The position numbers and the translations under genes were made by a program. Shown piece by piece: positions 1 to 64,000 of a stretch of DNA of 64,000 bases. The notes under the pieces were generated by a model, which saw only the letters and a list, made by a program, of their open reading frames with translations, made no database searches and was not told the origin of the DNA. Position 1 is the stretch's first letter, and the number at the start of each line of letters is the position of its first letter. This stretch comes from Dehalococcoidia bacterium. Its GTDB lineage: Bacteria > Chloroflexota > Dehalococcoidia > Plut-88900. Where the stretch lies: positions 1,440,001 through 1,504,000 of the forward strand of contig OZ240219.1 of the NCBI GenBank assembly GCA_965197645.1, in the 5' to 3' direction.

Positions 1-2
1 TC

Positions 3-761
3 TCTCTGGGCGGCAAATACGATGGCGAATCGGCCATCCTGGCGGTCCACGCCGGAGCCGGCGGCACCGATTCTCAGGACTGGACCGAGATCCTGCTCCG
101 CATGTACACCCGTTGGGCCGACGGCAGGGGGCGCCCGTCCAGGATACTGGACATCTCACCGGGCGAAGAGGCCGGCATCAAGAGCGTCACCCTGGAGATA
201 GATGGAGCCTTCGCCTACGGGTATCTGAAATCGGAGAGGGGGGTGCATCGCCTGGTACGCATCTCCCCCTTTGACGCCTCCCACAGCAGGCACACCTCCT
301 TCGCGCTGGTTGAAGTGCTTCCCCGGGTCGAAGAGGACGTGGACGTGGTGGTTTCTCCCGACGACATCAAGATGGACGTGTTCAAGGCCAGCGGCGCCGG
401 AGGGCAGCACGTGCAGAAGAACTTGACCGCCGTCCGGATAACCCACCTGCCGACGGGCATGGTGGTGACCTGCCAGAACGAGCGTTCCCAGCTTCAGAAC
501 CGGGAGACGGCCATGAGGATTTTGAAGGCTCGCTTGTTGGAAAAGGAGCTGGAGAAGCGCGCCGTAGAACAGGCGAAGCTGAAGGGAGAACACGTGGAGG
601 CGGGGTGGGGCAACCAGATCAGGTCCTATGTCCTGCATCCCTACAAGCTGGTGCAAGACTATCGCTCCAAGTACGAATCGACGAACCCGGAGGCGATATT
701 GGACGGAGACCTGGACGAGTTGCTGAATGCCAGTCTGAAATCGAGTATCGGGGCCAAGTAG
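3..761 (+). CDS. prfB: Peptide chain release factor 2 (5'-truncated by window edge)
   Basis: The frame is open from position 3 (SLGGKYDGESAILAVHAGAGGTDSQDW...). It has the RF2-specific SPF tripeptide (RISPFD), the GGQ motif (SGAGGQHV) and WGNQIRSYV. Confidence 0.97.
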   Translation, partial: SLGGKYDGESAILAVHAGAGGTDSQDWTEILLRMYTRWADGRGRPSRILDISPGEEAGIKSVTLEIDGAFAYGYLKSERGVHRLVRISPFDASHSRHTSFALVEVLPRVEEDVDVVVSPDDIKMDVFKASGAGGQHVQKNLTAVRITHLPTGMVVTCQNERSQLQNRETAMRILKARLLEKELEKRAVEQAKLKGEHVEAGWGNQIRSYVLHPYKLVQDYRSKYESTNPEAILDGDLDELLNASLKSSIGAK

Positions 762-989
762 CCGGCAGGGCCGGCAGGCGGCGCCCGCATTGAGGCCTGC
801 TGGAAGTTGTAGAGCTCGTCAGATGACGGGACGACTCTGCTCCCGACGCAATTGGCCCCCTTCCTCAACCCGCGTTCCCCCCGTCAACTCTGGCAAATCC
901 CGGGAGTCCGGAGGGTTTCTTTCCCTTGATGGCAGGTCAGGGTTCAGTTAGGAATCCGACTGGGAATGTCGGTATCTCCGTTTCCAATT

Positions 990-1055
990 GCCGGGGGGGG
1001 GCTTGGGGGATGTTCCCCCAGCTAACAAAACCGGCCGAGGGCGGGTGGTCGGGAG
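990..1055 (+). repeat. Dispersed intergenic repeat (GGGGG-TTGGGGG..GT.CCCCCAG...AGGGCGGGTGG..GGGA type)
   Basis: Similar to the reverse complement of 51699-51759; has an internal GGGGG/CCCCC hairpin. Confidence 0.55.
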
Positions 1056-1100
1056 CCAAGTATCGGTTTGGCAAGGAGAGTGTGCGATGAGGCACAACGG

Positions 1101-2561
1101 ATGAACACTACAGGCTGGGAGGACGACTACAAGCGGAAGACCGTTTCCCCGGAACAGGCGGTCCGGGCCATCAAATCGGGAGACAACGTTATCTTCCCCA
1201 ACGTGTACATCGGAATACTGCCGCATGCCATAGTCGGTCGCCGAGGGGAGTTGCGGAATGTAACCATCGACTGTTCCGCGCCCTTTTACGACCCGGGATG
1301 GTTTTCACCGGGCATGGAGGAATCGTTCACCCCGGTCATACGCACATTCTTGTATGCGATGCGCTACGTCCACGATGCGGGATGGGTCCCATTTCTTCCC
1401 TACACCCATGGCACATGGATCAAACCCCATCGGGACAATCGGTCGACAAAGCGGGATATCGACGTGTTCATCGTAGAGGTCTCGACACCGGACGAGAACG
1501 GGTTCTGCTATTTTGGCCGGGGTGTCTGGGAAAGCGCTTACTTCGCCAAGCACGCCAATACGATGATTGCGGAGGTAGATGCGGATCTGGTCAGGCCTCG
1601 AGGAGATGCGTCGGTCCATGTTTCAGAGATCGACTATGTAGTCGATATCACAGCCGACCCGTTGAGCCAAACTGAAGTGGAGCGACTGGTCAGCCGCATT
1701 CCTGAGGTGAAGCGGGAGAGAGCTCGAAGGTACGTTACCGCTATGGAACCCAGGCTGGCACGCGCGATACTGCCCATCGTAGACGATGTGGACGTCGGCA
1801 AGTTGGAAGGAGCGCTGTACGTCGACAGCCCGACAGAGGTGATGAAATCGATAGCCGAGAACCTGAAGCCGGTCCTGCGAGACGGAGACACTATACAGAT
1901 CGGGGCCGGCAGTCACACCCGGCACCTGGTGCAGCTTGGGGTCTTCGACCACCTGAACGATCTGGGCATCTTTTCCGAGATGGCGTGTCCCGGCATGGCT
2001 TTCCTCGTGGAACGCGGCATCGCGACGAGTAGATATGCCGAGCTACATCCCGGCAAGGCGGTCTTTACCAGCTTCCTGGGTATGCTTCCGGATGAGACGA
2101 AATGGGCAGGCGATAATCCCTTGTTCGAGCTGCATCCCGGCGAGCATGTTGTCAACATTACCAACATCGCCAGGCAAGACAACATAGTCGCCATCAACAA
2201 CGCAGTGCAGATAGACCTGACCGGCCAGATAACCTGTGAATCGCAGTTTGGGCCGCGGCTGCTAAACGGGGCGGGGGGGCAGATCGAGTTTCATATCGGA
2301 GCTTTTCTATCGGCCGGTGGTCGGGCTGTTACACTGCTGCCGTCGACCTGGGGAGATCCGGCGGTATCGACCATCGTTCCCTACTTCGATAGCGGCACCC
2401 TCGTAACCCTCTCGAGATACTGGGCCGACTACGTGGTGACCGAGTGGGGTGTCGCCCAACTGGCAGGCAGAACTCACCGCGAGCGCGCCCGGGAGTTGAT
2501 AGCGATAGCCCACCCCAAGTTCAGGAGCGAGCTGACGGAAGCGGCACAGAACATACATTGA
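1101..2561 (+). CDS. Acetyl-CoA hydrolase / 4-hydroxybutyrate CoA-transferase family protein
   Basis: Motifs include W...Y..K..S.EQAV, VSTPDENGFC, DGDTIQIG.G, FSEM (catalytic Glu), INNAVQIDLTGQ, GAGGQ and DYVVTEWGVAQL.G...ERA..LI.IAHP.FR. ATG at 1101 preferred over the track start at 1068. Confidence 0.9.
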   Translation: MNTTGWEDDYKRKTVSPEQAVRAIKSGDNVIFPNVYIGILPHAIVGRRGELRNVTIDCSAPFYDPGWFSPGMEESFTPVIRTFLYAMRYVHDAGWVPFLPYTHGTWIKPHRDNRSTKRDIDVFIVEVSTPDENGFCYFGRGVWESAYFAKHANTMIAEVDADLVRPRGDASVHVSEIDYVVDITADPLSQTEVERLVSRIPEVKRERARRYVTAMEPRLARAILPIVDDVDVGKLEGALYVDSPTEVMKSIAENLKPVLRDGDTIQIGAGSHTRHLVQLGVFDHLNDLGIFSEMACPGMAFLVERGIATSRYAELHPGKAVFTSFLGMLPDETKWAGDNPLFELHPGEHVVNITNIARQDNIVAINNAVQIDLTGQITCESQFGPRLLNGAGGQIEFHIGAFLSAGGRAVTLLPSTWGDPAVSTIVPYFDSGTLVTLSRYWADYVVTEWGVAQLAGRTHRERARELIAIAHPKFRSELTEAAQNIH

Positions 2562-2677
2562 AAGCCCCGTCCGCTTCCTGATAACGGACTGGTAAGCCGT
2601 CCTTGTCCCGGGGGCTTAAGCGACGCTTCGATGATCGTCTAGCCTGGCGCAGACGCCGCGCGGCGTCGACCGAGGCG

Positions 2678-3322
2678 TTAAGTCGACTGGCCTCCCTCTT
2701 CCTCGGCGGAGGCGCGGCGTACCTCCAGCAGCCGTTGGAAGGCGGTCAGGTAGGACAGGACCGATAGCACCCACAGGGCCAAACGGACTCTACCCAGGAG
2801 CAGGCCCAGGGCAAGGATGATCGTACGTTCGCTGCGTGTCAGGACGCCAACGTCGCACTTGATGCCTACGCTCTCGGAGCGGGCCCGGATGTAGCTGACC
2901 AGTACCGATCCCAGCAAGGTGCCGTAGACCAGGAACGTCTTTAAGGTAGATCCCTTTCGGGCGTACTGGACCAGCAACCCGGAGAGGACCGCTCCCTCGG
3001 AGAACCGGTCCATAGTGGCGTCCAGCACCAGGCCGAACTTGGTCGACTGGCCGGTAAGCCTGGCCAAAGCGCCATCGAGAGCGTCCATCACTCCGGCGGC
3101 CAAGACCAGAACCCCACCCCTTTTTGGATGGCCGCGAGCGATAGTATGCCCCGCCGCCATCCCCAACAACGCTCCGGCGATGGTAACCTTGTTTGGGGTG
3201 ACACCCAGTCCCGCCAGAAGGCCCGCCGCAGGCTCGGTGAAGTTCTTGGTCAGGATCTCCTTGGCCTTCTCCCGCAGGATACGAGCGTTCAGGGGCGGAT
3301 GTTTATCTTGGGTTGGCGCCAT
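2678..3322 (-). CDS. CDP-alcohol phosphatidyltransferase (phosphatidylinositol-phosphate synthase-like)
   Basis: Signature D..DG..AR...G..D..D (DALDGALARLTGQSTKFGLVLDATMDRFSE), TPN.VT and VSYIRAR.E; last gene of the ino1 operon. Confidence 0.9.
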   Translation of the reverse strand: MAPTQDKHPPLNARILREKAKEILTKNFTEPAAGLLAGLGVTPNKVTIAGALLGMAAGHTIARGHPKRGGVLVLAAGVMDALDGALARLTGQSTKFGLVLDATMDRFSEGAVLSGLLVQYARKGSTLKTFLVYGTLLGSVLVSYIRARSESVGIKCDVGVLTRSERTIILALGLLLGRVRLALWVLSVLSYLTAFQRLLEVRRASAEEEGGQST

Positions 3323-3342
3323 CTTGGTTGATCCGGCCGAGG

Positions 3343-4515
3343 CTAGGAGGAGGCCGCCGGCACCGGCTCCAACCGGGGGATAGGTGTGTCCTGGTAGACG
3401 GACATGACCCTATTTGCCACCTTCGGCCAGCTGTACTCCTGTACGTTGCGCAGGCCTCGCCCACCCAGCTTGAGTCGCAGATCTCGATCTTCTATGAGCT
3501 TGGCGAGGGTCTCCGCCAGCTCCGCGTCCCGTTTGGGCGGCACCAGGAATCCCTCTTCGCCATCCACCATGACATCGTCATAGCCCCTGATCCGGGAGGC
3601 GACTATTGGTGTGCCGGTGGCCATCGCTTCCAGGAGCACTATGCCGAAGCTCTCGTTGCCCGTGGTAGGGGCACAGAAGATATCGGCGGTTTTGTAGTAT
3701 CTGGGGAGGTCCTCGTAGGATGCGGCGCCTGCAATCACCACGTCTTCAGGGCTTCGCTCTCCTATCAGCCGCTCCGAGTCGGGGTCCAGCTTGCCCGGCC
3801 CGACCACTATGAGCCTGATGTTGGGGTAGTCCCACTTGAGCCGGGTGTAAGCCGCCAGCAGGTACCTGAGCCCCTTCCGCTTCTCCAGACGCCCGACGAA
3901 CAGGATGTTCACCTTGCCGTCCAGGTACTGCTCGAAGGGCTCTGCGTTAGGGGTATAGTGGTCCAGGTCTATTCCGTTGGGGATGATCTGATAATCGCTG
4001 GGGAAGTGGTTGGCCACGAAATCCCGAGCGGCGGCGGAGACCGCTATCTTGGCGTACAGCTTGTCCAGCCAGTGGCTGCGAACGTAGCTGTTGAAGATGG
4101 TGTACATCCTATCGGCGAAGGACACCCCCAGTATGCGTCGGCTGCCGTGAGAGGCGTGAAAGGTGCCGATGTTTCGAGCGGTGGAAAACTTCAGGATAGT
4201 TGTTGGCAAGGTGGGGCAGAGGGGTTCGTGAAGATGTATAACGTCGAACTTCTCCCGCTCCAGGAGTGGTTTCACCTTGGGGGCAAGCCGCATGGAGAGG
4301 GTGAGCCGTGCCAGGGTGCCGGCGCTGGGGATGGTGAGGGGCATACCCAGGGGTATCAGCATCTCACCGCCGAAGGTGGCAGGTGGGCGGGAGCACGGGG
4401 CAATGATCTTTACCTCGTGCCCCATGCGGGTGAACTCCTGGGCCAGGTGTGCGCAGTGCAGGTTCACTCCACCCGGATGACCGAAGTCGTAGATGGACAC
4501 TATCGCTATTTTCAA
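3343..4515 (-). CDS. pimA: GT4 glycosyltransferase, phosphatidyl-myo-inositol mannosyltransferase PimA-like
   Basis: N-terminal Y.F..PGGV..H, HLHEP..P, GTFH, RKG and ESFGIVLLEAMA.G closely follow PimA motifs; operon context supports the call. Confidence 0.75.
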   Translation of the reverse strand: MKIAIVSIYDFGHPGGVNLHCAHLAQEFTRMGHEVKIIAPCSRPPATFGGEMLIPLGMPLTIPSAGTLARLTLSMRLAPKVKPLLEREKFDVIHLHEPLCPTLPTTILKFSTARNIGTFHASHGSRRILGVSFADRMYTIFNSYVRSHWLDKLYAKIAVSAAARDFVANHFPSDYQIIPNGIDLDHYTPNAEPFEQYLDGKVNILFVGRLEKRKGLRYLLAAYTRLKWDYPNIRLIVVGPGKLDPDSERLIGERSPEDVVIAGAASYEDLPRYYKTADIFCAPTTGNESFGIVLLEAMATGTPIVASRIRGYDDVMVDGEEGFLVPPKRDAELAETLAKLIEDRDLRLKLGGRGLRNVQEYSWPKVANRVMSVYQDTPIPRLEPVPAASS

Positions 4516-5510
4516 GATCGTGATAGTCCGCTGGACAAGGTTGCCGGCGTCTTACCGCCGTTTCGAGATTTGGCTGGTTGAAGTATACCAGCACCGTTGA
4601 GAGGTCGAGCGGGCTGGGTCTCCCATATCGGATCGAAAACTACCCACTGCCCAGGAAAGCGCCTGATGTACTTCTCCATCAGGGCGACTATCCTGGCGAA
4701 CAGCTGGCTGCTGGCTTCGGGCCCGCCGCCGTTGGCGGACGCCTCTATGGGCGGTTCGAAGTAGAAGACCGAGTGGTTGTCCTTGAGCCTGGCCGTGAAG
4801 GCGGGGACTATGGAGGCCCCGGTACGATGGGCCAGCTTGACGGCGCCCACCGGCAGCAGAGCCGGTTTGCCCATAAACTCGGTCAAGACGCCGCTTCCCT
4901 GGATGGCCCTATCGCAGGCGATAGCCACCACCTCACCCCGTTTCAGCCGCTGGATCGCCGTTTTGAGGCCGGAATATGTGACGGGCAACAGGGACATCCC
5001 GTTGTGCCCGCGCAGCCGTCTACTGAGCCTATCCAGACTGGGCGGCTCCAGCACCTCGCTCAAGATGGTAAGTTTGATGGAGCGGGCCTGGATGACCTGC
5101 ACCGCCACGTCCATGTTGCCCATGTGGACCGAAGCCAGCAGGACGCCGCGGCCTCTTGCGATGGCCTTCTCCAGGTGGTGCCAGCCGTGGACGGTAAGTT
5201 TGTTCTCGGAAGAATCGGCGTCGAATCGAGGCAGCCTGATCATGTCCAGCCAGTTTCGGCCGGCGTTTCGGAAGACCTCCCGGGTGACGTGACTGACCCT
5301 GCCGTCGGTCACGTTCGGGCCCAGGACGTGCCTGACGTTGGAGGAGATGCTTGCCCGGGAGCGGTGATCTAGCAGGAAGCTAAAATCTGATATTGCCCGG
5401 GTCATCAGGTAGCCCAGCCTGGGAGGAAGGGGCGCCAGGACCACCAGGCCGGTGAGCGTAGCCCAGTATTTCCACCGCGGCGGTTTCGGTTTGGAGGTAC
5501 TGTTAGCCAC
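4512..5510 (-). CDS. Lipid A lauroyltransferase-family acyltransferase (PatA-like PIM acyltransferase)
   Basis: H.GN.D catalytic motif (HMGNMD), GRGVLL, CDR, F.G....P.GA..LA..TGA and P.QW..F; GTG start with RBS. Confidence 0.85.
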   Translation of the reverse strand: MANSTSKPKPPRWKYWATLTGLVVLAPLPPRLGYLMTRAISDFSFLLDHRSRASISSNVRHVLGPNVTDGRVSHVTREVFRNAGRNWLDMIRLPRFDADSSENKLTVHGWHHLEKAIARGRGVLLASVHMGNMDVAVQVIQARSIKLTILSEVLEPPSLDRLSRRLRGHNGMSLLPVTYSGLKTAIQRLKRGEVVAIACDRAIQGSGVLTEFMGKPALLPVGAVKLAHRTGASIVPAFTARLKDNHSVFYFEPPIEASANGGGPEASSQLFARIVALMEKYIRRFPGQWVVFDPIWETQPARPLNGAGILQPAKSRNGGKTPATLSSGLSRS

Positions 5511-5574
5511 CTTTTCTCCGGGTGTCCAGTCTCCAGAAGCGGTGTCTCTTCTATCTGACCCGGATACCGTAACG

Positions 5575-6657
5575 CTACTCGACGTGCCCGTTCTGGTTGA
5601 TGAAGTCCTCCACCATCTCCCGGGCCTCGTCGTCGGTGTGCTGAATGGGAGGCGATTTCATGAAGTAGGCCGATGGGGCCTCCAGCGTGCCGCCGATGCC
5701 CCGGTCCAGAGCTACCTTGCAGCAGCGAATGGCGTCTATCACCACCCCGGCCGAGTTGGGGCTGTCCCACACCTCCAGCTTCAACTCCAGGTTCAGGGGT
5801 ACGTCCCCGAAGGTCCGGCCCTCCATGCGGATGTAGCACCACTTCCGGTCCTCCAGCCACGGCACGTAGTCGCTGGGGCCGATGTGGATGTTGGAGGCTC
5901 CGATATCGTAATCCAGTTGTGAAACGACGGAGTTGGTCTTGGAGATCTTCTTGGAGTGCAGCCGGTCTCGCTCCAGCATGTTGAGGAAGTCGGTGTTGCC
6001 TCCGAAGTTGAGCTGGTAGGTCTTCTCCAGCTTGACGCCCCGGTCTTGGAACAGCCTGGTCAGGACCCGATGGGAGATGGTGGCGCCTACCTGGGACTTG
6101 ATGTCATCCCCGATGACGGGCAGGCCCTTCTCAGCGAACCGGTTCTGCCAGTACTGCTCTCTGCCTATGAAGACAGGCACGCAGTTGATGAAGGCGCACC
6201 CGGCGGAGAGGACCTGTTCGACATACCACTTGGTGGCCTCCTCGCTGCCCACGGGCAGGTAGTTGACTACCACGTCCGTCTCCCGCTCCCGAAGGATCTG
6301 GGCGATATCGGCGGTAGAGCCGGGGGCTTTGGTTATGGTCTCGGAGAGGTACTTGCCCAGGCCGTCGTGGGTCATGCCCCGTTCTACCGTCACCTGCATA
6401 GGAGGGACATCGCAGAACTTGACGGTGTTGTTTTGCCCGGCGAAGACCGCCTCGGACAGGTCCTTGCCCACCTTCTCCTTATCCACATCGAACGCGGCTA
6501 CGATGTTGATGTCGGAGATGGGATAGCCGCCCAGCTCAGGATGCATGAGGCCGGGGATGAAGTCCCCGTTAGTGGCGTTCTTGTAATAGTAGATGCCCTG
6601 GACCAGCGATGAGGCACAGTTGCCCACGCCGACGATTGCGACGTTGATCTTGCTCAA
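5575..6657 (-). CDS. ino1: myo-inositol-1-phosphate synthase
   Basis: [57 protein letters not shown] and [13 protein letters not shown] start at 6657 follows a GGAGG RBS. Confidence 0.96.
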
Positions 6658-7035
6658 GTTGTTCCTCCAGTTTACGCGGCTTCGACGGCGAGGGTCTCTC
6701 GAGGTTATTCCTCTGAGAGGCCCCATCCCCCGTTGGGCAGACCCGATGGGGTCACACCCGTCGCTGGCTCACCTCCTGCGTCAAGGGGAACGGCCGTATG
6801 ATAGACACAGTAAATCTACATATTCAGTTGGGTGTTGGTCAGGCTTGTCGCGCCTCTCTGGGCTGCGACCCGGTCCGGGAAGTAGGAGATGCCCCGGTAG
6901 AGCGAAGATATTTTATTAGGACTTGTCTATAGTTGTGTCTGCGCCAGAGGCCGATCGACCATTTAGGTTGCTGCGGCCGTTGCGCCCGTTATCCCGGCGC
7001 CGCTTGGCAGGGATGTTCCTTATCGAGTGCGCACG

Positions 7036-7065
7036 AATATACTCGGTGAGGACTGGAACTGTCAA
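7036..7065 (-). promoter_or_regulatory. Putative sigma70 promoter for the ino1 operon
   Basis: Minus strand TTGACA-18 nt-TATATT, divergent from the rRNA promoter. Confidence 0.5.
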
Positions 7066-7163
7066 GGCCAATCGGTATTATGCGCAAACGTCCGAAGGTG
7101 GCGTGGCGGCCAAGCCCCGAGTACGGAAGGGAATAACGAGCCGGGAAGACGGTTGAATTTGTA

Positions 7164-7193
7164 TTGACATCGGTTTCGAGGGCGTGATAGGCT
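7164..7193 (+). promoter_or_regulatory. Putative rRNA promoter
   Basis: TTGACA (7164-7169) with an extended -10 TGaTAGGCT (7185-7193) and an AT-rich upstream stretch, just before the 16S leader. Confidence 0.65.
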
Positions 7194-7210
7194 TATAGCT
7201 GTTCTCAGCA

Positions 7211-7237
7211 CCTTAACAACTGGATAGTGGAAGGAAG
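7211..7237 (+). other. 5' arm of 16S processing stem
   Basis: CCTTAACAACTGGATAGTGGAAGGAAG is nearly perfectly complementary to 8972-8998. Confidence 0.85.
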
Positions 7238-7262
7238 TCTACGGTAAGAAAAAGCCAACGTA

Positions 7263-8877
<1,615 letters not shown>

Positions 8878-8971
8878 GGGAGCTATTCCTTCCCTAACCG
8901 GAAGGACACTCCTAGGTCGATCTCTCCGGTCCTCGGACCGGAGGGTCACAAAATCCCGCCAAGGGCGGGTC

Positions 8972-8998
8972 CTTCCTTCCACTATCCAGCTGTTAAGG
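8972..8998 (+). other. 3' arm of 16S processing stem
   Basis: CTTCCTTCCACTATCCAGCTGTTAAGG pairs with 7211-7237. Confidence 0.85.
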
Positions 8999-9013
8999 TT
9001 TCAGCAGGGCAAC

Positions 9014-9048
9014 AAAGCGGGGCGGCATTGCCGCCCCGCTTTACTTTT
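9014..9048 (+). terminator. Intrinsic terminator after 16S
   Basis: Perfect hairpin AAAGCGGGGCGGC-ATT-GCCGCCCCGCTTT followed by ACTTTT. Confidence 0.85.
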
Positions 9049-9097
9049 GGTTATGGGCCGGACCAACCTCAGGTGTTAGACTCGCTGCAAGAGGGGG

Positions 9098-11035
9098 GTG
9101 AGTATGTCTGACGTTGACAGCATCAAGAATCTCATCAACGGCGATCCCACGTATGATGAGCTGCATCGACTCATACATGAAGGCGATAGGTTGATTGCGG
9201 AGTACATAGATGCTCAGGATGAAGACCTAGGCAATCGACTGAAACATGTACTAGACAACGCTGCAGTCATCCTGACCGGCCGTGATTTGAGCTGGGCGTT
9301 GTCAGACCTAGATTCATCAGGGACGTTTTCGGATGGCAAACTTAGTGAAGATGCAGATGTTGAGAAGTTCCTCGGAAGGTTGTTGCCATTGTTGGGGTTG
9401 ATGGAGCAACTTAAACATGTTGGCGAGAATCCTTGGTATGTTGAGGACTTAACCGAAGCTAAACTGCGCTTGAAACTCAACCCGCGCGATCAGGAAGCCG
9501 GGAAAGCTCTGTTGGAACTAGCGACAATCTCTCCTGGAAAGTTGTTTGGAATCACGGAGGGCCGCGGCGAGAGGGGTTTTCAAATAGCTACTGTTAGCCC
9601 TGCCGGTGCATTTTTCTGGAGCCTTCTTCCACTCTTGAAAGGGGATTGGCGATCTATTGGTGCGGGTTTCCCCCCGGGGTTGAAGCCGTGGCTGCTGGAT
9701 TCTCTAGAATATCTAGAGGCAAAGTATCGCCCGATCTCCGAACCTGATGCGGACAGGGGCACCGTAATCCTTGACTTTGCTTACCTTTCCGCAGCCTATG
9801 GCCTGATTCTATTCAAGCAAGAGGCGTCCTATTCCGAGGAATCGATCAAGGCCTTCGAGGAGAGCTTCCGGGCCTATTTCAGCGTCTATCATGAAATCGG
9901 CGTCCGGGCAGTCAAGGATAGGCACAGAGATTCGGAAATCTACCATCAGGCGACGCTTCAAGTCCTTGTGGGTCTGCACCTGTCCAGGATCAGGGCTGGA
10001 GAACAGGATTGGACGGAGGCGATACAGATGTATGCTCACGCCCTCGCCTGTCTAGATGCTGTAACAGGAACCGACTACGATCAGGTCGTGCAGCTTGATA
10101 TCTTCAAGGAAGAGTATGCGGGCCTCCGCCAAATAGGGGATGAGGAGCCAATCCCGATATACGATTACATGATAGTTAACGAATGGGAACGGCACAGGCA
10201 ATCCATGAACAAGGATGCCGCGAGAGCCTTTGGGCACCTCAGGCAAACCTCCGGCAGTGGTGTGTCCTGGCAGGAAGTCTCAGATCATGTCCATATGATA
10301 TGCAGCGCGATGGAATCCGAATTCGTGGACCCCGACTCGGAACTCCGGCCATATTGGATGGAGGCCCAGGGGTGGCTGCGAGGCTCAAAGCTGGAACCGG
10401 GCGAGCTGAGAGACGAGTTGAGACGGGAGGAAGACGAAAAGGCTGAACAGCGTCTCAGGCGTTACTTCTTCGACAACGCTCAATGGAGTGCGCTGCCCGA
10501 ACGCGCCCAAAGGAATCTCGTGGAGGCGGATAGGGTCTGGTATTCCCACCGACTCGGCAACCCCGGCGCGGCACTGGAAAACATCAAGATTGCCGTGGAA
10601 GAAGTAATGCACGACCTGTTCTGGGAACCCTGTTGCCAGTGGATCGACACAGGCGGACCAACGGGGTTTGAAAAGCTCGATATTGATGATTTCGAGAAAA
10701 TCAGGGAAACTTTGAAAGAGCCGCAGAAAAACCCGTCTCTTCTCGAATTCGAGAGCATGGTCGAGTCCAAGGGACTGACCCGCTTCCTTCAGACTTTGGA
10801 CCTCTCCGATTACGATCGAAGTTTTGTGCGCAAGCTCCGTAAGTCTCTTCGGTCCCTCCGCGAGACACGCAACCAAGTCACGCACGATGTCGGTGGCCCT
10901 ACTCTCAATCGCGGGCAAGTGGCACCCCTCTACAAGACATTCATGGGGTTAGGGCAGGAGGGGATTCTGCCTCGGCTGGCAAGAATCAAGGCGGATTTGG
11001 AGAGAAGGGACTCGTTGCCCACTCCGCGGGGCTAG
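9098..11035 (+). CDS. Large helical (TPR-like) protein with C-terminal HEPN-like domain
   Basis: 645-aa ORF with a TPR-like helical segment (WTEAIQMYAHAL). The C-terminus has a W..L.....L..A...IKIAVEE helix and LRETRNQVTHD (RxxxxH). Codon usage looks more AT-rich than neighbouring genes. Confidence 0.6.
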   Translation: MSMSDVDSIKNLINGDPTYDELHRLIHEGDRLIAEYIDAQDEDLGNRLKHVLDNAAVILTGRDLSWALSDLDSSGTFSDGKLSEDADVEKFLGRLLPLLGLMEQLKHVGENPWYVEDLTEAKLRLKLNPRDQEAGKALLELATISPGKLFGITEGRGERGFQIATVSPAGAFFWSLLPLLKGDWRSIGAGFPPGLKPWLLDSLEYLEAKYRPISEPDADRGTVILDFAYLSAAYGLILFKQEASYSEESIKAFEESFRAYFSVYHEIGVRAVKDRHRDSEIYHQATLQVLVGLHLSRIRAGEQDWTEAIQMYAHALACLDAVTGTDYDQVVQLDIFKEEYAGLRQIGDEEPIPIYDYMIVNEWERHRQSMNKDAARAFGHLRQTSGSGVSWQEVSDHVHMICSAMESEFVDPDSELRPYWMEAQGWLRGSKLEPGELRDELRREEDEKAEQRLRRYFFDNAQWSALPERAQRNLVEADRVWYSHRLGNPGAALENIKIAVEEVMHDLFWEPCCQWIDTGGPTGFEKLDIDDFEKIRETLKEPQKNPSLLEFESMVESKGLTRFLQTLDLSDYDRSFVRKLRKSLRSLRETRNQVTHDVGGPTLNRGQVAPLYKTFMGLGQEGILPRLARIKADLERRDSLPTPRG

Positions 11036-11377
11036 CTCCACCACGACCCCTCGGCTGCCTCACTCCCCTTCAGTTCCTCCATCATCAATACAAGTCAAAC
11101 AAAGGCCTCATGTGGCAGTAATCTACCGTACGAGTACAAAGTCTTGACAGCGTTCCATACTTTACGCTACTTTTGGGCCAATGTGGTTATCGACACGGAG
11201 ATGCACTCGCTGGAAAGATTCGGCTCACGCTGGAGTTAACCTCTCACCTTTGCTGTCGACCGAGATAGCCGTCACGGCAAGGGGTGAAGTGCACAAGGTT
11301 GACCGCCTCGAGTCGTGGCTGATCGAGACCAGAGCACCGTTGAACTTGTGAGTTCTTACAGACCGATTGGAGGAAAG

Positions 11378-12448
11378 ATGCACCGGTATGGACGTTTATT
11401 CGCTGGCATAGCGGCGATTGTAGTGTTGCTGGTTGTGGTTGCGTGTCAATCGGACGGGGGAGAGACTCGAGAGAACACCCTCGACGTGATTCTCGATCGA
11501 GGGAACCTGATCTGCGGCATTAAGGCAGACACTCCCGGATTCGGCGTGCTCAATCCCGACGGCACGGCCGAAGGCAACGACGTGGAGTATTGCCGTGCAC
11601 TGGCCGCTGCGATCTTTGGAGACAGCAGTAAAGTCGAGTTCAAAGAGGCCACCTCCGCCAATCGCTTCGAACTCTTGGCGGCCAAGGAGATCGACGTGCT
11701 CATCCGCACGACGACTTGGACCGCCAGCCGCGACGCTGATCTCAACGTAGCGTTCGCACCGACAACCTTCTACGACGGCGCCGGCATTATGGTCAAGGCA
11801 GACGCCGGAGTATCGAGCGTGACGGAGCTCGGCGGGGCTACCATCTGCATCCTGGACGGCACCAGCACCCAGGGCGCCGTTTCCGACTTCTTCTCCGAGG
11901 AAGGGCTGACATACGAGGAGCTAACCCTCCAGGCCAACCCGGAGATCCGTTCCGCATTCATCAGCGATCAGTGCGACGCCTGGTCCTCGGATAAGTCCCA
12001 GCTGGGCGCTCACCAGTTCACGCTGAAAGCGGACGACAACCTCGACGCCATCGTGCTCCCCGAGACCCTCTCCAAAGAACCCCTGGGCCCGGCTGTACGC
12101 GACTACGACTCGGAGTGGGAAGACGTGGTGCGTTGGATAGTGAACGGCATGATCATCGCCGAGGAGCAGGGAGTCACCTCCGGTAACGTACGCGATATGG
12201 CTGCTGACCCGCCGAACAACACCGTGGCCCGCCTCCTGGGAGCAGGGTTTGGAGACGCACCTGCCAGCAATTTGGGCATCGGACACGACAAGATCCCCGT
12301 CACCTTCATGCAGAACGTGATCCGCCAAGTTGGCAACTACGGTCAGGTATACGACCGAACGCTCGAGCAAGTGGGGCTCACACGCGCCGGGTCGCCGAAT
12401 GCGTCCTACTTGAACGGTGGCCTGATCTACGCTCCTCCTATGCGCTAG
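11378..12448 (+). CDS. aapJ: General L-amino acid ABC transporter substrate-binding lipoprotein (AapJ/BztA family)
   Basis: Lipobox VVA-C, TL..I..RG.L.CG, CRALAAAIFGD, RTTTWT.SRD, SKEPLGPAVR, VGNYG.VY.R and GGLIYAPPMR. ATG 11378 follows GGAGG. Confidence 0.92.
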   Translation: MHRYGRLFAGIAAIVVLLVVVACQSDGGETRENTLDVILDRGNLICGIKADTPGFGVLNPDGTAEGNDVEYCRALAAAIFGDSSKVEFKEATSANRFELLAAKEIDVLIRTTTWTASRDADLNVAFAPTTFYDGAGIMVKADAGVSSVTELGGATICILDGTSTQGAVSDFFSEEGLTYEELTLQANPEIRSAFISDQCDAWSSDKSQLGAHQFTLKADDNLDAIVLPETLSKEPLGPAVRDYDSEWEDVVRWIVNGMIIAEEQGVTSGNVRDMAADPPNNTVARLLGAGFGDAPASNLGIGHDKIPVTFMQNVIRQVGNYGQVYDRTLEQVGLTRAGSPNASYLNGGLIYAPPMR

Positions 12449-12473
12449 AGCAGCTCCGACGAAACGGAAAAAA

Positions 12474-12507
12474 GGCGTATGGGCGGATGTAGACCCGCCC
12501 ATACGCC
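12474..12507 (+). terminator. Intercistronic stem-loop after the binding-protein gene
   Basis: GGCGTATGGGCGG-ATGTAGAC-CCGCCCATACGCC; lacks a clear U-tract on +, so may be an mRNA-stabilising element. Confidence 0.55.
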
Positions 12508-12530
12508 GTTCCTCGTAAGGTTGCTCGGCG

Positions 12531-13847
12531 ATGAAGCAACGTCTTAACAACATCTGGTCAAAAAAGTATTCCCTCTTTCTCGCCGTCAATCTCACAGTTT
12601 GGACGGCGGTTGGCATTATCTTCGGCATCTGGTCAAGAAAGCACCCCCGCTATCTTGCTGCCAAGCTGACTGTTAAGACGGCCGTCGGCATTATCGTTGA
12701 CATCTGGTCAAAAAAGCATTCCCGCTATCTCGCCGTCAATCTCACAGTCGGGGTTGTGGCCGCTGCAGTAGCCGGTTACTTCTGCTACTCGATAGCCGTC
12801 AACCTCTTCGACTTCGACTTTCTCAGGGGGCCTTACGGAAGCCCGGACCGGAGCTCGATCTTCGATGTTCTGGACGTGGAGGCAAGCGACCCTAGGTGGC
12901 TGGGAATAATCAAAGGCGCCGGCAACACCATATCAGTCGTGGTGCTCGCCATTGTCCTATCCTCGCTGCTGGGCCTGGCCGTCGGGGTGGCCCGGCTCGC
13001 CCACAACCCGCTCCTGAACCGGCTGGGCACCATCTACGTCGAGCTGTTCAGGAACCTTCCGCTGCTGCTGATCATGTTCTTCTTCGCCTTCGCGGCGTTC
13101 CGGGAACTGCCCAGGATTGAGGCACGGTCGGGGTTGGACGGAGTGCTCTACGTCAGCAATCGTGGGCTGGCCCTCCCCTGGTTGGAGTCCAGTCACTCGC
13201 TCTGGTGGCTATGGCCCATCGCATTGCTGGGCGCCGCCGCTGCGGCGTGGCTTGTGAGGCGCCTCCGTGTTCGCAGGGAGGCCGAGACGGGCGAGAGTCT
13301 GCACCCGAACGCCTGGGCGGCGGCGATTATCGTGCTAGTTGGAGTAGTGGCATACGCGGCACTGCTCGCTCCGTTGCGCCTAACCCTTCCCGACGTGATT
13401 CAATCGGAGTCGGGGTTCTTCTCGTATGAGGGCGGCAACCAGTTCGGGCTGGGTTATCTGAGTGCGCTGGTATCGCTCACGCTATACTTCAGCTCCTTCA
13501 TCGCCGAGATCGTGCGCGGCTCAATCCAGGCGATACCCCGGGGCCAGACCGAGGCTTCCGCGTCGCTAGGACTATCGGCATACCAGCGCTTTTCGCTGAT
13601 CATCCTTCCCCAGGCCCTGCGGATCATGATCCCTTCGCTGAACAACGAGTACCAGAACACCAACAAGGACTCGACTCTTGCCCATGCCATAGCCTACGGG
13701 GAGATAGTCCTGATATCCAATAGGATAGTCAACAACACCGGCAACCTGTTGCAGACGTACATGTTCATATTCTTCATCTTCATTGTCACCAACCTCATCA
13801 TCTCGCTGATAATGAACACCATAAATCGGAACGTTCAGATCAAATGA
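12531..13847 (+). CDS. aapQ: Amino acid ABC transporter permease (AapQ/BztB family)
   Basis: YVELFRNLPLLL, SNRGL.LP, FIAEIVRGSIQAIPRGQTEA...LGL (EAA loop) and ILPQALRI.IP. Confidence 0.9.
   Translation: MKQRLNNIWSKKYSLFLAVNLTVWTAVGIIFGIWSRKHPRYLAAKLTVKTAVGIIVDIWSKKHSRYLAVNLTVGVVAAAVAGYFCYSIAVNLFDFDFLRGPYGSPDRSSIFDVLDVEASDPRWLGIIKGAGNTISVVVLAIVLSSLLGLAVGVARLAHNPLLNRLGTIYVELFRNLPLLLIMFFFAFAAFRELPRIEARSGLDGVLYVSNRGLALPWLESSHSLWWLWPIALLGAAAAAWLVRRLRVRREAETGESLHPNAWAAAIIVLVGVVAYAALLAPLRLTLPDVIQSESGFFSYEGGNQFGLGYLSALVSLTLYFSSFIAEIVRGSIQAIPRGQTEASASLGLSAYQRFSLIILPQALRIMIPSLNNEYQNTNKDSTLAHAIAYGEIVLISNRIVNNTGNLLQTYMFIFFIFIVTNLIISLIMNTINRNVQIK
12551..12749 (+). repeat. 75-bp in-frame tandem repeat (about 2.6 copies)
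   Basis: Units begin CATCTGGTCAA at 12551, 12626 and 12701, encoding IWS[KR]K..R/L.LA..LTV.TAVGII. Confidence 0.9.
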
Positions 13848-15187
13848 TCTCATCGCCGGGGTATCAGTCCATCGTTTCCGGGCGTGTGGTCTGGGCGCGG
13901 GAGAACCTGTTCAACTCATGGGGCAACTCGGCCCTTAGCCTAGCGTCAATAGGTCTCGGCGGCCTCATTGTGTACCTGGTGCTGAAGTTCATCCTGGTCC
14001 AGGCCAACTGGGGTCTGGTGGCGATCAACCGGAAGCTGTTCTTCGTCGGCAGCTACCCGGCGGACGAGATCTTCCGGATATGGATATCTGTCTTCATCGT
14101 AGCGACCCTGATCGCGCTGACCTATGGCATCTGGGTTGGAAGACTACGGCCCTACGTGTTAGCCATCGGCATAGTGGCGGTGGTAACCCTCACCTTTGGC
14201 CTGGGGACGGAGCTGACCATCGAGGAGCGGTTCTACAGCGAGGAGATACAAACCGAGGACCAGACCATCGAAATTAGCGGCACCGAAAGAGAGCTGGTGT
14301 GGGAACGGGGCTGGGCGCCCCGCTGGCTCAACTCGGTCGCACTGGGATTGGCAGTCCCCTTCGGTACGGCCTGGCTGCTGCTTGCCGGGCTCTTTGCGGT
14401 CCTGATAGGGGGCGCCTGGGCGGGCAAGCAGCTCGGCCGATGGAAAAGCAACCCGATACTGCTTCAGTCTATCGGCGCGGCGTGGGTCCTGCTCATCCCG
14501 GCAATCGTCTTGCTCCAGATGGGGGTATCCAGCCGTCACTGGGAGGGCGCCTTTCTGGACCTGCTGGTGTTTTCCGTTGGCGGCATTTTTTCCTTCTTCA
14601 TCGGCCTTGTACTTGCGTTGAGCCGCGTCTCTCCCTACAGGGCCATACGGGTCACCGCCGTCGTCTACATCGAGGTAGTACGAGCGGCCCCATTGCTCGT
14701 CTGGCTGCTGTTCGCCACATTTCTGGACGATGAGCTCGGGCCCATTGGCCAGGCCTTCAGCAACATAGACCTGGTCTACCGGGTCATGTTCGTTTTCGCC
14801 TTTTTTGGGGCAGCGTACATAGCCGAGGTTGTGCGGAGCGGACTGCAGTCCATAACCCGCGGGCAGCATGAAGCCGCCGAGGCATTGGGTCTTTCCTCGA
14901 TGCAGAAGTACACCTTCATCGTACTGCCGCAGGCGATAAAGGCGGTTATACCCGCGATCATAGGGCGCTTCATCGCTCTCTGGAAGGATACCGCCCTGCT
15001 GGCTGCGATATCGCTGGTCAACACGTTGGAAATAGCGAGGAAGATCCTGGCGGGACAGACGGATATAGCGGAGGGCGCATTCTTCGAGATTTACATCATA
15101 GTAGGGCTGATATACTGGGTGGTCTCGTTCCTGTTGTCCCGTGTAGGCGGAGCGGCGGAGGCCAGGCTGGGGCAGAGCACGAGATAG
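13844..15187 (+). CDS. aapM: Amino acid ABC transporter permease (AapM/BztC family)
   Basis: W.RENLFNSW.N, G.YP..E..R, YIEVVR..PL, AYIAEVVRSGLQ....GQ.EAA.ALGL and KDT.L. Confidence 0.9.
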   Translation: MISSPGYQSIVSGRVVWARENLFNSWGNSALSLASIGLGGLIVYLVLKFILVQANWGLVAINRKLFFVGSYPADEIFRIWISVFIVATLIALTYGIWVGRLRPYVLAIGIVAVVTLTFGLGTELTIEERFYSEEIQTEDQTIEISGTERELVWERGWAPRWLNSVALGLAVPFGTAWLLLAGLFAVLIGGAWAGKQLGRWKSNPILLQSIGAAWVLLIPAIVLLQMGVSSRHWEGAFLDLLVFSVGGIFSFFIGLVLALSRVSPYRAIRVTAVVYIEVVRAAPLLVWLLFATFLDDELGPIGQAFSNIDLVYRVMFVFAFFGAAYIAEVVRSGLQSITRGQHEAAEALGLSSMQKYTFIVLPQAIKAVIPAIIGRFIALWKDTALLAAISLVNTLEIARKILAGQTDIAEGAFFEIYIIVGLIYWVVSFLLSRVGGAAEARLGQSTR

Positions 15188-15215
15188 GGAACCAAGCCGC
15201 AGGGAGGTCCGATAA

Positions 15216-15968
15216 ATGGCAGTCAAGAACGGGAATGAGATAGTCCGGCTGGAGAAAGTGGTCAAGCGCTTCGGTAACTTCACCGCGCTGAACAAGGTAA
15301 GCGTCTCGGTGACAGAGGGCGAAGTCGTGGTCATCATCGGGCCTTCCGGATCGGGTAAGTCGACCCTGCTCAGGACGATCAATCGGCTGGAACAGCACGA
15401 CGCCGGCCGTATCGTCGTAGACGGCATCGAGCTGAATGACGACTCCCGTAACCTGACCAAGATAAGAATGGAAACTGGGATGGTATTCCAGCAGTTCAAC
15501 CTCTTCCCTCATCTCACCGTGATGCGGAACATAACCCTTGCTCCGCAAAAGGTCCGCCACTTGCCGCAGAAGGAGGCGGAGGAGCTGGCGCTACGTTTAC
15601 TGAACCGCGTGGGCATACCGGAACAGGCCGACAAATTCCCCGGACAGCTTTCCGGCGGGCAGCAGCAGCGGGTAGCCATAGCACGGGCCATGGCGATGGA
15701 GCCCAAGGTGATGATGTTCGACGAGCCGACTTCGGCACTCGACCCGGAGATGATCAACGAGGTCCTGGTGGTAATGGGAGAGCTGGCCGCTTCCGGCATG
15801 ACGATGATCTGCGTCAGCCACGAGATGGGCTTCGCAAGGAACGTCGCCGATCGCGTGATCTTCATGGACGAGGGCGAGATCGTGGAGATCGGAACATCCG
15901 AAGAGTTCTTCACCACCCCACGGGAGCCTCGCACCAAACTCTTCCTCGACCAGATCCTTACCCACTAG
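15216..15968 (+). CDS. aapP: Amino acid ABC transporter ATP-binding protein
   Basis: Walker [34 protein letters not shown] and HEMGFA. Confidence 0.95.
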
Positions 15969-16020
15969 CCTGCCCTAATCGGCTTCTTTTCTTTGCTCGG
16001 CTACAGCAAGATGCCCGGTC

Positions 16021-16064
16021 TACACAACAAATATGTTGACAACAACATATTTGTTGTGTACAGT
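16021..16064 (+). promoter_or_regulatory. hicAB promoter with 18-bp perfect inverted-repeat operator
   Basis: TACACAACAAATATGTTG-ACAA-CAACATATTTGTTGTGTA overlaps -35 TTGACA (16036-16041) and -10 TACAGT (16059-16064; 17-nt spacer). Confidence 0.85.
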
Positions 16065-16072
16065 GCAACAGG

Positions 16073-16261
16073 GTGAATGCGTCTGAGTTCCGACGCTGGT
16101 TGAGAAAGCAGGGCTGTTCGTTCCAGACCCACAAGGGCGGCAGCGGACATCTCACCGTCCGTCTCGGAGACCGCACGAGCCAACTGCCGCTGCATGGAGG
16201 CCGGAAGGAACTGGGGCGGGGACTCGTTGCAAAGATCAAGAAAGACCTGGGGTTGGACTGA
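16073..16261 (+). CDS. hicA: HicA family toxin (mRNA interferase)
   Basis: 62 aa basic protein, MN..EF.RWL..QG..F..KGGSGHL.V....P.HG.KEL..GL...IKKDLGL. Confidence 0.93.
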   Translation: MNASEFRRWLRKQGCSFQTHKGGSGHLTVRLGDRTSQLPLHGGRKELGRGLVAKIKKDLGLD

Positions 16262-16716
16262 TGCTTGCCTATCCGATAACGCTGGAAGATGACGATGGGA
16301 CCGTGCTGGCAACGTCGCCCGACTTCTCGGAGCTGACCAGCTTCGGGGACGACCATGAGGAGGCGGTCGCCCGCGCCGTTCACGCTCTCGAAGAGGCGAT
16401 AGCGGCCCGCATCCACGATCGCAAGGACATTCCCGCACCGTCCCAGGGCGAGACCTATGCCGTACTGCCGACTCTGACTTCAGTGAAGGTGATGCTGTAC
16501 CAGGGGATGAGAGACCAGAACATCGGCAAGGCGGAGCTGGCCCGCCGCCTAGGATGGCACATGCCGCAGGTTGATCGGGTACTGGACGTCCAGCACCGAT
16601 CGCGGCTGGACATGATGGACGCCGCCCTGGGAGCCATCGGACGGCAGTTGCACGTGACCGCGGCAGTTACAGCGGACCCAGCGGCTGCTACCGGTCGAAA
16701 AGAGATGGCACAGTAG
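16261..16716 (+). CDS. hicB: HicB family antitoxin with C-terminal HTH
   Basis: YP..L..DD..V....PDF.EL..FGDD..EA and KAELARRLGW...QVDR.LD..H.S; translationally coupled to hicA. Confidence 0.93.
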   Translation: MLAYPITLEDDDGTVLATSPDFSELTSFGDDHEEAVARAVHALEEAIAARIHDRKDIPAPSQGETYAVLPTLTSVKVMLYQGMRDQNIGKAELARRLGWHMPQVDRVLDVQHRSRLDMMDAALGAIGRQLHVTAAVTADPAAATGRKEMAQ

Positions 16717-16718
16717 CC

Positions 16719-17351
16719 ATGGACAACACTCGGTTCAATCTGGAACGCATTCACACGGCTCGGGATACCGCCGAGCTGGCGGATAGATACGATCAGATGG
16801 CCGGGGGCTACGACGACTCGTTGCCGGGAGAGTGGGGCTGGACCCCGCCGGAACACATAGCGGAGATCTTCGCGGGATATGTGGATAAGAATGCCAGGAT
16901 ACTGGATGCCGGGGTGGGCACGGGTTTGGTCGGCGAAGCCCTAGTAAAACTGGGGTACAGCGGTCTCTTCGGCATAGACATCTCCGAGGGGATGATGGAG
17001 AAGGCGCGAGACAAGGGACTGTATCGAGAGCTGCACCGAATGGAGATGGGTCACCCTCTGAAGTTCTCAACCAACTTCTTCGATGCGGTGGTATCGGTCG
17101 GGGTGATGGCGATGGGACACGCTCCGGCCAGAGCCCTCGATGAGCTGGTGCGCATTACTAGGCCCGGCGGGCACCTTGTTTACACCCTCAGGCCCATCGT
17201 GCACGAGGAATGGGGATTCAAGGAGAAACACGCCGAATTGGAGAACCAGGGGATGTGGAGGCTGGTGAAGAGGACGGACCCCTTCGTGCCGATGCCCAAG
17301 CGGGAGCCCGATTTCTACTACGACATCTGGGTTTTTCAGGTTACCGGTTAG
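16719..17351 (+). CDS. Class I SAM-dependent methyltransferase
   Basis: ILDAGVGTGLVG, GIDIS..M, FDAVVSVG and EL.RITRPGG. Confidence 0.9.
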   Translation: MDNTRFNLERIHTARDTAELADRYDQMAGGYDDSLPGEWGWTPPEHIAEIFAGYVDKNARILDAGVGTGLVGEALVKLGYSGLFGIDISEGMMEKARDKGLYRELHRMEMGHPLKFSTNFFDAVVSVGVMAMGHAPARALDELVRITRPGGHLVYTLRPIVHEEWGFKEKHAELENQGMWRLVKRTDPFVPMPKREPDFYYDIWVFQVTG

Positions 17352-17420
17352 GCAATTCTTCCCTGGCGATTCCCTGGACCAGCTGAGGTGAAGCTGAGTG
17401 CAATGCCCCCGCCCTCGGGC

Positions 17421-18449
17421 TCAGTTCCTGAAGTAGGGCATTATCTTATCGCTGATCTCACGCATCATTCTCTTCTTGTCGAAGATGGTGAAGAGCACCG
17501 TGGAGATGTTCTTTACACCCAGCTCTCCCAGCTCCTGGATCCTCTCCCGTATCTCCTCCGGCGTGCCGGTCAGCATGAAGGCATCTATAGTCTGCTGGCT
17601 GATCAAGAGGGCGTGTGAAGCGTCGGTGAGTTCGTGCTCGGCGGGGTCGAAAGCATCGTGCACCTGCTTAAGCTCGTCGACGAGGCCGGGCGCTGTACGA
17701 TCGAAGCGCTTTCGCAAGTCCACCACGTCGGGGTTCTCCCACTGGAATATCCCGAAGTAGTTGCTGTAAGCCCAGGTTGCGGCGTAAGAAGCCACCTCTC
17801 TACGCGCCCGTTCCTTGGACTCGGAGATGTAGATCAGAGTGCGAGCCCACGTGTCTATCTCCGATGGGTCTCTGCCCGCCTTCTCGGCCCCTCTTTCTAT
17901 GAGCTCCATGTGCCATTTGACCTTTTCGGGGTGGATGGACCCGAAGATCACACCGTCCGCTATCTCACCCGCCATCTCCGTGGCTCGCGGCCCGTCTGCC
18001 GCCATGTAGACCGGCACCTGGCGACGGCTCCACTCCGACTGCATCCTATCGCCCTGGAAATCAGCATCCCTGCCGGCCGTGTAGTCCCTGATAAAGCCTA
18101 TTGCCTCGCGTAGCTCTTTCATCGGCCGGGGTTTCATCACCTTGCCCCAGGAGCCCCCGGCGCCGATCCCTACAAAGGCCCGGCCGCCGGACAGCTCGTT
18201 GATGCTGGCGGTGGCGTTGGCGGTCACCCACGGCCTGTAGGTGAAAGGATCGGTCACACCCTGTCCTATCTGGATGCGATGGGTGTTCAGGGCTGCTACG
18301 GTCATCATCGCATACACGTCGCGGGACAGGATGGGCTGGTCGACGAAGGTCATGTGGGAGAATCCGCACTCCTCAGCGACCCGAGCATGGGATGCTATCT
18401 CGTCCATTCTTAGATTTCGTCCCATGCCGACGCTAAAGTCCAGCTTCAT
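17421..18449 (-). CDS. LLM-class (luciferase-like, Mer-like) flavin/F420-dependent oxidoreductase
   Basis: AEECGF, T.RIQIG.GVT.P, ELSGGRA.VGIGAG, PVYMAA.GP....AGEIADG and GTPEE. Confidence 0.9.
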   Translation of the reverse strand: MKLDFSVGMGRNLRMDEIASHARVAEECGFSHMTFVDQPILSRDVYAMMTVAALNTHRIQIGQGVTDPFTYRPWVTANATASINELSGGRAFVGIGAGGSWGKVMKPRPMKELREAIGFIRDYTAGRDADFQGDRMQSEWSRRQVPVYMAADGPRATEMAGEIADGVIFGSIHPEKVKWHMELIERGAEKAGRDPSEIDTWARTLIYISESKERARREVASYAATWAYSNYFGIFQWENPDVVDLRKRFDRTAPGLVDELKQVHDAFDPAEHELTDASHALLISQQTIDAFMLTGTPEEIRERIQELGELGVKNISTVLFTIFDKKRMMREISDKIMPYFRN

Positions 18450-18615
18450 AGCGATCTCCCCTTTTGCTCTAGAACATCCGCTGCCCGTCTGGGAAGCGTT
18501 GATTCATTCTACTATACCGGGCTTCATCTTAGCCGCCGGTCGGGAAACGAGCATGATAGCCTGGTAACCGGAATATAGAATCGAGCCAGTCTTCCTATGA
18601 GTCCCCCACCGATAG

Positions 18616-19812
18616 TCAAGACACTATAGTCAGCTCTCTCGGCAGCCGGCTTAGCGTTTCGCAGCCGTCCTCGGTGATGACCATCGTTTCACTGAACCAC
18701 ACGCCCACCTGGTTGGGGGCTCGACAGCCGGTGGGAGTGTGAAAGACCATCCCCGGTTCGAGGACCCGATGGTGCTTTTCCGTGATATAGGTGGCGTGGT
18801 CCACCCAGTCGGGAGGAAACCCGATGCCTACCGAATAGGCTATTCCTCGTGCGGGATACCCGGCGGAATCCTTCCCCTTCATCCCTTCGTCCACGGCACG
18901 GGCCACTTCCGAACCGGTCCTGCCCGGCCTAGCGTTTTCAAGTAGCAACTCGAGTCGTGTCAGACCGCTGTCGGCAAGCCGTTTTACCAGGTCCGATGGC
19001 GGGCCGATGACACCGGTGCGGTACAGGGGCGCTGCGTAACGATGATATGCGGAGGTCAACTCGATGCCGGCCGGCTCTCCCCTTTTGATAGTCCGTCTCT
19101 TGGCTACCACATGAGTCAGCGCAGTCCAGGCCCCGACGTATACCAAGGGCTGGACCGAGACGTACTCGCTGCCCGCCCTGGTTATCGAATCCAGGGCAGC
19201 GGCGGCTATGTCGTTGTCCCGTTCCCCCTCCCGTATCGCCGCCAGCGCAGCCTCCATGCCGATATCCGTCATCCTGGCCGCTTCGCGAATGTGGGCCAGC
19301 TCGGTGGGTGATTTCACTGCCCGGAGGTCCAACGTCAGGTCCGAAGCGTCGACAAACTCGGCATCGGCCAGCTCGTCCCTTAGCACCTGGCTTGTCAGAC
19401 CGCTGAAACCTGGAAGCCGCAGCTCGATGCCGATGCGTTTGTTCGCATAGCCTCGGCCCTTCAATATCTCCACCAGCTGCTGCGGAGCCTCCGCCTGGGA
19501 CATCCAGTCGATGGTGTAGACGCCGTCGGTGTCCCATCCGTGCACCAGCAGGTTCGCCACCTCGATGTCTATGACCTGTACTATGGGGTCCCCTTCCAGT
19601 GGCAGGATCAGGCAGGTGTACCAGTTGGCCAGGGGTGACTGGTAGCCATAGAGGTAGCAGAAGTTCGGTGTGTAGTGAACCAGCAGGACATCTATCCCGC
19701 GTTCCGCCATCGAGCTTCTTACTTTGGCCACTCTGCCTTCGTATTCCTCTCTTGAGAACGCCAATTCCGTCGTTAATCCGGCTGATTTCAACGCGTCGAC
19801 CGACAATACCAT
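18616..19812 (-). CDS. M24 family creatinase/ectoine hydrolase (DoeA/EutD)-like amidohydrolase
   Basis: F...EY..R..KVR..M...GID.L, R.VKSP.E, YSVGIGFPPDW, LEPGMVFH and SET..ITE.GCE.L; lacks the canonical D/D/H/E/E metal ligands of Xaa-Pro peptidases. Confidence 0.8.
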   Translation of the reverse strand: MVLSVDALKSAGLTTELAFSREEYEGRVAKVRSSMAERGIDVLLVHYTPNFCYLYGYQSPLANWYTCLILPLEGDPIVQVIDIEVANLLVHGWDTDGVYTIDWMSQAEAPQQLVEILKGRGYANKRIGIELRLPGFSGLTSQVLRDELADAEFVDASDLTLDLRAVKSPTELAHIREAARMTDIGMEAALAAIREGERDNDIAAAALDSITRAGSEYVSVQPLVYVGAWTALTHVVAKRRTIKRGEPAGIELTSAYHRYAAPLYRTGVIGPPSDLVKRLADSGLTRLELLLENARPGRTGSEVARAVDEGMKGKDSAGYPARGIAYSVGIGFPPDWVDHATYITEKHHRVLEPGMVFHTPTGCRAPNQVGVWFSETMVITEDGCETLSRLPRELTIVS

Positions 19813-20003
19813 TGCTAACCTCGCCTTCTCTTCGTTGTCGTGTGGGAGGGAACGGCCATCATTGTATCAACTCGAACCGGAGAAGTAAGCTCTTCGCGAT
19901 GACGTTGGAACCCGACACGGTGGGCAACAGGGAGCACCGATCTATCCGAGCATTGCTTCTAGGATAAAGAGGGCCTGATCTCGGCGGTATCGTCTATGCA
20001 ACC

Positions 20004-20852
20004 CTAGCGCTGTACGTCCGGTACGATGGCGTGCCCACTCAGCTGTGGCCAAGCGGCGGGAGCGCCGGCTCTCTCCAGCCGCTCCTCAATTGGGAGGCTC
20101 TCGTCCCAGTGATATGCGATGAAACGCCGACCATTGGTGCCGCTTCCCTCTTCAGAGCATAGCCAGAGCAGGGGCGCCTGCATCACCTCCGACTGAATCA
20201 GAGCCGACCTCTGCCACGGGGAGTCATCGGGAATCATGTTCGTGTTCGTTGCTCCGCCCGGCACCAGAACGTTCGACGTGACCCCCGTGCCCTCCAACTC
20301 CCGAGCCATGGTGGCGATCAGCGCCTCGTGCCCCGCTTTGGACGGGCCATAGGGTGAGCCGCCTTGGTTGTACATGCTGCCCAGGCTGGTAGTCACCCCG
20401 ATGATGCGTCCCCACCCTTGATCGATCATGTGAGGTACCACTGCGCGAGCCATGAAGAACGGCCCGTTGAGATTTACGGCTACGGCCCTGGCCCAGGTCT
20501 CGGGGGAGGTCAGCCAGAAGTTGGCGTTGTCCATGGAACCCTCGGCCCTCGGGAAGATTCCGGCATTGTTGACCAGGATGTGAAGACCATTCAGCTCTCT
20601 TGTGGTCCGGTCTACGACCAGCTGGACCTGATCAGGGTCCGAGACGTCCAGGGCCATGGGCAAGACGCTGTCATCACCCCCGATCTCACGCACGTCGTTG
20701 GCGCTTTGCCGCAACCAGTCTTCGTTGATATCCGTCATCGCCACTCTGGCTCCGGCTCTTACCAGGGCCATCGACATAGCCCGTCCCATACCCGTTCGGC
20801 TTCCGGCGCCGGTCACTATCGCCACTCTGCCTTCCAACAATCTCTCTGCCAT
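20004..20852 (-). CDS. Short-chain dehydrogenase/reductase
   Basis: VAIVTGAGS..GMG, LVNNAG and YGPSK catalytic motif. Confidence 0.93.
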   Translation of the reverse strand: MAERLLEGRVAIVTGAGSRTGMGRAMSMALVRAGARVAMTDINEDWLRQSANDVREIGGDDSVLPMALDVSDPDQVQLVVDRTTRELNGLHILVNNAGIFPRAEGSMDNANFWLTSPETWARAVAVNLNGPFFMARAVVPHMIDQGWGRIIGVTTSLGSMYNQGGSPYGPSKAGHEALIATMARELEGTGVTSNVLVPGGATNTNMIPDDSPWQRSALIQSEVMQAPLLWLCSEEGSGTNGRRFIAYHWDESLPIEERLERAGAPAAWPQLSGHAIVPDVQR

Positions 20853-21119
20853 ATCACTCTCCCCTCGTGCTGATGGGTTATGCTGCCTGTTATTGATACA
20901 CCTTTCGGATGACTTTGGGCAACCGCTACCGGATTATGGGAGATTGAAGCAGGGGTTTGCCACCTGTGACCACGGACACTTCCGCGTTCTTTGGCTGAGC
21001 CGCTAGCCTAGTGGTCCTGCGTCCCCCTCATGTCCCGGCGGCGGCGATGATAGAATGGGCCTCGCGACTAGGCGGTCGGAGGGAGAGAAGGGTTTCTCCA
21101 CCTAGAATTGGGACCAAGC

Positions 21120-22283
21120 ATGACCGGACCGAGAGCCGAGAACACCTCGGAAACCGTCTATATGAAGGGCGGGGGCTATTACAGCAGCAACGCCCTCGGA
21201 ACTACCCGCGCGATAAACAGCGCTGTGGGCCTCGTAGAACGGGCAATAAGCGGCATGGACATAGCCGACGAAGACAGGCCCTTCTCGATAGCCGATTACG
21301 GTGCCGCCGATGGAGGGACATCCCTAGACCTATTCCGAAAAGTGATAGAGTTGGTACGGGCAAGAGCGCCTGTTCGTCCCATTATCATTACCTACAACGA
21401 TTTGCCAAGAAACGATTTCTCGGCCCTGTTCACCATAGTTAGCGGAGAGAATGACAGCCTCGGCATCCGTAGCTATCTAGAAGACTACGACAACGTGTTC
21501 GTGACCGCCTCCGGCGCCTCCTTCTATCAACAAGTCCTCCCGAACGACTCGGTGGACTTTGGCTTTTCAGCGACCTCATTCCACTGGTTAAGTGAAAAGC
21601 CCGGCATCGTTTCCAATCACATCCACTCCGTAGGGGCGGCGGGCGAAGAGCTGGAGAAATACGCTGTCCGAGCTAGAGAAGACTGGCAGGCCCTTTTGTT
21701 GCTCCGGGCCGCCGAGCTCCGAAGGGGTGGAAGGCTCTTATTTCTCAACTTTTGTGAGGACGAGGAGGGGCGCTACCTGGGCAACACCGGCGGCGTCAAC
21801 ATGTTTGACTCCTTCAACTCCATCTGGCTGGAGCTGGTGGCCGAGGGGTCGGTTACGAAGGAAGAGTACACAAATGCCGCCTTCCCCCAATACTACAGAA
21901 ATGTGGAGGAGTTTGCCGCTCCCTTCTCCGAGCCGGACGGCGAGACCAGAAAAGCCGGCCTTTCTCTCAATCATATCGAGACCAGGGTCATCGACTGCCC
22001 TTTCGAAGAGACATTTGGACAGACGGGAGACCTGGAAAGCTTTGCCAGGGAGTACACCGCCACGATACGTTCCTGGAGCGAGAGCACCTTTTACAACAGC
22101 CTCGATCCCTCCCGTCCCGCCGACGAGAGATCGGGAACAATTGATGAGCTGTACCGAAAATACGAACGCCTGGTTAAAAGAGCGCCTGTGGGACACGGCA
22201 TGGCCCACGTATACGCTAACATGGTGATCTCCAAGGCCGGATGTGGAAAGACAGACCCGTTGCCGCACCCCATGGAAAGCTAG
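21120..22283 (+). CDS. SABATH-type (SAM-dependent carboxyl/N) methyltransferase
   Basis: MKGGGYYS.N, IADYG.ADG.TS, NDLP.NDF..LF, SFY.Q.LP, FSATSFHWLS, DW...L..RA.EL..GG and PQYYR. Confidence 0.85.
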   Translation: MTGPRAENTSETVYMKGGGYYSSNALGTTRAINSAVGLVERAISGMDIADEDRPFSIADYGAADGGTSLDLFRKVIELVRARAPVRPIIITYNDLPRNDFSALFTIVSGENDSLGIRSYLEDYDNVFVTASGASFYQQVLPNDSVDFGFSATSFHWLSEKPGIVSNHIHSVGAAGEELEKYAVRAREDWQALLLLRAAELRRGGRLLFLNFCEDEEGRYLGNTGGVNMFDSFNSIWLELVAEGSVTKEEYTNAAFPQYYRNVEEFAAPFSEPDGETRKAGLSLNHIETRVIDCPFEETFGQTGDLESFAREYTATIRSWSESTFYNSLDPSRPADERSGTIDELYRKYERLVKRAPVGHGMAHVYANMVISKAGCGKTDPLPHPMES

Positions 22284-23516
22284 ATGGACCAAGAGAACCG
22301 CCCCCCTCGATACAGATGGTTAGTCCTCGGTACGTGGATGACCGGCCACGTATGGAGCTACATCATAGTTAGCAGTCTGGGCTTTCTGCTGCCGGTCATG
22401 AGGGTAGAATTGGATCTGAGGCCGACTGGGGAGGGCCTACTGGGTTCCGCTCCCCAGGCCGCAAATCTGATGTTCGCCCTTCTGTTCGGGTGGCTGTTGA
22501 CCAACTTCGGGCCCAAGCGGTTATCTTCCATCAGCTTCTTCCTTGGGGCCGGCCTGGCCTTCTTCCAGGGCTGGGCTCCCGGTTTCCTCGTTCTCCTGCT
22601 GGGTCGCTTTCTGTTCGGAGTCGCCTCCATCGCCCGGGAGCCGGCCCGGATTCTTCTGGTGAGGCAGTGGATACCCGCCAACGAGATAGTGTTAGCCAAC
22701 GCCCTGGTCAACTTCTTCTACGGCATAGTTGGCGTAGGCTTCGTCCTCACGCCGTTGCTGCTCAAACTCTTAGACGATAGCTGGAGAGACACGCTGTACG
22801 TATACGGAATCGTGTCCCTGGTCCTCGCCGTCCTATGGCAGATCATCGGTAGAGAGCGGAGCACGTTTGAATACGAACGGGAGGTCCGGTCCCAGGACGT
22901 CCATCCTTTGGGGACCATCATGAGGTACAAGGAGCTATGGATTCTGGGGTTTGCGATGATGGGGGTCGGCTTTAGCTACTCGGCGTTCAGCGTCTTCTGG
23001 CCCAGCTACGTGTTGGACAAGTACGATATCTCCCTGACCATGTCGGCGCTGGTGATGGGAATTGGGGGAGGCTTGTCCGCCATCACCGGATTTGGGGTGG
23101 GTTTCCTAGTCAGGAGAATAGGCCGCAAAAGGCAGATGTTGTTCCTGGCCGGGCTGCTGCTGGGTCTGACTTCAGCTGGCCTCCTTTGGACAGGATCGAT
23201 CCCGATTCTCCTGCTGCTGTTCCTGATACAAAGCTTCGGCTGGTCATTTTTCCCGATCATCATGACCATTCCCTTCGAGCTGCCGGGGATCAAGCCTCGT
23301 GAAGTGGCCGTGGCTGCTACCTTCCTGGAATCGATACTTTGGATAGGAGCGCTCTTGGGTCCGATTCTGGCCGGCGCCATTCAGGACATCTCCGGAGATC
23401 TCCGGTTGGGGCTGTTGGTCACAGGCCTCTTGGCCCTGACAATGACGATTGGAAGCTATCGTCTGCCTCGGGCCTGGGACAGGCCGACCATCGAACCACA
23501 GCTGGCCAGCACGTAG
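22284..23516 (+). CDS. MFS transporter
   Basis: About 12 hydrophobic segments; paralogue of 51904-53160 (shared TIPFELP.IKPRE.AVA). Confidence 0.88.
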   Translation: MDQENRPPRYRWLVLGTWMTGHVWSYIIVSSLGFLLPVMRVELDLRPTGEGLLGSAPQAANLMFALLFGWLLTNFGPKRLSSISFFLGAGLAFFQGWAPGFLVLLLGRFLFGVASIAREPARILLVRQWIPANEIVLANALVNFFYGIVGVGFVLTPLLLKLLDDSWRDTLYVYGIVSLVLAVLWQIIGRERSTFEYEREVRSQDVHPLGTIMRYKELWILGFAMMGVGFSYSAFSVFWPSYVLDKYDISLTMSALVMGIGGGLSAITGFGVGFLVRRIGRKRQMLFLAGLLLGLTSAGLLWTGSIPILLLLFLIQSFGWSFFPIIMTIPFELPGIKPREVAVAATFLESILWIGALLGPILAGAIQDISGDLRLGLLVTGLLALTMTIGSYRLPRAWDRPTIEPQLAST

Positions 23517-23686
23517 GGGCTACCAGTCTCCAGCTTAGTCACGTAGCGGTTCGGGGGGGCCCTACGATTCAATCCGGCGGCTTGACGATACGTCGGTTGG
23601 GGGAATACGATGACTCACCGTCCACCCAACAAAGATGATCTGCAACGCGCCGAGTTGACCTTCATGTAGGAAAGGAGAGGGCAAAC

Positions 23687-24940
23687 ATGGATAGTGGAGA
23701 CACCGGTTGGGTCCTGGCCTCATCAGCCTTGGTCCTGTTAATGACTCCAGGACTAGCCTTTTTCTACGCCGGGCTGGTGCGCACAAAGAATGCGCTGGCC
23801 ACCATTATGCAGAGTTTCATGGCCATAGCCCTGGTGGGAGTGTCCTGGGTTCTCTGGGGGTATAGTCTGGCCTTCGGCCCAGATGTCGGGGGGTTCATTG
23901 GCAACCTGGACTATATCGGCCTTAGAGGGGTCTCGGCGATAGCGGCTGGCCCGTACTCCGATACCATCCCTCACCAGACCTTCATGATCTTTCAAGCTAT
24001 GTTTGCCATCATCACCCCGGCCCTTATAACCGGGGCCTTTGCTGAGCGTATGAAGTTCAGCAGCTTCGTGATATTCATATTAGCCTGGTCCACAATCGTG
24101 TACACGCCGCTGGCACACTGGGTCTGGGGAGACGGTGGATGGCTGGGATTGAGCGGTTGGGGCGCTCTGGACTTCGCTGGAGGCGCCGTAGTGCACATCA
24201 GCTCGGGAGTGGCGGCGTTGGCCGCGGCCCTCGTCTTCGGGAGGCGCCAAGGGCACGGGAAAGAGCCCATGGAGCCTCACAACATTCCGTTTGTAGTCCT
24301 GGGAGCGGCGTTGCTCTGGTTCGGCTGGTTCGGGTTCAACGCCGGAAGCGCACTGGCCTCGGGAGGCAGCGCCACCTCCGCCTTCGTGGTTACCAACACC
24401 TCGGCCGCCACGGGAGCACTGACCTGGGTTGCCCTCCACTGGTTGCGCACCGGCAGGACCACATCCGTCGTCGGAGCCGCCACGGGCGCCATAGTTGGCC
24501 TGGCGGCCATCACCCCTGCAGCGGGGTTCGTCGGGCCGATGCCGGCGATACTCATCGGGCTGGTGGCCGGAGTTCTGTGCTACTCGGCAGTCCTGTTGAA
24601 AAACAAGATGAAGCTGGACGACTCCCTGGATGTTTGGGCCGTTCACGGCGTTGGCGGGACCTGGGGAATCCTTGCCGCGGGCATCTTTGTAGGAATAGGA
24701 TTCTTGGGGATCTCCGACCATGTTCTCGAGGGTGTCGGACGGGGAGAGCAGATCCTACGACAGCTGGGGGCTATCGGCGCCGGTTGGGGATGGACTTTCG
24801 TCACGACGCTGCTGATTTTGTACGCCTTGAAATACACGATAGGATTGAGGGTAAGCGAACAAGAGGAGCACGCCGGGTTGGACATCTCTCAGCATGGGGA
24901 GGAGGCTTACAAACCCCAGCCCAGCGACTTGGACTCTTAA
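23687..24940 (+). CDS. amtB: Ammonium transporter
   Basis: MDSGDT.W.L.S.ALVLLMTPGLAFFY.G, FQ.MFA.IT, DFAGG.VVH, LWFGWFGFNAGS, DD.LDV..VHG.GG (twin His) and GLD...HGE.AY. Confidence 0.97.
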   Translation: MDSGDTGWVLASSALVLLMTPGLAFFYAGLVRTKNALATIMQSFMAIALVGVSWVLWGYSLAFGPDVGGFIGNLDYIGLRGVSAIAAGPYSDTIPHQTFMIFQAMFAIITPALITGAFAERMKFSSFVIFILAWSTIVYTPLAHWVWGDGGWLGLSGWGALDFAGGAVVHISSGVAALAAALVFGRRQGHGKEPMEPHNIPFVVLGAALLWFGWFGFNAGSALASGGSATSAFVVTNTSAATGALTWVALHWLRTGRTTSVVGAATGAIVGLAAITPAAGFVGPMPAILIGLVAGVLCYSAVLLKNKMKLDDSLDVWAVHGVGGTWGILAAGIFVGIGFLGISDHVLEGVGRGEQILRQLGAIGAGWGWTFVTTLLILYALKYTIGLRVSEQEEHAGLDISQHGEEAYKPQPSDLDS

Positions 24941-25062
24941 ACCGAGACCGAAGGCGCCGGCCCCGAACTTTTGGGCGTCAACCCTTGGAGAGCCATGCTA
25001 GAATTAGCAAAAAGAGCACCGGGTAGTAAAGACCAGCAATAGTCTGTCAACGGAGGGTAAGA

Positions 25063-26385
25063 ATGACAGCTAAAGATTCGACAGCGGGCGTGGATTTCGC
25101 CGGGCTGAAACAGGCGGCACTGGACAACTACTGGATGCCGTTCACCCAGTACAACGACATGGCCGAGCCCGACGGGCTGATGTTCATCGTTGACGGGGAT
25201 GGCATCCGGCTCACGGACAGCGAGGGCAAGAGCTATATCGATGGCATCGGTGGGCTGTTCCTGGTAAACGCCGGCCATGGCCGGAAGGAGATCGCCGATG
25301 CCGTAGCGGAGCAGCTCAACCACGTCCACTATGCCAGCACCTTTTCCTACGCCAACATCCCTGCCGTCCAGCTGGCCCAGCGGATAGCGGGCCTGGCGCC
25401 AGGAGACCTGAACAAGGTGTTCTTTGCCAGTGGTGGCTCGGAAGCTGTGGACACGGCGCTGAAGATAGCCCGCCAGTACCACGTAAACAACGGCGAGCCC
25501 CAGAGAACCAAGTTAATCGCTCGAAAGCACTCGTACCACGGCGTCAGCATGGGGGCATTGAGCGTAAACAGCTCGGCCTTCGTACAGAGGGGTATCTGGG
25601 AGCCGATGTTGGCCCAGGTACGCTTCGTGGGCAACAGTGCGGAAGAGGTCGAGGAGCTGGTGGAGTTCGAAGGACCCGACTCCTTCGCCGCCTTCATAAC
25701 CGAGCCCATCTCCATAAGCAAGGGCGTCGAGGTACCCCCCGATGACTACTGGCCCAAGCTGCGTGAGATCTGCGACAAGCACGGCATTCTGCTAATCGCC
25801 GACGAGGTCATCAACGGGTTCGGTCGCACTGGCAAGATGTTCGCCATGGAGCACTGGGGTGTAACCGCCGACATGATGACCTTCGCCAAGGGAGTCACCA
25901 GCGGATACCAGCCCGTGGGTGGGGTAGTTGCCAGGCCCAAGGTAACCGATGCCTTCGTGGGAGATCACTCGAAGACCTTCGCCCATGGCTACACCTACTC
26001 CGGGCATCCGGCCGGCGCAGCCGCCGGGCTGGCCAACCTCGACATCATCGAAGGCGAGAACCTGGTGCAGAACGCCGCGGAAATGGGCGGCTACATGATG
26101 GACCAACTCAGCGCCCTAAAAGAGCACTCCATCGTCAAGGAAGTCCGAGGCAAGGGGCTTCTGATGGGGATGGAGATGGTCAAGGACAAGGCCAAGGACG
26201 AGCCCTTTGAGTACGGCGATCCCATGATCAAGAGCCTGAACAAGAAGCTGATCGACAAGGGCCTGTTGACCCGCGCCGAGCCCTACCTCTACATCTCCCC
26301 GCCTCTCAGCATCACCAAGTCCGAAGTGGATGAGATGGTCACCATCATAGCCGAGTCCATATCGGAGGTGGAGCAGGGGAAGTAA
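25063..26385 (+). CDS. Class III PLP aminotransferase (omega-amino acid/polyamine type)
   Basis: W.PFTQ, YIDG.GGL..VN.GHGR, GGSEAVDTALK, SYHG, ADEVI.GFGRTG, FAKG.TSGY.P and HGYTYSGHP. Confidence 0.93.
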   Translation: MTAKDSTAGVDFAGLKQAALDNYWMPFTQYNDMAEPDGLMFIVDGDGIRLTDSEGKSYIDGIGGLFLVNAGHGRKEIADAVAEQLNHVHYASTFSYANIPAVQLAQRIAGLAPGDLNKVFFASGGSEAVDTALKIARQYHVNNGEPQRTKLIARKHSYHGVSMGALSVNSSAFVQRGIWEPMLAQVRFVGNSAEEVEELVEFEGPDSFAAFITEPISISKGVEVPPDDYWPKLREICDKHGILLIADEVINGFGRTGKMFAMEHWGVTADMMTFAKGVTSGYQPVGGVVARPKVTDAFVGDHSKTFAHGYTYSGHPAGAAAGLANLDIIEGENLVQNAAEMGGYMMDQLSALKEHSIVKEVRGKGLLMGMEMVKDKAKDEPFEYGDPMIKSLNKKLIDKGLLTRAEPYLYISPPLSITKSEVDEMVTIIAESISEVEQGK

Positions 26386-26418
26386 GCGTTCGGAGATAGA
26401 CGTCGAAACGGAACGTCG

Positions 26419-26466
26419 GGGGCCGCCTTACTTCCCAGAAAGTAAGGCGGCCCCTTCGTTTTTGTT
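26419..26466 (+). terminator. Intrinsic terminator
   Basis: GGGGCCGCCTTACTT-CCCAGA-AAGTAAGGCGGCCCC followed by TTCGTTTTTG. Confidence 0.85.
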
Positions 26467-26493
26467 GTAAAACCGGTTCAACAGGAAGATAAA

Positions 26494-27096
26494 GTGGCTA
26501 TCAACTTCTATTATGTATACGCCTTGAAAGATCCTAGGCAATCTCCGGCAAATCCGTTCTACATCGGCAAGGGAACAGGAAGCCGTGCGTACGACCACAT
26601 TGTCACGCCCGACAACACAAAGAAATACTCCAGAATTCGTGAGGTAGTCGACTCCGGCAAGAGGCCGATAATAACCATCCTTGCCGATGATCTCACCGAA
26701 TCTCAGGCGCTCAAACTGGAAGCTGAATTGATTGCCGCCTTTGGTACGGAAGCCTCAGGAGGCTTGCTTACGAACTCGGTGCTTCCAACTGGCCTCGGCG
26801 GCAAGGCGAGGAAGGGTCTTGTCTTGCCACAAGGAGCAGTAGAACGTGCCCAGATTGGACTTGATTTGGTTAAATCTGCCATCCTCGAACTCGCCGAAGC
26901 TAATTCAGGTGGTGTTACGAACGCTGATGCTGCTAGCCTCCTTGGGCTGCGTAGTGACTATCGCGGTCGGCAGAAGGACTACTTGTCGTATAGCGTATTG
27001 GGGTTGCTTTTGAGAGAAGGCAAAATACGTCGAGACGGAAGACGCCATAAAGTAAACACGCCAGATGCCGAACAGCAGCTTGAGGCGACCGCATGA
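26494..27096 (+). CDS. GIY-YIG (LEM-3-like) nuclease family protein
   Basis: YYVYAL.DPR...PFYIGKG.G.R..H, A..LE..LI..FG and LTN; probable C-terminal winged helix. Confidence 0.85.
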   Translation: MAINFYYVYALKDPRQSPANPFYIGKGTGSRAYDHIVTPDNTKKYSRIREVVDSGKRPIITILADDLTESQALKLEAELIAAFGTEASGGLLTNSVLPTGLGGKARKGLVLPQGAVERAQIGLDLVKSAILELAEANSGGVTNADAASLLGLRSDYRGRQKDYLSYSVLGLLLREGKIRRDGRRHKVNTPDAEQQLEATA

Positions 27097-27169
27097 ACCG
27101 GATCGGTTCAGTGCCCAGGGTTCTACCCGACTCGGCGGTATCAGATTGCGTCGGGTGAGTTCGATAGAG

Positions 27170-27964
27170 ATGCGGCTATCTAGCAGCCAGCAGAATGTGT
27201 TGGACCGGTTTGTAGAGGCCTGCGACAAAGACGAGCGCGTAGTGGCCGCGTTTCTGGGTGGGTCCCATGCCAGCGACACCGCCGACGAGCACTCGGACCT
27301 GGATCTGGGGCTGATCACCACCGATGAAGCCCATGAAGACTTCTACACCGGGCGAGAGTCCTTCATACGGCAGTTGGGTGAACCGGCGCTGGTAGAAGAC
27401 TTCGATCTCCCCAACGTCCTGTTCTTCATCCTCGCCGATGGCACCGAGTGTGAGCTTGCCATCGGTCGGGAGGGGGATTACATCCGTATCCACGGCGGGC
27501 CTTACCGGGTCTTGGTGGACAAGAAAGGCGTGCTGGACGGAGTGGTCTACCCTCTGCACGAGGTTCACCTAGACGAGCAGAAGGAAGTGTTGCGTCGCCT
27601 GGTCTACTGGTTCTGGCACGACCTGTCCCATTTCATAACGGCGATGGCTCGTGGGCAGCTATGGTGGGCCTACGGTCAGCTGGAGGCGCTGCGCCTGCAA
27701 TGCGTCGACCTGGCGCGTCTCCGACACGACTTCTCAGCCGAGGCGCTAGGCTACGAAAAGATGGAGAAGGCAGTGCCGGTGGATCTGTTGGCGCCTCTGC
27801 AATCTACGTTTTGCCCCATGGAACGGGAGGCGATGCTGGAGGCCGGTCTCGCCATCGTACGGTTCTACAAGGAGCTGGCTCCCGGCCTGACTCAGACCCA
27901 CGGGCTAACCTACCCGGAAGACCTGCAGCGGGTGATGTGCGATAGGCTGGAGAGATTGACCTGA
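27170..27964 (+). CDS. Pol-beta-superfamily nucleotidyltransferase (aminoglycoside/lincosamide adenylyltransferase-like)
   Basis: FLGGS.A...ADE.SDLD (GS..DxD) with a helical C-terminal domain (RG.LW.A...LE.LR). ATG 27170 preferred over 27065. Confidence 0.75.
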   Translation: MRLSSSQQNVLDRFVEACDKDERVVAAFLGGSHASDTADEHSDLDLGLITTDEAHEDFYTGRESFIRQLGEPALVEDFDLPNVLFFILADGTECELAIGREGDYIRIHGGPYRVLVDKKGVLDGVVYPLHEVHLDEQKEVLRRLVYWFWHDLSHFITAMARGQLWWAYGQLEALRLQCVDLARLRHDFSAEALGYEKMEKAVPVDLLAPLQSTFCPMEREAMLEAGLAIVRFYKELAPGLTQTHGLTYPEDLQRVMCDRLERLT

Positions 27965-28040
27965 CTACCGGGTGGCAGAGTGTTGAAAAGCTCCCCTCCA
28001 TAAACACAGGCACTGCTCACTTGTAAGAAAGCCTGACCTA

Positions 28041-28089
28041 AGATTGCCGAGCCCCGACAAAGAAGATTCCTCGATGGACTCGGAATGAC
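28041..28089 (-). repeat. REP-like dispersed repeat (CGTCATT[C/G]CG...GGCAATCT family)
   Basis: Reverse complement matches 49442-49490 at 41/49 positions by manual alignment. Confidence 0.8.
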
Positions 28090-28229
28090 GGAGGCAAGAG
28101 CACTCCCTTCGCGACCATCTCATTGGTGCCCTGGCCGGCCGGGAAAGAATCCATTATCGTTAGCACTTTATTTCACAGACGTCACGGGCTACAATACAGT
28201 TGTAACAGTTTCGGAGGCGCCGCACCCAG

Positions 28230-29405
28230 ATGACTAAGAGCACGGCTGAAGTGGAGACGGGATCTTTCAGGCCGACCCGGGCCGACATAGACCTTCGTAA
28301 CCTGGAGCACAACTACCAGTTTCTCCGGAGCCGAATCGACCGCCGGGTGAAAATGATAGCGGTGGTCAAGGCCGAGGCCTACGGGCATGGCGCAATCGAG
28401 ATCTCCAGGACCCTGGACAAGCTGGGCGCCGATGCCTTCGCCGTGGCCATCACGGAGGAGGGCGTGGCCCTGCGGCAGGCGGGTATCGAAAAGCCGATCA
28501 TCGTGTTCGGCAGCGTGCCGCCCGGCCAGGAGGAGCTGTTCCTCAGAAGTAACCTGACACCGGCTATTCACACCCTGGACTCGTTGGAGCGGCTCTCTCA
28601 GACGGCCACATCCCGGGGACAAGTGGCGTCCTACCACCTCAAGATAGATACAGGAATGGGGCGGATGGGGGTGGACTACCGGCAGCTTAGCTCGTTCCTG
28701 GACCAGGCCCAGGAGATCCCCGCCATAAAGATGGAGGGGGTCTTCACCCACCTGGCTTCGGCTGATGAGGACTCCAGCGATTACTCGGCCCTCCAGTTGG
28801 AGAGGTTCAGGGAATCGGTGGCGGAGTTGGACAAAAGAGGCATCCAGGTGGACATGATTCACGCCGCCAACAGCGCCGGTCTCCTCTTCCACCCCGAGTC
28901 CTGGTTCGATGCCGTCAGACCGGGACTGTCACTCTACGGCATCAACCCCAACAGTCGTAGGGAAAGGTGCGAGCTGGAGCCGGTCCTCTCCTTCAAGACG
29001 GCGATATCATATCTGCGCAAGGTGCCGGTGGGCTCGCCGCTGGGATACGGCGGCACCTTTACTACGCAAAGGGAGAGCCTCATCGCCGGAATACCCGTCG
29101 GGTACGCCGACGGCCTCAACTTCCTGCTGTCCAACAAGGGGAAGGTCATAGTTCGGGACACCTACGCGCCCATTGTCGGCCGGGTCAGCATGGATACGAC
29201 GCTGATAGACGTCACAGGCATCCCGCAGGTGACCCATGGCGACGAGGTGATTCTGATCGGTCAGAGCGAATCGGTTTCGCTGACTGCGGAAGATGTGGCG
29301 GAGCAGGTGGGAACCATCCCCTACGAGATCCTGTGCAACATCAGCAAACGGGTGCCCAGGGTGTGCATCCCATCCGAAGGAGCGGAGGCAACCGCCCGGG
29401 GCTAA
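28230..29405 (+). CDS. alr: Alanine racemase
   Basis: AVVKA.AYGHG (PLP Lys), HLKIDTGMGR.G, FTHLA.AD, HAANSA, VRPGL.LYG, GYGG, VGYADG, GRVSMD and TIPYE. Confidence 0.95.
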   Translation: MTKSTAEVETGSFRPTRADIDLRNLEHNYQFLRSRIDRRVKMIAVVKAEAYGHGAIEISRTLDKLGADAFAVAITEEGVALRQAGIEKPIIVFGSVPPGQEELFLRSNLTPAIHTLDSLERLSQTATSRGQVASYHLKIDTGMGRMGVDYRQLSSFLDQAQEIPAIKMEGVFTHLASADEDSSDYSALQLERFRESVAELDKRGIQVDMIHAANSAGLLFHPESWFDAVRPGLSLYGINPNSRRERCELEPVLSFKTAISYLRKVPVGSPLGYGGTFTTQRESLIAGIPVGYADGLNFLLSNKGKVIVRDTYAPIVGRVSMDTTLIDVTGIPQVTHGDEVILIGQSESVSLTAEDVAEQVGTIPYEILCNISKRVPRVCIPSEGAEATARG

Positions 29406-29506
29406 GCCAGCGTTCCTCCCTCAGCTCTCCGTGCTGTAGGGTCCCCCAGGTCGTTCCACGTCTCGCGTTGGTCGGAGCGGGACCCTACCCCAGCCGGTCT
29501 CGGAAG

Positions 29507-30484
29507 CTACTTGCCGAAGACGTTGACCGGCTTGCCGGCCAGGAAGCTCTCGATGTTGTCCAGGGCCATTCCGACTCCCGCCGCGGTGGTCTCGGGAGTG
29601 TGGGCGGCGACGTGAGAAGACAGGATTACGTTGTCGAGCTTCGTCAGAGGGTGACCAGCAGGCAGGGGCTCAGTGGTGAAGACGTCCAGTCCGGCGCCCC
29701 GGATCCGCTTCCCGGACAGGTGCTGCACGAGGGCCTCTTCGTCAATGAGCGCCCCCCGTCCCGTGTTCACCAGTATCGCATCCCGTCTCATCAGGCCCAG
29801 CTGTTCCCGCCCGATGATGCCCTCGGTCTGGTCAGATAGGGCGATGATGACGGCAATGAAGTCCGAGTCCCGGCACAGGCCGTTCAGCTCGACAAACTCG
29901 ACGCCGTACCGAGCGGCCCTCTCCGCGGACGGGTGGAGGGTCCAGGCTACCACTTTCATGCCCAGCAACCGGCCCAGCTCCATGACCCGTTGGGCTATGG
30001 GCCCGGCGCCCACCACTCCCAGCACCTTACCGTGCAGCTCAGCCAGAGGTTGCTTGGGCCACTGGCCCTCCCGCATCGCCTTGTCGATGTTGACGACGTT
30101 CCTCGCCACGGACATCATCAGAGCCAAGGTGTGCTCGGCCACGCCAACAGAGCCGTAGCCGGGGGTGTAGCACACCGTCACTCCCAGGTCTTCGGCGGCC
30201 TGCAGGTCCACGTTGTTCACTCCCGCGGCCCAGATTGAGAGAATCTTCATCCGGGAGCACGCTTCAAAGAGCTCCCGGCTAAAGAAGGAGCTGGCCAGGA
30301 TATTCACCGCGGCATCGGCGTCCTTGCAACGCTCAATGAGGGATTCGGGGGAGGGAGGCATGTCGTTATGGACCGTCACCTGTTGCGCCAGCTCTCGGGC
30401 CCTGGCCTCCAGAGGAGTGCCGCCCAGGGTGCCCGGTCGGTCATCGGGAACGACGAGAAGATTCAGCTTGTTGTCCGGTGACAT
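29507..30484 (-). CDS. D-isomer-specific 2-hydroxyacid dehydrogenase
   Basis: VAEHTL.LM, L.GK.LGVVGAG.I, LVNTGRG.LIDE, GAGLDVF..EP and SSH.A. ATG 30484 has a GGAGG RBS. Confidence 0.92.
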   Translation of the reverse strand: MSPDNKLNLLVVPDDRPGTLGGTPLEARARELAQQVTVHNDMPPSPESLIERCKDADAAVNILASSFFSRELFEACSRMKILSIWAAGVNNVDLQAAEDLGVTVCYTPGYGSVGVAEHTLALMMSVARNVVNIDKAMREGQWPKQPLAELHGKVLGVVGAGPIAQRVMELGRLLGMKVVAWTLHPSAERAARYGVEFVELNGLCRDSDFIAVIIALSDQTEGIIGREQLGLMRRDAILVNTGRGALIDEEALVQHLSGKRIRGAGLDVFTTEPLPAGHPLTKLDNVILSSHVAAHTPETTAAGVGMALDNIESFLAGKPVNVFGK

Positions 30485-30609
30485 GATGCGGCTCCCTCCG
30501 GCTGAACGGGGACGTGGGCTGCCCAGGATTATGGAGAGAGGCGGGTACGCTGTCAACGATGGGACTTCGCTTTATACTTCGCTTAAGCCTGGATATAATG
30601 ACGTTGAAG

Positions 30610-31263
30610 ATGATGGAAGACGTCGACATAGATGTTGTCTCCCTGCCTGAGGAGCATGGAAGTTTCTGGCGAAAACGCTGGAAGGTGGCACTGCCGGTCT
30701 TCGTGACACTGGCGGCGCTGGTGGGTGTGATGGCCTGGGGGATGGTGGACAGGTCTTCGGTGGCCGAGAAGAGTGGAGAGACCCGCATCGGCCGAACGGC
30801 GCCGGACTTCACGCTGACTACCTTTTCGGGCGACAAGGTGACGTTGTCCGAGCTTCGCGGGAGCCCCGTGGTCATCAACTTCTGGGCATCCTGGTGCGGG
30901 CCCTGCAGGATCGAGGCGCCGGTGCTGGACCGGGCCTGGCGGACCTACCGTGAGCAGGGGATCATTTTCCTTGGCGTCAGCGTCGATAGGACCGACGCCG
31001 CGGCTCTGGGCTTCGTCGACGAGTTCCTAGTTCCGTACCAGAACGGCAGGGATGAGTCGGGTCTGACGACCATAGAGTATGGGGTGAGCGGAATTCCGGT
31101 CACCTTCTTCGTCGATAAGAACGGGATAGTCGCACGAAGGTTCGTTGGCGCCATCGACGAGGCACACATGAACATCTGGATCCAGGAACTGCTGGGGAAC
31201 ACCGCACCTTCGGGGGACCTCGAGGGGGAAAACGTGGATGAGTTCTTCGAGTTGGACAGCTAG
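30610..31263 (+). CDS. Membrane-anchored TlpA/ResA-type thiol-disulfide oxidoreductase
   Basis: One TM helix, APDFTL, VVINFWASWCGPC..EAP and YGV.GIP.TFFVD. Start uncertain (30598, 30610 or 30613). Confidence 0.9.
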   Translation: MMEDVDIDVVSLPEEHGSFWRKRWKVALPVFVTLAALVGVMAWGMVDRSSVAEKSGETRIGRTAPDFTLTTFSGDKVTLSELRGSPVVINFWASWCGPCRIEAPVLDRAWRTYREQGIIFLGVSVDRTDAAALGFVDEFLVPYQNGRDESGLTTIEYGVSGIPVTFFVDKNGIVARRFVGAIDEAHMNIWIQELLGNTAPSGDLEGENVDEFFELDS

Positions 31264-31280
31264 CGGGGAGGACTGACGCT

Positions 31281-32252
31281 ATGACCGCAGCGAGGATGGA
31301 CCTGAAACAATTCGAGGAGGAGGGGTACTACGTAGCCGAAGGGCTTCTGGACCCGGTGGAGGACATCCAGCCGGTGATCGATGAGTACTCGGAGCTGCTT
31401 GACCGCCTGGCCAACAGGTGGCACTCGGAGGAGAAGCTGTCCGCGACATATGAGGGCTTACCCTTCGAACAACGTCTGTCCCGGATAGCTATAGAAACGG
31501 GCGGCGGATATTCCCGACACTTCGATATCTCTCTGCCCCAGGCAAACATTCGAAGCGATACGCCGATGCACCACGGACCCGCGGTGTTTTCCCTGCTTGG
31601 CAACCCGAAGTTGCTGGACGTCGTCGAGCAGTTCATCGGGCCGGAGATATACAGCAACCCGGTACAACACGTGCGCATCAAGCTGCCCGAACGCCTCTTC
31701 TCAGAGGAAGAGCAGCTCGGCAACGAGCTTGTCGCCCGAACGCCGTGGCATCAGGACCAGGGAGTAATACGGGAGGAGGCCGACGACTCTCAGATCCTGA
31801 CCGCCTGGGTCGCCATGAGCGATGCGCCGGTCGAGCGGGGATGTCTCTCGGTGGCGCCCCGCAGCCATCTAGGAGAGCTGCGGAAGCACTGCTACGCTTC
31901 CTCCGTCCAGCCCATGGGAATTCTGGACGAGCAGCTCCCCGAGGACCGTCGTCCGGTGCCGATGAAGGCAGGGGACGTCCTGTTCCTGGACAAGCTGACC
32001 GTCCACGGAGCCATGCCCAATGTCAGCGATGACCTGAGGTGGAGCTTCGATCTACGCTACAACCCCACGGGCCAGGACACGGGCCGGCCATGGTTCCCTG
32101 GCTTCGTGGCGAGGAGCCGGGCCAACCCCGACTCTAAGCTGAAGGACGCGGTGGTATGGGCGGAGATGTGGAGAGAGGCCCGGTCCCAGCTGGCACGAAT
32201 GGAAGCCCCCAGGTTCAACCGGTGGGACCCCAACGATCCGATGTGCGCTTGA
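31281..32252 (+). CDS. Phytanoyl-CoA dioxygenase (PhyH) family Fe(II)/2-OG dioxygenase
   Basis: QFEEEGY, PWHQD (HxD), GCL.V.P.SH, TVHG and RWSFDLRY. Confidence 0.92.
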   Translation: MTAARMDLKQFEEEGYYVAEGLLDPVEDIQPVIDEYSELLDRLANRWHSEEKLSATYEGLPFEQRLSRIAIETGGGYSRHFDISLPQANIRSDTPMHHGPAVFSLLGNPKLLDVVEQFIGPEIYSNPVQHVRIKLPERLFSEEEQLGNELVARTPWHQDQGVIREEADDSQILTAWVAMSDAPVERGCLSVAPRSHLGELRKHCYASSVQPMGILDEQLPEDRRPVPMKAGDVLFLDKLTVHGAMPNVSDDLRWSFDLRYNPTGQDTGRPWFPGFVARSRANPDSKLKDAVVWAEMWREARSQLARMEAPRFNRWDPNDPMCA

Positions 32253-32422
32253 ACCCGACGCAGCTCCTATGCCCTCGGGGAACGTTGCAGCCGGAAGATC
32301 GTTGAAACTTGTGACCCGGCTAGGCGATGCACGGCGCCACCTTATCCGGCATTGCCGTCCTGTTGAAGGCTAGAACCATCGAAGCTAGAATAAGGGCCTA
32401 ACCTGGAGGAGGGATACCCGCT

Positions 32423-33373
32423 TTGGCCGATCCCCGCGATATAGCTGAGAAGGTAATTGATAACGTCGAGAAGGTGATCATAGGCAAGAAGGAAGAGGTG
32501 ACCCTTGCCCTGATCACCCTCATGTGTCACGGCCACGCTCTCATTGACGATGTGCCCGGTGTGGGCAAGACGATGCTGGCAAGGAGCGTTGCCACGTCGA
32601 TAGGGTGCAGCTTCAAGCGCATCCAGTTCACGCCGGACCTTCTGCCCAGCGATATCACCGGCGTTTCTATCTATAATCAGCAAACTACCCAGTTCGAATT
32701 CCGCCCCGGGCCCGTCATGGCCCAGGTGGTCCTGGCCGACGAGATAAACAGGGCTACGCCCAAGACCCAGTCGGCGTTGCTGGAGTGCATGGAAGAGCGG
32801 CAGATAAGCGTGGACGGGGTCTCCTATAACATGCCGGCCCCCTTCATTGTGCTCGCTACCCAGAACCCGGTGGAGTACGAAGGCACCTTCCCCCTGCCGG
32901 AAGCACAGTTGGACCGGTTCATGATGCGAATCAGCCTGGGCTACCCCTCGCCGGACGAGGAGATATCGATAATAGACAGCCAGAGACACGCTCACCCCAT
33001 CGACAAGCTGGAGGCTGTAACCGAGCAGGAAGAGCTGCTGTCGCTGCAGGCCGAGGTCGGCAAGGTCTACGTGGACGAACTGATCAAGAAGTACATCGTC
33101 TCTGTTGTCGAAGCGTCCCGTAATCACCCGGACGTCTACCTGGGGGCCTCTCCCAGAGGGTCCCTGTTCCTGACCAGGACGGCCCAGGCCAAGGCCTTCC
33201 TCGAGGGTCGGGACTTCGTGCTTCCCGACGATGTCAAGACACTGGCGGCCCCGGTGCTGGCCCATCGGGTCATCATCAATCCCACCCTGCGCTCGCAGGA
33301 TGTTACAGGGAACACAGCCATCTCCAACATTCTGGAAACGGTCCCCGTTCCCGGCGTAAAAGTAAGAAGCTAG
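32423..33373 (+). CDS. MoxR family AAA+ ATPase
   Basis: [43 protein letters not shown] and [14 protein letters not shown]. Confidence 0.96.
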
Positions 33374-33383
33374 GGTCCTTCAA

Positions 33384-34628
33384 ATGAGCGGCCTCAAGCT
33401 TAGGGGGTTCGTGGATTTCTTCACCAGGCTCAAGGTGCTGGTGATCCTGCTGGCCATCATCGCCTTCATGGCGATATCCACCAACTACGGTCTCTACTAT
33501 CGATTGGCGTACGTGTTCGCCCTCCTCCTGGTCTTCAGCTTCATCTGGACGTGGCTGAACGGACGGTGGGTGAAGGTGAACGTGGAACGAAGCGTCAACG
33601 CCATCGGAGTAGGGGGCATGCTGGAGGAGAGGATAACCGTATCGAACCCCTCCAGGTTCTTGCCGGTAGCCTGGATAGAGGTGCGGCAGACTTCGGACAT
33701 GCCGGGTCACCAGCAGGGGATGGTGATCAGCCTGCCCAGAGCCAGCCAGGGGACGTGGAAGCTGAACACCCGGTGCCGCCAGCGGGGCAAGTTCACCCTG
33801 GGACAGCTGAGCGTGATCAGCAGCGATCCGATGGGCCTTTTCAGAGTGTCCCGGGTGCTGGGAGAGCGGTCGGATTTTCTGGTGTACCCGGCCATGGCCG
33901 ATCTTCCCTCCCTGGACATGCCCGTCAGCGATCTTCCCGGCGAAGCTCCCATGCGGCAATTTACCAACGTGGTCACCCCCAGTGCCAGCAGCGTGCGAGA
34001 CTACGCCCCCGGCGACACTTTCAACCAGATCCACTGGAAGTCTACTGCTCGGATGAGCAAGCTGATGGTGAAAGAGTTCGACCTGGAGCAGTCGACCAAG
34101 CTGTGGGTCCTCCTCGATATGCAACAGAACGTGCAGGCGGGGCACGAGGAGGAGAGCACTGAGGAATACGCCGTTACCGCAGCGGCATCGATAGCCCGGA
34201 AGTATCTGAACGCGGGATTGGCTGTGGGACTGATAGCCCACGGAGACCAGGACTGGCTGGTCCAGCCCAACCACGGCACAGGCCAGCTGCCCTTGATCCT
34301 GGAGAGCCTCGCCCTGATTCGGAGCGAAGGGACCCGCAGCCTCAAGGAGGTACTCAACCTAGAGGACCACTGGTTCGACCGCTACTCCAGCGTCTGTATC
34401 CTCACGCCGACCCAGGACGATTCCTGGGTCTACTCGTTGAGGGGGTTGATCCAGCGGAGAGTGAAGACATCGGCGGTGCTGCTAGAGTCGCAGACCTTCG
34501 GCGAAGGCGATGGCATCTTGGACCTGGTCGGCAACCTCGCAGCCCATCGCGTACCCAACTGTGTGGTGCAAAAGGGCGATTCCATAACCGAGGCACTGGA
34601 CTTCGGGCCCAGGACGGGGCAGAGGTAG
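33384..34628 (+). CDS. DUF58 (vWA-like) membrane protein
   Basis: RG.F.LG, DP.GLF, VYP, VRDY.PGD....IHWK.TAR...LMVKEF and E.AV..AAS. Confidence 0.92.
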   Translation: MSGLKLRGFVDFFTRLKVLVILLAIIAFMAISTNYGLYYRLAYVFALLLVFSFIWTWLNGRWVKVNVERSVNAIGVGGMLEERITVSNPSRFLPVAWIEVRQTSDMPGHQQGMVISLPRASQGTWKLNTRCRQRGKFTLGQLSVISSDPMGLFRVSRVLGERSDFLVYPAMADLPSLDMPVSDLPGEAPMRQFTNVVTPSASSVRDYAPGDTFNQIHWKSTARMSKLMVKEFDLEQSTKLWVLLDMQQNVQAGHEEESTEEYAVTAAASIARKYLNAGLAVGLIAHGDQDWLVQPNHGTGQLPLILESLALIRSEGTRSLKEVLNLEDHWFDRYSSVCILTPTQDDSWVYSLRGLIQRRVKTSAVLLESQTFGEGDGILDLVGNLAAHRVPNCVVQKGDSITEALDFGPRTGQR

Positions 34629-34634
34629 GATAGG

Positions 34635-37223
34635 GTGGAGGACACAGGAAAGCTCCAGCTCCAGTTCCAAAGTGACGCCACCTTCAAGGAGGTGGGTGAC
34701 GAGTTCGAGGACCCCAGGGACAAGACTCCCTTCCCGTTAGCCATCCGCGAGGGCTGGCTCACCTTTGTCATCCTTCTGTTCCTGCTTTTCTGCGTGGTGT
34801 GGTCCGTCCAGGCCGCGGAATGGGTGGAGGACCTGCCATCGATCATATTGATAGGGTTGTTGGCGGCTTCGGCGGGGTTGGGAGTGTCGAAGATCCGCTT
34901 CAACGGCCTTCCCCTGTTCCTCAGCGGCCTCGTGCTGTGTTTCATCATGGTCCTGTGGCAGACCTGGTCGCTGACCATCGACGAGGGCGTATTCGGCAAA
35001 ACGGCGGATCTCGTCGATCGGTTCAGGATATGGGTCTCCGCCATGCAGACTGGGGGCATCAGCGCCGATCCCGTTCCCTTCGTAACCATAATAGTGACCC
35101 TGACCTGGCTGCTAAGCTTCTATTCGGCCTGGTTCGTTTTTAGAGGACTGGGGTTGTGGCCGGTGATAATACCCACGGCCATCGCGCTTTCCCTGAACCT
35201 CCTCTACCTGCCGCGGGAATATTGGATATGGTTCTACCTGTACATCCTTGCCGGGCTCCTTCTGGCGATGCGGCTGCACCTGGTAAAGAGGCAGCTCAAC
35301 TGGAGCAAGGACAAGCTGCCCTACTTCAAGAGGGCCCATTCATCCTTTCTGATTGCCGCCGCCATACTGGGCTCTCTGGTCATAGTGGTCACCTGGGCTC
35401 TGCCCGGCGTCGACTTCTCGGTGGGCTACCTGAGGAAGAACTGGTCGGTGCTGAGCACGCCTTGGAAATCGATGGAGACGGAGATGGGCAGGGTCCTGTC
35501 CTTCCTGCCCGCCAAGAAGCCGTTCACCATCTATCGTTTCGGCGAGGCGTTCCCCTTCCGGGGGGCCAGCAGCCTGGGACAGCACGTGGCAATGAGGGTC
35601 CAGTCCAACAGGCCCGAGTACTGGAAGGCAGAGACCTTCGACGTGTACACCTCCAAGGGTTGGCTCACAGGCGATAGGGCCGAGTTGGCCGACAGCCTGA
35701 TCCCCGATAACGCACTGTTGACTTACGTATCGACCAACAGGGTAGACCTGGCCGTCAGGCTAGGAGTCGGGACCGACTCGATATACACGGGCGGAGTGCC
35801 GCTCTACAGCACTGTGGAATTCACGCTTGAGGTGGCTCCGCCAATGAGCTTTATCATCGATCTGGACGATCCCTCCGGTGACGAGCTTCTGCCCCAGGAC
35901 CTGAAGGGCGTGGCCGAGTCGTTCCGAGAAGAGGCCAGGCAGGGAACGTTGACCTTCACGGAAGAGGGGTCTCTGAGGCTGCTGCCCAAGGGCAATGAGA
36001 TCATCGACATTGTCCGGGACGGGAATCGGGCATCCAAGATCGAGGTCGCCAGGTCGCCTCCCAATCCGCCCGACATCACGGCCATGAGGCCCGTACAGGA
36101 CCTGGACCCGCGGGAGTCCTACCGAGCGGTCTCCTACACGTCGGCGGCTACGGAAGCGATGCTCAGGTTTGCCGGAACGGACTACCCAAGCTGGGTTACC
36201 GACAGGTATCTGCAGCTCCCCGACGAGCTACCGGACCGGGTAAGGCGGTTGGCCGTCGGTCTGACGCCCGATAGCCACCACCCGACAGCCTACGATAAGG
36301 CGGTCCAAATAGAGTCCTGGCTCCGCAAGCAGATGTTCTACACCACCGATATCGAGCGGGTGCCCGAGGAAGCCGACGGCGTCGACCATTTCCTCTTCAC
36401 CACCAAGCGGGGATACAGCAGCTACTACGGCTCCGCTATGACGGTCATGCTGCGGGCCGTTGGGATACCCGCCCGGCTGGCGGTGGGCTACTCCACGGGT
36501 GAATGGGACGAGGCCCAGCAGATTTACGTGGTGAGGAGCGCCAACGCCCACGCCTGGCCCGAGGTGTATTTCCCCACCTTCGGTTGGATATCCTTCGAAC
36601 CGGTTCCCATTTATGCCCCTATTGTCAGGGGCGGGATCATACAGGACCGGTTCTTCACCGACACCGCCGGGGGCGGTCCGGGAGGCCCCATACGGAACCC
36701 AGCCCAGCTCCAGGGCGCCGACCCGCCTGTACTGCCCAGAAACGTGGATCTGCCCGAAGAGGCCAGTATGTTCGTTTGGCTGGTGCCCGCTATCTTGGGC
36801 GGCATGGTGATAGTGATCGCCGGGGTATGGTACTGGTATAACCGTGGCCTGCGTCGGATCGGGTACCCTTCCCGCGTCTACGGCAAGATGGCCAGGTTGG
36901 CGGCCATCGGCGGCTATGGGCCCAGACCGTACCAGACACCCATAGAGTACGGCTACGCCCTGGCCACGGAGATGGATGTTATCGAGGGGCACGTCGAGAG
37001 AATCTCCGAGGCTTACGCGCACACCAAGTACCGCTCTCCCGATTCCCGCGCGTTCATGAAAGCGCCCTCCCGGCCCATAGACCCCGCCGAGGACCCCGAG
37101 TCGATTAAAGAGGTGGCCGTCGATGACAGGGAGACTTTGGGACAGGCCTGGCGCTCGCTGAGGCGGCCGCTGCTGTGGTGGTCACTGAAGAAAAAGCTGG
37201 CCTTCTGGAGAGTCGGCTGGTGA
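34635..37223 (+). CDS. Membrane-bound transglutaminase-like (TgpA-type) protein, Cys replaced by Ser
   Basis: N-terminal TM region, YW....FD.Y...GW, FLF..KRGYSSYYGSAM.VMLR..GIPARL.VGY, HAWPEVYFP..GW..FEP and a C-terminal DUF4129-like T..EY motif. Confidence 0.9.
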   Translation: MEDTGKLQLQFQSDATFKEVGDEFEDPRDKTPFPLAIREGWLTFVILLFLLFCVVWSVQAAEWVEDLPSIILIGLLAASAGLGVSKIRFNGLPLFLSGLVLCFIMVLWQTWSLTIDEGVFGKTADLVDRFRIWVSAMQTGGISADPVPFVTIIVTLTWLLSFYSAWFVFRGLGLWPVIIPTAIALSLNLLYLPREYWIWFYLYILAGLLLAMRLHLVKRQLNWSKDKLPYFKRAHSSFLIAAAILGSLVIVVTWALPGVDFSVGYLRKNWSVLSTPWKSMETEMGRVLSFLPAKKPFTIYRFGEAFPFRGASSLGQHVAMRVQSNRPEYWKAETFDVYTSKGWLTGDRAELADSLIPDNALLTYVSTNRVDLAVRLGVGTDSIYTGGVPLYSTVEFTLEVAPPMSFIIDLDDPSGDELLPQDLKGVAESFREEARQGTLTFTEEGSLRLLPKGNEIIDIVRDGNRASKIEVARSPPNPPDITAMRPVQDLDPRESYRAVSYTSAATEAMLRFAGTDYPSWVTDRYLQLPDELPDRVRRLAVGLTPDSHHPTAYDKAVQIESWLRKQMFYTTDIERVPEEADGVDHFLFTTKRGYSSYYGSAMTVMLRAVGIPARLAVGYSTGEWDEAQQIYVVRSANAHAWPEVYFPTFGWISFEPVPIYAPIVRGGIIQDRFFTDTAGGGPGGPIRNPAQLQGADPPVLPRNVDLPEEASMFVWLVPAILGGMVIVIAGVWYWYNRGLRRIGYPSRVYGKMARLAAIGGYGPRPYQTPIEYGYALATEMDVIEGHVERISEAYAHTKYRSPDSRAFMKAPSRPIDPAEDPESIKEVAVDDRETLGQAWRSLRRPLLWWSLKKKLAFWRVGW

Positions 37224-37711
37224 ACTACACGGTGTTCAGGACCAGCCTGGGATGGATAGGTGTGGTGGGTTCCGAGAAGGGCCTGAAACGGATGACTACT
37301 CCCGTCTTCACCCCCGAGCAGGCCATGCGAGACCTTGAAGACTTCCTGGAGGACGCCGAGCAGGACGATGAGTTCTTCGGCGACCTGCCGGATAGAGTTT
37401 CCCGGCTGTTCCGGGGTGAGAAGGTGGAGTTCCACGAGGAGCTGGACCTGGAAGGCGCAACGCCTTTCAAACGGGCGGTCTGGGAGGCGACCCGGTCGAT
37501 TCCGATGGGGGAGACGAGGAGCTACGGAGATATCGCGATGCAGGTGGGCCGGCCCGCGGGCGCCAGGGCGGTTGGACAGGCGATGGCATCCAGTCCCGTG
37601 TCAATCGTGATTCCCTGCCACCGCGTGATAGCCTCCGATGGAGGGCTGGGGGGATATGGGGATCGCCTCGAAACGAAAAGACGGATGCTGGAGGCGGAAG
37701 GGGCGATCTAG
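37220..37711 (+). CDS. ogt: Methylated-DNA-protein-cysteine methyltransferase
   Basis: T.F...VW......IP.GET.SYG, ARAVG.A and IPCHRV; GTG start overlaps the upstream stop. Confidence 0.93.
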   Translation: MNYTVFRTSLGWIGVVGSEKGLKRMTTPVFTPEQAMRDLEDFLEDAEQDDEFFGDLPDRVSRLFRGEKVEFHEELDLEGATPFKRAVWEATRSIPMGETRSYGDIAMQVGRPAGARAVGQAMASSPVSIVIPCHRVIASDGGLGGYGDRLETKRRMLEAEGAI

Positions 37712-37717
37712 CCCGGC

Positions 37718-37945
37718 CTAGCTTTCCTCGGCATCCTCCGCCTCTTTCCCGCTGTCCAACACGGCCCTGGCTTCTTCGATCCTGTCCTCCAAGACCAGGA
37801 GACGGCACGGGTGGGCCGAGACTCCGAAGAAGGAAGGGGCGTCTTCCGGCCGGACTATGGCGGGAATCCCGTTGTTCTCCAGCAACGTTCTCCACATCTC
37901 AGCGGCGAGCTGGTTGGGCGCCGTGACCAGTAGCGCCCACCTCAT
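37718..37945 (-). CDS. Small DUF2007-like (putative signal-transducing) protein
   Basis: AE.....LE..GIP.........V.....EEAR..L pattern; coupled to the dnaE stop. Confidence 0.7.
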   Translation of the reverse strand: MRWALLVTAPNQLAAEMWRTLLENNGIPAIVRPEDAPSFFGVSAHPCRLLVLEDRIEEARAVLDSGKEAEDAEES

Positions 37946-40900
37946 TGGACGGTGGGCCCCAGCGATATCGCGTCCTCGGAGAGCATGTTGACCAGAAGCT
38001 TATGGAAGGGTGGGTCGTAGGATATTCCGGCGTCGGGCATCTGGAGCCTGGTCGTCGTGCCCTGCTCCACTATCTCCAAGGTAACCCGGTCGTTTCCAGG
38101 GTGGCCCCGGAGCAGGGATATCACCCTCCGAACGGTCTCTACGTCGGCCGGCTCGTCGCCGGTAGCCTTGATTCTCACGGTAACCGTGCGGGGGGAATCA
38201 GCCGGAGCGGCTTCGGTCTCCGATGGGGTTTCTGGGACCGTTTCGGGTTGAACGTCAACATCCGGCGCGGGGCTGGGGAATGAGTCGGCAGGTTCTTCCG
38301 CAACTGAGACCTCCGGCGGGGGGAGAGGTACGTCTCCGTTGGAAGGCGGTATCAGAGGCTTTTCGGGGAGGGGATGAACCGGCTCGGGCTCACTCTCGGA
38401 TTCCTCCTCGTCGGCGGGAGGAAGGTAGACCTCTACCGAATCGCTGTAGACGGATATCTCGTCTTCATCCCGGCCCGATTTCACCTTGCCTTTGATGATT
38501 AGAAGCTGACCCTCGGCCCAAAGACCTTCCGTCCGGCTGTACACGTCGGGCCAGGCGATAACCTCGGCGTTGCCGCTTATGTCGCTCAAGACGGCCTTGG
38601 CGAACATCTCGTTTTTCCTGGTCATTATGGTCCGGATCGAGGTCACCTCACCGACCACGGTCACCCGCTTGTTTCTGATCTCGGGGGTAACGTCGTTGCA
38701 CAGGGTCACGGTGCTGGTATCGACTTTTCGGAGGGCCACTCTGGTACGGCTTTCGGATAACGGGGTGCCCAGCAGCTCCTTCTCCCAGGCCTCCTTCTCC
38801 GCGCCGGTAACGGGCGATTTCTCCAGCTCCAGGGAGGGCACCGGTATGGGCACGCTATCGCCCAGCATGTCGAACATGGTGGCCTGCCCCGAGCCCTTGA
38901 GGTCCCACTCCCGCTGGGACGCCGATAGTATCCGGTCGACGCCGCCCAGGAGCGCCCCTCTGTCCTCCAGCGAGTCCAGGGCGCCCACCTTGACCAGGCT
39001 CTCCAACGCTCGCTTGTTGAGGTTGCGGAGGTCCGCCTTGCGACACAGGTCTTCGATGGACTCGAAGGGGCCTTCACTGTCCCGGACTTCGAGGACCGGG
39101 GCCACCGCTCCGGCGCCCACGTTTTTGACCGCTGAGAGACCGAAGCGGATGGCGGGACTCTCAGTCTCGCCTGCGTCTATAATGAAGCCGATCCCGGAAT
39201 GGTTAATGTCGGGGCCCAGGACCGGAATGCCCAACCGCTGGCATTCGGCCACAGCAGAGGCGGTCTTATCGGACTGACCCAGATTGCAGCTCAACAGGGC
39301 GGTCATGAACTCGGCGGGACGGTTGGCCTTCAGGTACGCGGTCCAGTAGGCAATCATAGCGTAGCTGACGCTGTGGGCCTTGTTGAAAGCGTATCCGGCG
39401 AAAGGCTCGATCAGGTTGAACATCTCCTTCGCCGACTCCTCGGTGAAACCCTTGCCTGTGGCCCCTCTCATGAAGTTGTCCCGCTCTTCTCGCATCAGCG
39501 AGGCGATCTTCTTGCCCATGGCCTTCCGCACTATGTCGGCCTGGCCCAGGCTGTATCCGGCGAAAGTCTGGAGGATATGGAGCACCTGGTCCTGGTAGAC
39601 GATGACGCCGTAGGTCTCTCTGAGGATATCCTTCAAGACGGGGTCTGGGTACTGCGGCTCTTTGCCGTGCTTCGCCTGGATGAAGGTGGAGATATGCTCC
39701 ATCGGCCCCGGACGATAGAGGGCTATCATGGCCGAAACGTCGTTGACGGAGTTGGGCTTGAGCTCCTTGATGTGGCGCCGCATGCCGGCGCTTTCCAGCT
39801 GAAAGATGCCCGTGGTCTCGCCGGTGGAGAGCAGATCGAAAGTGGCCTTGTCGTCGAGGGGGATGTCCTGAAGCTCGGTCCTGACGCCGCTGGTCTGGGC
39901 CATGAACTCCAGTGCCTTGCCCAGTATGGTCAGGTTGATTAGCCCCAGGAAGTCCATCTTGAGCAGCCCGAGCTTGGCGATGGGCTCCATGGCGAACTGA
40001 GTGACCGCGATATCGTTGCCATCTCCCTTGGAGGCCCGCTGCAGGGGAACGTAGTCCGTCAGCGGTTCCTGGGAGATGACGACTCCGGCGGCGTGGGTGC
40101 TGGCGTGTCGAGCTACGCCCTCCAGCTTCTGGGCCTTATCGATCAGGTCCCGATAGGGCGGGTCCTTGGCGTAGGTATCGCTGAGCTCGACGCTGTTGTC
40201 CAGTGCTTCGCTGATAGTCTTGGCGCCGAAGGGTACCATGCGGGCCACCCGATCGACGTCCGGGTAGGGCAGACCCAGCGCCCGGCCTACGTCCCTCAGT
40301 GATCCCCTCGCTCCCAGGGTGCCGAAGGTGACGATCTGGGCAACATGGTCGTAGCCGTACTTTTGCGTGACGTACTTGATCACCTCGTCTCGGCGGTCGT
40401 CCTGGAAGTCCAGGTCAATATCGGGCATCTCCTTTCGCTCGATGTTGAGGAACCGTTCGAACACCAGCCGGTACTCCATGGGGTCTACGTCGGTGACGCC
40501 CAGGCAGTAGAGGACCAGGCTGGCGGCGGCGCTGCCCCGGACCCCGAATAGTATCTCGCTCTTTCGCGTGAACTCTATGATGTCCCGGACCACCAGGAAG
40601 TAGTTGGCAAACTGGGTTGTACGGATGACATCGAGCTCATAGGCCAGCCGCCGATGGACGTCTTCGCCGGCATCGGGATAGCGCCATCTCAGTCCCTCCC
40701 TGCACACCTCCTCAAGATACTCGTCGGCGTCCTCCCCGTTGGGGGTCTGGTAGAGGGGGAGGCGGAGCTTGTTGAACTCCATGCTGATGTCGCACGCATC
40801 GGCAATTTTCATCGTGTTGCTGACGGCGTCGGGCATCTCGGAGAACAGGTCGGACATCTCCTGGGGACTCTTCAGATAAAGGGAGTCATCGGACATCTTG

Positions 40901-41601
40901 AGGGTGCGATTGTTGTCGTTGACCGTGGTATTGGTCTGGATGCAGAGGAGTAGGTCCTGGATGCTTGCGTCTTCCCGGTGGATGTAGTGGACGTCGTTGG
41001 TGGCCACCAGCGGGATGTCCAGCTCCCTGGCTATCGGCCCCAGCCCCTTGTTTATCTCGGTCAGGATGTCCAGGTTCTCGTGCTCCTGGATCTCAAGGAA
41101 GTAATTGCTATCGAAAACCTCCCGGTACCACTTGATCGTCTCGATAGCCTCGTCAACCTGGCCCCCGGAAATCAGCCGGGGTACCTCGGCAGTGGGGCAC
41201 CCGGAGAGGACGATCAGCCCTTCGTGGTGCTGCTCCAGGAGCTCCCTATCGATCCTCGGCTTGTAGTAGAAACCCTCCAGGTGGGCCTTGGTGATGAGCT
41301 GGATAAGGTTGCTGTAGCCGGTCTGGTTCTTGGCCAGAAGAGTGAGATGGTAAGGGCTCTTGTCGCTGGACTCCCTGGAGGTACGGCTGCCCGATGCGAC
41401 GTAGGTCTCGCAGCCGATGATCGGTTTGACGCCGGCGTTCTTGGCGGCCGAATAGAAGTCGACGGCGCTGTATAGAGCGCCGTGATCGGTGACGGCGATG
41501 CTCTCCATCCCCAGCTGCTTGGCCCGCTCCATCAACGGGTCAATACGACATAGCCCGTCCAGGAGGCTGTACTCGGTATGTAGGTGGAGGTGTGTGTACA
41601 A
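37942..41601 (-). CDS. dnaE: DNA polymerase III alpha subunit
   Basis: THLHLHTEYSLLDG, TDHG, TNDVHY, RGSAA.S, FERFLN.ER..MPDID.D, LLKMDFLGL, YAFNKAHS and an OB fold. TTG 41601 preferred because ATG 41631 overlaps a TGcTATAAT promoter element. Confidence 0.98.
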   Translation of the reverse strand: MYTHLHLHTEYSLLDGLCRIDPLMERAKQLGMESIAVTDHGALYSAVDFYSAAKNAGVKPIIGCETYVASGSRTSRESSDKSPYHLTLLAKNQTGYSNLIQLITKAHLEGFYYKPRIDRELLEQHHEGLIVLSGCPTAEVPRLISGGQVDEAIETIKWYREVFDSNYFLEIQEHENLDILTEINKGLGPIARELDIPLVATNDVHYIHREDASIQDLLLCIQTNTTVNDNNRTLKMSDDSLYLKSPQEMSDLFSEMPDAVSNTMKIADACDISMEFNKLRLPLYQTPNGEDADEYLEEVCREGLRWRYPDAGEDVHRRLAYELDVIRTTQFANYFLVVRDIIEFTRKSEILFGVRGSAAASLVLYCLGVTDVDPMEYRLVFERFLNIERKEMPDIDLDFQDDRRDEVIKYVTQKYGYDHVAQIVTFGTLGARGSLRDVGRALGLPYPDVDRVARMVPFGAKTISEALDNSVELSDTYAKDPPYRDLIDKAQKLEGVARHASTHAAGVVISQEPLTDYVPLQRASKGDGNDIAVTQFAMEPIAKLGLLKMDFLGLINLTILGKALEFMAQTSGVRTELQDIPLDDKATFDLLSTGETTGIFQLESAGMRRHIKELKPNSVNDVSAMIALYRPGPMEHISTFIQAKHGKEPQYPDPVLKDILRETYGVIVYQDQVLHILQTFAGYSLGQADIVRKAMGKKIASLMREERDNFMRGATGKGFTEESAKEMFNLIEPFAGYAFNKAHSVSYAMIAYWTAYLKANRPAEFMTALLSCNLGQSDKTASAVAECQRLGIPVLGPDINHSGIGFIIDAGETESPAIRFGLSAVKNVGAGAVAPVLEVRDSEGPFESIEDLCRKADLRNLNKRALESLVKVGALDSLEDRGALLGGVDRILSASQREWDLKGSGQATMFDMLGDSVPIPVPSLELEKSPVTGAEKEAWEKELLGTPLSESRTRVALRKVDTSTVTLCNDVTPEIRNKRVTVVGEVTSIRTIMTRKNEMFAKAVLSDISGNAEVIAWPDVYSRTEGLWAEGQLLIIKGKVKSGRDEDEISVYSDSVEVYLPPADEEESESEPEPVHPLPEKPLIPPSNGDVPLPPPEVSVAEEPADSFPSPAPDVDVQPETVPETPSETEAAPADSPRTVTVRIKATGDEPADVETVRRVISLLRGHPGNDRVTLEIVEQGTTTRLQMPDAGISYDPPFHKLLVNMLSEDAISLGPTVQ

Positions 41602-41750
41602 GGGCCGAAAAGGTTGGAGATTCGTTGTCATTATAGCACTCGATATCTCGCACCCTTTCTCGGATTAATTGCGTTTTTCGAGCGCTTTTCAATGCGTCCG
41701 GTTCGTTGACACTCCCATAGCACTCTGCGAACATTGAACCAGCTACGAAT

Positions 41751-42704
41751 GTGAGGAGTGCCTTGATTCTGGTTACCGGGTCCACGGGATACGTGGGCCG
41801 CCGCATAGTACAGAGGCTGGTGGAGGAAGGACAACCGGTGCGATGCCTTGTGCGGTCCACGTCGGACCGGACGGTCGTCGAGGGTCTGGGCGTTGAAACC
41901 CGGCAAGGAGACGTGACCGACCTCCCCTCTCTGAAGTCAGCCTGCGAAGGCGTGGACTCGGTGGTACATACGGTTGCCATCATCCGAGAGCGTGGCAAGG
42001 CCACCTTCGATGCTGTCAATCATATGGGCACTCGTAACGTGGCGGAGGCGGCCCGGGAGGCGGGCGTCGGCCGGCTGGTCCACCTGAGCGCCATCGGCGC
42101 CGGGCCGGACACCCGTTACCCCTATCTCTACTCCAAGTGGCAGGCCGAGGAGGCCGTACGTGAGAGCCAAGTCCCCCACGTCATATTGCGGTACTCCATC
42201 ATCTTTGGACCGGGCGACGAGTTCATCAACGCGCTGGCGGCTGTCGTGAAACTGGCGCCGGTCACGCCTATAATCGGGTCTGGGAAGACCGCTTTCCAAC
42301 CGATTCACGTGGAAGACGCCGCTCGATGCGCTAGCCTGGCATTGAGAGATGAGGGTCTGCTGGGCGAGGTCCTAGAGGTCGGGGGGCCGGACCGGCTCAG
42401 CTACCGGCAGATAGTAGACGCTATAATCAGTTCACTGGGAGTCCGGCGAATCAAGGCTCGGGTGCCGGTAAATCTGATGAAGCTGGCGGCGCCCCTCCTT
42501 GGTGTAGTCGTCCCCCACCCTCCCATTACGCCGACCCAGCTGGCGATGATAGGGCTGGACAACGTCGCCGAGCCGGACTCGGTAGAACGGCATTTCGGAT
42601 TCACGTCCCGGCATCTGGAGGGCAACATCGAGTACATAGTAGAAATAGGATGGCGGGAGGCGGCGGCCATCTCCCTGGGACTGAGGTCGGCCAGACGATG
42701 GTAG
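41751..42704 (+). CDS. NAD-dependent epimerase / complex I NDUFA9-like SDR
   Basis: ILVTGSTGYVG, YL.SK..AE, FQPIHVED.A and GGP..L.Y. Confidence 0.88.
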   Translation: MRSALILVTGSTGYVGRRIVQRLVEEGQPVRCLVRSTSDRTVVEGLGVETRQGDVTDLPSLKSACEGVDSVVHTVAIIRERGKATFDAVNHMGTRNVAEAAREAGVGRLVHLSAIGAGPDTRYPYLYSKWQAEEAVRESQVPHVILRYSIIFGPGDEFINALAAVVKLAPVTPIIGSGKTAFQPIHVEDAARCASLALRDEGLLGEVLEVGGPDRLSYRQIVDAIISSLGVRRIKARVPVNLMKLAAPLLGVVVPHPPITPTQLAMIGLDNVAEPDSVERHFGFTSRHLEGNIEYIVEIGWREAAAISLGLRSARRW

Positions 42705-42733
42705 CAACCTCTTATACTTAGTAGATTAGCTAC

Positions 42734-44071
42734 ATGGACTACAAAGCCGCGCTCGAATACATCCTCGGCCTGACCAACTTCGAGAAGTCGCTCAAAGACC
42801 TGTACTCGCCGGGCAACGTGGACCTGGAGAGGGTCAGACTGTTGCTGGCCCGGCTGGGCTCCCCTCATTACGGCCCGGGCATCGTGCACATTGCCGGGAC
42901 CAAGGGGAAGGGCAGCACCGCGGCCATGGTGGCATCGGTGCTCAGGGCGTCGGGTTACAAGACGGGACTGTACACCTCGCCCCACCTTCACACATTCAGA
43001 GAGCGGATCAGGATCGATGGCCGGATGATATCGCAGCACGACTTCGCCAACGGGTTGGCGGAGGTCAAACCGTTCGTCGAGGAGATAAACCGGGAGGCCC
43101 GGTACGGACGGTTGTCCACCTTCGAGGTGCTGACGGTGCTGGCCCTCCTATACTTTCATAAGAAGAAGGCCGAGATAGAGGTGCTGGAGGTTGGGCTGGG
43201 AGGCCGGTTGGATGCGACCAACGTTGTGGACCCGGACGTGGCGGTCATAACATCGATAAGCCGGGACCACACCGAGCTGTTGGGCGAGACTCTGCCGGAG
43301 ATTGCCGGCGAGAAAGCGGGGATCATCAAGCAGGGAAACATCGTCGTTACGGCGCCCCAGGAAGAGGAGGTGGACAGGGTGCTCGACCGGATATGCAAGC
43401 AGCGGGCGGCCCATCGCATCAGTGTGGGGACGGAGATAACCTGGGAGAGCGGCCCCACCGGAATCGAGGGGCAGGAGTTCGTGATCGAGACGCCCCACCG
43501 CAGGTACGATGTCAAGACGCCCCTCCTGGGGGACCATCAGCTGGAGAACGCCGGCGTCGCCATCGGTGTGCTGGAAGTGCTGAAAGCCCAGGGCTGGAAC
43601 ATACCCATGGATGAGATTCGCCGAGGCTTCGAGGATCTGAGCTGGCCGGGCCGTTTCGAAGTGCTGTCGCAGGAGCCGCTTCTTGTCGTGGACGGCGCCC
43701 ACAACGGGGCTTCGGCACGTCGCCTGCGCCAGTCGTTAGACAGGTACTTCGCCGGGCGGAACGTGACGCTGATAGTAGGGATTTCATCCGACAAGAACAT
43801 CGAGGAGATAGTCGCCGAGCTGGCGCCGGTCGCCTCCCGGGTGGTTGTGACCCGGTCCCGGCATCCTCGCGCCGCGCCTGCTGCACAGGTTGCCGCCGCG
43901 TTCCGGGAGGCGGACGTAATTGTCGATGAGGCGGAGAGTGTAGCTGATGCGTTGGAGCTGGCTACCTCGGCCGGGGGACGGGAAGACCTCATCTGCGCCA
44001 CCGGCTCCCTGTTCATCGTTGGCGAGGTAATCCAGGCCGTGAAGAAGGTACCGGCGGAGCAGTACGTCTAG
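42734..44071 (+). CDS. folC: Folylpolyglutamate synthase/dihydrofolate synthase
   Basis: HIAGTKGKGST, YTSPHL..FRERI, EVGLGGRLDATN, EKAGIIK, WPGRFE, DGAHN and GSLF.VG. Confidence 0.96.
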   Translation: MDYKAALEYILGLTNFEKSLKDLYSPGNVDLERVRLLLARLGSPHYGPGIVHIAGTKGKGSTAAMVASVLRASGYKTGLYTSPHLHTFRERIRIDGRMISQHDFANGLAEVKPFVEEINREARYGRLSTFEVLTVLALLYFHKKKAEIEVLEVGLGGRLDATNVVDPDVAVITSISRDHTELLGETLPEIAGEKAGIIKQGNIVVTAPQEEEVDRVLDRICKQRAAHRISVGTEITWESGPTGIEGQEFVIETPHRRYDVKTPLLGDHQLENAGVAIGVLEVLKAQGWNIPMDEIRRGFEDLSWPGRFEVLSQEPLLVVDGAHNGASARRLRQSLDRYFAGRNVTLIVGISSDKNIEEIVAELAPVASRVVVTRSRHPRAAPAAQVAAAFREADVIVDEAESVADALELATSAGGREDLICATGSLFIVGEVIQAVKKVPAEQYV

Positions 44072-44086
44072 CGACAACGGTGTGCA

Positions 44087-45364
44087 ATGAGCAACGCGGA
44101 CACCAAGCTAACAGATCATCGAGGGCGGCCCCGAGTTGTCATAACGGGTACCGGGGCCCTCACTCCCCTGGGTAAGTCCACGGCCGAGTTCTGGCAGGGG
44201 TTGGTCGATGGACGCTCGGGCATCGGACCCATGACACTGGCAGATACGACGGACTTCCCATGCAAGATATCCGGCGAGATACCGGGCTACGACCCAAAAG
44301 ACTACCTGGACTCCAAAGAAGCGCGACGGATGGCCCGGTTCAGCCAGATAGCTGTCATCGCCAGCAGGATGGCGGTGGAGGATGCGCAGCTGGACCTGGG
44401 CGGAGAAGAGCTGGACCGAACAGGAATAGTGCTGGGCAACGGCGCCGGCGGGTTTCCCACCATCGAGGAGGGCGCCCGGACCCTGGTTTCCAAGGGAGGG
44501 ATGCGCATCAACCCCTTCTTCTTCCCGATGATCCTTCCCAACATGGCCGCCTCCCAGGTGAGCCGCACTCTGGGTCTCAAGGGGTATACCTCTACGATAA
44601 CGACCTCCTGCGCCGCCGGCACCCAGGCCGTCGGCGAGGCCATGGAAGTAATTCGACGAGGCGCCGCCGACCTGATGGTTACCGGAGGCGCCGAGGCGGG
44701 TATCAGTCAGCTGGGTCTGGGCGGGTTCAGCGTGATGCGCGCCCTTTCGACTCAGAACGACGACCCGTCCAAGGCCAGCAGGCCCTTCGATGCCAAACGG
44801 GATGGGTTCGTGCCGGCGGAAGGGGCCGGAATCCTGGTCATGGAGACGCTGGAGCACGCATTGAGACGAGAGGCGCCCATACTGGTCGAAGTGTCGGGGT
44901 TTGGCGTCTCTTCGGACGCGTTTCACATGGTACAGCCGGACGAGGCGGGTGTGGGGGCTGTACGAGCTATCCGGTGGTCGCTGGAAGATGCCGGCATGGA
45001 CCCTTCAGAAATCGAGTATATCAACGCCCACGGCACGTCGACTCCCCTGAACGACGCGGTGGAGACGAAAGCGATCAAGAAGGCCTTTGGCGAGCACGCT
45101 TGCCGGGTGCCGATCAGCGCCACGAAATCGATGATAGGACACGCGCTGGGCGCCGCGGGAGGCATGGAGGCCGTAGCCAGCGTCAAGACTATCTTGGAAG
45201 GCGTCATACACCCGACCATCAACTACGAGTTCGCCGACCCGGACTGCGACCTTGACTACGTCCCCAACGAAGCGAGACGCCAGCCGGTGCAGACGGTCCT
45301 ATCCAACAGCTTCGGGTTCGGGGGGCAGAACGCCTGCCTCGTCTTCAAGGCATACGAAGAGTAG
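44087..45364 (+). CDS. fabF: Beta-ketoacyl-ACP synthase II
   Basis: RVVITG.G, T.CA.G (Cys), INAHGTST, KSMIGH and SNSFGFGG.N. Confidence 0.96.
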   Translation: MSNADTKLTDHRGRPRVVITGTGALTPLGKSTAEFWQGLVDGRSGIGPMTLADTTDFPCKISGEIPGYDPKDYLDSKEARRMARFSQIAVIASRMAVEDAQLDLGGEELDRTGIVLGNGAGGFPTIEEGARTLVSKGGMRINPFFFPMILPNMAASQVSRTLGLKGYTSTITTSCAAGTQAVGEAMEVIRRGAADLMVTGGAEAGISQLGLGGFSVMRALSTQNDDPSKASRPFDAKRDGFVPAEGAGILVMETLEHALRREAPILVEVSGFGVSSDAFHMVQPDEAGVGAVRAIRWSLEDAGMDPSEIEYINAHGTSTPLNDAVETKAIKKAFGEHACRVPISATKSMIGHALGAAGGMEAVASVKTILEGVIHPTINYEFADPDCDLDYVPNEARRQPVQTVLSNSFGFGGQNACLVFKAYEE

Positions 45365-45392
45365 GCCGCGGCGTAATGTCTGTGGCCGGGTG

Positions 45393-45650
45393 CTAACCGG
45401 CCGGTGAGTCGACGGAAGTGGACTGGGGTACCATTACCCCTAGCAGCCTTTCCAGGGCCATGGTATGGCTGCAGGTTTTCCAGGACGCAAAGAAGCTACA
45501 GTCGCAATGCCACTTCTTATCGCGAAGGCTGATCTCGTGAGAGCTGTTCTCTCCCCTGAAGGAAGCCTTCAGCTCAGAAAACTTAATACGCTCGGGCTCT
45601 TCGGCATACCGCTTGGCCTTCTCGATCTTTCCGATGAGGCTGGACTGCAT
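45393..45650 (-). CDS. Small SWIM-type zinc-finger protein
   Basis: MQSSLIGKIEKAKRYA.E..R and W.C.C.FF....TCSH (CxC..CxH); GGAGG RBS. Confidence 0.8.
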   Translation of the reverse strand: MQSSLIGKIEKAKRYAEEPERIKFSELKASFRGENSSHEISLRDKKWHCDCSFFASWKTCSHTMALERLLGVMVPQSTSVDSPAG

Positions 45651-45799
45651 GGCACCTCCTTACACATCCAATAACGGCTTGGGACCCCTAAGGATATTTT
45701 AATTGTAGGGGGATAGTTGGTCAACGAAACTATCTTGACCGACCGGCTGACAACCTACTACGAAATGCGGCCAATGCCCCAAGATGCAATCAATGGTTG

Positions 45800-45828
45800 T
45801 TGACACCTCATCCGACCCTACCTATAAT
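45800..45828 (+). promoter_or_regulatory. Consensus sigma70 promoter upstream of pyrG
   Basis: TTGACA-17 nt-TATAAT, a perfect consensus. Confidence 0.85.
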
Positions 45829-46093
45829 CCACCGCAAGGAACCCGTTGATGCCACGGTCTCCCAAGAACCAGCAAGGTCTCTCCCTCTTTACCGGCATCG
45901 CTTCCTCTAATGCGTTTTCAGTGGTTCGGAGCGCCCTATTAACTCGGTCTACTCGCGATTGAGTCCCAAAGGAATAGGACCCTCGAGCTCCCGGGCAACC
46001 TGCGTAAACACCGGGCGAGCTAACCGCCCCTCCTCTCCTCGTTGCGCGTTCTCGCGTAGATTTCGCTTCAATACTCTTCAAAGCTGAGGTTCA

Positions 46094-47740
46094 ATGACCA
46101 AGTTCATATTCGTTACAGGCGGCGTGGTTAGCTCCGTTGGCAAGGGGGTTACGGTGGCCTCCATCGGCCGGATTCTCAAGAGCCACGAGATTTCCGTCTC
46201 TGTGCAGAAGCTGGACCCCTACCTGAACGTCGATCCGGGCACCATGTCTCCGTATCAGCACGGAGAAGTGTTCGTCACCAGCGACGGTGCCGAAACGGAC
46301 CTCGATCTGGGCCACTATGAGCGCTTCATAGACTTGGATCTCACTAAGTCCTCCAACGTCACCGCCGGGGACATATACAGCTCGGTGATATCCAAGGAAC
46401 GGAGAGGCGACTTCCTCGGCGGGACCATCCAGGCCGTCCCCCACGTCACCAACGAGATAAAGGCCCGTATGCGCAGTCTGGCCGAGGAATCGGAAGCGGC
46501 GGTGGTGATAGTTGAGGTGGGAGGCACCGTAGGTGACATAGAGAGCCAACCCTTCCTGGAAGCCATAAGGCAGATGAGGAACGATATCGGCCGTGAGAAC
46601 GCCCTCAACATACACGTCACCCTGCTTCCCTACATCTCCGCTACGGGCGAGCTGAAGACCAAGCCGACCCAGCACTCGGTGAAAGAGATGCGCAGTATAG
46701 GACTTCAGCCCGACGTCATTATCTGTCGCAGCGACTATCCGGTACCCCCAGACGTCAACGAAAAGATCGCCCTGTTCTGCGACGTGGAGCAGCAGGCCGT
46801 CATCGCCGCTCCGACGGTGGAGACGATTTACGAAGTGCCTTTACTACTTCAGGGACAGGGGTTGGGAGATCTGGTAATCGATCGGTTGTCACTGCCCAAG
46901 GGAGAGCCGGACCTCGAGGAGTGGAGAGACCTCGTAGACAGGATCAAAGCTCCCAAAGATCCCATACCCATCGCGGTAGTGGGGAAGTACGTGGAGCTGC
47001 CTGACGCCTACACGTCCGTGAGAGAGGCGCTGTATCACGCGGGGCTTCACCACCAGCGAAACATCGATATCTCCTGGATCCACTCGGAGGACCTGGAAAA
47101 CGGCAGCTGCGAAGAGTACCTTCGATCGGTTAGGGGCATCGTAGTGCCCGGAGGGTTCGGGCCCCGGGGCATAGAGGGTATGATCAGGGCCGCCCACTAT
47201 GCCCGGAAGTACGAAATTCCCTACCTTGGTCTGTGTCTTGGAATGCAAGTCATGGTGATAGAGTTCGCTCGACACGTGCTCGAATCCGCTGAGCCGAACT
47301 CCACGGAGTTTGACCTCGAGACCGATGAACCGGTTATATACCTATTGCCGGACCAGAAGGACGTCACCAACAAGGGCGGCACCATGCGCTTAGGTTCCTA
47401 TCCCTGCCGGGCCGTGTCCAAGACCCTAGCAGGTCAGGCCTATGGCGACGAGGTGGCGCAGGAGCGTCATCGGCACCGGTTCGAGTTCAACAACGACTAT
47501 GTAGATCGGCTGGGCGAAGAGGGCTTGGTTTTCAGCGGCCTTTCGCCGGATGGGAACCTGGTGGAGATAGCTGAGCTTCGCGGGCACCCGTTCATGCTGG
47601 GCTGCCAGTTCCACCCGGAGTTCAAGTCCCGGCCCAATTTCCCCCACCCACTATTTCGAAGTTTCATCGGAGCCGCCAAGATGAAGCTGCGGGAAGGCGG
47701 CCAGCACCCTCTCCCGGTATCCGAGGAGGTCCAAGCGTAG
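46094..47740 (+). CDS. pyrG: CTP synthase
   Basis: [55 protein letters not shown] and QFHPE. Confidence 0.99.
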
Positions 47741-47758
47741 ACGGAGTATTGCGTCCCG

Positions 47759-47767
47759 TGATACAAT
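47759..47767 (+). promoter_or_regulatory. Extended -10 promoter upstream of the rho leader
   Basis: TGATACAAT, with TAGACG 18 nt upstream. Confidence 0.5.
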
Positions 47768-48143
47768 AGCTTCGAGGCTCTAGTACAACGCAACTCCAGA
47801 CAGAACTCGTTCGGGCCTCGATACCGACAACTCTCTTCAATTCCTTCCGACTTACCAGAGCACATCACTTTACCGCAAGTCAGCCATACCGGTATACGGT
47901 GTTAGCGCTCGACCGTTGACAAAAACAGCAGGATGGTCGCGCATTGGGTTCCGGGCCGCGGTCAGCCGTACTCACGGATAGATACAAGGTAAGCGTCGAT
48001 TGCGGATCCATCACCCTCTACAGGCAAGGCGGGAGCCACCGCAGGGATGCAGGTGTGAAAGTCGCCCTTGCTTCCAAGGAAACTAGGCGAAACCAAGTTG
48101 TTTACCGATACCGATAGGCAGAAGGAAGTAGAAGCAGAGGAAA

Positions 48144-49427
48144 ATGACCACTCAAGTTGAACGCATAGACATAGCGGCCCTGGAATCCCGGAGTCGAGAA
48201 GAGCTGATGGACCTGGCTCGGGAGGCCAACATCAGCGGCTACGTAGGCCTGCGTAAAGAGGAGCTGGTCTTCAAGCTGCTCCCAACGAAGACCGACAACC
48301 AGGTAGCCATCATCAGCGGCGGCATACTGGAGTTGGTGGACGATGGTTACGGGTTCCTTCGCCACGACGGCCTGCGACCCGGTGTGAACGATGTCTACGT
48401 GTCCCAGTCCCAGATCCGCCGCTTCGGGCTCCGCACCGGCGACCGAGTTTCCGGCCAGGTGAGGCCTCCGAAGAACGGCGAGAAGTACTACGGCCTATTG
48501 CGGGTGGAATCGGTCAACAGTATGGAGCCCGACGTCGCCAAGGGCCGCCCCGCTTTCGATGACCTGACCCCCATCTTCCCCGAACAGCTGGTCAACTTGG
48601 AGGAGGCCGACGGCGATCTTTCCTGCAGGCTGCTGATGATGCTTTCGCCAGTAGGCCGCGGCCAGCGGGGCCTGATAGTTTCGCCGCCCAAGGCCGGCAA
48701 GACCATCCTTCTCAAGCAGATCGCCAACGGCATGGCAGCCAACCACGATGATCTTCGTCTCATGGTTGTCCTGATCGGTGAGCGGCCCGAAGAGGTCACC
48801 GACATGAAGCGCTCCGTCAAGGGGGAGGTGATAAGCTCCACCTTCGACGAACCCGTAGAAGACCACACCAAGGTCGCCGAAGTGGCTTTGGAGCGGGCCA
48901 AGCGGCTGGTGGAGTGCGGCGAGGACGTGGTGATATTGCTCGATAGCATCACCCGGCTCACCCGGGCTTACAATCTAGCCATTCCCACCAGCGGCAGGAC
49001 CCTCTCCGGCGGCATCGATCCGGTAGCGCTGTACCCTCCCAAACACTTCTTCGGCGCCGCCCGCAAGTGCGAGGAGGGCGGAAGTCTCACCATACTGGGC
49101 ACCTGCCTCGTCGATACGGGCAGCCGCATGGACGAGGTGATCTACGAGGAGTTCAAGGGCACCGGCAACATGGAGGTCCACCTGGACCGGAAGCTGGCCG
49201 AGCGAAGGATATTCCCCGCCATCGACATTCAGAAGTCGGGCACCAGGCGTGAGGAGAAGCTGCTTGCGCCCGACACTTTGAAGCAGGTGTGGCTGCTGCG
49301 CAGAATGGTCTCCATGATCAGCAACGACCCGACCAGCTACTCCGAGGCCACCGGCAAGGTTCTCGAGCGATTGGCCAAGACCTCCACCAACGCCGAGTTC
49401 CTGACCAATCTCACCAGGGAAGCCTAG
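48144..49427 (+). CDS. rho: Transcription termination factor Rho
   Basis: [60 protein letters not shown] and EFKGTGNME. Confidence 0.99.
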
Positions 49428-49441
49428 CCCCCACCCCCACT

Positions 49442-49490
49442 GTCATTCCGTGTCCATCGAGGAGTTCTCTTTGCCGGAGCGTGGCAATCT
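49442..49490 (+). repeat. REP-like dispersed repeat (GTCATT..G...GGCAATCT family)
   Basis: 41/49 match to the reverse complement of 28041-28089. Confidence 0.8.
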
Positions 49491-49825
49491 TGTGGGGGTG
49501 CCCCCAACGTAAGTCCTCCCTCCCACCCGTCCCGGATTGCATCCGCCAGCTCCCTACCCTCCGACTGAGATTACCAAGCCAATCACTCATTGGCCTGGCA
49601 ACAACGGTTTGCGGGAGCCTGTGGACTCCATCCGGGGAAGGTAATTCACCTGAGAGACAAAACCAACCTGCGTGGGGCGGTTGTGTTATCATCACCCTGG
49701 CGGTTTCGCCAATCTCTTTGGTGTGTTTCAAGGTGTCTAACTAACCCGGTGTCTGAGCTAGTCTGCAACCCGATAGGCCCGTTCTCCGTACGGAGTGGTG
49801 CCCAGACGTTCAGAAGGGCCGGCCT

Positions 49826-50287
49826 GTGACCCTCAAGCTGGCCATAGGCGCCGACCACGGCGGCTATCCCCTGAAAATCGAGCTGGTGCCCTGGCTCCAG
49901 ACCCAAGGGTACGAGGTGACGGACAAGGGTGCTCACCGCCTCGATCCTGCCGATGACTACCCAGATTTCGCCGATGCCGTTGCCGTGGCGATAGCTGCCG
50001 GAGAGGCCGACCGCGGCCTCATCATCTGCGGCAGCGGAGTCGGCGCCTGCATAGCGGCAAACAAGGTCCCGGGCGTGCGTGCGTGCCTCTGCCAGGATAC
50101 CTACTCGGCCCACCAGGGGGTGGAGCACGATGACATGAACGTCCTGTGCCTGGGCGCCCGCATCACGGGAATCGAGCTGGCCAAGGAGCTGGTCGCCTCC
50201 TTTCTCAACGCCAGGTTTACTCAGGAAGAGCGGCACAAGAGACGCATGGCCAAGCTACTGGAGATCGAGCGAAGAGGGGTCAGCTAG
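49826..50287 (+). CDS. rpiB: Ribose-5-phosphate isomerase B
   Basis: IGADHGG, DDYPD, ICGSGVG..IAANK..GVRA, H.D.NVLCLG.R and RH.RR. Confidence 0.96.
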
Positions 50288-50301
50288 AAGGAGTCCGTTC
50301 A

Positions 50302-51402
50302 ATGACCAATCCCGTTCTTGAAGCCCAGCAATTGGGACAGTCCACCTGGTACGACAACATCAGTCGCGGGCTGATCTCTTCCGGTGGACTACAGCGCATG
50401 TTGGAGTCCGGAGTCACCGGGCTGACCTCCAACCCCTCGATCTTCGAAAAATCGATCTCGGGTACCACGGACTACGACGATGCCCTGAGCGAGCTGGCAA
50501 AACGGAGCGACACCGCCAAGGATATTTTCGAATCGCTGGCTATCGAGGATATCCGGGACGCTGCCGATCTCCTTCGGCCCGTTTACGACCGGACCGGTGG
50601 AGTCGATGGGTACGTATCCCTGGAGGTGGGCCCTGAGCTGGCCCACGATACCGAAGAGACGGTAGCCGAGGCGAGACGTCTGTTCCACGCGGTGGACCGG
50701 CCCAACCTCCTCATCAAGGTGCCGGCCACCCCCGAGGGGATTCCGGCCATCCGTACCCTCATCGGAGAAGGCGTCAACGTCAACGTGACCCTTATCTTTT
50801 CCCTCGACTTCTACCGCGAAGTTCGGGAGGCTTATCTGTCGGGACTGGAGGACCGTCTGAGCAGCGGAAAGGACATAGGCGGCGTGGCTTCCGTGGCATC
50901 CTTCTTCGTCAGCCGTGTGGATAGCGCCGTGGATGCCCTCCTCAGCGACAAGGGGCTTCCGGGCCTTTTCGGCAAGGCCGCCGTGGCCAACTCCAAGCTG
51001 GCCTTCCGCGACTTTCAAGAGACCTTCAACAGCGAGCGTTTCGCTCGATTGAAGGAGCGTGGCGCCATGGTGCAGAGGCTGCTGTGGGGCAGCACCAGCA
51101 CCAAGAACCCCGACTACAGCGATCTCCTGTACGTCGAGGAACTGATAGGGCCCGACACCATCAACACGATGCCCCAGGCCACCCTGGACGCCTACCTGGA
51201 CCACGGCACGGCTCTCTCCACCCTCGGCGAGGGCCTGGAGGAGGCACAGCATACCATCGAGGATCTGGAGGCCGCCGGCATCAGCATGAAGCGGGTCACC
51301 GATCAGCTTCTGGCAGAAGGCGTCAAGGCCTTCGCCGACTCCTTCGATAAGCTGCTGGCCCACATCGAGGACAAGCGGGCCAGTCTCATCGCCGCAAGCT
51401 GA
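50302..51402 (+). CDS. tal: Transaldolase
   Basis: [48 protein letters not shown] and STSTKNP. ATG 50302 follows AAGGAG. Confidence 0.96.
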
Positions 51403-51591
51403 CGCCTCGTCCGGCTTCAGCTATCACGACCGTTATCTCCTCGGAGCCGGTGGGAAACACGGCTCACGCCGGGAAGGGAGCCATGGGGGATGGTCGAGGC
51501 GCACCAGACTGCTTCGCTCCCTTCAACCCCCTCAGGACTAACTACCCCTCGCTGGCAACGACGACCACAGTTGGATTGAATCCATGACTTC

Positions 51592-51631
51592 GTCATTGCG
51601 AGCCCCGACTTTGTCGGGGCGTGGCAATCTC
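51592..51631 (+). repeat. REP-like palindrome GTCATTGCGAGCCCCGAC-TTT-GTCGGGGCGTGGCAATCTC
   Basis: Internal hairpin; shares its 3' half with 28041-28089 and 49442-49490. A further partial copy lies at 51797-51821. Confidence 0.8.
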
Positions 51632-51698
51632 AGGCTAGGCTTTCCTCCAAGTAGGTGGGGCTTGTGTTGATGGATGGGTGCCCGACTCCAGGTTAGTT

Positions 51699-51759
51699 TT
51701 CCCACCCACCCGCCCTGAGATGTATTCTATCTGGGGGCACGTTCCCTGAACCCCCTGCC
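51699..51759 (-). repeat. Dispersed repeat related to 990-1055
   Basis: Reverse complement reads GGCAGGGGGTTCAGGGAACGTGCCCCCAGATA...AGGGCGGGTGGGTGGGAA. Confidence 0.55.
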
Positions 51760-51903
51760 TGCTGGGGCCGGTAGTCTGAGATCGCCCCCTGGTAAGGTCA
51801 TTCCGAGTCCTTCTAGGAATCCTCGTTGCCGGTGTCACCAGGTCCGTGATAGCTTGGCGGCGAATGTAGCGGTTGAGTTTCGTTTCTGCTAGTATTCGCT
51901 GGC

Positions 51904-53160
51904 TTGAGCACGACTGTAGACACCGTACCGGCCACAAACAGACCTTCCTCCTACCGCTGGGTGGTAATAGTCACCTGGATGATCTCCCATATCTGGGGGT
52001 TTATCGCGGTAGAAAGCCTCGGGTTTCTGCTTCCCAGCATGCGGGACGAACTGGGCCTCGAACCTATTCATGAGGGGCTGCTGGGAGCCGCACCTCTCAT
52101 CGGCGTGTTGTTCCTTGCGATAGCGTCCGGCATGGTCATGTCCAGGTTCAGCCCAAAACGCCTCACCACTATCACGCTGCTCGTCGGTACCGGACTGCTG
52201 GTCTTTCAAGGCTGGGCCCCGACCTTTGCGGTGCTGCTGGTGGGCCGCCTCCTCTACGGCATCTCCATCGTTGCCAGAGAGCCGGCCCGCGCCTTGCTGA
52301 TAAGGCAATGGATCCGACTCAGGGAGATAGTGGTAGCCAACGCCTCCATGAACCTCCTGTGGGGCATCAGCTCTATAGCGTTTATCCTCATCCCCCAGAT
52401 TCTCAAGCTTCTGGATGATAGCTGGCGGGACACCCTTTACCTGTTCGCAGCGATCTCGTTGGGGATGACCTTCGCATGGCAGATACTGGGTAGGGAGCGC
52501 GTAAACCCGGAATACTCCGGTGACCCCGCGTCTAGAGAGAGACCCCAGATAACCGCCGTCCTGAGATACAAGGAGCTGTGGTTGATCGGCATGGGAGTGG
52601 TGGGAATAGACATGGCGTTCGGAGCGCTGGCGGTATTCTGGCCCAGCTACATGCTGGACACCTACGATTTTTCCCTGCAGATGAGCGCCATAATGTGGGC
52701 TGTCAGCGGGCTTACCTCCGCTGTATCGGCGCTGGGAGTAGGCCTGATAGCTCAAAAAACGGGCAGACGAAGACCATTTCTAACCGCCGCAGGGATATTG
52801 ATGACCGTCACTACTATAGGGCTGCTCCTTACTGGTCACCTTCCCTATCTGGTATTGATATCCATCTCCCAGGGGTTGGCGTTTTCGATATTCCCCATTC
52901 TCATGACCATCCCCTTCGAGCTTCCCAACATAAAGCCCCGGGAAATAGCAGTGGCCAACGGGTTCATCGAGACCTTCTTCGTGGGCGGCGCCATGCTGGG
53001 TCCGATAGTGGCGGGCGGAATCCAGCAGATAACCGGTGATCAGAGACTGGCCCTGATGATCACCAGTGTCTGCGCGCTGACCCTTACGGCCACCGGGTTA
53101 CTACTGCCCAGGCAGGTGGACCAGATAGGGGGCCGGCAGCCCGCGCCCCAGACCGCCTAG
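51904..53160 (+). CDS. MFS transporter
   Basis: About 12 TM segments; paralogue of 22284-23516. Confidence 0.88.
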   Translation: MSTTVDTVPATNRPSSYRWVVIVTWMISHIWGFIAVESLGFLLPSMRDELGLEPIHEGLLGAAPLIGVLFLAIASGMVMSRFSPKRLTTITLLVGTGLLVFQGWAPTFAVLLVGRLLYGISIVAREPARALLIRQWIRLREIVVANASMNLLWGISSIAFILIPQILKLLDDSWRDTLYLFAAISLGMTFAWQILGRERVNPEYSGDPASRERPQITAVLRYKELWLIGMGVVGIDMAFGALAVFWPSYMLDTYDFSLQMSAIMWAVSGLTSAVSALGVGLIAQKTGRRRPFLTAAGILMTVTTIGLLLTGHLPYLVLISISQGLAFSIFPILMTIPFELPNIKPREIAVANGFIETFFVGGAMLGPIVAGGIQQITGDQRLALMITSVCALTLTATGLLLPRQVDQIGGRQPAPQTA

Positions 53161-54176
53161 ATCGCCCGGACGGCCTTGATGGTCTTCTTGAGCTGAGCTT
53201 CGTCCTCTGGATCGTCCTTGGGAAGAGGCAGCGAGGTCTGGGTGGCCCAGGCGCCGAAACGAGCCTTGACGGCATCGGCGATCTTGTCGTAGGTGCCGAT
53301 GGCGGAGAAAGCCTCCACCATTTCGTCGGTAATGAGGCCGACCATATTCTTCCACTCGCCGTTGAGGGATAGCTGATGAAGCTCTCCGGTCAGGTGTCCC
53401 CAGCCGTGTATGTCGAACACCGGGTTGTAGGTGCGGGTGGACCCGTAAAAGGACATCGACTCCCTGATCTGCTCTACCCCCCGGGCCACGTCCTCATCGG
53501 TGGCGCCCGTAATCACGAACCCACCCCCGGTAATCTCCAGGTCCTTGATCGATCTATCGGACTTCTCCAGCCCCTTTTCTAGGTTGGGCAGCACCACCTC
53601 GTCCACGTACTTGCCGGTGCAGAACCCGTGGAGCCGCAGGCTATCGCATACCTCGCCGGCCGACCGGATGTTGTATGTGTTCACCGCGGAAATTCCTATG
53701 GGAATGGTGGGATGATCGATGGGTCCGGGATCGAAGAAGGGGGTCATCAGGTTGAAGTTGTAGAACTTGCCCTGGAAGTTGAGCGGGGTGCGGTTCTGCC
53801 AGCAGTCCCAGATGACCCTCAACGATTGGACGTACTCCTTCAACCGGGGGCCCGGCGAGTCCCAGGGCACGCTGAACCGGCGCTGAATATGCCCCTTGAC
53901 CTGCGTCCCCAGGCCCAGTTGGAACCTGCCACCGGAGAGGTCTTGAATGGCCCACGCCTGATAGGCCGTGGTCATAGGGCTGCGGGGAAACGCCAGCGCT
54001 ATGTCCGTGGACAGCTGCACGTTGCTGGTGTGCTCGGCGGCGAGGGTGGAGGACAGGAAGGGGTCCAGCTTGATCTCGGGCACGGTGACTCCGTCGTAGC
54101 CCAGGTCCTCTATCCGCTTGGCCTCACCGGCTATATTCTTCAGACTGTCGTCACCTACGGAGGCGTAAACTTTCAT
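53157..54176 (-). CDS. LLM-class probable F420-dependent oxidoreductase
   Basis: E.LGYDG...PE...DPFL, IALAFPRSPM..AY.AW..Q..SGGRF.LGLGTQVKGHI.RRFS, LMTPFFDPGP and FYGSTRTY. Confidence 0.92.
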   Translation of the reverse strand: MKVYASVGDDSLKNIAGEAKRIEDLGYDGVTVPEIKLDPFLSSTLAAEHTSNVQLSTDIALAFPRSPMTTAYQAWAIQDLSGGRFQLGLGTQVKGHIQRRFSVPWDSPGPRLKEYVQSLRVIWDCWQNRTPLNFQGKFYNFNLMTPFFDPGPIDHPTIPIGISAVNTYNIRSAGEVCDSLRLHGFCTGKYVDEVVLPNLEKGLEKSDRSIKDLEITGGGFVITGATDEDVARGVEQIRESMSFYGSTRTYNPVFDIHGWGHLTGELHQLSLNGEWKNMVGLITDEMVEAFSAIGTYDKIADAVKARFGAWATQTSLPLPKDDPEDEAQLKKTIKAVRAI

Positions 54177-54194
54177 TCGATGGTCCTCTAATCT

Positions 54195-54806
54195 TTACTC
54201 GTAGACCTCCAGCATCAGGTCCGTGCATTCATCGCCGTTTATGGAATCCAGGTCCCAGGAGCAGGAGGTCACCACGACAAGCAGGTCCTTGAGAGCTTCC
54301 AACAGCACGTAGTCCCCCGGCTTGGCAGGAGAGGTCTTGGACTCCCAGTGGCCCTCCAGGTCCACGATGGGGGTATTCTGGAACAGGTTCACGGGGTGGG
54401 GTGGATGTGCGGGTGTGAAGTCGAACTCCTCCAACACCTCATTCAGGTTGTCCCGGCAGTTGCGGTGGTCGGACGAGGCGCCCACGGCCTCGAAAAGGGC
54501 GGGACTTCAGGCATTCAGGAGGAAATCGTGCACTCCTACGGTATCCTCCTCCAAATTGAGTAGGGGGTCCAGCTTGTTGCTGTAGAGGGGCTGGCCGAGG
54601 ATGGGGTAGATGCGACGCAGCTGGCTCCAGCTGCCATCGGGCGATAGGTACTCTCCCGGATCGTCTAGAACGAAGGCGAACAGATCGCCTATCTGCTGGC
54701 CATGGGTGTTGACGACTTTGACCCTCTGGCCCTTCTTGGCCAGTACGCCACCGCCGTGATAGGCGGGCACCAGTCGTTCCGATAACAGTTTTCTTCCGGT
54801 GGTCAT
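54195..54806 (-). CDS. DUF1989 (urea carboxylase-associated/CgdAB-like) protein with in-frame UGA (probable selenocysteine; alternatively a pseudogene)
   Basis: The two track ORFs (54507-54806 and 54195-54485) share one frame, separated only by TGA at 54509-54507. Read-through gives 203 aa with G.QI.D, HD....[U], H.NC.DN, P.NLF.N, S.PGDYV.L.A and TSC..D. Confidence 0.85.
54474..54492 (-). promoter_or_regulatory. Candidate bacterial SECIS hairpin
   Basis: Starts 14 nt after the UGA: CGAGGC-C-GUGG-G-C-GCCUCG, with an apical loop starting GU. Confidence 0.5.
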
Positions 54807-54920
54807 GGGCGTCCTCCCCTCCTGAATATCAAGCAGCTAGAGCGGTGTCAACGATACCGTCGAGACACGAGATGTGTCAAACACCGCCCTCCATGCCCGA
54901 CTGCTGTCACCAGGCCGATG

Positions 54921-55061
54921 GGGCACGGGGTCTGGAAAGGGGCGAAGCCCCCTTGTCGGAAGCCTGAGAGCCTGCCCTGAACTCGCCGAAGGGGTGTCCC
55001 TCAGAATTTTTCTTTATCTCTTCCTCCTTCCAGGCTTGGAAGGGGGGCAGGGGGATGGTCG
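54921..55061 (+). repeat. Composite GC-rich palindromic intergenic element (MITE/REP-like)
   Basis: AGGGGCGAAGCCCCT hairpin, CTGAG...CCCTCAG, CCTTCCAGGCTTGGAAGG, and a terminal GGGGATGGTCG shared with about 51470-51497. Confidence 0.55.
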
Positions 55062-55115
55062 TCAAAACCTTGCCCTGTGCCTGCATCGCCGTTATCCTCA
55101 TAGAGGAGTCCATCC

Positions 55116-56102
55116 ATGGTAGAAACCGACACACAATCCATCGCTGCCACCGCCAACCGGCTGTACGAAAACATCGGGCGGGTCATCGTCGGCAAACGGG
55201 AGGTGGCAGAGCTGTTCCTGGTAGCCACGCTGTGCGAGGGCCACGTGCTGATCGAGGACGTGCCGGGCATCGGCAAGACCATGCTGGCCCGTTCCGTGTC
55301 TCGCTCCTTGGGCTGCTCCTTCCGGCGCATACAATGCACCCCCGACCTGCTCCCCTCCGATATCACCGGCACCTACATATACAACCAGCAGACCAGCGAG
55401 TTTCAGTTCCGACCCGGCCCCATTTTCGCCCAGGTGGTGCTGGCCGACGAGATCAACCGGGCCACTCCCCGCACCCAATCTGCGATGCTGGAGGCCATGG
55501 AGGAAGGCCAGGTGACGGCGGAGGGCGAGACCAAGGCTCTGCCAAAGCCGTTCCTGATAATGGCCACCCAGAACCCCATCGAGCTGGAGGGCACCTTCCC
55601 GCTGCCCGAGGCCCAGCTGGACCGGTTCCTGCTGCGAGTCAGAATGGGCTACCCAACCGAGGAGGACGACCAGCTGATTCTCGACCGGTTCGCCGAAGAT
55701 AATCCCATACATGCCCTGGAACCTGTAATCTCGGCCGAGGAGCTGACCGGATTGCAGACCAGCTGCCGCGGGGTAAGGGTAGGCCCCGAGGTCCGGCGGT
55801 ACGTAATCCAGCTTGTCCATGCCACCCGAGAGCATCCCCAGGTGGAGTTGGGCGCCAGTCCCCGCGCCATGCTGGGCATGTTCAGAACAGCCCAGGCCCT
55901 GGCCGCCGTCCGGGGGAGCGACTACGTTATCCCGGACCACGTCAAGTACCTGGCTCCCTTCGTGCTGGAGCATCGGATCATCGCCGATGCCCAGAGCCAC
56001 ATTCGCGGGCTTACCGCCTCGGGTATCCTGCGCGAGGTGCTGGACTCGGTGCCCGTTCCCGTGGAAGACGAGGAGGGCGTCGCGTCGGAAGCGGGGCGCT
56101 AG
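55116..56102 (+). CDS. MoxR family AAA+ ATPase (second paralogue)
   Basis: [39 protein letters not shown] and [14 protein letters not shown]. Confidence 0.96.
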   Translation: MVETDTQSIAATANRLYENIGRVIVGKREVAELFLVATLCEGHVLIEDVPGIGKTMLARSVSRSLGCSFRRIQCTPDLLPSDITGTYIYNQQTSEFQFRPGPIFAQVVLADEINRATPRTQSAMLEAMEEGQVTAEGETKALPKPFLIMATQNPIELEGTFPLPEAQLDRFLLRVRMGYPTEEDDQLILDRFAEDNPIHALEPVISAEELTGLQTSCRGVRVGPEVRRYVIQLVHATREHPQVELGASPRAMLGMFRTAQALAAVRGSDYVIPDHVKYLAPFVLEHRIIADAQSHIRGLTASGILREVLDSVPVPVEDEEGVASEAGR

Positions 56103-56104
56103 AG

Positions 56105-57346
56105 GTGCTGAGCGGCGCCTGGATCAGCTTTACCCTGGCGCTGGTCCTGATAGGGGTGCTGACCCAGCAGACCCTCATACTGCTGGCGGCCCTCCTTTTC
56201 TTTTTCACCTCGGGAGTAGCCAGGCTGTGGACCAGATATGCCCTGGACCGCATGGAGTACAAGCGCAGCTTCAGCGTAAACCGGGCCTTCTTCGGCGAGA
56301 CCATCAACCTGGAACTGGGCATAGCCAATCTCAAAATCCTGCCCGTGCCCTGGCTTCACATCCGGGACGAGGTCCCCGAGGAGCTGACCTTCCTGAAAGG
56401 CGTCACCATTCCTACCCACAAACCCTCCCGCCTGACGCTGCCCAACTTCCTATCGTTGGGGTGGTACCACCGCATAACCCGCCGCTATCCCATCCAGTGC
56501 CTGAGGAGGGGTTATTTCTCCTTCGGTCCGGCCACCATCCGCTCCGGCGACCTTTTCGGCTTCTTCAACAAGCAACTCACCGAGGAGAAGGTTGACCGCC
56601 TGCTGGTCTATCCTCGCATCGTGCCTCTGGAGAGCCTCGACATCCCATCTCGAAACCCCTTTGGCGATATGAAAGTGAGGCGGCACCTCTTCCAGGACCC
56701 AGTCCGGGTGGCGACAATCAGGGAGTATCAGCCTGGCGACCCGTTGAAGCATATCCACTGGAAGGCCTCGGCCCGATTGAGGCGGCTCCAGTCCCGCGTC
56801 TTCGAGCCCACGACGGCGGTGGACCTGAGCATCTTTCTCGATCAGACCACCGGGGATGACTCCTTTTTCGGCGCTCCCGTACAGCAGGAACTGGAAACGG
56901 CCGTGCTGGTGGCAGCCTCGGTGGCCAGCTACGCTGTCAACAATGGGTACCGCGTTGGCCTGTACGCCAACGAGCTGTACGCCAACACCAGGCGGCTGAT
57001 GAAGCTCTCTCCATCGGACCACCCGGACCAGCTGACCCTGGTGCTGGAGGCCCTGGCCCAGGTACGGGGCCTCCCCTTCGGTGGGCTGGACGAGATGTTG
57101 GACCGGGAGGCGCGCTCGCTGCCATGGGACAGCACAATGGTAGTGATTTCGGCGTCGCCGCAGCGGTCCTCCATGGCCACATTGCACCGGTACCGTCGCG
57201 CAGGCCGGCGAGTGGCCCTAATCCTCATAGGTGAGCGGGCCGGTCGCATCCAGCCCAAGGGAATTCCCGTCTACCACGTTTCGGACCAAGTCTACTGGCG
57301 AGAGGTAGAGTCGCTGCGGCTGACGCCTCTGGGAGATTCGACCTAG
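56105..57346 (+). CDS. DUF58 (vWA-like) protein
   Basis: RRGYF.FGP, GDLFGF, LVYP, REYQPGDP.K.IHWKASAR, LE.AV.VAAS and VGLY.N. Confidence 0.92.
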   Translation: MLSGAWISFTLALVLIGVLTQQTLILLAALLFFFTSGVARLWTRYALDRMEYKRSFSVNRAFFGETINLELGIANLKILPVPWLHIRDEVPEELTFLKGVTIPTHKPSRLTLPNFLSLGWYHRITRRYPIQCLRRGYFSFGPATIRSGDLFGFFNKQLTEEKVDRLLVYPRIVPLESLDIPSRNPFGDMKVRRHLFQDPVRVATIREYQPGDPLKHIHWKASARLRRLQSRVFEPTTAVDLSIFLDQTTGDDSFFGAPVQQELETAVLVAASVASYAVNNGYRVGLYANELYANTRRLMKLSPSDHPDQLTLVLEALAQVRGLPFGGLDEMLDREARSLPWDSTMVVISASPQRSSMATLHRYRRAGRRVALILIGERAGRIQPKGIPVYHVSDQVYWREVESLRLTPLGDST

Positions 57347-57348
57347 CC

Positions 57349-58890
57349 ATGCGCCAGGATCGTCCTCTTCTGTGGCTTCCCAACGCCGAGCGGATCATGC
57401 CGGTCCTGGTAGTGTTCGCCGAGGTGCTGTGGCTCTATCCGTGTGTGGTCTGGATTAGCGGTTGGGACATCCTCGGCCTGGAAGAGCCGCCTCTAACCCT
57501 GGTTGGGGCCCTGATGATCGCCATTGGGGCGGAAAGATTGCCGAGACTGTTCCTCGCCCTGGGGGGACCGCTGGAGCGGGCGCGTGTTACCTCGTTGTTC
57601 GGCGTCGTCCTCTTGCTGGCCCTGGTCGTGCGGCTGGACTCCGGGGGAGGCTACATACTGTGGGACACCGGTTGGAGAGAGTACGCGCAGGACAACGTGG
57701 TCCTCATCGTCGGCGGACTGGCCTTGGGAGCCGTCCTCGCCTACCGGGGCCTCTCGATGGGCGTGGAGCTGCCTTCTTTTCATAGCCTGTATCGCAGGTT
57801 CGTTGTGGGGGCTGTATCCCTGCTCGTGCTCATGGTGACGTGGAGCGTCACTGCCCACGCCGAGGGGTTCTCCTCCATTCCCGCCTCCACCGGTGTCTAC
57901 CTGGCCTCCTACTTCTTCATGGGGCTTCTCGTCCTCGCCCTTTCCCACCTTCGCACCTTCAAAGAGACGATGGCCGAGCACCAGGAGTCGACCAGCTTCC
58001 TGAATCGATGGTCTCTCTCGCTGCTGCTGGGCGTTCTAGGCCTCATCGTAGCTGCATCCCTGGGCATCGCCAGCATCTTCTCCTTCGATCTGGCCGCCCT
58101 GATGCTAAGCCCCTTCAAGGCCCTGGCGGAGTGGATACTCATCGGCTTCACCTACGCAGTCATTCTGCCCTTGGCCCTAGCCGTCGGAGGGGTCCTGTGG
58201 ATCATAAACCAGCTCCGCGGAAGCGGAGATGAATTCGATCCGCCGGATCTGTCCCCGCTTCAGGACCCGGAAACCATCGAAGATCCTACCGCAGACCTGC
58301 TCCCGGGAGCCGAGATGGTCGAATCCGGAGGCATCCCCCCGGAGCTGGTGCTGGCCTTGAAGTGGGGACTGTTTGCCATAGTCGCCATCGTTGTGTTCTT
58401 CTTCCTGGCCAGGGCACTGGCCCGCTATCGCAAGGGCCGTTCCGACGACGAGGTCGAAGAGGTAAGCGAGTCGTTGCTGTCCTGGTCCGTCTTCGGTGCG
58501 GACCTCCGAATCTTCCTGTCCGGCCTCTTCGACCGCTTCCGCAAACGGGCCGACGAAGCGGTGGCATCGGTCTCTCCTCCCCTTTCCGTAACCGATATAG
58601 AAGACGACGTCGAAAGCCAGTTCACCACCCGCGAGATCTACCAGGGCATGCTGTGGGAGGCCCGCCTGTCCGGTCTCCCTCGACTCCATCCGGAGACGCC
58701 GTACGAGTACCAGGGAAAGCTGGAACGCCATCTTGCAGACGACGTCGAGCTCCATGCCATCACCCAAGCCTATGTGGACGAACGCTACGGTGGCGTCCAG
58801 ACCGATTCGCAGCGCCTAAGGTTGTTGAACATGATGTGGCGTCGGCTCCGGTCGATGCTGAGAGGGCTGAGAGACCCGCCCGAGCCCTGA
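57349..58890 (+). CDS. Multi-TM protein with C-terminal DUF4129-like domain
   Basis: Many TM segments; C-terminal R.IY..ML......G..R...ETPYEY...L...IT.AY...RYG. Confidence 0.8.
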   Translation: MRQDRPLLWLPNAERIMPVLVVFAEVLWLYPCVVWISGWDILGLEEPPLTLVGALMIAIGAERLPRLFLALGGPLERARVTSLFGVVLLLALVVRLDSGGGYILWDTGWREYAQDNVVLIVGGLALGAVLAYRGLSMGVELPSFHSLYRRFVVGAVSLLVLMVTWSVTAHAEGFSSIPASTGVYLASYFFMGLLVLALSHLRTFKETMAEHQESTSFLNRWSLSLLLGVLGLIVAASLGIASIFSFDLAALMLSPFKALAEWILIGFTYAVILPLALAVGGVLWIINQLRGSGDEFDPPDLSPLQDPETIEDPTADLLPGAEMVESGGIPPELVLALKWGLFAIVAIVVFFFLARALARYRKGRSDDEVEEVSESLLSWSVFGADLRIFLSGLFDRFRKRADEAVASVSPPLSVTDIEDDVESQFTTREIYQGMLWEARLSGLPRLHPETPYEYQGKLERHLADDVELHAITQAYVDERYGGVQTDSQRLRLLNMMWRRLRSMLRGLRDPPEP

Positions 58891-59016
58891 CCTATCCCCG
58901 GCGTGCGTGTTGACCCCAATCCCCTGCTGATGTAGCCTACATAGACCTCTGGAGCCCCCGGAAAACGAGTTTCCCCCTTCCGGGCAGGGGCCCCAGGCAA
59001 GTGTGGAGGAGGCGCC

Positions 59017-60024
59017 GTGACCGACAGGCTGATCACCTATTACACCGGGTTCCCATCCTTTTTCAACGCTCCGATCAAGGAGATCGACCAGGTAGAAGAG
59101 GGAATGGTGGTTGTAGCGGGAGTGCCCATCGATCAGGGAGTGGTCACGGCCCGGAACGGTGCTCGGTTCGGGCCCCGAGGCATACGAGAGGCCTCCATGA
59201 GCCTTCGAGGCGCCTACGAGGTCGCTTCCGAACACACCCTCCGTGAACCGGACAGCGATCTCTGGCTGCGGCCCAAGGAGGCTCCCAGCTTCGGCGACAT
59301 CGGCGATTTCCACGTTAATCCCACCGACATCCGGGACACGACCAAGACCGTCATAGAGGGGGTGGGCGATATCGTCAAGCGCGGCGGCATGCCGGTGATC
59401 CTCGGCGGTGACCACTACGTGGCCTATCCCGGTTTCGCCGGGTTCGCACGGGGTATGCTGGAGCGGAAGTCCAACCCTCGCCTGGGGTATCTCCACATCG
59501 ACAGCCACCCCGACTTCAGAGACCGGCACGGGGTGGGGGGCAAGTACACCCACGGCACCCAGGTGCGACGCCTGAGCGAAGATACCACCATCTCCTACAA
59601 GAATATGGCCTGGGTCGGGCTCAACGGGGCGGTCATCGATCCAGCCCAGCATCGTATCTTCGATAAGGAGGGGATGAAGGTGATGTCGGCCAAGGTGGTA
59701 CGAGAGCAGGGCCCGGCAGAGGTTGTGAGACAGGCAATGGAGGTGGTGGCCGATAGCGCCGACGCCGTCTACGTGAGCATCGACATCGACGTGGTCGACG
59801 GCTCCTTCGCTCCGGGCACCGGCGCCGCCGTCTTCACCGGCATCACCACCGATGAGTTTATCGGCATCACCGACGCTCTCAGCGGGTACGACGTCATCGC
59901 CGCAGTGGACATGTGCGAGGTATCGCCACCGCTGGACCCCATGAACCGGACGGTGTTCCTCGCCGCCAACGGCCTCTTGAGCGTGCTCACCCCAAAGCTG
60001 CTGGATGTGGTGGACGTGGACTGA
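59017..60024 (+). CDS. Ureohydrolase (agmatinase/arginase family) paralogue 1, intact metal site
   Basis: GVP.D, GARFGP..IRE.S, GGDH, HIDSHPD, THGT, SIDIDVVD...APGT and CEVSP. Confidence 0.93.
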   Translation: MTDRLITYYTGFPSFFNAPIKEIDQVEEGMVVVAGVPIDQGVVTARNGARFGPRGIREASMSLRGAYEVASEHTLREPDSDLWLRPKEAPSFGDIGDFHVNPTDIRDTTKTVIEGVGDIVKRGGMPVILGGDHYVAYPGFAGFARGMLERKSNPRLGYLHIDSHPDFRDRHGVGGKYTHGTQVRRLSEDTTISYKNMAWVGLNGAVIDPAQHRIFDKEGMKVMSAKVVREQGPAEVVRQAMEVVADSADAVYVSIDIDVVDGSFAPGTGAAVFTGITTDEFIGITDALSGYDVIAAVDMCEVSPPLDPMNRTVFLAANGLLSVLTPKLLDVVDVD

Positions 60025-60048
60025 ACCCCGGTGTAACGGCTACGGCCA

Positions 60049-60057
60049 TGCTATAAT
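60049..60057 (+). promoter_or_regulatory. Extended -10 promoter (TGcTATAAT) internal to the ureohydrolase array
   Basis: Consensus TGnTATAAT ending 35 nt before the start of paralogue 2. Confidence 0.55.
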
Positions 60058-60092
60058 ATCGGTCACTCCCAGCTTCCTTAGAGGGCAACCGG

Positions 60093-61070
60093 ATGTACGA
60101 AAGAGACCTGCTTCCCTCTTTTGCCGGAATCAACACCTTCGCCCGAGCGCCGGAGGGCATCATTGACAATCTCTCCGCGGGCGACGTAGCGGTGGTTGGC
60201 ATCCCCTTGGAGATAACACCCGGCGCCAGGCAGGGCACCAGGGAAGGCCCCCGCTCCATCCGCAACGCCAGTGCCGATTTCATCTACGAGCTGCAGGCCT
60301 CCACCTCCGGCGCTCTCATAGACATCAACACCGGGCGAACTCTCCGTATGCCCTCCGAGCTGCGCCTGACCGACCTGGGCGACCTCAGCGTCGACCCATC
60401 GGCCCTGAACCAGGCCACGGACCGGTCACGAAGCATTATGGAGGCCATCGTTGGGAAGTCCGCATTCCCCGTGGCCATCGGCGGCGATCACATCATCACC
60501 TATCCGCTGGTCGAGAGCTACGTCGCCGCCACTGGCAAGAAGGTGGGGCTGGTCCAGCTTTCCAGCCAGCTTGATCTGGCCGATCCCGACACCGAGTGGG
60601 GAGAGAACGGCTACGGCGCAACCCTTCGCCACATCATCGATGGTGGAAGCATCGATCCCAAGAACATTGTCTTCGTAGGTACTCAGGGCTACATCACACA
60701 CAAGGAGTGGAGCCTGGCCCAGTCCCTGGGCGCCACCGTCATAACCGCAGACTCGGCCAGGGAGAAAGGGCCCGAGGCCACGGCTCAACAGGCGCTGGAA
60801 ACGGCCGGAGCAGGCGCCGACATCATCTACCTGAGCCTGGACGTGGACGTAGTGGACTCGGGGTACGCATCGGGCACCGGCGAGGTGGTGATCGGCGGTC
60901 TGAAGCCCATCGAGGTGCTCTCCCTGATGCGCGAGCTCTCAAAGTCCGATGCCATAGGCGCCATGGATGTGGTGGAGGTTGCCCCTTCCCTGGACGTTCG
61001 GGGCAGGACGGAACGGCTCGCCGCCGAGGCCATCATAGAGCTCATCGCTCCCAAGGTGTTCGGAGCCTAG
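60093..61070 (+). CDS. Ureohydrolase paralogue 2, degenerate DxHxD (QLSSQLD)
   Basis: G.R.GP.SIR.AS, GGDH, SLDVDVVD and VEVAP retained; DAH replaced by SSQ. Confidence 0.9.
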   Translation: MYERDLLPSFAGINTFARAPEGIIDNLSAGDVAVVGIPLEITPGARQGTREGPRSIRNASADFIYELQASTSGALIDINTGRTLRMPSELRLTDLGDLSVDPSALNQATDRSRSIMEAIVGKSAFPVAIGGDHIITYPLVESYVAATGKKVGLVQLSSQLDLADPDTEWGENGYGATLRHIIDGGSIDPKNIVFVGTQGYITHKEWSLAQSLGATVITADSAREKGPEATAQQALETAGAGADIIYLSLDVDVVDSGYASGTGEVVIGGLKPIEVLSLMRELSKSDAIGAMDVVEVAPSLDVRGRTERLAAEAIIELIAPKVFGA

Positions 61071-61087
61071 TACCTGAAGAGTCGAGC

Positions 61088-62080
61088 ATGACTTCGCCAT
61101 CCAAAACACTGTTAGCTCGCATCCCGGGCATCGAGACCTTCATGAACTTGCCGGAGGGCGATGTCGAGGACCTGAAAGAGGGTATGGCGGCCATCGCCGG
61201 CGTCTCCTACGATCTCTCCTGCACATCCCGCATCGGTTCCCGGTACGCGCCCCGTGCCATCAGGTACACCTCCCAGTACTACGGCGGCAAATTTCATCGC
61301 GGCGGCGAGGTGGTGGAGATCACCACGGGCGACCATATCAAGGGCTCGGACAGGATGAAGTTTCTCGACCTGGGGGACCTGAACGTGTTCCCCCTCGATT
61401 GGCCCCGTACCGAGGCTTCTCTACGCCAGTCAATGCTGGAGGTAGCATCCACCGGCGCCAGGCCGATAATCCTGGGCGGCGACCACTTCATCACCTACCC
61501 CCTGACCCAGGGCTATGGAGACGCCATCGCAGAGCGTACCGGCCGCAAGATAGGCTACATCCAGTTCTCCAGCCAGCTGGACCTGGGAGACGAGGACCCG
61601 GTCTGGGGAAAGGTTTGGCGAGGCTCCACGGCCCGCCGCATCCTCGATTCCCAGGCCGTCGATTCCGGCAACATGGTCTGGGTGGGAGTAAACGGCTATC
61701 AGCGGGCCGAGGACTGGGCCCTGGCCCACGAGCTGGATCTGTCCGTTTTTACCCTGGACGACGTTCGAAAGCTGGGTATACTGGAGGTCGTTGAGAGAGC
61801 CACCGAGATAGCCGGAGAGGGCTGTCAATCCGTCTACGTCAGCGTCGATTTCGACGTATTGGACGGGGGCCTGGTGTCCGCCACCGGCTCTCCGCGGCTG
61901 GATGGCATCTCCAACACGGAGCTGCTGAAGTCCATGGACCTGTTGCGCCGTACCAAGGCCGGTGCTTTGGACATCGTGGGGATGAACCCAACGGTCAACA
62001 TGCTCTCCCACACCGGCCAGAGGTTCGCCGCCTGGCTGGTGATCCGGTACCTATCAGGAAGTATCCTAGCGCCCCCGTAA
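61088..62080 (+). CDS. Ureohydrolase paralogue 3, degenerate (QFSSQLD; Glu replaced by Gly in DIVGMNP)
   Basis: GSRYAP.AIR, GGDH and SVDFDVLD. ATG 61088 is the likely start; the track ORF extends upstream spuriously. Confidence 0.9.
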   Translation: MTSPSKTLLARIPGIETFMNLPEGDVEDLKEGMAAIAGVSYDLSCTSRIGSRYAPRAIRYTSQYYGGKFHRGGEVVEITTGDHIKGSDRMKFLDLGDLNVFPLDWPRTEASLRQSMLEVASTGARPIILGGDHFITYPLTQGYGDAIAERTGRKIGYIQFSSQLDLGDEDPVWGKVWRGSTARRILDSQAVDSGNMVWVGVNGYQRAEDWALAHELDLSVFTLDDVRKLGILEVVERATEIAGEGCQSVYVSVDFDVLDGGLVSATGSPRLDGISNTELLKSMDLLRRTKAGALDIVGMNPTVNMLSHTGQRFAAWLVIRYLSGSILAPP

Positions 62081-62085
62081 CGGAC

Positions 62086-63072
62086 ATGACAAAAAAGAGT
62101 GAATTCGGTCTCAAGTCAGGCGCCGTCACCTACATGCGGTCGCCCCGGGTCACGATGGACGAAATCGAGCCGGGCATGACGGTCATAAGCGGCGCGCCCC
62201 ACAGCATGCGAGACCGTTTCGGCGAGCGGTACGGCCCACGAGGCATTCGCGAAAACTCCTTGAGCATCGCCGATCGGTTCGAACGGGCCGGCGGCGAGGG
62301 TGTAGTGGACATGTCCTCCGGCAAGATCCTGGCCCTGCCTTCGGAGACCCGGCTGGTGGACGTGGGCGATTTCGGCATGCACCCGTCGGACGTGATGAAA
62401 GCCACCGAGTCGATGGCCTCGGGAGTGGCGGAGGTGGTGCGGCGGGGCGGCTTCTCAGTATGTCTCGGGGGAGACCACTACGTCGGCTACCCCTCTTGTC
62501 TCGGATATACCAGGGCCCTTACAGAGCAGCGGCCCAACGCCAAGGTGGGATATGTCCACATAGATGGACACCTGGACTTCGCCGAGGGCTATGAAGGGGG
62601 AGGCCGCTTCAACAACGGCACCAACGCCAAACGGATATCGGAGCTGGACCCGATGGTCGAGAGCAGCATGGTCTGGATCGGGATCCAGGGGCCTTGCAAC
62701 ATGGACGAGGTCGAGCCTATCCGCCGCATGGGAGGCCACATCTTCACCAGCGAGGACGTCGAGGAGATGGGCCCCGCCGAGGTCGGCAGGCGAGCCTGCG
62801 AGCTGGCGCTAAAGGGGTGCGACTACATCTACATGAGCTTCGATATCGATGTCATCGATGCCGGCTTCTCTGACGGCACCGGCTCGGTGACTATGGGCGC
62901 CATGCCTCCCTCGACCCTGTTCAAGATTCTGGAGCCGATAGCGGAGTACCCTATCGGGGCCTTCGATCTGGTGGAGACGGCCCCGCCCCTGGACCCCGCC
63001 AACCGCACTCCCAGATATGCGGCCGAGGCCCTGCTGAGGCTGATCACGCCCAAGATACTTAATGTGCACTAG
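62086..63072 (+). CDS. Ureohydrolase paralogue 4, intact metal site
   Basis: RYGP.GIRE.S, GGDH, HIDGHLD, NNGT, SFDIDVID and VETAP. Confidence 0.92.
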   Translation: MTKKSEFGLKSGAVTYMRSPRVTMDEIEPGMTVISGAPHSMRDRFGERYGPRGIRENSLSIADRFERAGGEGVVDMSSGKILALPSETRLVDVGDFGMHPSDVMKATESMASGVAEVVRRGGFSVCLGGDHYVGYPSCLGYTRALTEQRPNAKVGYVHIDGHLDFAEGYEGGGRFNNGTNAKRISELDPMVESSMVWIGIQGPCNMDEVEPIRRMGGHIFTSEDVEEMGPAEVGRRACELALKGCDYIYMSFDIDVIDAGFSDGTGSVTMGAMPPSTLFKILEPIAEYPIGAFDLVETAPPLDPANRTPRYAAEALLRLITPKILNVH

Positions 63073-63081
63073 CCCAAAATC

Positions 63082-64000
63082 ATGCCGATAAGAAAAGCCA
63101 GACTCCCCAGGACCTCGGGCATTCTCACCTTCGCCGGCGCCCAGCAAGCCACCATCGACGATCTGGAACCAGGAATGGTTGCCGTCTTCGGCGTTCCCTA
63201 CGAAAGCTCTTCGCCGACGAAGCTGGGGCCCCAGGATGCTCCCCGGGCCTATCGGGAGACCTCCAACTACTACCTGAGCAGCACCGACCCCGGTGCGCAG
63301 ACCATCGAGGTCAACACCCGGGAGAGGTTCGAGAACAAGCTGTTCTCCGGCAAGCTCCGGGACATCGGCGACCTGAGGGTTGCCCACCACGACTGGGCCA
63401 TGACCGAAGGCTGGACCAGAGATGCCGTCCACGGGATAGTCTCGCGAGGCGCTGTACCGGTGGGGTTGGGCGGGGACCATTTCGTCACCTACGGCCTGAT
63501 CCAGGGCTACAAGAAGGCCATATCGGGAGGGAACATCGGGTACATCCAGTTCTCCAGCCGCCTGGACATGGGGGGCGTAGACCCGGTGTGGGGGGAGGTG
63601 TGGCGGGGCGCCACGGTGCGCAGAATCATCGACTCGGGGATAGCGAGACCGGAAAACGTGGTCTGGATCGGCGCCAACGGCTACGTCCGCCTGGAGGAGT
63701 GGGAGAGGGCTAACGCGTTCCCAGACAACATCTTCACCGTCGAAGACGTGCAGCGAGATGGGATCGAGGCCGTTACCGCCAAGGCCCTGGAGATCGCCGG
63801 AAAGGGTACGGACGGAATCTACGCCAGCGTGGACATGGACGTGGTGGACGGAGGGTACGTGGCGATGACGGGTGCCCCTCAGCTGAACGGCCTTAGAAAC
63901 GTCGATATGTGGAACGCGATGGACGTGCTGGCAGCCGGCAAGGTCGGCGCCTTGGATCTGTGCGGTCTGAACCCCCTCATCGAGACGATGAGCCTGGGTA
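63082..64000 (+). CDS. Ureohydrolase paralogue 5, degenerate (QFSSRLD; DLCGLNP), truncated by the window edge
   Basis: Not in the ORF track. Manual translation from ATG 63082 gives MPIRKARLPRTSGILTFAG...GVPYE...GGDHFVTY...IQFSSRLD...SVDMDVVDGG...DLCGLNP. Confidence 0.88.
   Translation, partial: MPIRKARLPRTSGILTFAGAQQATIDDLEPGMVAVFGVPYESSSPTKLGPQDAPRAYRETSNYYLSSTDPGAQTIEVNTRERFENKLFSGKLRDIGDLRVAHHDWAMTEGWTRDAVHGIVSRGAVPVGLGGDHFVTYGLIQGYKKAISGGNIGYIQFSSRLDMGGVDPVWGEVWRGATVRRIIDSGIARPENVVWIGANGYVRLEEWERANAFPDNIFTVEDVQRDGIEAVTAKALEIAGKGTDGIYASVDMDVVDGGYVAMTGAPQLNGLRNVDMWNAMDVLAAGKVGALDLCGLNPLIETMSLG

Follow-up and report, generated by a model that had tools for sequence, protein, structure and literature searches.

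The 64,000-nucleotide stretch of DNA analysed here (hereafter the window), from a marine Dehalococcoidia-type bacterium, very probably carries an intact gene for a selenocysteine (Sec)-containing member of the DUF1989 family (PF09347), as judged from sequence comparisons. Like bacterial Sec/Cys-pair genes in general, it has a UGA where homologues have Cys, a hairpin 3' of that UGA and a genomic complement of selABCD. A 2026 selenoprotein inventory of 119 families (PMC13188914) does not list DUF1989. The family's absence from the main texts of published inventories agrees with the view of an earlier sequence-only reading of the window that the family is new to the list, although the supplementary tables of BSepDB/deep-Sep could contain it. 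The features of the locus are collected in Table 1.

Table 1. Features of the DUF1989 locus (window coordinates)
Feature	Position	Strand	Details
DUF1989-family gene, UGA-100 read as Sec (proposed)	54195..54806	-	203 codons + TAA; PF09347 E 3.5e-39
In-frame UGA, codon 100, proposed Sec codon	54507..54509	-	Cys column in homologues; aligned with zinc ligand C285 of Paracoccus TMAO demethylase
SECIS-like hairpin	54474..54492	-	7-bp stem, one bulged C, 4-nt loop GUGG; constrained dG -10.6
Cys117 codon (H-R-N-C), second predicted zinc ligand	54456..54458	-	TDM C301 by 9Q59 alignment; conserved column
Cys182 codon (T-S-C), third predicted zinc ligand	54261..54263	-	TDM C365 by 9Q59 alignment
Shine-Dalgarno-like run, two overlapping GGAGG	54813..54822	-	Nearer GGAGG ends 6 nt 5' of ATG at 54806; read directly
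Sigma-70-like promoter match, TTGACA-18 nt-TATCGT	54851..54880	-	10/12, consensus match only; 1 found vs 0.5 expected
TIGR03617-family F420-dependent LLM oxidoreductase gene, co-oriented	53157..54176	-	390 bits vs cut-off 278; 18 nt after DUF1989 stop

The reading frame, its UGA and the hairpin

On the minus strand, two open reading frames of 99 aa (54806-54507) and 96 aa (54485-54195) lie in a common frame, and the TGA at 54509-54507 is the sole interruption of the DUF1989 frame that they form. Read-through yields 203 aa, ending at the TAA at 54197-54195, with the residues ...VGVHDFLLNA-U-SPALFEAVGASSDHRNC... around the UGA. These are the coordinates and flanking residues from which the sequence-only reading had drawn its picture of two fragments in one frame, separated by a single TGA. 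The Pfam DUF1989 model runs across the TGA, covering residues 13-176 and scoring 134.6 bits (cut-off 27) over profile positions 3-168 of 168. When the 18,055 in-frame TGAs of the genome are ranked on the lower coding score of their two flanks, this TGA comes first. As TGA also ends 746 long ORFs of the source genome as a normal stop, the code is not reassigned. An Rfam search of positions 54100-55150 (E <= 1) returned only a chance lncRNA match.

The machinery for Sec insertion is complete in the source genome. Genes for selA (449 bits), selB (347 bits) and selD (380 bits, with an in-frame TGA of its own) all score over their curated cut-offs, and a tRNA-SeC (tca) is located at C1 214533-214631. 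In two genomes of the same lineage, four medium-chain alcohol-dehydrogenase-like genes, members of an unrelated zinc enzyme family, carry a TGA on the column of the catalytic-zinc Cys.

By the bSECISearch criteria, a bacterial SECIS element is a stem-loop directly 3' of the UGA whose apical loop, some 16-37 nt away, contains a G. Such a hairpin is present where the sequence-only reading had placed it, its stem starting 14 nt 3' of the UGA and the first G of its GUGG loop lying at +25 from the U of the UGA. With a dG of -10.6, it lies within the range spanned by twelve further genes of the genome that presumably encode Sec (dG -5.9 to -12.8, 11 of 12 at -8.0 or below; loops at +21 to +31), which include UGSC and GrdB-family members above NCBIfam cut-offs. 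The weakest hairpin among these comparison genes is that of UGSC4 (dG -5.9); the Zn-ADH-like candidate gives only -3.3.

Across the family, hairpin strength follows the UGA. The three TGA rows rank second to fourth by hairpin dG among 79 full-length rows, and a dG of -10 or lower was found in one of the 76 Cys rows; within the clade it is confined to TGA-bearing members, with none of the 29 Cys orthologues attaining it. By itself, the hairpin is nonetheless modest evidence only, since in the same genome hairpins at a dG of -10 or lower also follow 8.2% of Cys codons (252 of 3066) and 5.1% of ordinary TGA stops (38 of 746). Further, L028, a Cys paralogue in the same genome, has an even stronger hairpin 3' of its TGC, so that coding constraints can give rise to hairpins here. 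These values come from a position- and loop-constrained score, adopted because the overall MFE of the 45 nt 3' of the codon did not separate Sec from Cys rows (window -10.9, several Cys rows -15 to -21); a detector demanding at least five perfect pairs was dropped because it missed the bulged hairpin.

Conservation of the UGA and explanations without Sec

In a MAFFT alignment of 33 family sequences, two TGAs fall in one column that holds Cys in the other 31. The same column is occupied by Cys (TGC or TGT) in all 76 non-TGA rows of the 79 full-length family rows, in 48 of 48 tblastn rows, drawn from 42 loci in other species, and in every orthologue at 47-57% identity. The TGA/Cys alternation by which the proposed Sec codon was to be judged is thus observed, TGA and Cys sharing one column across homologues. 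The second case of TGA at this position comes from a different starred clade (97*) and comprises L014, from a genome (G001) in which selB was found, and the metagenome contig L088. On the family tree, these distributions call for at least two changes of state between Cys and TGA. L014 and L088 differ 3' of the TGA at six synonymous sites and one non-synonymous site, and the DNA of their hairpins is identical. Only 13 codons of the window gene, the Cys column included, are one step from TGA (54 are one step from any stop), yet the same ligand column was hit in two separate clades, which is more than chance would give.

Closer relatives of the window gene are represented by truncated predictions. 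P0002 (92% identity, 99 aa) and P0003 (57%, 130 aa) end exactly before the Cys/UGA column, and from the position of these ends both are inferred to carry the TGA and the hairpin. A representative search (E <= 1e-3) gave 672 matches; of the best 150, among which 16 of the short sequences were retrieved, three (P0002, P0033 and P0140) break off exactly ahead of the Cys column. P0140 would be a third type and is a lead only, as a contig end may explain its stop. When the C-terminal fragment was used as query, all 13 matches other than the window's own P0005 were Cys-type or fragments, and no C-terminal partner of P0003 was found among them. A pattern scan of a metagenome collection recovered one true relative, L088, and no TGA gene of the window type; L089, from the same scan, was rejected as a chance match.

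At strain level, Logan contigs spanning positions 53900-55000 were obtained from three runs belonging to three studies, with 0 (X1), 15 (X3) and 15 (X5) differences from the window. None of them changes positions 54507-54509, so the TGA that had been proposed for a check against raw data is kept in contigs of all three studies; this read-level evidence consists of contigs throughout, and contigs drop rare variants. Variable sites are synonymous rather than non-synonymous by 9:1 upstream of the TGA and by 5:2 downstream. The relaxed selection 3' of the TGA that had been named as a possible sign of a pseudogene is therefore not what is seen, substitutions being mainly synonymous both in the window lineage and between L014 and L088. 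Within the hairpin there is a single variant, at 54480 in run X5; it is synonymous and falls on the bulged base. The one RNA contig, from run X10, extends over 53934-54225 and does not reach the TGA; its library can also contain DNA. As a hint of habitat that is given no weight here, runs with a small share are labelled sponge metagenome.

Three explanations of the interrupted frame dispense with Sec. The gene could be a pseudogene, created by a TGC-to-TGA nonsense mutation in a Cys-type DUF1989 gene and followed by a hairpin only through coincidence. Such a mutation takes a single step, and the uniform presence of Cys in the 47-57% orthologues, the hairpins of comparable strength after 5-8% of control codons and the five other DUF1989 paralogues of the source genome, which could compensate for a loss, would all fit. 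However, the TGA persists across three strains with differences at 15 of 1101 positions, and the changes beyond it (5 synonymous:2 non-synonymous) include no frameshift or second stop. The 92% and 57% relatives end at the same column, a separate clade has TGA there with synonymous-biased change downstream, few codons lie one step from TGA or from any stop, and the flank coding score is the highest among all in-frame TGAs of the genome. Taken against these observations, decay of the gene is improbable.

It is more improbable still that the UGA terminates translation and that the two halves function as separate polypeptides. Gene callers do predict two proteins, and P0002 and P0005 are listed separately, with 5 and 9 members, but the halves lie in the same frame without overlap or gap, one Pfam domain bridges their junction, and a split would leave only two of the three metal ligands. 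Further, the first in-frame start past the TGA is a GTG at 54485, and no Shine-Dalgarno-like run was seen before it. A sequencing or assembly error that put TGA for TGC or TGT hardly comes into consideration: the source is a single-contig metagenome-assembled genome, and base errors are possible in such assemblies, but the TGA is present in the independently built contigs of the three runs and three studies, and gene predictions from other assemblies end at the same place.

The predicted zinc site and its relatives

The sequence-only reading had placed Sec at a metal-site Cys, and alignment to PDB 9Q59 supports this, the UGA column matching zinc ligand C285. U100, C117 and C182 correspond to C285, C301 and C365, an assignment drawn from a relative whose alignment extends over residues 70-201 only. 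According to PMC13619132, these three cysteines form the 3Cys:Zn2+ active site of TMAO demethylase, with the substrate oxygen on Zn; the Methylocella numbering of the same Tdm ligands is C263, C279 and C343 (PMC12560246). The cysteine motifs named earlier hold as to the ligand positions but not as to the spacing, which is H93-D94-x5-U100 rather than HD-x4-C. The last ligand motif is T-S-C182 in the window protein and S-A-C in most relatives.

Several characterised or solved proteins offer a comparison. TMAO demethylase (TDM; 9Q59, 9Q5L, 9Q5A) has the DUF1989 fold in common with the window protein (9Q59 E 1.3e-16) and the three zinc-ligand positions are conserved. However, TDM is about 790 aa long, with an extra N-domain, a folate-binding GcvT domain and three Cys ligands, whereas the window protein consists of one domain of 203 aa and has Sec as its first ligand. 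In the 9Q59 alignment, W184 stands at the position of TDM D367 and S183 at that of the preceding TDM P, and the substitution at D367 indicates that the pocket differs from that of TDM. The DUF1989 proteins of unknown function 3ORU/3SIY and 3DI4 are closer in architecture, being single-domain and of similar length; the 3ORU match (residues 12-200, E 3.5e-35) gives the predicted fold of the window protein. They are described with zinc-binding cysteines (PMC12560246) and use Cys throughout, where the window protein has Sec.

CgdAB (UAAP1/UAAP2) belongs to the same Pfam family and is regarded as a heteromeric carboxyguanidine deiminase, with a brief mention in PMC11271267. The earlier assignment to a DUF1989/CgdAB-like group stands for DUF1989 and fails for CgdA/CgdB, as the window protein scores far under the equivalog cut-offs (TIGR03424, 70.5 vs 284.7; TIGR03425, 44.4 vs 205.95). 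The NCBIfam Tdm model NF053776 gives 111 bits against a cut-off of 1100, over profile positions 178-363 of 763 only. With 44-111 bits against cut-offs of 206-1100, an equivalent of CgdA/CgdB or Tdm is ruled out. CgdA and CgdB also come as a paired paralogue with carboxylase and allophanate hydrolase neighbours; by contrast, no second DUF1989 gene, carboxylase or allophanate hydrolase was found in the neighbourhood covered, positions 44-61 kb of the window.

A natural catalytic zinc-selenolate centre is tentatively proposed, with somewhat less than even confidence: the active-site Zn2+, in a non-redox role, would have Sec100 in its first ligand shell, and the Zn-ADH-like genes of the same lineage would be alike in this respect. 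By homology, SelB with Sec-tRNA(Sec) would recognise the GUGG-loop hairpin and Sec would be inserted at codon 100. The Sec100 selenolate and the Cys117 and Cys182 thiolates could then hold one Zn2+, the fourth position being taken by an O or N of a small substrate rich in nitrogen, on the model of the TMAO demethylase site. The reaction would most likely be a non-redox C-N bond cleavage of deiminase, demethylase or hydrolase type. Selenium may tune the Lewis acidity of the zinc or shield the site from irreversible oxidation, and the product may pass to the F420-type LLM oxidoreductase encoded downstream.

Sec might instead be inserted without serving as a simple zinc ligand, the site holding another metal or Sec100 acting as a redox centre or nucleophile, which would suit the neighbouring oxidoreductase. 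Most known selenoproteins are redox enzymes (PMC13188914), the pocket is unlike that of TDM (S183/W184 for P/D367), and for Methylocella Tdm a second metal (Fe) close to the site had been suggested in an earlier study. Against this, all three ligand positions are retained, the cryo-EM study of TMAO demethylase found a single Zn and no Fe (PMC13619132), and a CxxU or UxxC redox motif is absent around U100. The adjoining F420-type oxidoreductase gene, which would speak for redox chemistry, is not a conserved neighbour. The alternative is accordingly considered unlikely, and less so than the explanations that do without Sec. The zinc-selenolate proposal also differs from known cases in which Sec replaces a metal-coordinating Cys (PMC13188914), as predicted here: formate dehydrogenase (Mo/W) and [NiFeSe] hydrogenase (Ni) are redox enzymes with redox metals, whereas the window protein is predicted to have Zn2+ in a non-redox site.

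Genomic context and significance

The DUF1989 gene and the LLM oxidoreductase gene are probably co-transcribed; no terminator-like site was found on the minus strand between them. The co-orientation and the 18-nt gap reported in the sequence-only reading are as described, but the Se-dependent catabolic step that it read from them is less well supported, the adjacency being local only. Indeed, no LLM oxidoreductase gene lies within 3 kb at any of 42 orthologue loci from other species and, the window's own locus excepted, none is next to orthologues in 42 + 33 + 2 loci. As the adjacency is not conserved, a conserved Se-dependent pathway is not claimed. Genes for nitrogen-compound hydrolases (arginase family, amidohydrolases, peptidases) are found near orthologues and in the window. 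The clustering of orthologue neighbourhoods is noisy, with spurious ORFs in the G+C-rich DNA and few neighbours named by Pfam.

To our knowledge, the metals contacted by Sec have so far been either redox metals (Mo, W, Ni) or toxic metals that are being dealt with. A Sec-containing DUF1989 protein would bring a non-redox zinc enzyme into the list of selenoprotein families. If Sec does stand in for an active-site zinc thiolate in a hydrolase- or lyase-type fold, it would widen the chemistry that repays the cost of Sec insertion. The window gene and its Cys orthologues at 55-57% identity offer a natural Sec/Cys pair in which the effect of selenium on a zinc site can be studied. Because gene callers break the gene into two fragments, seen as P0002 and P0005, U ought to be permitted at this column in the family model. 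If true, the zinc-selenolate reading would point to a lineage-wide habit of placing selenium in zinc-thiolate sites among Dehalococcoidia-type bacteria that are seemingly sponge-associated, with survival of oxidants as a possible benefit. For DUF1989 proteins, few of which have a known function, the Sec finding also opens a route to function that can be tested.

Evidence for a probable selenocysteine codon

The DUF1989 gene of the window is very probably a genuine selenocysteine (Sec)-decoding gene, with Sec predicted at codon 100. Gene finders would split its frame into two ORFs of 99 aa and 96 aa. The read-through product matches the Pfam DUF1989 model over residues 13-176, with the TGA inside the match (E 3.5e-39), and, for residues 12-200, the structurally solved family member 3ORU (E 3.5e-35). 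The sequence-only reading had described the gene correctly, as frame, single TGA, DUF1989 domain and neighbouring LLM oxidoreductase gene 18 nt downstream were all found as stated. Its HD motif ahead of the Sec position also stands, but the spacing is HD-x5-U rather than HD-x4-C. No terminator-like site was found between the DUF1989 and LLM genes.

Features of the locus and the alcohol-dehydrogenase-like genes (window positions unless a genome is named)
Feature	Position	Strand	Remarks
DUF1989 gene	54806-54195	-	one frame, 203 sense codons, ends TAA
In-frame TGA, codon 100	54509-54507	-	sole interruption of the DUF1989 frame
SECIS-like hairpin	54492-54474	-	7-bp stem, one bulged C, GUGG loop
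GGAGG run	ends 6 nt 5' of DUF1989 ATG	-	seen in sequence
Sigma-70-like match	54880-54851	-	upstream of DUF1989 gene
F420-dependent LLM oxidoreductase, TIGR03617 family	53157-54176	-	co-oriented, starts 18 nt downstream of DUF1989
MoxR-type AAA ATPase, DUF58, DUF4129 in a row, then two tandem arginase-family genes	55116-58890, 59017-61070	+	
Medium-chain alcohol-dehydrogenase-like genes with TGA (L092/L093, L101)	G000:C1:2857718-2858800, 2859936-2861018		outside window
Medium-chain alcohol-dehydrogenase-like genes with TGA (L099, L100)	G002:C1:1797487-1798566, 2193761-2194840		

The window's genome (G000; 3.21 Mb, single contig) encodes selA, selB, selD and tRNA-SeC (anticodon tca), the machinery for which the sequence-only reading had suggested a search, and selD has its own in-frame TGA. 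As TGA terminates 746 long ORFs, the genetic code is standard. The genome has 18,055 in-frame TGAs between open flanks; when each was scored for coding potential on either side, the DUF1989 TGA ranked first, and many genes with a TGA inside known selenoprotein-family motifs were also retrieved. Ten candidates were scanned with NCBIfam: UGSC-family (seleno)proteins (two of three) and a GrdB-family selenoprotein B lie above cut-offs, and the rest match below them, with weaker matches to OsmC-like, PrdB-like, redoxin and rhodanese families. The genome appears selenoprotein-rich (UGSC x4, GrdB x2, PrdB-like, DsbA-like, redoxin-like x2, OsmC-like, rhodanese-like, SelD), with examples on its contig at +2775480, +811919, +827455, -2252959, +2211941, +2857140, +257586, -742323, +806528, -2802761, +284208 and +2776310. 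A large selenoproteome in this lineage was already known, as the main text of BSepDB places genomes of Dehalococcoidia, with 46-49 selenoprotein genes, among the richest.

The hairpin lies where the sequence-only reading had placed it, its stem beginning 14 nt after the UGA and the first base of its GU-led loop at +25 from the U. It was scored under a loose implementation of our own of SECIS rules, which allowed a single hairpin whose 3-6-nt loop begins between +20 and +32 and has a G at its first or second position, and reached -10.6 kcal/mol. For comparison, twelve further genes presumed to encode selenoproteins in this genome score between -5.9 and -12.8, with loops at +21 to +31, and 11 of them score -8.0 or below; they had been selected by eye on their motifs, and NCBIfam later confirmed part of the set. 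The background in the genome is not negligible: a score of -10 is reached after 8.2% of Cys codons and after 5.1% of the TGAs that serve as ordinary stops. Within the DUF1989 family the signal is specific: the three rows with TGA take places 2 to 4 among 79 family rows, and -10 is reached by one of 76 Cys rows overall and by none of the 29 Cys orthologues in the window's clade (best -8.1). In L014, a TGA-bearing member from the related genome G001, the hairpin scores -10.4 with its loop at +25. The Cys orthologue of L014 is L028, a paralogue of the window gene (G000:C1:725278-725871), and has a very stable hairpin directly after the TGC (MFE -20.9, constrained -8.8, loop +25) that shares its 3' arm sequence with L014; the hairpin could be what remains of a SECIS once Sec had given way to Cys, or could follow from the conserved D-P...Y-G-V codons.

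Cysteine and predicted selenocysteine across the family

TGA and Cys alternate at the column of codon 100, a pattern for which the sequence-only reading had suggested a test. Among 33 family sequences from the window's genome and 60 relatives, 31 have Cys, and the window gene and L014 have TGA; at 42 other-species loci of 35-57% identity (Dehalococcoidia/SAR202, Acidobacteriota, Gemmatimonadota and others), TGC or TGT occupies the column in 48/48 aligned rows. L014 shares the TGA with L088, a metagenome contig of 97.6% DNA identity to it, and the two differ after the TGA at six synonymous sites and one non-synonymous site; selB is present in G001. When 79 full-length rows were placed in a tree, L014 and L088 fell in a 13-row clade (97) and the window gene in a 30-row clade (99), both otherwise Cys, which forces at least two changes of state.

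Most of the small probability not assigned to Sec decoding belongs to a conserved-looking pseudogene. A single step leads to TGA from just 13 codons of the gene, and to any stop from 54, so that two random nonsense mutations would be unlikely to strike the same ligand codon. Strains were compared on assembled contigs of three runs from three studies spanning 53900-55000; one is identical (possibly the source) and each of the others has 15 differences, with no change at the TGA in any. Variable sites in the gene comprise nine synonymous and one non-synonymous before the TGA, and five synonymous and two non-synonymous, both in codon 129, after it. The lone variant within the hairpin (54480, run X5) is synonymous and alters the bulged base.

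Sec forms are rare in the family: they make up two of the 49 matches from 61 related genomes, two of the 33 that 301 genomes of the class gave at E <= 1e-25, and none of 48 rows in a species-representative scan. Among the best 150 representatives, three proteins (P0002, P0033 and P0140) end at the Sec column. The predicted proteins P0002 (92% identity, 99 aa) and P0003 (57% identity, 130 aa) both stop one residue before it, an end point that would fit a TGA there. P0003 bears a twin-arginine-like leader (S-R-R-E-L-V), which suggests that its Sec form is exported. In P0140 (94 aa, 3ORU-like type) the protein likewise stops directly ahead of the column; this may mark a third Sec lineage or be the effect of a contig end.

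Predicted role and genomic setting

A HMMER alignment to the Paracoccus TMAO demethylase (TDM; 9Q59) pairs residues 100, 117 and 182 with 285, 301 and 365. A 2026 cryo-EM study describes C285, C301 and C365 as the 3Cys:Zn2+ motif of the catalytic core, with zinc coordinated by the TMAO oxygen, aggregation upon alanine substitution of any of the three cysteines, and no iron found (PMC13619132). Another study gives equivalent ligands for Methylocella Tdm, with zinc-binding cysteines equally seen in 3SIY, 3ORU and 3DI4 (PMC12560246). By homology to this published site, Sec100 would take a first-shell ligand position of a substrate-binding zinc. Two thiolates and a selenolate would bind the zinc and leave its fourth position open for substrate, and the reaction would be a non-redox C-N cleavage. 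It is possible instead that Sec100 is redox-active or that the site binds another metal: the pocket is unlike that of TDM, with W184 where TDM has D367, and the neighbouring gene encodes an oxidoreductase. The link to this LLM gene drawn in the sequence-only reading holds for its co-orientation and short gap, but the gene is beside none of 42 orthologue loci.

The window protein is no equivalog of CgdA/CgdB (carboxyguanidine deiminase); nor is it one of Tdm. No paired DUF1989 partner was found near the window gene, which like its closest orthologues is solitary, unlike the tandem pairs with two rows each in L073, L076, L077, L079, L080 and L082. Two DUF1989 genes also lie in tandem at L090 and L091; such pairs are expected for heteromeric CgdAB-like enzymes. 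Neighbours of the orthologues include M19 and M20 peptidases, an Amidohydro_2 protein, arginase-family genes and nitronate monooxygenase; around the window gene, two arginase-family genes are found at a distance of ~4 kb, and the gene of an MFS transporter is convergent to the operon. What these neighbours share would be a part in breaking down small nitrogen compounds. In one Dehalococcoidia sub-clade (L061, L063-L069, L075), three tandem arginase-family genes precede the DUF1989 orthologue. A dispersed repeat (~54925-55062, ~105-140 nt), possibly MITE- or REP-like, separates the MoxR-like gene from the promoter region of DUF1989; it has 68 further blastn matches across the genome (74-92% identity), and contig depth at this place is raised 50- to 200-fold in all three DNA runs.

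Novelty and a possible second zinc-site case

DUF1989 would be a new selenoprotein family within a well-known kind of system. Full-text searches found no paper linking DUF1989 with selenocysteine or selenoprotein with 'urea carboxylase-associated', and none of the three papers found to name DUF1989 is on selenium. The family is absent from Table 1 (119 families and subfamilies) of a May 2026 prokaryotic selenoproteome review and from its text when searched for PF09347, urea, amidolyase and hydrolase (PMC13188914), as well as from the main texts of deep-Sep and BSepDB. What is unusual is that the Sec position would, by homology, be a ligand of a non-redox zinc.

Similarly, four medium-chain alcohol-dehydrogenase-like genes, two in the window's genome and two in G002, carry one in-frame TGA each, all in one column of the motif G-V-[C/U]-H-S-[DN]-L-H, where paralogues and orthologues have TGC. 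We take the Cys of this motif to be the catalytic-zinc ligand of classical zinc alcohol dehydrogenases, and the genes look like a second Sec/Cys pair at such a ligand. Their hairpins are weak to moderate (constrained score -3.3 for the candidate in the window's genome; plain MFE -8 to -11). The family is absent from the table of the same review, and 'alcohol dehydrogenase' does not occur in its text (PMC13188914). Should both cases hold, selenium has been put into zinc-thiolate sites repeatedly in this lineage.
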